Shown here: positions 1-28,011 of the stretch, piece by piece | Numbering within the stretch: position 1 is the first letter of the stretch | Layout: each line of letters begins with the position of its first letter | Assembly (NCBI GenBank): GCA_035287005.1 | Contig: DATECH010000126.1 | Location: forward strand, 1-28,011 | Reading direction: 5' to 3' | Source of the DNA: Actinomycetota bacterium | GTDB lineage: Bacteria; Actinomycetota; UBA4738; HRBIN12 | DNA: 28,011 nucleotides | Made by a program: the position numbers and the translations under genes | Notes under the pieces: model-generated | The model's database searches: none | Told to the model about the DNA's origin: nothing | What the model saw: the letters and a program-made list of their open reading frames with translations, nothing else

Positions 1-7589: not shown

Positions 7590-8846
7590 TCACGTCCGAT
7601 TATAGGAAGGACCTACCGAAGGTGGAACAGAAGGCGCGATCCGTTCGGGTTTCGGCTCGGGAAGTTGTGGTCGGTCATGCCGGCGATCCAACAGAGTTGC
7701 TTGCGTAGCAGCCCCTTTCCCGAAACGGTGTTCGATGCGATCCATCGCGCGATCGACGTCGCTCCAGCGCTCACCGCGCAACAACGCCAGTTGTTCGGCG
7801 CCCGCTTGCTGCAATCCCGACGCTAGGACGCCCAACAGACGCACTCGTCGACCACTGCCCGGCAACGCGCGATACAGCTCGCTCGCGACGTGGTACAGAT
7901 CGGCTCCGGTGGCCGTTGCGTCGCCCAAGGTGCGCGCGCGCGTCAGCGTGGTGAAGTTCGCCAGGCGCACCTTCAGGGTCACCGTTCGCGCACGATACCC
8001 GTCATCGCGCAATCGAGCGGCAACACGACCCGACAGGTGGAGCAACTCGCGAAGGATCTCCGTCGTGTCGTCGAGATCGCGCTCGAACGTCTCTTCGTGA
8101 CCGACGGATTTCGGTGCCTCGTACGGGATGACGCCGCGATCGTCGACCCCGTGTGCGAGTGCCATGAGGTGGCGCGTCGATGCATCTCCCAGCAGGCGTT
8201 CCAACACCGAGGGCGGTGTGTGCGCAAGATCGCCGACGGTGCGGATGGCCAAGCGCCCCAGCAACTCCGCGGTCTTGTCGCCGACGCCCCACAGCCGTCC
8301 GACCGGCAGCGGCTCGAGGAACGCGAGGGTTTGCTCGACCGGCACGTGCACCAACGCGTTCGGCTTGCGATGATCGGAGGCGAGCTTCGCGACGAACTTC
8401 GTCGCGGCGACGCCCGCGGAACACGTCACGCCGACCTCGCGTTCGACATCGGCACGGATCTTCTCGGCGATCTGCACGGGTTCGCCGAACAGACGGGTCG
8501 CCCCACCGACGTCGAGGAACGCCTCGTCCAGGGAGATGGGCTCCACCAGCGGCGTGTGCGCCAGCAACACCTCGCGGAAGCGGTTGGAGTGCACGCGGTA
8601 GGCCTCGAAGTCGGGCGGTAGGAACACCGCGTCGGGGCACAGCCGGCGGGCTCGCACCGCCGGCATCGCCGAGCGAACGCCGAAGCGGCGCGCCTCGTAC
8701 GACGCGCTCGACACCACACCGCGCGAGCCGGTGCCCCCGACCACCACGGGCTTGCCACGAAGGGTCGGATCCTTCAGCACCTCGACGCCGGCGTAGAAGG
8801 CGTCGAGGTCGACGTGCAGGATCGGCTCGAGCGGCCGGGTCGTCAT
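7590..8846 (-). CDS. dinB: DNA polymerase IV (DinB), catalytic residues intact
   Basis: ILHVDLDAFYA, SYEARRFGVRSAMP, PISLDEAFLD, KFVAKLASD, LWGVG and little-finger APKSVGHEETF. ATG 8846 lies 11 nt after the dnaE2 stop. Confidence 0.95.
   Translation of the reverse strand: MTTRPLEPILHVDLDAFYAGVEVLKDPTLRGKPVVVGGTGSRGVVSSASYEARRFGVRSAMPAVRARRLCPDAVFLPPDFEAYRVHSNRFREVLLAHTPLVEPISLDEAFLDVGGATRLFGEPVQIAEKIRADVEREVGVTCSAGVAATKFVAKLASDHRKPNALVHVPVEQTLAFLEPLPVGRLWGVGDKTAELLGRLAIRTVGDLAHTPPSVLERLLGDASTRHLMALAHGVDDRGVIPYEAPKSVGHEETFERDLDDTTEILRELLHLSGRVAARLRDDGYRARTVTLKVRLANFTTLTRARTLGDATATGADLYHVASELYRALPGSGRRVRLLGVLASGLQQAGAEQLALLRGERWSDVDRAMDRIEHRFGKGAATQATLLDRRHDRPQLPEPKPERIAPSVPPSVGPSYNRT
7599..7627 (-). 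promoter_or_regulatory. Putative sigma-A promoter of the DUF3040 gene, inside the dinB 3' end
   Basis: Perfect TATAAT (7604-7599), rare in 70% GC DNA, with TTCCAC 17 nt upstream; about 37 nt before the DUF3040 ATG. Confidence 0.55.
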
Positions 8847-8857
8847 CTCACGCCACC

Positions 8858-11800
8858 CTAGCCCGCGGAGCCGGGGCTGGCGTGCCACAGCTGCCGCCCC
8901 GACTGCCCGGCGACGGGCTGCACGGGGGCTTGCATCGCCTCGCGCAACCGACCGTCGCGCCGGGCCTCCTGCAGCGCCAGCAGGTCCCAGACGTCTTCGG
9001 CGATCACGCTCACCCCCGCTTTGCCCGTGCGGCGCAATCGCCCCCACACCGCCATCGCAGAGGCATGGAACACCGTGCGCGCCACCTTGCCCTGCACCGA
9101 TGGGAAGACCGTGACCTCGACCGGACCCGTGGCATCGTCCAGGGAGACGAAGATGATCCGCTGGCCACTACGGACCGCCGGGGTCTGCGAGGCGATCTTG
9201 ACCCCGGCAACCATGACCCACTCCTCTTGTCGCTTGTGCCGCAGGTCGCTAGCCTTCGTCACCCCGAGGTCGCGCAGCAACGGCTCGTAGAAGCTCACCA
9301 GATGCCTCGTCGCGTCCATGCCGAAGACGTCGAGCTCCGCGCGGACCACCTCGGCGTCGTTGTACTCGGGGAAGGCGTGTCGCGGTGCGGTGGCATCGGC
9401 CAGGTGCAGCTGGTCGCCTTCGCGTGCCGCTTCGACCGTGATCGCCTCGTACAGATGGGTGCGCCGGCCACCGGGCAGTGCGTCGAACGCACCGGCGTGC
9501 GCCAGCGCCTCGGCCACCGGACGCGGCACCGAGGTGCGCCGCAAGAAGTCCGCCACGTCGAGGAAGGCACGCTCCGCCCGTGCGATCAAGATCGAGCGGA
9601 TGTCGGCACTCGAGATGCCGTGCACATCCTGCAGGCCGATCCGGATGCCCACGGTGCCCTCGCCGGTTTCCTCCGTGACGTATTCGGGTTCGCTGCGGTG
9701 GATGTCCAGCGGCAGGATCGGCACGCCCGCCCGCCGGGCGTCGTCGAGCAGCAACCGCCGCGGATACATGCCGGGATCATGGGTCAAGATCCCGGCCATG
9801 AACTGCGCCCGGTAATGCGCCTTGAGCCACGCCGAGCGATAGGTGGGGACCGCGAAGGCCGCCGCGTGCGCCTTGCAGAACCCGAAGCTCGCGAACTGTG
9901 CGACGTCGTCCCACGTCTGCTCGGCGGCGGCGGGATCCACCCCGCGGGCGGTCGCGCGCTCGAGGAAGTCGGCGCGAAGCGTCGGCAGCATCTGCTGATC
10001 GTCGAGATGGCGCCGCACGTGATCGGCGTAGGTGAGGTCGTAGCCCGCCAACGCCGCGAGCGTGCGGATCACCTGTTCGTGATAGACGATCACCCCGAAG
10101 GTCTCCTGCAGGGCAGGTCGTAGGTCCGGGTGCGCGTACGCGGGACGCTGCATCCCGCTTCGCCGGGCGATATAGGGCCGGATCATGTCCGATTTCACCG
10201 GACCGGGACGGAAGAGTGAGATGTCGACGATCAGGTCTTCGAACCGCTCGGGCTGGAGCTTCTGTAACAGCTCGCGTTGGCCCGGCGATTCGATCTGGAA
10301 GCACGCGAGGGTGTCGGAGGCCCGGATCAGATCGAACGTCGGCTGGTCGTCGAGCGCGATGCGGTCCAGGTCGACCTTTTCGCCGGTGGTGCGGGCGATC
10401 TCGTCCAGCGCATGGCGCATCGACGAGAGCATGCGCACGCCAAGGATGTCGAGCTTGAGGTAGCCAAGCGTTTCGACGTCGTCCTTGTCGGCCTGGATCA
10501 TGCGGTGACCGTTGGCGCTGCGCTCCAGCGGTACCCGCTGCACCAGATCGTGGCTGGCCAGCACGATCCCGCACGGGTGTAGCGCGATGTGGCGCGGGAA
10601 TCCGTCGAGACGCTCGGCCACCCGGAACAGCAGATCGAGCTGGCGCATCGGCAGGTTGAGCCCTTGCAACTCCGGCAGACGCTCGAGCCCGTCGCGAAGA
10701 TGCCGCGCCGAGATGTGGGGGAACGCCTTGGCGACGACACCGAGCTCGACCTCGGGTAGCCCGAGCGCCTTGCCGACCTCGCGAACCGCCGAGCGCGCCC
10801 GATAAGTGTCGATCATGGCCACGCACCCCGCGCGCTCGGTGCCATGACGCGACAGAACCATGTCGTAGACGTCTTCGCGTCGAGCCGACTCGACATCGAT
10901 GTCGATGTCGGGCAGGTCGTCGCGCATCGGGTTCATGAACCGCTCGAACGACAGGTCGTGCCGCAGCGCATCGACGTCGGAGATGCCGGTGAGATAGCAC
11001 GCGAGGGACCCCGCGGCGCTGCCCCGGCACGCCGCGAAGATACCCATCGCCTTGATGTCGGCCACGATGTCGGCCACCGTCAGGAAGTAGGCCGCATAGC
11101 CCATCCGCCGGATCATCGACAGCTCCAGGTGCACGCGGTCGCGCAGGCGTTCAGTTTCGTGGAGACCGCGCTCGTGCACCCCGCGCCAACATCGCTCGGC
11201 GAGCAGGGCGTCGGCGCTTCGCCCCGCCGGTGTCGGGAAGTCCGGGAAATGGACCTGCTTGAGCCCCAGGTCGAAGGTGCACCGGTCGGCGACGGCGAGC
11301 GTGGCGTCGCAAAGCTCGGGATGTTCGTGAAACAGCGCGCGCATCGCGTCGGGTGGTTTCAGCCATCCTTCGGCGTTGGTGCGCGTGACGTTGGACGAGG
11401 CGATCGGCACGATGCGTCGCATGCACTCGAGCGCGTCGGCGACGAACGCGTCCTCCGGCTCGAGGTAGCGCACCGGGTTGGTGGCGATCGCGGTGGCGTC
11501 GAGGCGATCGGCGAATCGCAGCATCGCGCGGACCTCGGCCCCGGAACCCACCTCCACGCGATGCTCCGCGGCAACGACGCAACGCGCATGGCCGAACGCC
11601 TCGCGGTAGGGAGCGGCCAGCGCGGCCGCGGCGTCGACGCGTCCGATCGTCGCCAGGCGCCCCGGATGGGAGCGCGGACCGAGCAGCACCGTCAGACCGG
11701 CGGCGTGCGCACAGATCTGCTCGGTGGCCACCCACGGATCGCCGCGCGCTCCCAGCAGGTGCGCGTCGGTGAGCAGCCGGCACAGGTTCGCGTAGCCGAC

Positions 11801-12082
11801 GTCGTCTTCGGCCAGCAGCACTACGTGCGCATCCCTTCGTTTCCTCCCCTCCCTCGGCGACGGTGCGCGCACCGTGATCGACGCGCCGAGGATCGGGCGG
11901 ACACCTTCGCGCTCGCATGCAGCCATGAACCGAGCGGCGCCGTAGAGCCCGTCGCGATCGGTGAGGGCGACCGCCGGCATGCCGAGGGCGGCGGCCCGCG
12001 CCACGAGTCGTTCGGGCGTGAACGCGCCCTCTTTCAGCGAGAAGCAGGACCGGACGTCGAGGTGGACGAAGGCAGCACCCAT
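8858..12082 (-). CDS. dnaE2: Error-prone DNA polymerase III alpha subunit DnaE2
   Basis: Degenerate PHP start (HLDVRSCFSLKEGA), RGSAAGS, catalytic PDIDIDVE and KLDILG, FQIESPGQ, GFCKAHAAAF, C-terminal OB fold (FVSLDDATG), ends LWHASPGSAG. Lies in a LexA-boxed operon with dinB. Confidence 0.93.
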   Translation of the reverse strand: MGAAFVHLDVRSCFSLKEGAFTPERLVARAAALGMPAVALTDRDGLYGAARFMAACEREGVRPILGASITVRAPSPREGRKRRDAHVVLLAEDDVGYANLCRLLTDAHLLGARGDPWVATEQICAHAAGLTVLLGPRSHPGRLATIGRVDAAAALAAPYREAFGHARCVVAAEHRVEVGSGAEVRAMLRFADRLDATAIATNPVRYLEPEDAFVADALECMRRIVPIASSNVTRTNAEGWLKPPDAMRALFHEHPELCDATLAVADRCTFDLGLKQVHFPDFPTPAGRSADALLAERCWRGVHERGLHETERLRDRVHLELSMIRRMGYAAYFLTVADIVADIKAMGIFAACRGSAAGSLACYLTGISDVDALRHDLSFERFMNPMRDDLPDIDIDVESARREDVYDMVLSRHGTERAGCVAMIDTYRARSAVREVGKALGLPEVELGVVAKAFPHISARHLRDGLERLPELQGLNLPMRQLDLLFRVAERLDGFPRHIALHPCGIVLASHDLVQRVPLERSANGHRMIQADKDDVETLGYLKLDILGVRMLSSMRHALDEIARTTGEKVDLDRIALDDQPTFDLIRASDTLACFQIESPGQRELLQKLQPERFEDLIVDISLFRPGPVKSDMIRPYIARRSGMQRPAYAHPDLRPALQETFGVIVYHEQVIRTLAALAGYDLTYADHVRRHLDDQQMLPTLRADFLERATARGVDPAAAEQTWDDVAQFASFGFCKAHAAAFAVPTYRSAWLKAHYRAQFMAGILTHDPGMYPRRLLLDDARRAGVPILPLDIHRSEPEYVTEETGEGTVGIRIGLQDVHGISSADIRSILIARAERAFLDVADFLRRTSVPRPVAEALAHAGAFDALPGGRRTHLYEAITVEAAREGDQLHLADATAPRHAFPEYNDAEVVRAELDVFGMDATRHLVSFYEPLLRDLGVTKASDLRHKRQEEWVMVAGVKIASQTPAVRSGQRIIFVSLDDATGPVEVTVFPSVQGKVARTVFHASAMAVWGRLRRTGKAGVSVIAEDVWDLLALQEARRDGRLREAMQAPVQPVAGQSGRQLWHASPGSAG

Positions 12083-12118
12083 CTCGAGCTCACGCGGGCG
12101 GTGGGGCGACGGCGACGA

Positions 12119-12811
12119 TCAGCGTTGCCAGATCGCCGCGTCGTGGGCGAAGTGGACGCGGATGGGGTCGAGGAAGCGCAGCCGGTCGATCGAGCGAACA
12201 TACGCCTCGCGATCCGGCGCCCCCGGCAGACCCGAGACCGTCTCGTCGATGCCACCATCCCATTCGGCCCGGGAGCGCACCGCTTGGCCTGCCAGAACGA
12301 CGATCCCCTCGGGCGTCTCGATCACGAGCGATTGGTGGCCCGGCGCGTGCCCGGGTGTCGGCACCAACCGCAGACCGGGCGCGACCTCCGTCTCGCCGTC
12401 GAGCACCTCGTAGGACAGGTGTGGCGCGTCGATCCACTCGGCGATGGTGTAGTCGGGCTCGTGTACCATCCGCCACTCGCGCTCCTGCACGAAGATCGGC
12501 ACTCCGGGTGGCAGGCGAACGTTCTGCCCACTGTGATCGAAATGCAGGTGGCAGTTGGCGACGCCCGTCACGTCCGCGATCGCGATCCCGTGGCGAGCGA
12601 GCGCATCCTCGATCGGCGTGACCCGCGGCGAGAACGTCTCGTCGACCTCGGCATTGCCGATCCCCACCCCGGTATCGAACAGAAAGACGCCGTCGCGATG
12701 GATGACCGCATGCGCGATCGCCGGCCACCACTCGACCCCGAGGAGCATCCGATCCCCCTCGGGCAGACGAAGCTCGGAAACGAGGAACGGGATCACGCGC
12801 ATATCGGCCAC
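12119..12811 (-). CDS. MBL-fold metallo-hydrolase (N-acyl-homoserine lactonase-like family)
   Basis: LFDTG, HxHxDH motif (CHLHFDHSG), PTPGHAPGHQS, LAGQA (usual Asp replaced by Gln), FAHD. Start is GTG 12811 or ATG 12802. Confidence 0.88.
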   Translation of the reverse strand: MADMRVIPFLVSELRLPEGDRMLLGVEWWPAIAHAVIHRDGVFLFDTGVGIGNAEVDETFSPRVTPIEDALARHGIAIADVTGVANCHLHFDHSGQNVRLPPGVPIFVQEREWRMVHEPDYTIAEWIDAPHLSYEVLDGETEVAPGLRLVPTPGHAPGHQSLVIETPEGIVVLAGQAVRSRAEWDGGIDETVSGLPGAPDREAYVRSIDRLRFLDPIRVHFAHDAAIWQR

Positions 12812-12820
12812 GGGTCATAG

Positions 12821-13066
12821 CTAATCCCACAGGCGTTCCATGTGCCACAGATCCTTCTGGCGATCGAAGTACAGATCCCAGACCGCACCGCCACGAGCCT
12901 CGACGCGCCAGTACTCACGGTCGCGCCCGTCGGCCCACCAGCGCCCTTCGATGCGCCACTTGCCGATCACATCGGCGACCTCGTAGCGCCGCCCCCGCCA
13001 CTCGAACGCCGACGGCAACCCGGCGTCGCGTTCGACCCGAACCTCCTCATCGAAGCGCTTCGTCAT
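12821..13066 (-). CDS. DUF6504-family / stand-alone ImuB-C-like small protein (81 aa)
   Basis: MTKRFDEEVRV...PSAFEWRGRRYEV...W..EGRWW...REYWRVE..GG.VWDLYFD....WHMERLWD; first gene after the LexA box. Family assigned from the Trp-rich pattern, not by a search. Confidence 0.8.
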   Translation of the reverse strand: MTKRFDEEVRVERDAGLPSAFEWRGRRYEVADVIGKWRIEGRWWADGRDREYWRVEARGGAVWDLYFDRQKDLWHMERLWD

Positions 13067-13099
13067 CCCCGGTCGTACCTCGCTCCTCACCCCCAGGAA

Positions 13100-13115
13100 T
13101 CGAACGTATGTTCGA
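13100..13115. promoter_or_regulatory. LexA (SOS) box of the mutagenesis operon
   Basis: Perfect TCGAAC-GTAT-GTTCGA, just downstream of the predicted transcription start and 33 nt before the DUF6504 ATG. Confidence 0.92.
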
Positions 13116-13127
13116 GAGGGGAGGATG

Positions 13128-13157
13128 AAGGTACTCCCCTCCTCTGACATCCGTCAA
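13128..13157 (-). promoter_or_regulatory. Sigma-A promoter of the DUF6504-MBL-dnaE2-dinB operon
   Basis: TTGACG(13157-13152)-N18-TACCTT(13133-13128) on the minus strand. Confidence 0.75.
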
Positions 13158-13224
13158 GACCGACGTCACCGAACCTCCATCGCGCTGCCCCGCACGATCG
13201 TGACGCGACGGTAGGCTCGGATGC

Positions 13225-13878
13225 ATGGGGGGAACGAACACCGGTGTGGGCTTCGAGGACGGCATTGAGCCGTTTGCCCCCGGTGAGCCCGTCGCGATCC
13301 GAGAGCTGTGGGACGGCCGCGTCTGGTACGCCCGCCCGGCCACGGTCGTTCGCGACGAGCCAAACCTCACGATGCTGCTTGTTCCACCGCACGTGCGCGC
13401 GAAGGAGCCAGTCGACACCGAGGGTGAACCCCTCCGCATCCCGACGAAGGAGTGGGGCTTCCGCGACACCGATCGGGGCGATACGTGGAACCTCTCGTTC
13501 GCCTTCCCCGACACGCCGTACTCGGTGATCCTCGGGTTCGAGGCCTCCGGGAAGCTTCGCGAGTACTACATCAACCTGCAGACGCCGCTCGTGCGGTCTC
13601 CGGCCGGGTTCGACACGGTGGAGCACATCCTGGACGTGACGATCCCGCCGGATCGCAGCACCTGGGAATGGAAGGACGAGGACGAGCTCGCCGAGGCCGT
13701 CGACCGGGGCCTGTTCACCGAGGAAGATACCGCGTGGTTCCACTACTGGGGCGAGCGTGCCGTGGAGCACGTGTTGCTCCGCGAGCCACCTTTCGACGAG
13801 GACTGGGCCGCCTGGCGACCCGACCCCACCTGGACCGAGCCGGTCCTGCCCGGCGACTGGGACCTGGTTCCGGCCTGA
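13225..13878 (+). CDS. DUF402 domain-containing protein (Ntdp/FomD-like phosphohydrolase family)
   Basis: WYARPATVVRD...EYYINLQTP...FDTVEHILDVTI...WEWKDEDELAEAV. Probably leaderless: TAGGCT(13212-13217)-N7-ATG. Confidence 0.85.
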   Translation: MGGTNTGVGFEDGIEPFAPGEPVAIRELWDGRVWYARPATVVRDEPNLTMLLVPPHVRAKEPVDTEGEPLRIPTKEWGFRDTDRGDTWNLSFAFPDTPYSVILGFEASGKLREYYINLQTPLVRSPAGFDTVEHILDVTIPPDRSTWEWKDEDELAEAVDRGLFTEEDTAWFHYWGERAVEHVLLREPPFDEDWAAWRPDPTWTEPVLPGDWDLVPA

Positions 13879-13960
13879 GCTCCGATCCCCCACCTCCCCA
13901 CATCGGGCCTCGCACAGGCGTAGTATCCGGCCGTCCTGCACCCAAGAGGAGGGATCGGGT

Positions 13961-14827
13961 ATGTCCGGATTCGATAACGGTGGCGCGGCTCCCCCGCCAC
14001 CACCACCACCGAGCGCCGGCGGCGGCGGCGCGATCCCGCAACGCGGCTTAGGCGACATCCTGTCCACCGCGTTCGAGCTCTACAAGGCGAACGCCGCAAA
14101 GCTGATCCAGATCGTGGCGATCGTGGTGGTCCCACTCACGTTCGTGCTGGCGCTGCTCACGAAGGTGGCGCTGAAGCAGAACTGTACGGTCGAGGACATC
14201 CAGACGTTCGAGGACCTCCAGAACTTCTCGAACAACTGCACCGTCGGAGTCGGGCGCTCCCTGCTGCTGAGCGCGATCGCCGGGTTCATCGCGATCGCGA
14301 TCCAGCAACTGGTGCAGGGTGCCGTCACGCGGGGCGGAGCGGCCGCGACGCTCGGACGCGCGGTCGACGTGAAGGCCAGCTACCGCTACGCGCTTTCCCG
14401 GCTGTGGGGGCTGATCGGTCTGTCCCTGTTGATCGCGCTCGTCGTCGGGGTTGGATTCATCCTGCTGATCATCCCCGGCGTCATCTTCCTGGTGTTCCTC
14501 GCGGTCGCCGTACCGGCGTTCATCATCGAGCGCACCGGGGCGACGGCGTCCATGTCACGATCGTGGAAACTCGTCAGCGGTCAGTGGTGGCACACCCTGG
14601 GCGTTATCGTGGTCGCCGGGATCATCGCCGGTGTCGTGAACGGCATCCTCACGGCGATCGGCGGCAACAACTTCTTCCTGTACTGGGTCTTCTCCACGAT
14701 CGGCCAGATCATCACGGCGCCGTTCGTCGCGCTGGTGGGGATCGTGTTGTACGTGGACCTGCGTGCGCGGCACGAGGGTCTGACGGCAGACACGCTCGGC
14801 GCGGAGTTGGACGCGGCGCAGGCGTAG
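13961..14827 (+). CDS. Integral membrane protein with Pro/Gly-rich N-terminus (GDPD-membrane-anchor/DUF975-like family)
   Basis: SD AAGAGGAGGG and -10 TAGTAT at 13921-13926; RGLGDILSTAFELY, several TM helices, SMSRSWKLV..WW and ending LYVDLRARHEG. Confidence 0.8.
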   Translation: MSGFDNGGAAPPPPPPPSAGGGGAIPQRGLGDILSTAFELYKANAAKLIQIVAIVVVPLTFVLALLTKVALKQNCTVEDIQTFEDLQNFSNNCTVGVGRSLLLSAIAGFIAIAIQQLVQGAVTRGGAAATLGRAVDVKASYRYALSRLWGLIGLSLLIALVVGVGFILLIIPGVIFLVFLAVAVPAFIIERTGATASMSRSWKLVSGQWWHTLGVIVVAGIIAGVVNGILTAIGGNNFFLYWVFSTIGQIITAPFVALVGIVLYVDLRARHEGLTADTLGAELDAAQA

Positions 14828-14849
14828 ATCACACGGCAGTCGTCGCGAT

Positions 14850-14877
14850 CGGGGGCGCTCCTTCGGGGGCGCCCCCG
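14850..14877 (+). terminator. GC-rich 12-bp hairpin with cUUCGg tetraloop (terminator-like, no U-tract)
   Basis: CGGGGGCGCTCC-TTCG-GGGGCGCCCCCG (one G.U pair), 22 nt after the stop at 14827. Confidence 0.65.
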
Positions 14878-14943
14878 TCCCGTTCCCCGACGATCACCTC
14901 CGTGCGTGCGGCGGAACCTCCCGGCGTGTGGGAATCTCCTGGG

Positions 14944-16191
14944 ATGGCGACCATCGAGACCGTCTTCGACCCGACCACCGTCCGCGAGCGGTTCCCAGCC
15001 CTGGCTCGCAAGGCGCCGGACGGTCGGCCCTACGTGTGGGCGGACGCGCCCGGGGGCTCCCAGATGGTCGACACCGCGATCGCGGCGGTCACCGACCGCA
15101 TGCGGGCGGGCGCGTCCAACACGCACGGCGCGTTTCCGCTGAGCGTCGAGATCGACGCGCTGATCGACGACGCGCGGCGGGCCGGCGCCGACTTCCTCGG
15201 CTGCGATCCGGGCGAGGTCGTCTTCGGCCAGAACTCCACGTCGCTGTTGCTGCATCTGTCGCGCGCGATCGGGCGCACCTGGGGACCGGGCGACGAGATC
15301 GTCGTCACCCGATTGGACCACGACGCGAACGTGCGGCCCTGGGTGCTGGCCGCGCGCGACGCCGGCGCCACGGTCCGCTGGGTCGACGTGCGCGAGGACG
15401 ACGTGACCCTGAACCTCGACACCTTCGACGCGGCACTCTCCGATCGCACCAGGCTCGTCGCGTTCACCCTGGCCTCCAACGCCGTCGGCACGATGCCGCC
15501 GGCGGCGGATCTGACGGCTCGCGCCAAGCAGGTGGGTGCGTTGGTCGCGGTCGACGGCGTCCACGTGTCCCAGCATCACGCGATCGACCTGCGCGGGATC
15601 GGCGCCGACATCGTCGCCACGTCTCCCTACAAGTACTTCGGACCGCATCAGGGGATGCTCGGCGTTCGCGCAGAAGTGCTGGCGGCGCTCGAGCCCTACA
15701 AGCTCCGCGCCGCCCCCGATGACGATCCCGGCCGCTGGGAGACCGGCACTCAGAACCACGAGGCGCTCGCGGGAACGATCGCGGCGATCGACTACATCGC
15801 CGGCATCGGCGGCGGCCCCGATCGGCGCTCGGGGATCCTCGCGGGGTTCGCGGCCTTCGACGCGCACGAGCGCACGCTAGCCGGCCGCTTCCTCGACGGC
15901 GTGGCCCGCATCGGCGGCGTGCGCGTCTACGGCATCACCGACACGGCCCGCATCGGTGACCGCACGCCGACGTTCGCCCTGCGGGTGGGCTCGCAGCATC
16001 CGCTCGACACCTGCGCGGCCCTTGCCGAGCGCGGCGTCTTCACCTGGGACGGGCACTACTACGCGATCGAGGTGTTCGACCGGTTGGGGTTGCTGGATAC
16101 CGGCGGCGCGGTGCGTATCGGCTTCTGTCACTACCACACGATCGACGAGGTCGATCGCGTCCTGGAGGCGCTCACGCAGCTCGCGGGCTGA
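14944..16191 (+). CDS. Cysteine desulfurase-like class V PLP enzyme (TIGR01976/VC1184-type)
   Basis: DAPGGSQ, FGQNSTSL, LDHDANVRPW, ASNAVGT, VDGVH, PLP lysine SPYKYFGPH, ETGTQNHE. The SufS-type GxHCA loop reads WDGHYYA (no Cys). Confidence 0.87.
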   Translation: MATIETVFDPTTVRERFPALARKAPDGRPYVWADAPGGSQMVDTAIAAVTDRMRAGASNTHGAFPLSVEIDALIDDARRAGADFLGCDPGEVVFGQNSTSLLLHLSRAIGRTWGPGDEIVVTRLDHDANVRPWVLAARDAGATVRWVDVREDDVTLNLDTFDAALSDRTRLVAFTLASNAVGTMPPAADLTARAKQVGALVAVDGVHVSQHHAIDLRGIGADIVATSPYKYFGPHQGMLGVRAEVLAALEPYKLRAAPDDDPGRWETGTQNHEALAGTIAAIDYIAGIGGGPDRRSGILAGFAAFDAHERTLAGRFLDGVARIGGVRVYGITDTARIGDRTPTFALRVGSQHPLDTCAALAERGVFTWDGHYYAIEVFDRLGLLDTGGAVRIGFCHYHTIDEVDRVLEALTQLAG

Positions 16192-16244
16192 CCGAGTGCC
16201 GAGCCGGTACCATCAATGCATCCCCTGCACCGAAGGGTCCACAC

Positions 16245-17405
16245 ATGCGCATCCTCATCCTGGGCGGCGACGGGTACCTGGGCTGGCCCACCGCGATGCG
16301 GTTCTCGAACCGCGGTCACGAGGTCCACGTCGTCGACAACTACCTGCGCCGCCGTGCACACACGGAAGCCGGCACCGATTCCCTGACGCCGATCGCACCC
16401 GACCTGCCGACCCGTGTCGCGACATGGCACGAGGTCACCGGGCGCACGATCGGCGTGACCGAGGGCGACCTGTGCGACTGGCCGACCGTGGAGGCGACGT
16501 TCCGCGACTTCCGGCCCGAGGCGGTCGTGCACTACGGCGAGATGCCGAGCGCGCCGTACTCGATGAAGGATCGACACCACGCCGTGTTCACACAGACCAA
16601 CAACGTCGTGGGGACCCTGAACGTGTTGTGGGCGATGCGCGACCTCGCGCCCGACTGCCACTTGGTGAAGCTCGGCACGATGGGCGAATACGGCACGCCC
16701 AACATCGACATCGAAGAAGGCTACATACAGATCGTGCATAACGGCCGCACGGACTACCTGCCGTTCCCGAAACTGCCGGGTTCGATGTATCACCTGTCGA
16801 AGGTGCACGACAGCAACAACATCCACTTCGCCTCGCGCGTGTGGGGCCTGCGCGCGACCGACCTCAACCAGGGGGTTGTGTACGGCATCCAGACCGAAGA
16901 GACGCGACTGGACGACCGGCTCGCCACGCGCTTCGACTACGACGACGTGTTCGGCACGGCGCTGAACCGGTTCTGCCTCCAGGCGGTGATCGGTCATCCG
17001 CTGACGGTGTACGGCAAGGGCGGGCAGACACGCGGCTACCTCAATATCATCGACACGCTTCGCTGCATCGAGCTGGCCGTCGAGCATTCGGCCGACGTTG
17101 GTGAGTACCGGGTGTTCAACCAGTTCACCGAGTCGTTCTCGGTTCTGGACCTCGCCGAGCTCGTGCAGAAGGCCGGTGCCGAGTACGGGATCGACGTCAC
17201 GATCGACGAGGTGCTGAACCCTCGTGTGGAGCTCGAGGAGCACTACTACAACCCGACCCACACGAAGCTTCTGGACCTCGGCCTGCGACCGCACCTGCTG
17301 TCGACCGAGCTCGTCGAGTCGATGTTCTCGGTGATCGAACGGTTCCGCGATCGCGTGGTCGCCGACCACATCCTGCCTCGCGACCGCTGGCGCCCGGCGC
17401 AGTGA
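16245..17405 (+). CDS. sqdB: UDP-sulfoquinovose synthase-like NAD-dependent epimerase/dehydratase (SqdB/SQD1/Agl3 family)
   Basis: GGDGYLGWPTA, DNYLRR, SAPYSM, VKLGTMGEYGTPNIDIEEG, YHLSKVHDS, RATDLNQGVVYG, RFDYD..FGTALNRF, RVELEEHYYN. SD GAAGGG; -10 TACCAT about 30 nt upstream. Confidence 0.88.
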   Translation: MRILILGGDGYLGWPTAMRFSNRGHEVHVVDNYLRRRAHTEAGTDSLTPIAPDLPTRVATWHEVTGRTIGVTEGDLCDWPTVEATFRDFRPEAVVHYGEMPSAPYSMKDRHHAVFTQTNNVVGTLNVLWAMRDLAPDCHLVKLGTMGEYGTPNIDIEEGYIQIVHNGRTDYLPFPKLPGSMYHLSKVHDSNNIHFASRVWGLRATDLNQGVVYGIQTEETRLDDRLATRFDYDDVFGTALNRFCLQAVIGHPLTVYGKGGQTRGYLNIIDTLRCIELAVEHSADVGEYRVFNQFTESFSVLDLAELVQKAGAEYGIDVTIDEVLNPRVELEEHYYNPTHTKLLDLGLRPHLLSTELVESMFSVIERFRDRVVADHILPRDRWRPAQ

Positions 17406-17412
17406 GCGCACC

Positions 17413-18459
17413 GTGACGACCGTCCGCATCCTGGGCGTCGTCGCCGCCGTCGCCTTCCTGTTCCTGGCGGCACGTGCCTACGATCGACGGCACATCAGCC
17501 GGCGCAGCCTGCTGATCGTCGGCGGCCTGGCCGTCCTCATGGTCGTGCTCGCCCTGCGGCCCTCGGTCTACGGGCCGGTGTTCGGGTGGTTCGACATCGC
17601 TCCCGGCAACGAACGGCGTGCCCTGTTCGCGGCGATCGTCGCGATCATCACGCTGTTCTTCCTCGTCTTGCGCGTGCAGTCCGAGGGCGACACGAACGAA
17701 CGAACGATGCGACTACTGGTCGAGGCGCTGGGCCGCGAGCGTTTCGACTGGGAGCGTGCCGCCACCCTGCCGGAAGGTCGGCGGCTGATCGTCGTCATCC
17801 CCGCGTTCAACGAGGCGGGAAACGTCGGGCCGGTCGTTCGCTCGCTGCCCGAGCATCTCGGCGGCATGCGGGTGATCCCCCTGGTGGTCAGCGACGGGAG
17901 CACCGACGGCACCGCCGAAGAGGCTAGACGCGCGGACGCGCTCGTTACCGAGCTGCCGATCAACCGCGGAGGCGGGTTGGCGTTACGCGTCGGCTACGAG
18001 ATCGCCCTGCAGCTCGGCGCGGAGATCGTCGTGACGATGGATGCCGACGGTCAGCACCTCGCCGGCGAACTCCCCACGATGATCGCGCCGCTGCTCGCCG
18101 GCGAGGCGGACTACGTGAACGGCTCGCGGTTGCTCGGCGACTTCGAGCGCGACAGTCTGATCCGTCACATCGGCGTCCACGTATTCTCCCGCATCGTGTC
18201 GATCCTCACCGGACGGCGCATCACGGACCCGTCCAGTGGCTACCGTGCCGCGCGCGCAGACCTCCTGCATCGCTTGGTATTGGAGCAAGACCAGTTCTGG
18301 ACGAGCGAGATCCTGATCGAGGCGCTGCGTCACCGCGCGAAGGTGGTCGAGGTGCCGGTGACGATCGTGGCGCGGGCCAGCGGCACCACCAAGAAGCCGC
18401 GATCCCTTCGCTACGGTTGGAACTTCTCCAAGGTGATCATCCAGACCTGGCTTCGATGA
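17413..18459 (+). CDS. Fusion: N-terminal DUF2304-like membrane domain plus GT2 polyprenol-phosphate glycosyltransferase (DPM1/PpgS-like)
   Basis: About 110 aa with three hydrophobic segments ending in LLVEALGRE, then IVVIPAFNE, VSDGSTDGT, NRGGGLAL, TMDADGQH, VNGSR, ITDPSSGYRA, VEVPV. Confidence 0.82.
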   Translation: MTTVRILGVVAAVAFLFLAARAYDRRHISRRSLLIVGGLAVLMVVLALRPSVYGPVFGWFDIAPGNERRALFAAIVAIITLFFLVLRVQSEGDTNERTMRLLVEALGRERFDWERAATLPEGRRLIVVIPAFNEAGNVGPVVRSLPEHLGGMRVIPLVVSDGSTDGTAEEARRADALVTELPINRGGGLALRVGYEIALQLGAEIVVTMDADGQHLAGELPTMIAPLLAGEADYVNGSRLLGDFERDSLIRHIGVHVFSRIVSILTGRRITDPSSGYRAARADLLHRLVLEQDQFWTSEILIEALRHRAKVVEVPVTIVARASGTTKKPRSLRYGWNFSKVIIQTWLR

Positions 18460-18477
18460 GCGCGGCCGACGGCGCGT

Positions 18478-19212
18478 TCAGATCCGGTCGAGCCGACGTT
18501 GCAGCTCCGTCGCGAGCGACCGCTCGCGACGGAACTTCTTCCAGTCGCTGCTCTTGGTGCTCAGGGTGATGTCCGTCACGATCTGGAACACCCCGAGCGC
18601 GAGCAGCGTCCACGCGGCCCACGCCGGCGCGTTCGTCGCGGGCCACAGCGCGAGCCCCACGAACGGCGCAAGCTTGGTGGCGATCGCGCCGCTCGCGTGG
18701 AACCAGGCCCGCATCGACGGTTCCGCACGCAGGTAGGTGGCGTAGTCGGTCTTGATCCCAGGCCGAGGCGGCGGCGGGCCTCCGAGAAAGGCGTCCGTGT
18801 AGCGGATCCCTGCCAACCAGCCGACGAACGCGTGCGCGGGCAGGTGCCACCCGACCGACCAGGCGGCGCCGGCGCCGAGCAAGGCGAGGCCTGCCCAGGC
18901 TCCGCTCCATGTGCCCGCCAGCACGACCCCGACGACCCCCACCACCGACAGCAGCAGCATCGCGAGGACCCCGACCCAAGGTCGAACACGGGTTCGGACC
19001 CGTGCGCGGAAAGCCTCGGTGTCGATGCGCCCTGCCTGGTCCGCGTAGCGTCCGATCGCCACGCGGTCCCGCTTGATCACAGCGACCGCTCGCCAGAACC
19101 CCAGCCCGCGCAGATCCGTGTCGCCGCCGTCAACGGCCGCCTCGATGCGCTCCAGCTCCCGGCCGACGTCCCGGATCGAGGTTTGCTCCGGAGTTGGTCG
19201 TAACGGCTCCAC
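18478..19212 (-). CDS. Hypothetical membrane protein with M50 peptidase-like motifs (HxxxH without Glu)
   Basis: GTG at 19212 after SD GAGGAGG. TM helices, WHLPAHAFVGWLAGIRYT..FLG, RAWFHASGAIATK. Confidence 0.75.
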   Translation of the reverse strand: MEPLRPTPEQTSIRDVGRELERIEAAVDGGDTDLRGLGFWRAVAVIKRDRVAIGRYADQAGRIDTEAFRARVRTRVRPWVGVLAMLLLSVVGVVGVVLAGTWSGAWAGLALLGAGAAWSVGWHLPAHAFVGWLAGIRYTDAFLGGPPPPRPGIKTDYATYLRAEPSMRAWFHASGAIATKLAPFVGLALWPATNAPAWAAWTLLALGVFQIVTDITLSTKSSDWKKFRRERSLATELQRRLDRI

Positions 19213-19291
19213 GGTTCGGGCCCTCCTCGGGGCTAGGATTCCTCTCGACGCGCTCCCTCCCTGGTCCGAGCGCTTCCCCGACGGGAGGTCG

Positions 19292-21169
<1,878 letters not shown>

Positions 21170-21172
21170 CGG

Positions 21173-21796
21173 CTATCTCTCGAGCTCGGCGCCGGGCCCC
21201 TCTTGGTAGCTGTAGCGCTCCTCCGCGAAGGGCTCCGCGTGGATGTGGTAGCCCCGCACCTCCCAGAACCCACGGACGTTCTTCGCCGAGAACTCCAGGC
21301 CCGTCAACCATTTCGCGCTCTTCCACGCGTAGCGCTTGGGCACGACCAGGCGTAGCGGCCAGCCGTGTTCGGGCGTGAGGTCCTCGCCGTCCTTGCGCCA
21401 GGCGACCAGGACGTCGTCATCGTCCATCGCCTCCAGCGAGAGGTTCGACGTGTACCCGTGGGCGCAGTGCGCGATCACCCACGTCGCGTCGGCCGTCGGC
21501 CGCGCCGTCTCCATCAGTGTGCGGAACGACACGCCCTCCCAGTCGTTGTCGAGCTGGGACCAGCCCGTCACGCAATGCATGTCGGCGTGCACCGAGGTGG
21601 TCGGCATCGCGCGCAGCTGCTCGTAGGTCAGCGTGAACGGCTCCTGGACCAGCCCGAACACCTCGAGATCCCAGTTGGCGCCGTCGAAGCTCGGGATCGG
21701 CCCGTAGTGCAGCACCGGCCACGTCTTGACCAGGCGCTGGCCGGGTGGCACCCGGTCGGCGATCTCGGACGGATAGCTCTTTTGGAACAGGCTCAC
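21173..21796 (-). CDS. Sulfite oxidase-like molybdopterin-dependent oxidoreductase (YuiH/MsrP-like, no signal peptide)
   Basis: RVPPGQ...[16 protein letters not shown] (Mo-ligating Cys), [31 protein letters not shown] overlaps the ltaE stop (GTGA); SD GAAGGAGG. Confidence 0.9.
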
Positions 21797-22857
21797 GAAG
21801 CCTCCTTCGCTGCATCGGCCGCGATCGCTCGCCATGCGTCGATCGCCGTACCGATACCCTCGTCGTCCACATCGACGTGGGTCACCATGCGGACGCCCCG
21901 AGGGACGGGAACGGCCCCCACGCCGGCGGCCGCGAGCCGGTCGAGCACCTCGTCCGACCGCAGCCCCACGGCATCCGTGTCCACGAAGACCATGTTCGTT
22001 ACGACCCGATCCAGCGCGACACTGCCGGGCAGGAGTTCCTCGACCGATTCCCCGAGACGCCGGGCACGGGCGTGGTCCTCGACGAGGCGCTCCCGACCCG
22101 CGTCGAGCGCGACGAGCCCCGCGGCGGCCATGATGCCGGCCTGTCGCCAGGCCCCGCCGTACAGGATCCAGATGCGCCGGGCCTCGCGGATCATCTCGGC
22201 CGGGCCGCAGATCATCGAGCCGATCGGCGCACCGAGACCCTTGGAGAGGCAGAACATCATCGTGTCGACCTGCGAGGTCCACGCCGTGACCGGCTCCCCG
22301 GTGGCGGCCGCGGCGTTCCAGGCGCGAGCGCCGTCCATGTGGACGGGCACGCCGGCGCCGTTCGCGATCGCCCGGACACGCCGAAGCTCACCGGCCGGCA
22401 GGATCGTCCCGCCGTACGAGCCGACGGTGTTCTCCACCGACAGCAGGTCGAGGATCTCCACGTCGAAGTAATCGTCGGGCTCGAGGAGTCGCTCGGCCAG
22501 CGCCGCGGTCATGTAGCCGTGCGGATGGTCGGTGCCCGTACGGAACGAGATGCCCGCCAGGTTGGCGCTCGTCATGACCTCGGTGGTGGCGACGTGAGCG
22601 CCCTCCTCGGCGGCCACGAGATGCCCCTGTCCGCTGATGTGCAGCCGCAGGCCGATCTGGTTTGCCATCGTGCCGGTGGCCACGTAGAGGGCGGCCTCCA
22701 TGCCCGTGAGCTCCGCGGCGCGCTCCTGCAGCCGGTTCACGGTCGGGTCATCGCCGTACCAGGCGTCCCCGACCTCGGCCGCGGCCATGGCGGCGCGCAT
22801 CGCGTCCGAGGGCGCGGTGACGGTGTCGGAGCGTAGATCGACGCGTGGTGAGGGCAC
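21793..22857 (-). CDS. ltaE: Low-specificity L-threonine aldolase
   Basis: [42 protein letters not shown] lysine [20 protein letters not shown]. Probably leaderless: TAGACT(22870-22865)-N7-GTG. Confidence 0.9.
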
Positions 22858-22892
22858 GGTCGAGAGTCTAATGGGGAGGTCGCGGCCGGGAC

Positions 22893-24041
22893 TCAGTACA
22901 GGAACATCGGCTTGCCGTCCACGTGCCGGATCTTCGGGCGGTAGGCCTCGGCGTCGTAGAGGGACTGCGCGTCCACTCGCTTGACCCCCTGACCCACCAC
23001 CGTCAGTGGCACGTTCGCGTAGTTCCCGTTGCGAAGCGCAACGAGCCTCCCGAACGCGCCCTCGACGATCAGATCGGTGGCCATGACCGCGTAGTTGATC
23101 GCCACCATCAGATCGAGCGAATCGGGGGTCCCGGATCGCATCAGATAGCCGATCTGCTGGTAGATCATGTCCTGGCCCGTCCGCTGCTTGAGCAGCTCGC
23201 TCGTGACCTGGCCGATGCCACCCAGCTTCCGGTGGCCGTAGGCATCCTCCTCGCCGTCGAGGACCATCTCGCCGTCGACGAGCGAGGCACCCTCGCTGAT
23301 CGTCATCATCGCGTAGTTGCTCGGGTTGGCCCGCTTGTCGGCCATCAGTAGCTCGGCCAGCCGGTCGATATCGAACGGCACTTCGCTGATGATGGCCCGG
23401 TCCACACCCGACAGGTACGCCGACACCAGCGATGTCTCCCCGCTGTAGCGACCGAACACCTCCACCACCGCCAACCGCTCGTGGGAGCCGGCGCTCGTGC
23501 GTAGTTGATGCACGAAATTCACCGTGCGAGTGATGGCGGTGGAGAATCCGATGCAGTAGTCGGTCCCGTGCACGTCGTTGTCCATCGTCTTGGGGATGGC
23601 CACCACCGGCACGCCCTCCTCGTGCAGCCGCAGGGCGAACGACAGCGTGTCGTCGCCTCCGATCGGGATGAGGGCGCCGATCCCCAGCCGCTCGATCACG
23701 CGCAGCACGTGCCCGGTGTGGTCTCGCGGGCCGTCGTCGGTCCGGCCCTCACTGAGGAACGGCGGTTCATCGGCGGCCTTCACCTTGGCCGGGTTCGTCC
23801 GAGACGTGTGGAGGAACGTCCCACCCGAACGGTCGATCGTGCGCACCGCGGTGGGATCCAACACCTCGGTGCACACGTGCACCGACAACGGGTTCTCGGG
23901 GTCGATCTCCAGCAAGCCTCCCCAGCCGCGCCTGATCCCCACGACCTGGTGCCCCTCGGAGGCCGCGCGCCCGACGACCGCCTTGATGCAGGCGTTCAAG
24001 CCGGGAACGTCGCCGCCGCCCGTCAAGATCCCGATCTTCAT
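22893..24041 (-). CDS. pfp: Phosphofructokinase, predicted PPi-dependent
   Basis: [22 protein letters not shown], donor-specificity motifs GGDDT and PKTMDND (Asp104/Lys124 type). Probably leaderless: TAGGCT(24054-24049)-N7-ATG. Confidence 0.85.
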
Positions 24042-24078
24042 GCCGCGAAGCCTACGACGCTCCAGGCGAGCCGTACGC

Positions 24079-25095
24079 TCACTCGCACAGCACTTCGGGG
24101 ATCCGCCACAGCTCGGGGGGCAGCGTCTTGGTTCCCTGCACCTCGGCGATCGGCGTCGGATCGATCTTCGCGCCGTGGATCCCGATCACGGAGCCCCATC
24201 GCCGGGCGAGCGCCTCGTCGACGGCGGTGCGACCGAGCCGTGTCGCGAGCACGCGATCGAACGCGAGGGGTGAGCCACCGCGCTGGACATGGCCGAGCAC
24301 CGTCACGCGCGTCTCGAAGCCCGTACGACGGCCGATCTCCTCCGCCACGACGGCGCCGACGCCTCCCAGGCGCGGGTACCCGTTCTCGTCCAGCGCGTAG
24401 TCGGGGATCGGCATCGACCCGGGCACCGGAAGCGCCCCTTCCGAGACGACCACGATCGAGAACGGCCTGTGCAGCGCGTGCACCTCGCGGATCCGCCGGC
24501 ACGCGAGATCGACGTCGAACGGATGCTCGGGCACCACGATCACGTCCGCGCCCGTCGCCACCCCCGCCGTGTACCCGATCCACCCCGCGTGACGGCCCAT
24601 CACCTCGCACACCATGACCCGGTTGTGGCTCTCGGCGGTGCTGTACAGGCGATCGATCAGGTCCGTCGCGATCTGCGCGGCCGTTTGGAAACCGATGCTC
24701 GCATCCGTGCCCCGGATGTCGTTGTCGATCGTCTTGGGGATGCCGATCACGGGCACATCCAACCTGGCGGCCTCGCCGATCGTCCCCTCTCCGCCGATCA
24801 CGATGAAGCCCTCGAGCCGGTGCACCTCGAGGGCCTCGCGCACCTTGGCAACGCCCCCGTCGACGCGATGTGGCTGCGTGCCGCTGGTCCCCAGGATCGT
24901 GCCGCCCCGCGGCAGGATCCCCCGGACATCATCGCTGGTGAGCTCGTCGGCGTGCCCCTCGAGAACGCCGCGCCATCCGTCGCGGAACCCGACCAGCGTG
25001 CACCCTCGCTCGCCGTTGCCGTGGCGCACCACCGACCGGATGGCGGCGTTCAGACCGGGGCAGTCGCCCCCGCCGGTCAGGACTCCCAGGCGCAT
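24079..25095 (-). CDS. pfkA: 6-phosphofructokinase, group III, predicted ATP-dependent
   Basis: [26 protein letters not shown] and PKTIDND (Gly104/Lys124 type), [17 protein letters not shown]. Probably leaderless: TAGGGT(25108-25103)-N7-ATG. Confidence 0.9.
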
Positions 25096-25155
25096 GGCAG
25101 GCACCCTACCGGACGGGTCCGCCTGCTCCCGGGGGACGCCGGGTAGGATGACTTC

Positions 25156-25305
25156 ATGCTCGCCCGGTTGCTCCCCGAACACATCGGGATCCTCGAGGGG
25201 ATCTTCCTCGCCGGCCTGCTCGGGCTCACGGCGATCGTCGGGATCTTCGCGCTCTACGTGGTCGGCCAGCAGTTTCGCAACCCCGGCCGTCCGCAGCGCC
25301 GCTAG
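25156..25305 (+). CDS. Small 49-aa single-pass membrane protein (unannotated)
   Basis: TAGGAT(25144-25149)-N6-ATG leaderless arrangement. Translation: MLARLLPEHIGILEGIFLAGLLGLTAIVGIFALYVVGQQFRNPGRPQRR*. Strong GC3 codon bias; a TM helix followed by an Arg-rich tail; fills the gap between pfkA and arcC. Confidence 0.8.
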   Translation: MLARLLPEHIGILEGIFLAGLLGLTAIVGIFALYVVGQQFRNPGRPQRR

Positions 25306-26246
25306 GGTCCGTCCGCGACGATCTCGGTGCCGGCCTCGCCCGTCAGGGCCGCCAGCGCTTGATCGAGATCCGCGATCACCGCGCGCGCGCCGCCGTCGGA
25401 CACGAAGTGGATCGCGGCTTCCACCTTGGGGCCCATCGAGCCCTTGCCGAACTCGCCGCGCTTCAGCAGCAACCTGGCCTCCGCCACGTCCATGCGCTCG
25501 ATCTCCTCGGGCATCAGCGAGCCGAAACCCCGCTGCACCCGCTGCACGTCGGTGAGGATCAGGAGCACCTCCGCGCTCACCTCGCGAGCAAGGATCGCGG
25601 CCGCGAGGTCCTTGTCGACCACGCCCTCCTTACCGATCAGCCGGGGTCCCTTCTCGATGACCGGCACCCCGCCCCCACCACCGGCGATCACGATCACACC
25701 GTCGGCGACGAGCCCGCGGATCACGGGCGTTTCGACGATCGAGTAGGGCTTGGGACTCGGCACGACCCGGCGCCACCCCCCGTGCGGATCCGGTTTCATC
25801 ACCCAGCCGCGCTGCTCCTCGCGCCGGTGTGCCTGTGCCTCGGTGAAGTAGGGGCCAACGTATTTCGTCGGACTCCGGAACGCCGGGTCCTGTGGGCGCA
25901 CGCGGGTCAGCGTCAGGATCGTCACGACCGGGCGCTCCATGCCGCGCTCGAAGAACACGTCACCGATCGTCACCTGCAGCAGATACCCGATCTGACCCTG
26001 ACTCTCGGCACCGCACACGTCCAGCGGCATCGGGTGCACCTGCTTCGCGGCCGCCTCCTGCTGCATCAAGATCCGACCGACCTGCGGGCCGTTGCCGTGC
26101 GTCACGACGACCTCCCAGCCCTTCGAGGCGATGTCGGCGATCCGCTCCGCTGCGACGCGGGCCGCCGCGTACATCTCCTCGTAGGTATCGGGCGCCCCTC
26201 GTCGCAGCAGCGCGTTGCCACCCAGGGCGATCACGACACGCTGCAT
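25302..26246 (-). CDS. arcC: Carbamate kinase
   Basis: VIALGGNAL, THGNGPQVG, CGAESQGQIGY, GWRRVVPSP, GGGGVPV, VVDKD, GSMGPKVEAA; SD GAAGGAG. Confidence 0.96.
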   Translation of the reverse strand: MQRVVIALGGNALLRRGAPDTYEEMYAAARVAAERIADIASKGWEVVVTHGNGPQVGRILMQQEAAAKQVHPMPLDVCGAESQGQIGYLLQVTIGDVFFERGMERPVVTILTLTRVRPQDPAFRSPTKYVGPYFTEAQAHRREEQRGWVMKPDPHGGWRRVVPSPKPYSIVETPVIRGLVADGVIVIAGGGGGVPVIEKGPRLIGKEGVVDKDLAAAILAREVSAEVLLILTDVQRVQRGFGSLMPEEIERMDVAEARLLLKRGEFGKGSMGPKVEAAIHFVSDGGARAVIADLDQALAALTGEAGTEIVADGP

Positions 26247-26284
26247 CGCGCTCCTTCCCGTCGAGGGCGCCGGAGCGCCGCCGC

Positions 26285-27595
26285 CTACAGGACCGGCGCC
26301 AAGATATCCGGGAGCTGCGGCGAATCTGGGAGCATCTCGAGGTCGTAGCGAACACGCACCGCCGGTTTGGCGATGTCGATCACGCTACGCAGGTCGATCG
26401 GCGTGCCGATCACGACAACGTCTACGTCCGCCGCGTCGATGATCTTCGCCATCTCGGCGAGCTGTCCGTCCGAGTAGCCCATCGCCGGCAGCACGTGCCC
26501 GACGTCGTACTTCTCGAAGGTCTCGGCGATCGTGCCCACCGCCCACGGTCGTGGATCGACGATCTCGGCCGCGCCCATGCGCTGCGCGGCGACCACGCCG
26601 GCTCCGATCTTCATCTCCCCGTGTGTCAGGGTCGGGCCGTCCTCGACGACCAGCACCCGCTTGCCCGCGATCGCATCCGGATCGTCGCAGCTCACGAGCG
26701 AGTTCGCCTTGGCGATGGTGGCGCTCGGATTGACCTCGGCGATCGTGCGTTCCAGCTGTGTCACCTGCTCGGGCGTGGCCGAATCGATCTTGTTGATCAG
26801 CACCACGTCGGCACCACGCAGGTTCGTCTCGCCGGGATGGTATGTCAGCTCGTGTCCGGCGCGCAGCGGGTCCACGAGAGTGATCCACACATCCGGCGTG
26901 TAGAACGGAATGTCGTTGTTGCCCCCGTCCCACAGCAAGACGTCGCACTCCGCCTGCGCCTGTTCCAGGATCGCGCCGTAGTCGACGCCCGCGTAGATCA
27001 CCGTGCCGCTGGCGATGTGCGGCTCGTACTCCTCGCGCTCCTCGATCGTGCACTTGTGCAGGTCGAGATCCGACAACGCGGCGAACCGCTGGACCGCCTG
27101 GGCGGCGAGGTCGCCATACGGCATCGGGTGTCGCACCGCGACCACACGCTTGCCGGCGTCCTTCAACGCCCCCGCCACGGCGCGGGTCGTCTGGGACTTC
27201 CCGACGCCCGTGCGCACGGCGGTGACCGCGACGGTCGGCACCGTGGCCCTGATCATGGTCGCGTCCGGACCCAGCAGCACGAAGTTGGCCCCGGCCGCCA
27301 TGACGGTCGACGCGGTATGCATCACGTACTCGTGCCGCACGTCGGAATAGCTGAACACGACGTCGTCGACGTCGAGCTCACGGATCAACCGCACAAGCTC
27401 CGACTCGTCGTAGATCTGGATCCCGTCGGGGTAGTGCGCGCCGGCGAGGGAGGCGGGGTAGCGCCGATCGTTGATGAAGGGGATCTGTGTGGCTGTGAAC
27501 GCCACGACCGTCGAGCCGGCATCGTCGCGATACACGGTGTTGAAGTTGTGGAAGTCGCGCCCAGCGGCACCCATGATCAGCACTCGACGTGGCAT
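26285..27595 (-). CDS. arcE: Arginine synthetase ArcE-like P-loop protein (often annotated as cyclic 2,3-diphosphoglycerate synthase family or GTPase)
   Basis: RVLIMGAAGRDFHNFN, VAFTATQIP, P-loop RTGVGKSQT, RHPMPYG, CTIEEREEYEPH, WDGGNND, VEDGPTLTHG, PAMGY. Directly upstream of arcC; SD GAAAGGA. Confidence 0.72.
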   Translation of the reverse strand: MPRRVLIMGAAGRDFHNFNTVYRDDAGSTVVAFTATQIPFINDRRYPASLAGAHYPDGIQIYDESELVRLIRELDVDDVVFSYSDVRHEYVMHTASTVMAAGANFVLLGPDATMIRATVPTVAVTAVRTGVGKSQTTRAVAGALKDAGKRVVAVRHPMPYGDLAAQAVQRFAALSDLDLHKCTIEEREEYEPHIASGTVIYAGVDYGAILEQAQAECDVLLWDGGNNDIPFYTPDVWITLVDPLRAGHELTYHPGETNLRGADVVLINKIDSATPEQVTQLERTIAEVNPSATIAKANSLVSCDDPDAIAGKRVLVVEDGPTLTHGEMKIGAGVVAAQRMGAAEIVDPRPWAVGTIAETFEKYDVGHVLPAMGYSDGQLAEMAKIIDAADVDVVVIGTPIDLRSVIDIAKPAVRVRYDLEMLPDSPQLPDILAPVL

Positions 27596-27712
27596 AACCG
27601 GATCCTTTCCGCTCGAAGACATCTGATGCGCGGAAGGCCCGGGCCCGAAGCACACCGGCCCCGCTCTTCGAGCCGGACTCTACTCCATCGAAGCCGCACC
27701 ACTTCCGCCGCA

Positions 27713-27733
27713 GTCGGGCAGATGCCACCCGAC
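27713..27733 (-). terminator. Possible terminator hairpin after the MBL gene
   Basis: GTCGGG-N9-CCCGAC (extendable with G.U pairs), 14 nt after the stop at 27748; no U-tract. Confidence 0.35.
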
Positions 27734-27747
27734 GGCGGATCGTGCGC

Positions 27748-28011
27748 TCACGGCGGCGACGCCACCCACCCATCATCGGTGACGACGCCGAAGGGCTTCG
27801 CAAAGTGCGACACTCCCACCCGCCATCCGTGCGTCTGGGCCCGCCAGAGCAGCAGCCGGCGAGACGCCACTCCGAGCAGCGCATCCTCGTCGTGCGACGA
27901 CGGCCACATGGGGTTGGCCACGTGCGTGGGCTGGTGCAACAGGTCGCCCGTGAGCAGGAGCGCCTCACCGCGGTCTCGCACCAACACGGCGCGATGTCCG
28001 GGGGTGTGACC
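27748..28011 (-). CDS. MBL-fold metallo-hydrolase, partial (C-terminal part only)
   Basis: GHTPGHRAVLVRD...LLLTGDLLH...SHF; the frame is open to the window edge. Confidence 0.85.
   Translation of the reverse strand, partial: GHTPGHRAVLVRDRGEALLLTGDLLHQPTHVANPMWPSSHDEDALLGVASRRLLLWRAQTHGWRVGVSHFAKPFGVVTDDGWVASPP

What the first reader, a model, noticed from the sequence alone, without database searches (positions are those of the whole stretch)
16245..18459. sqdB paired with a polyprenol-phosphate glycosyltransferase instead of sqdX/sqdD: candidate lipid-carrier sulfoquinovosylation pathway
Seen in sequence: an SqdB-family gene followed 7 nt later by a DUF2304-GT2 fusion, with no GT4 sqdX or sqdC/D in the window. 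Established: bacterial SqdB normally feeds the sulfolipid SQDG; archaeal Agl3 feeds sulfoquinovose into S-layer N-glycans; mycobacterial PpgS (GT2) with its DUF2304 partner makes polyprenyl-phospho-GalNAc for cell-wall decoration. Inference: this operon could make polyprenyl-phospho-sulfoquinovose (or a related sugar) to decorate an extracytoplasmic glycan or protein, which would be a new bacterial use of sulfoquinovose. Caveat: the SQD1 motif EQRSAPYS reads EMPSAPYS here, and that Arg has been proposed (from memory) to bind sulfite, so the product may be a different nucleotide sugar.
Basis: partly seen in the sequence, partly recalled or inferred. Interest (0 to 1): 0.75.

Follow-up and report, generated by a model that had tools for sequence, protein, structure and literature searches.

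The report
Sulfoquinovose-type sugar on a lipid carrier
An uncultured soil actinobacterium keeps a close relative of the plant sulfolipid-sugar enzyme directly in front of a membrane enzyme of the kind that loads sugars onto a lipid carrier, which predicts a cell-surface use of a sulfoquinovose-like sugar that has not been described, although the sugar's identity is still unproven.

Summary
16245-17405 encodes a 386-aa protein 65% identical to Arabidopsis SQD1. Seven nt later, 17413-18459 encodes a DUF2304 (GacJ-like, 3 TM helices) fused to a Dpm1/ArnC/PpgS-type GT2. The pairing is not chance. It is tandem in all 29 genus loci and 19 of 20 order-level loci. A P0002 homologue lies within the flanks of 64 of 74 related public loci, in tandem, divergent or split arrangements. 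In 19 Solirubrobacterales loci two PMT_2-type GT-C transferases lie between the two genes. No SqdX-like GT4 or SqdD-like GT8 was found in four near-complete genomes of the genus. The lipid-carrier reading is therefore well supported.

The sugar is less certain. Arg101 is replaced by Pro/Ala/Ser in the whole GT2-linked clade (103/103, against R in 11/11 canonical sequences). Agl3 mutated at this Arg is inactive. About a quarter of good relatives lack APS/PAPS reductase. On the other hand, position 101 aligns with GalE Lys84, an NAD-pyrophosphate ligand, and Pro is the commonest residue in the wider family. One Pro-type gene overlaps a true cysH, and one Arg-type copy also sits beside a DUF2304-GT2.

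This scan has already reported the same module on at least 21 other genomes. The Arg101 analysis is the new part here.

The parts
16245..17405 (+). SqdB/SQD1-family extended SDR (386 aa), Pro101 variant; predicted UDP-sulfoquinovose-type nucleotide-sugar synthase
   Evidence: 65% identity to SQD1 over its full length, 532 bits. NF041015 scores 484 bits against a 575-bit cut-off. Found in 58 of 61 genomes of the order.
16536..16556 (+). Motif GEMPSAP (residues 98-104); SQD1 has GEQRSAP. Met100 and Pro101 replace Gln100 and Arg101
   Evidence: Position 101 is P/A/S in 103 of 103 sequences of the GT2-linked clade and R in 11 of 11 canonical sequences. The position aligns with E. coli GalE Lys84.
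16677..16685 (+). Thr145-Met146-Gly147, the [ST]MG signature of UDP-sulfoquinovose synthases
   Evidence: The signature [ST]MGxnYx3K is given for SQD1/Agl3 in PMC8987622.
16788..16802 (+). Tyr182-His183-Leu-Ser-Lys186: catalytic YxxxK with the SQD1-specific His183
   Evidence: His183 and Gln209 are conserved in both Arg-type and Pro-type representatives.
17406..17412 (.). 7-nt spacer between the two genes, with no promoter-like or terminator-like site
17413..18459 (+). Fusion protein (348 aa): DUF2304/GacJ-like membrane module plus a polyprenyl-phosphate-type GT2
   Evidence: Pfam. The best solved relatives are dolichyl-P-mannose synthase 5mlz and ArnC. The best NCBIfam hits are AglJ, PpgS and Dol-P-hexose transferase, all far below their cut-offs. 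An orthologue is present in 57 of 61 genomes of the order.
17422..17730 (+). DUF2304 domain (residues 4-106) with three TM helices
   Evidence: GacJ and Rv3632 belong to this family and stimulate their GT2 partners (bioRxiv 10.1101/180810).
18040..18048 (+). DAD (DxD) metal and nucleotide-sugar motif inside MDADGQH
   Evidence: Aligned with MDADLQH of P. furiosus DPMS 5mlz.
18226..18240 (+). DPSSG motif, aligned with DPVSG of DPMS
   Evidence: That this loop contacts the acceptor phosphate is from memory of the DPMS structure and was not tested here.
14944..16191 (+). Upstream neighbour: TIGR01976 cysteine-desulfurase-like PLP enzyme (415 aa); probably not part of the module
   Evidence: 440.7 bits against a 352-bit cut-off. 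It is adjacent only in the genus and near kin. A true orthologue was not found in family f8.

Best explanation
The two genes form a conserved two-gene operon that starts a three-step, lipid-carrier glycosylation route. Step 1 is inferred from homology. The SQD1-like enzyme oxidises UDP-glucose at C4 with bound NAD+, eliminates water across C5-C6, adds a nucleophile at C6 and reduces C4 again. The nucleophile is most likely sulfite, which would give UDP-sulfoquinovose. Step 2 is inferred from family and synteny. The GT2 domain transfers that sugar to a polyprenyl monophosphate, helped by its fused GacJ-like DUF2304 membrane module. Step 3 is inferred from relatives. After flipping, a GT-C transferase moves the sugar onto an envelope glycan or protein outside the membrane. 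That transferase is encoded next to the pair in Solirubrobacterales and elsewhere in this genus. My odds are about 0.8 for the lipid-carrier route, and about 0.6 that the sugar is sulfoquinovose given that route.
For: The enzyme shows full-length 65% identity to SQD1. It keeps the TMG...YHLSK signature, His183 and Gln209. Seventy positions are invariant between this clade and canonical SqdB.

The GT2 has DAD and DPxSG motifs and is closest to DPMS, ArnC, AglJ and PpgS. DUF2304 proteins GacJ and Rv3632 activate such synthases, and natural fusions are known.

Linkage is strong:
- 29 of 29 genus loci are adjacent.
- 19 of 20 order-level loci are tandem.
- 64 of 74 non-Arg public loci hold a GT2 homologue in the flank: 34 downstream on the same strand (29 within 300 nt) and 30 upstream and divergent, 17 of them more than 1.5 kb away.
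- 19 loci have two PMT_2 GT-C genes between the GT2 and sqdB.

Both genes were missed in the same three genomes (G007, G041, G045). One further genome (G026, 73% complete) lacks only the GT2.

No SqdX-like GT4 above 37% identity and no GT8 were found in G030, G033, G016 and G035.

Four results favour sulfite:
- A Pro-type relative (P0130) overlaps a true cysH, scoring 158.9 bits on NF002537 against a 154-bit cut-off.
- An Arg-type copy in G042 sits beside a DUF2304-GT2.
- The non-Arg clade nests inside Arg-type sequences.
- Position 101 aligns with GalE Lys84, an NAD-pyrophosphate ligand that is Ile in an active epimerase.
Against: Arg101 is replaced in the whole clade. Agl3 with this Arg changed to Ala is inactive (PMC4388408). 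The protein scores below NCBIfam's cut-off for UDP-sulfoquinovose synthase.

PF01507 (CysH/CysD) was not found in 18 of 61 relatives. These include 6 of 23 high-quality genomes and all five genomes of family f8, which nevertheless keep the pair. No cysteine dioxygenase was found in five of them. A sulfite source is therefore not evident there.

No GT-C or flippase gene lies next to the pair in this window or its order. No member of the Pro-type clade has been assayed. All the linkage stems from few evolutionary events, so the counts are not independent.
Confidence: 0.5

Rival explanations
1. The route is the same lipid-carrier route, but the Pro101 enzyme does not make UDP-sulfoquinovose. It either stops at another C6-modified UDP-hexose, such as UDP-glucose-5,6-ene or a 6-deoxy or 4-keto-6-deoxy sugar, or it adds a nucleophile other than sulfite. 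The carrier would then bear a different sugar.
For: Position 101 is the only position with zero overlap between the GT2-linked clade and canonical SqdB. Agl3 mutated at this Arg is inactive, and Agl3 without sulfite releases UDP-glucose-5,6-ene. APS/PAPS reductase was not found in family f8 (0 of 5) or in G030, G035 and G002, all of which keep the pair. The protein is below the NF041015 cut-off.
Against: No other active-site signature differs: TMG, YHxxK, His183 and Gln209 are kept. The clade is no more diverged from SQD1 than canonical bacterial SqdB is, at about 65% identity. Pro is the commonest residue at 101 in the wider family, and one Pro-type gene is coupled to cysH. Position 101 corresponds to an NAD ligand in GalE rather than to a C6 pocket residue. 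No reductase or second SDR that a keto or ene intermediate would need lies next to the pair in this clade.
Confidence: 0.25
2. The GT2 is not a polyprenyl-phosphate synthase. It transfers the sugar from the UDP-sugar directly to a final membrane acceptor, making a new sulfoglycolipid or modifying another lipid on the cytoplasmic face. It would thus be a non-homologous replacement for SqdX.
For: No GT-C or flippase is adjacent in the window's order. All NCBIfam equivalogs for polyprenyl-P synthases are missed by wide margins: AglJ 100 of 325 bits and PpgS 86 of 370 bits. No SqdX or SqdD was found in the genus.
Against: The best solved relatives are DPMS and ArnC, with DAD and DPxSG aligned. The fused DUF2304 is known only as a partner of polyprenyl-P-HexNAc synthases. 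In 19 Solirubrobacterales loci, two PMT_2 GT-C genes lie between the orthologous GT2 and sqdB. GT-C enzymes use polyprenyl-P-sugars as donors (established knowledge). GT-C genes exist elsewhere in every genome of the genus that was examined.
Confidence: 0.1
3. The adjacency has no functional meaning. SqdB serves an unlinked pathway, and the GT2 makes an ordinary polyprenyl-P-hexose such as mannose or glucose.
For: The whole region is syntenic across the order (DUF402, membrane protein, PLP enzyme, sqdB, GT2, membrane protein, PknB). Adjacency inside the order alone could therefore be inherited gene order.
Against: Linkage survives rearrangement outside the order, in tandem, divergent and GT-C-separated forms. 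It is seen in Solirubrobacterales, Gaiellales, Acidimicrobiia, Nocardioidaceae and Dehalococcoidia records. Both genes are missed in the same three genomes; a fourth genome (G026) lacks only the GT2. The own genome has two other Dpm1-like GT2 genes, one of them beside its own PMT_2 gene, which could serve ordinary hexoses.
Confidence: 0.05

Closest known systems
GacI / GacJ / GacL (with GacK) of Streptococcus pyogenes: GlcNAc side chain of the group A carbohydrate (bioRxiv 10.1101/180810)
   Same: A GT2 makes a polyprenyl-P-sugar, and a small DUF2304 membrane protein binds and activates it. Fused forms exist in nature. A GT-C enzyme then transfers the sugar outside the membrane. Here DUF2304 is fused to the N-terminus of the GT2, and GT-C genes join the cluster in relatives.
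   Different: The donor there is UDP-GlcNAc; here it is the product of an SQD1-like enzyme. No Wzx-like flippase or GT-C gene is adjacent in this window. The acceptor is unknown.
PpgS (Rv3631) / Rv3632 / GT-C Rv3779 of Mycobacterium tuberculosis: galactosamine on arabinogalactan
   Same: This is an actinobacterial polyprenyl-P-sugar synthase with a DUF2304 partner that stimulates it. NF058614 PpgS is the second-best NCBIfam match of the GT2.
   Different: The score is 86 bits against a 370-bit cut-off, so the GT2 is not a PpgS orthologue. The partner is fused rather than separate, and the sugar-nucleotide gene beside it differs. The role of Rv3779 is from memory and from earlier notes; it was not checked here.
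SQD1/SqdB with SQD2/SqdX (GT4) or SqdD (GT8): sulfoquinovosyl diacylglycerol synthesis
   Same: The first enzyme is a close homologue, at 65% identity with the same catalytic signature.
   Different: The partner is a membrane GT2 of the carrier-loading type. No SqdX-like or SqdD-like gene was found in the genus. Arg101 is Pro. A canonical Arg-type locus (L107, Caldilineaceae) does have an adjacent GT4.
Agl3 of Sulfolobus acidocaldarius: UDP-sulfoquinovose for the S-layer N-glycan (PMC4388408)
   Same: It is a non-lipid, glycoconjugate use of sulfoquinovose, and the enzyme family is the same.
   Different: This is an archaeal pathway. That the sugar is added to the lipid-linked oligosaccharide from the nucleotide sugar, not from a polyprenyl-monophosphate-sulfoquinovose, is established knowledge recalled from memory. 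Agl3 has the Arg, and mutating it abolishes activity.
ArnC / ArnT: undecaprenyl-P-L-Ara4FN synthesis and transfer to lipid A
   Same: ArnC is among the best solved relatives of the GT2 (39 bits, residues 123-327). A dedicated nucleotide-sugar enzyme, a carrier-loading GT2 and a PMT_2-type GT-C form one module.
   Different: The sugar and acceptor differ, it has no DUF2304 module, and the similarity is distant.

Membership tests
UDP-sulfoquinovose synthase (SQD1/SqdB/Agl3, EC 3.13.1.1) | Full-length homology to characterised members | tested here: met
   532 bits and about 65% identity to SQD1 over residues 2-383.
UDP-sulfoquinovose synthase (SQD1/SqdB/Agl3, EC 3.13.1.1) | Score above the curated equivalog cut-off (NF041015, 575 bits) | tested here: not met
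   484.1 bits, aligned end to end.
UDP-sulfoquinovose synthase (SQD1/SqdB/Agl3, EC 3.13.1.1) | Signature [ST]MG...Yx3K with His183 | tested here: met
   T145-M146-G147 and Y182-H183-L-S-K186 are present.
UDP-sulfoquinovose synthase (SQD1/SqdB/Agl3, EC 3.13.1.1) | Arg of the EQRSAP motif (SQD1 Arg101), needed for Agl3 activity | tested here: not met
   Pro101 here. The residue is P/A/S in 103 of 103 clade members and R in 11 of 11 canonical sequences. Agl3 with this Arg changed to Ala is inactive.
UDP-sulfoquinovose synthase (SQD1/SqdB/Agl3, EC 3.13.1.1) | Sulfite-dependent formation of UDP-sulfoquinovose from UDP-glucose | not testable with these tools
   This needs an enzyme assay. The indirect evidence is mixed: cysH is coupled to a Pro-type relative, but PF01507 was not found in 18 of 61 relatives.
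Polyprenyl-phosphate glycosyltransferases of GT2 (DPM1 / GtrB / ArnC / PpgS / GacI type) | GT-A domain with a DxD motif and closest similarity to characterised carrier-loading enzymes | tested here: met
   PF00535 scores 60.6 bits. The DAD and DPSSG motifs align with DPMS 5mlz, and the next hits are ArnC. The top NCBIfam hits are AglJ, PpgS and Dol-P-hexose transferase.
Polyprenyl-phosphate glycosyltransferases of GT2 (DPM1 / GtrB / ArnC / PpgS / GacI type) | Orthology to a named enzyme (an equivalog cut-off reached) | tested here: not met
   AglJ scores 100 of 325 bits, PpgS 86 of 370 and ArnC 32 of 529. The protein is a separate subfamily.
Polyprenyl-phosphate glycosyltransferases of GT2 (DPM1 / GtrB / ArnC / PpgS / GacI type) | Transfer of a sugar to polyprenyl monophosphate | not testable with these tools
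   This needs a membrane assay.
DUF2304 / GacJ / Rv3632 activator module | Pfam PF10066 above its cut-off; a small module of three TM helices joined to, or next to, a GacI/PpgS-type GT2 | tested here: met
   33 bits against a 25.5-bit cut-off, over residues 4-106. The three helices lie at 1-24, 28-54 and 67-92. The module is fused to the GT2.
Three-component extracytoplasmic glycosylation system (GT2 + flippase + GT-C) | A GT-C transferase genetically linked to the carrier-loading GT2 | tested here: inconclusive
   The feature is not met in the window or its order. It is met in 19 Solirubrobacterales loci, which have two PMT_2 genes between the GT2 and sqdB. PMT_2 genes exist elsewhere in the own genome, but their presence pattern does not follow sqdB.
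Three-component extracytoplasmic glycosylation system (GT2 + flippase + GT-C) | A dedicated flippase (GtrA, Wzx or ArnEF type) | not tested
   None was seen among the neighbours scanned with Pfam. No genome-wide search was made.

The most novel reading that the evidence does not exclude
The Pro101 clade is a functionally distinct branch of the SQD1 family. It is near-universal in several soil actinobacterial orders and was found in about a fifth of the sampled Actinomycetota genomes. It would work without sulfite from assimilatory sulfate reduction, using another sulfur donor or another C6 nucleophile. The carrier would then bear a sugar not yet known in biology, which ends up on the cell envelope of abundant non-photosynthetic soil bacteria.
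Probability: 0.12. Interest if true: 0.85.

Novelty: new variant of a known kind. Interest (0 to 1): 0.6.

Why it matters
Sulfoquinovose is treated as a product of phototrophs (the sulfolipid SQDG) and of a few archaea (N-glycans). Global budgets of this abundant organosulfur compound rest on that view. If this module makes polyprenyl-phospho-sulfoquinovose, several things follow:
- Widespread non-photosynthetic soil Actinomycetota would be a second source of the sugar. The SqdB-like gene was found in 82 of 401 evenly drawn genomes of the phylum, in 22 of 22 of the window's family and in 24 of 26 of another family.
- Their envelopes would carry a permanent sulfonate charge.
- A new lipid intermediate would exist.

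The Arg101-to-Pro split also gives a clean and cheap test of what that residue does in SQD1-type enzymes, whose acid/base chemistry is still listed as unknown (PMC8987622).

Tried and rejected
- **SQD1 structure paper.** It is not held under its DOI or its PMC id, so the role of Arg101 in the crystal structure could not be read. A MAFFT alignment of five sequences with E. coli GalE gave a gapped placement that is probably wrong. I relied on the profile alignment instead.
- **Representative library.** At 50% identity the search collapsed canonical and Pro-type sequences into one representative. It was useful only for the wider family.
- **Covariation.** Position 101 showed no consistent partner residue across the wider family at positions 177, 181, 234 or 380.
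- **Upstream PLP enzyme.** I considered TIGR01976 as a sulfite supplier (cysteine sulfinate desulfinase idea) and dropped it. It is adjacent only in the genus and near kin. A true orthologue was not found in family f8, and no cysteine dioxygenase was found.
- **Naming the GT-C partner by presence pattern.** This failed. Two PMT_2-type candidates of the own genome (C101, C91) are also present in the genomes that lack sqdB. The Solirubrobacterales GT-C has no close orthologue in the genus.
- **GT-C against solved structures.** A sequence search gave nothing.
- **A 667-aa ORF downstream in L036.** It proved spurious: no TM helix, no Pfam match, and antisense to thiamine genes.
- **Consensus scans.** There were no promoter-like or terminator-like hits in 14700-19400.
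- **Sequencing runs.** No RNA holder is listed. The stretch is held by soil metagenome DNA runs.
- **Not run.** No structure or complex prediction was run, because the tools return no coordinates from which ligand distances could be read.
Full report
**What is in the window**

The window is contig C126 of a 53%-complete metagenome-assembled genome of 1.27 Mb with about 69% GC. Its relatives are uncultured soil Actinomycetota, and the stretch is held by several soil metagenome runs.

Around the finding lie ordinary chromosomal genes:
- mraZ
- a DnaE2/DinB operon
- a DUF402 gene
- a membrane protein
- a TIGR01976 cysteine-desulfurase-like PLP enzyme (14944-16191)
- the two genes of the finding
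- a membrane protein of no family (18478-19317, minus strand)
- a PASTA kinase
- threonine aldolase
- two phosphofructokinases

16245-17405 encodes 386 aa that match Arabidopsis SQD1 from end to end, at 532 bits and about 65% identity. From residue 53 on, its numbering is that of SQD1. This gives Thr145-Met146-Gly147, Tyr182-His183-x-x-Lys186, and Met100-Pro101 where SQD1 has Gln100-Arg101.

Seven nucleotides after its stop, GTG 17413 opens a 348-aa protein. It has three N-terminal membrane helices that match DUF2304, followed by a GT2 domain.

The closest solved relatives of the GT2 are dolichyl-phosphate-mannose synthase and ArnC, with the DAD...QH and DPxSG motifs aligned. Its best NCBIfam hits are AglJ, PpgS and a dolichyl-phosphate hexose transferase. 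All are far below their cut-offs, so it is a subfamily of its own.

DUF2304 is the family of GacJ and Rv3632. These small membrane proteins bind and stimulate the polyprenyl-P-HexNAc synthases GacI and PpgS, and natural fusions have been noted (bioRxiv 10.1101/180810).

**The pairing is conserved well beyond inherited gene order**

The SqdB-like gene was found in 58 of 61 genomes of the order and the GT2 orthologue in 57 of 61. Both were missed in the same three genomes (G007, G041, G045), and G026 lacks only the GT2.

*Unpublished genomes.* G041 is the only near-complete genome (97%) among those three, and it is flagged as unpublished. That co-absence therefore rests on an unpublished genome. 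G018 is also unpublished and enters the order tallies. G061, G106 and G175 are unpublished and enter the phylum tally.

Within the order:
- The two genes are adjacent in 29 of 29 fetched genus loci.
- They are tandem in 19 of 20 loci from all eight families of the order.

Among 80 named public loci, 74 have a non-Arg residue at position 101. Of these, 64 hold a homologue of the GT2 within the fetched flanks:
- 34 lie downstream on the same strand, 29 of them within 300 nt.
- 30 lie upstream and divergent: 11 within 300 nt, 2 at 300-1500 nt and 17 more than 1.5 kb away.

In 19 Solirubrobacterales loci the space between the divergent genes holds two paralogous PMT_2-family GT-C transferases, each with about eight predicted helices. 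GT-C enzymes take polyprenyl-phosphate sugars as donors; this is established knowledge. That arrangement is the strongest support for the lipid-carrier reading.

Records with the linkage are labelled Solirubrobacterales, Gaiellales, Acidimicrobiia, Nocardioidaceae and Dehalococcoidia.

**No sulfolipid synthase was found**

A GT4 that lies beside a canonical Arg-type sqdB in a Caldilineaceae record was used as an SqdX stand-in. It found only generic GT4 matches, at most 37% identity and 79 bits, in the own genome and four near-complete genomes of the genus. No GT8 (SqdD type) was found there.

**The GT-C partner in this genus is not identified**

The own genome has three PMT_2-like genes elsewhere, one of them beside another Dpm1-like GT2. 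Their presence pattern across the order does not follow sqdB.

**The Arg101 question**

Position 101 is the cleanest difference between the clades. It is Pro, Ala or Ser in 103 of 103 sequences of the GT2-linked clade and Arg in 11 of 11 canonical sequences, with no overlap. Seventy other positions are invariant in both.

In a maximum-likelihood tree the non-Arg sequences form one clade (SH-aLRT 88) nested among Arg-type sequences. The contrast is therefore essentially one evolutionary event, and the counts are not independent.

Three things argue against sulfoquinovose:
- Agl3 with this Arg changed to Ala is inactive. The primers in the paper show that the mutated codon is the Arg of AEQRSAP (PMC4388408).
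- The protein is below the NF041015 cut-off.
- PF01507 (CysH and CysD) was not found in 18 of 61 relatives. These include 6 of 23 high-quality genomes and all five genomes of family f8, which keep the pair. No cysteine dioxygenase was found in five of them.

Six things argue for sulfoquinovose:
- A profile built from 189 family members aligns position 101 with Lys84 of E. coli GalE.
- That lysine hydrogen-bonds the NAD pyrophosphate, and it is Ile in the active Campylobacter epimerase (bioRxiv 10.1101/2020.09.22.308395). It is also listed among the sugar-side residues of GalE (PMC7984243). The Arg may therefore serve cofactor binding rather than sulfite binding.
- In representatives of the wider family (40-50% identity), Pro is the commonest residue at this position, and His183 and Gln209 are kept in both types.
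- One such Pro-type gene (P0130) is followed, with overlapping stop and start, by a true phosphoadenylyl-sulfate reductase, the enzyme that makes sulfite.
- One genome of the order (G042) has an Arg-type copy (AEHRSAPFS) convergent with a DUF2304-GT2 fusion. The link to this kind of GT2 is therefore not restricted to the Pro form.
- The clade is no more diverged from SQD1 than canonical bacterial SqdB is.

I put the odds that the sugar is sulfoquinovose at about 0.6.

**The upstream PLP enzyme**

TIGR01976 is a tempting sulfur supplier. However, it is adjacent only in the genus and near kin, and no true orthologue was found in family f8. I do not count it as part of the module. An earlier follow-up of this scan (e1-1260729) reached the same view on other DNA.

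**Comparison with what is known**

The module works like GacI-GacJ-GacL and PpgS-Rv3632, with an SQD1-type sugar-nucleotide enzyme in front.

I found no paper describing a polyprenyl-phosphate-linked sulfoquinovose, or this gene pairing, in the held library. Recent reviews still describe only SqdB-SqdX and archaeal N-glycans.

Within this scan the same module has been reported on at least 21 other genomes, with several follow-ups reaching the same reading. Those notes are not independent evidence, and none dealt with Arg101.

**Spread**

An SqdB-like gene (E at most 1e-100) was found in 82 of 401 evenly drawn genomes of the phylum. It was found in 22 of 22 genomes of the window's family, 24 of 26 of family f9 and 14 of 31 of family f19.

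**Verdict**

This is a real, conserved operon. It is a new variant of the three-component extracytoplasmic glycosylation systems, with a probable but unproven sulfonated sugar. The lipid-carrier step is well supported. The identity of the sugar and of the acceptor are open.

Noticed in passing
window 14944-16191 (+): A TIGR01976 'cysteine desulfurase-like protein' (440.7 bits, cut-off 352) ends 53 nt before sqdB. It keeps the PLP lysine context (SPYKYFGP) and has a Cys in RIGFCHYH. It is adjacent to sqdB only in the genus and near kin.
   Followed up: partly
L100:4572-7584, L111:6001-10952, L082:6001-10566, L079:2279-4448: A subclade (records labelled Nocardioidaceae, Acidimicrobiia, Dehalococcoidia) inserts a GalE-like SDR of about 310-320 aa between the SqdB-like gene and the GT2. 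In L111 a 672-aa protein with a weak DUF6541 match follows. The carried sugar may be an epimer there.
   Followed up: partly
L120:1-3537: On a metagenome contig, a GT4-like gene that appears to contain an intein is followed by a 46-aa ORF, a Pro-type SqdB-like gene (P0130) and an overlapping true cysH. This looks like a self-contained sulfo-sugar cassette with its own sulfite supply.
   Followed up: partly
L141 and L142 (genome G042): One genome of the order has two SqdB-like copies. One has Ala at position 101 and no GT2 in the flank. The other is an Arg-type copy (AEHRSAPFS) convergent with a divergent DUF2304-GT2 (41% identity to P0002). This is possibly a replacement by transfer.
   Followed up: partly
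L056:4090-8289, L057, L067:7743-9647: Some Pro-type genes without the DUF2304-GT2 sit beside a 636-aa membrane GT2 of the processive type plus a polysaccharide deacetylase, or beside a Wzy_C/TPR protein. These are other envelope-glycan contexts.
   Followed up: no
L105 and L110 (records labelled delta proteobacterium): The Arg-type SqdB genes nearest to the non-Arg clade are flanked on both sides by soluble GT2 genes, not by a GT4. This suggests glycan rather than sulfolipid use even in Arg-type enzymes.
   Followed up: no
G030:C1:1700612-1709598; G033:C3:1559915-1568118; G016:C37:6951-15769: Two paralogous PMT_2-type GT-C genes (about 40% identical) lie roughly 7 kb apart in genomes of the genus, far from sqdB. 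They are candidates for the missing transferase, but they are also present in genomes without sqdB.
   Followed up: partly
window 18478-19317 (-): A 279-aa protein with no Pfam or NCBIfam match and at least one hydrophobic stretch is conserved between the GT2 and the PASTA kinase across the order. It is often separated from the GT2 by about 3 kb of thiamine genes, so it is more likely tied to the kinase than to the glycosylation genes.
   Followed up: no
window 22893-25182 (-): There are two adjacent phosphofructokinase genes (382 and 367 aa).
   Followed up: no

What the first reader, a model, noticed from the sequence alone, without database searches (positions are those of the whole stretch)
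25302..27595. arcE-like plus arcC: arginine synthetase energy-conserving pathway in an actinobacterium
Seen in sequence: a P-loop protein starting RVLIMGAAGRDFHNFN...VAFTATQIP, 38 nt upstream of carbamate kinase, with no arginine deiminase or ornithine carbamoyltransferase in the window. Established (from memory): this family, usually labelled cDPG synthase or GTPase, was shown in Thermococcus kodakarensis to be arginine synthetase (arginine + ADP + Pi <-> citrulline + NH3 + ATP), which with OTC and carbamate kinase conserves more ATP than the deiminase route. Inference: this organism uses the pathway for ATP generation from arginine, or for ArgG/ArgH-independent arginine synthesis.
Basis: partly seen in the sequence, partly recalled or inferred. 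Interest (0 to 1): 0.68.

Follow-up and report, generated by a model that had tools for sequence, protein, structure and literature searches.

The report
Arginine synthetase–carbamate kinase gene pair
An uncultured soil actinobacterium carries a copy of arginine synthetase (an enzyme described in 2024 that makes ATP while breaking down arginine) next to carbamate kinase; it is an ordinary, widespread member of a known pathway and most likely serves to break arginine down, because the genome also has the usual genes for making it.

Summary
Observation confirmed. A 436-aa P-loop gene (27595-26285, minus strand) lies 38 nt upstream of carbamate kinase (26246-25302). It is 59-61% identical over 431 aa to Thermococcales orthologues of TK2200/ArcE, and all 101 family-conserved positions match. 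True cDPG synthetases give only 13-14% identity, and their K145/R146 substrate pair is replaced by T129/G130. The genome (53% complete) also has argC, argH, carB and contig-cut parts of argJ and argG, and no arcA was found. So ArcE is not needed to bypass ArgG/ArgH here, and the catabolic role (2 ATP per arginine with OTC and carbamate kinase) is the best reading. No OTC was found, but its site falls in an assembly gap that also lacks pheS, pheT and tyrS, and 53 of 61 genomes searched in the order have it. arcE is in 51 of those 61, next to arcC in 40, and in about a quarter of sampled Actinomycetota. The 2024 PNAS paper already lists Actinomycetota, and this scan has noted the pathway in over 100 other genomes. 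Activity was not tested. New member of a known kind; low interest.

The parts
26285..27595 (-). arcE, arginine synthetase (ATP-forming arginine deiminase) family, 436 aa; databases label it 'predicted GTPase' or 'cyclic 2,3-diphosphoglycerate synthase'
   Evidence: 59-61% identity over 431 aa to Thermococcales TK2200 orthologues; 101 of 101 conserved positions shared; only 13-14% to solved cDPGS
26247..26284 (-). 38-nt spacer with a ribosome-binding-like GAAGGAG before arcC; no terminator-like site, so co-transcription is likely (inferred)
25302..26246 (-). arcC, carbamate kinase, 314 aa
   Evidence: TIGR00746 equivalog 376 bits, over its cut-off of 358.25; motifs intact

Best explanation
The pair is two thirds of the arginine synthetase pathway. 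ArcE converts arginine + ADP + Pi to citrulline + NH3 + ATP. An unlinked ornithine carbamoyltransferase (argF, after pheT in relatives; in an assembly gap here) converts citrulline to ornithine and carbamoyl phosphate. Carbamate kinase makes a second ATP and pulls the unfavourable OTC step forward. Net yield is 2 ATP per arginine, against 1 for the deiminase route. Shown here: the genes, their family, their linkage and the gene inventory. Inferred: the activity (from homology to TK2200), co-transcription, the presence of argF in this organism, and the catabolic direction in vivo.
For: Identity and conserved residues against Thermococcales ArcE. Fold hits cDPGS and then LpxK 4EHY, the same structural neighbour reported for TK2200p. 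arcE-arcC adjacent in 40 of 51 genomes of the order; 24 of 71 distant homologues have arcC and/or OTC within 4 kb. arcA in only 4 of 61 genomes, matching the reported ArcA/ArcE complementarity. Own genome has argC, argH, carB and parts of argJ and argG; for such genomes the paper predicts a catabolic role. OTC over cut-off in 53 of 61 genomes, and its site lies in a gap between G000 contigs C70 and C23 that also lacks pheS, pheT and tyrS. Relatives G002 and G010 have lost the arg biosynthesis operon in contiguous sequence yet keep arcE, arcC and argF.
Against: No assay. No bacterial ArcE characterisation was found in the library. TK2200 itself could not be fetched; close orthologues stood in for it. 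argF is not seen in this assembly and is never linked to arcE in the genus loci examined. It is a single, biosynthetic-length copy in most relatives, and whether it runs backwards in vivo is untested. Seven genomes of the genus have lost arcE from the locus and kept arcC, five with no arcE found at all, so arcC can be kept without it.
Confidence: 0.75

Rival explanations
1. The protein is ArcE but works mainly in the synthetic direction (citrulline + NH3 + ATP to arginine), as a cheaper route beside or instead of ArgG/ArgH when ammonia is high.
For: The reaction is near equilibrium and reversible in vivo in T. kodakarensis. The genome can make carbamoyl phosphate (carAB) and probably ornithine. 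One relative, G048 (94% complete), has argCJBD, argF, carB and arcE but no argG or argH was found.
Against: This genome has argH and argG. TK ArcE has a high ammonia Ks, about 110 mM as ammonium sulfate. Tight linkage to carbamate kinase points to breakdown, since carbamate kinase could not supply carbamoyl phosphate in T. kodakarensis.
Confidence: 0.12
2. Same reaction, but the main purpose is supply of ornithine, ammonia or carbamoyl phosphate from scavenged arginine rather than ATP.
For: These are the shown roles in T. kodakarensis: proline via ornithine, pyrimidines and hydrogenase via carbamoyl phosphate. Relatives without argC keep arcE and argF.
Against: carB is in 60 of 61 genomes, so carbamoyl phosphate supply does not need ArcE. 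Carbamate kinase would destroy it. This rival overlaps with the best explanation.
Confidence: 0.08
3. The actinobacterial clade has shifted to another guanidino or ureido substrate, feeding carbamate kinase through a different transcarbamylase.
For: OTC is unlinked. Some families of the order place arcC beside other transcarbamylase-like genes. The genome has a 273-aa amidinotransferase-fold gene of unknown substrate.
Against: All 101 conserved positions equal those of Thermococcales ArcE, which rejected agmatine, guanidine and D-arginine. No other transcarbamylase was found in this assembly or in most of the genus.
Confidence: 0.04
4. It is a cyclic 2,3-diphosphoglycerate synthetase, as the NCBI label on close homologues says, tied to the two neighbouring phosphofructokinases.
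For: NCBI names of P0021 and P0046; shared fold; two pfk genes downstream.
Against: 22 bits, E 6.7e-4 to 9sxb and E 0.47 to M. fervidus cDPGS; 13-14% structural identity; K145/R146 replaced by T129/G130; Thermococcales ArcE is over four times closer.
Confidence: 0.01

Closest known systems
Arginine synthetase ArcE (TK2200) and the arginine synthetase pathway ArcE-ArcB-ArcC of Thermococcus kodakarensis (Michimori et al. 2024, PMC11032458; 2026, PMC13260591; RHEA:79573)
   Same: Full-length homologue, 59-61% identical to Thermococcales orthologues with all conserved motifs; occurs with carbamate kinase and without arcA; Actinomycetota already listed among the hosts.
   Different: Host is an uncultured high-GC actinobacterium from soil metagenomes; arcE is directly upstream of arcC; the genome keeps ArgG/ArgH and CPS, which T. 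kodakarensis lacks (more like Pyrococcus furiosus); activity untested.
Cyclic 2,3-diphosphoglycerate synthetase (Methanothermus fervidus, PDB 8ORK/8ORU; PMC10690619)
   Same: Same overall P-loop architecture; best structural match in the PDB.
   Different: 13-14% identity; substrate-binding K145/R146 absent; gene context is arginine catabolism.
Arginine deiminase pathway (ArcA-ArcB-ArcC)
   Same: Shares OTC and carbamate kinase; same overall conversion of arginine to ornithine.
   Different: First step is hydrolytic and irreversible, 1 ATP per arginine. arcA was not found here; found in 4 of 61 genomes searched.

Membership tests
ArcE arginine synthetase | Full-length, high similarity to TK2200 | tested here: met
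   59-61% identity, 76-77% similarity over 431 aa to 19 Thermococcales orthologues identified by published TK2200 primers (1 mismatch at the start in L265, 1 at the end in L244/L246) and pyrB-pyrI synteny. TK2200 itself was not retrieved.
ArcE arginine synthetase | Conserved family residues intact (GAAGRDFHNF, P-loop, RHPMPYG, EEREEYE, WDGGNND, HPGE, EDGPT) | tested here: met
   101 of 101 positions, nearly all taken from the conserved columns of an alignment without Thermococcales, are identical in L244, L265 and L251
ArcE arginine synthetase | P-loop NTPase core resembling LpxK (4EHY) | tested here: met
   AlphaFold model pLDDT 92.8; Foldseek hits cDPGS, then LpxK 4EHX/4EHY
ArcE arginine synthetase | Catalyses Arg + ADP + Pi <-> Cit + NH3 + ATP | not testable with these tools
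   Needs an in vitro assay
Arginine synthetase pathway | Carbamate kinase present | tested here: met
   TIGR00746 over cut-off, 38 nt downstream
Arginine synthetase pathway | Ornithine carbamoyltransferase present | tested here: inconclusive
   Not in the 53%-complete assembly; its syntenic site is in an assembly gap with pheS/pheT/tyrS; present in 53 of 61 genomes searched
Arginine synthetase pathway | arcA usually absent | tested here: inconclusive
   Not found in G000 (incomplete); the PF02274 hit is a 273-aa DDAH-like protein at 87 bits against a cut-off of 489; arcA in 4 of 61
Cyclic 2,3-diphosphoglycerate synthetase | P-loop K145/R146 that bind 2,3-DPG | tested here: not met
   Aligned positions are T129/G130, invariant in the ArcE alignment
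Cyclic 2,3-diphosphoglycerate synthetase | Closer to cDPGS than to ArcE | tested here: not met
   13-14% against 60%
Cyclic 2,3-diphosphoglycerate synthetase | 2-phosphoglycerate kinase partner in the genome | not tested
   No such gene seen next to arcE in the loci read; no genome-wide search run

The most novel reading that the evidence does not exclude
In this actinobacterial order ArcE runs in the synthetic direction under ammonia-rich conditions and has fully replaced ArgG/ArgH in some members (relative G048: argCJBD, argF, carB and arcE, with no argG or argH found). That would give a natural, probably mesophilic, one-step route from citrulline to arginine in bacteria. It is not needed in the window's own genome, which has argG and argH.
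Probability: 0.12. Interest if true: 0.5.

Novelty: new member of a known kind. Interest (0 to 1): 0.2.

Why it matters
Little by itself: the enzyme, the pathway and its presence in Actinomycetota were published in 2024. It corrects a common database mislabel (cDPG synthase or GTPase) and shows the pathway is typical of a large uncultured order found in soil and sediment. No bacterial ArcE assay was found in the library, and a modelling paper (PMC13763154) wants ArcE for Corynebacterium but has only the hyperthermophilic archaeal enzyme. A high-GC actinobacterial homologue is a convenient candidate to test.

Tried and rejected
cDPGS reading: rejected on identity and substrate residues. The own-genome PF02274 hit as a hidden arcA: rejected, it is a short DDAH-like protein. 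'Absent OTC refutes catabolism': rejected, assembly gap. Idea that the lineage cannot make ornithine: rejected, argC in 47 of 61 and in G000. PF00764 missed argG because only the C-terminal half is on the contig. Attempts to fetch TK2200 itself failed: no PNAS supplement held, not among representatives or homologue lists, exact primer absent from metagenomes; a degenerate pattern gave orthologues instead. The tree is the quick method only, midpoint-rooted and without a true cDPGS row, so it was used for placement only. Promoter/terminator scan found nothing. No RNA holder listed. No arcE remnants in loci that lost the gene. No complex prediction was sent, as no binding claim is made.

Full report
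Observation. The window is contig C126 of G000, a 1.27-Mb assembly that is 52.85% complete and 69% GC. Close homologues are labelled Actinomycetota, and near-identical DNA is held by soil metagenomes. The second passes the NCBIfam carbamate kinase cut-off (376 against 358 bits). The first hits no NCBIfam family and only a short cobW/P-loop stretch in Pfam. Downstream are two phosphofructokinase genes.

What is known. Michimori et al. 2024 (PMC11032458) showed that TK2200 catalyses arginine + ADP + Pi to citrulline + NH3 + ATP, reversibly and specifically for L-arginine. They named the ArcE-ArcB-ArcC route the arginine synthetase pathway (2 ATP per arginine), noted low similarity to cDPG synthases, and listed Actinomycetota among the hosts. 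They judged ArcE catabolic where ArgG/ArgH are also present.

Family test against ArcE. TK2200 could not be fetched by name. I took the published primers for its first and last codons and searched metagenomes with a degenerate pattern built from the first primer and the family's opening motif. This gave 24 loci. Nineteen full-length proteins, at least 86.6% identical to each other, have TK2200-type ends (1 mismatch to the start primer in L265, 1 to the end primer in L244 and L246). L261 and L264 have pyrB-pyrI-like genes a few genes away, as TK2196/TK2195 are from TK2200. The window protein is 59-61% identical to them over 431 residues. All 101 checked conserved positions, nearly all from an alignment without Thermococcales, are identical in the three orthologues aligned.

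Family test against cDPGS. The best PDB sequence hit is cDPGS 9sxb at 22 bits, and M. fervidus cDPGS scores E 0.47. The model (pLDDT 92.8) matches cDPGS at 13-14% identity, then LpxK including 4EHY, the neighbour reported for TK2200p. The cDPGS residues K145 and R146 that hold 2,3-DPG align to T129 and G130, which are invariant in the ArcE alignment. In a quick tree the protein nests in a well-supported clade (SH-aLRT 99) of homologues mostly from its own order, inside the family that holds the Thermococcales; this fits long residence in the order.

The rest of the genome. It has argC, the start of argJ, the second half of argG, all of argH, and carB with part of carA; the partial genes are cut by contig ends. 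No arcA was found. The one amidinotransferase-fold gene is a 273-aa DDAH-like protein far below the arcA cut-off. No OTC or ATCase was found. Laying the single-contig relative G030 on G000 shows G000 contigs tiling the region, with gaps exactly where pyrB and pheS-pheT-argF-tyrS lie. As pheS, pheT and tyrS are essential, the missing argF is most simply an assembly gap.

Relatives. Of 61 genomes searched in the order (G000 included): arcE 51, arcC 55, OTC over cut-off 53, argG 50, argC 47, carB 60, arcA 4. arcE and arcC are adjacent in 40 of 51. Kin are not independent, so these are descriptions, not statistics. argF sits after pheT, apart from both arcE and the arg operon. G002 and G010 lack the arg operon in contiguous sequence but keep arcE, arcC and argF, so argF is kept without canonical biosynthesis. 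Across Actinomycetota 104 of 401 sampled genomes match, 8 of them a divergent subfamily; in the phylum of a Bathyarchaeia genome 110 of 251. Among 71 more distant homologues from many phyla, 24 have arcC and/or OTC within 4 kb and 10 have both. The tallies include unpublished genomes (G018, G041; also G061, G106, G175, G368, G440, G446); no conclusion depends on them.

Mechanism. Most likely the pair breaks arginine down with substrate-level ATP gain at two steps, using the unlinked argF in reverse, with carbamate kinase pulling the flux. The ArcE activity is inferred from homology (about 0.93 likely); the catabolic direction from gene content (about 0.75 overall). Holding ArgG/H and CPS together with ArcE and carbamate kinase risks futile cycles, so regulation is expected; relatives have an argR-like gene in the arg operon, untested. 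The synthetic role is not needed here but is open for G048.

Verdict. Real, correctly identified and ordinary: a new member of a family and pathway published in 2024, already noted by this scan in 110 findings from at least 103 genomes. Interest 0.2.

Noticed in passing
G048:C8:20000-38000 (L186): Relative from another family of the order, 94% complete: argC-argJ-argB-argD are followed directly by unrelated genes; no argG or argH found genome-wide, while arcE, argF and carB are present. Candidate for ArcE-based arginine synthesis.
   Followed up: partly
L070-L076 (G016, G005, G006, G007, G026, G017, G008): Genomes of the same genus in which arcE is cleanly deleted from the locus while arcC stays. 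G005 has arcA-argF elsewhere; G008 and G017 carry a second, 67-69% identical arcE elsewhere; G016 (97% complete) has neither arcE nor arcA found.
   Followed up: partly
L266, L267 (G002:C11, G010:C153): The arg biosynthesis operon (argC to argH) is deleted in contiguous sequence, while arcE, arcC and argF remain: likely arginine auxotrophs, or citrulline/ornithine users.
   Followed up: partly
L192:4489-5778 and L193-L198 (family f16 of Actinomycetota, 8 of 8 genomes): A divergent ArcE-like subfamily, 30-35% identical, that has lost the GAAGRDFHNF, PMPYG and GGNND motifs and lies near endonuclease III, glycerol kinase and enoyl-CoA hydratase-like genes. No Pfam hit; not evidently cDPGS; function unknown.
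   Followed up: partly
window 25156-25305 (+): 49-aa hydrophobic micro-ORF converging on arcC; the two stop codons share one CTAG. Earlier scan notes report a similar ORF in other genomes.
   Followed up: no
window 22893-25146 (-): Two tandem, 35%-identical phosphofructokinase genes downstream of arcC, conserved in the genus; no link to ArcE shown.
   Followed up: partly
L033:904-6757 and equivalent loci: In the genus, arcE-arcC follow a formate-dehydrogenase-like molybdoenzyme, NuoF-like, Fe-S, MobA and metallo-beta-lactamase-fold gene run; in other families an EEP phosphoesterase follows.
   Followed up: partly
G000:C106:5495-6313 (L001:1252-2073, -): 273-aa amidinotransferase-fold (DDAH-like) protein below all curated cut-offs; substrate unknown.
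   Followed up: partly
L063 (G030:C1:2720612-2723786), G052:C6: Complete arcB-arcC-arcA deiminase operons in genomes that also hold arcE, an exception to the usual either-or pattern.
   Followed up: no
window 8858-13150 (-) and 16245-18459 (+): A DNA polymerase III alpha gene (dnaE2-like by its neighbours, my reading), and a UDP-sulfoquinovose-synthase-like gene (484 bits, below cut-off) with a glycosyltransferase.
   Followed up: no
G035:C1, L190: arg operon lacks argJ and argD (argC-argB-argR-argG-argH); PF01960 finds none in this 96%-complete genome.
   Followed up: no
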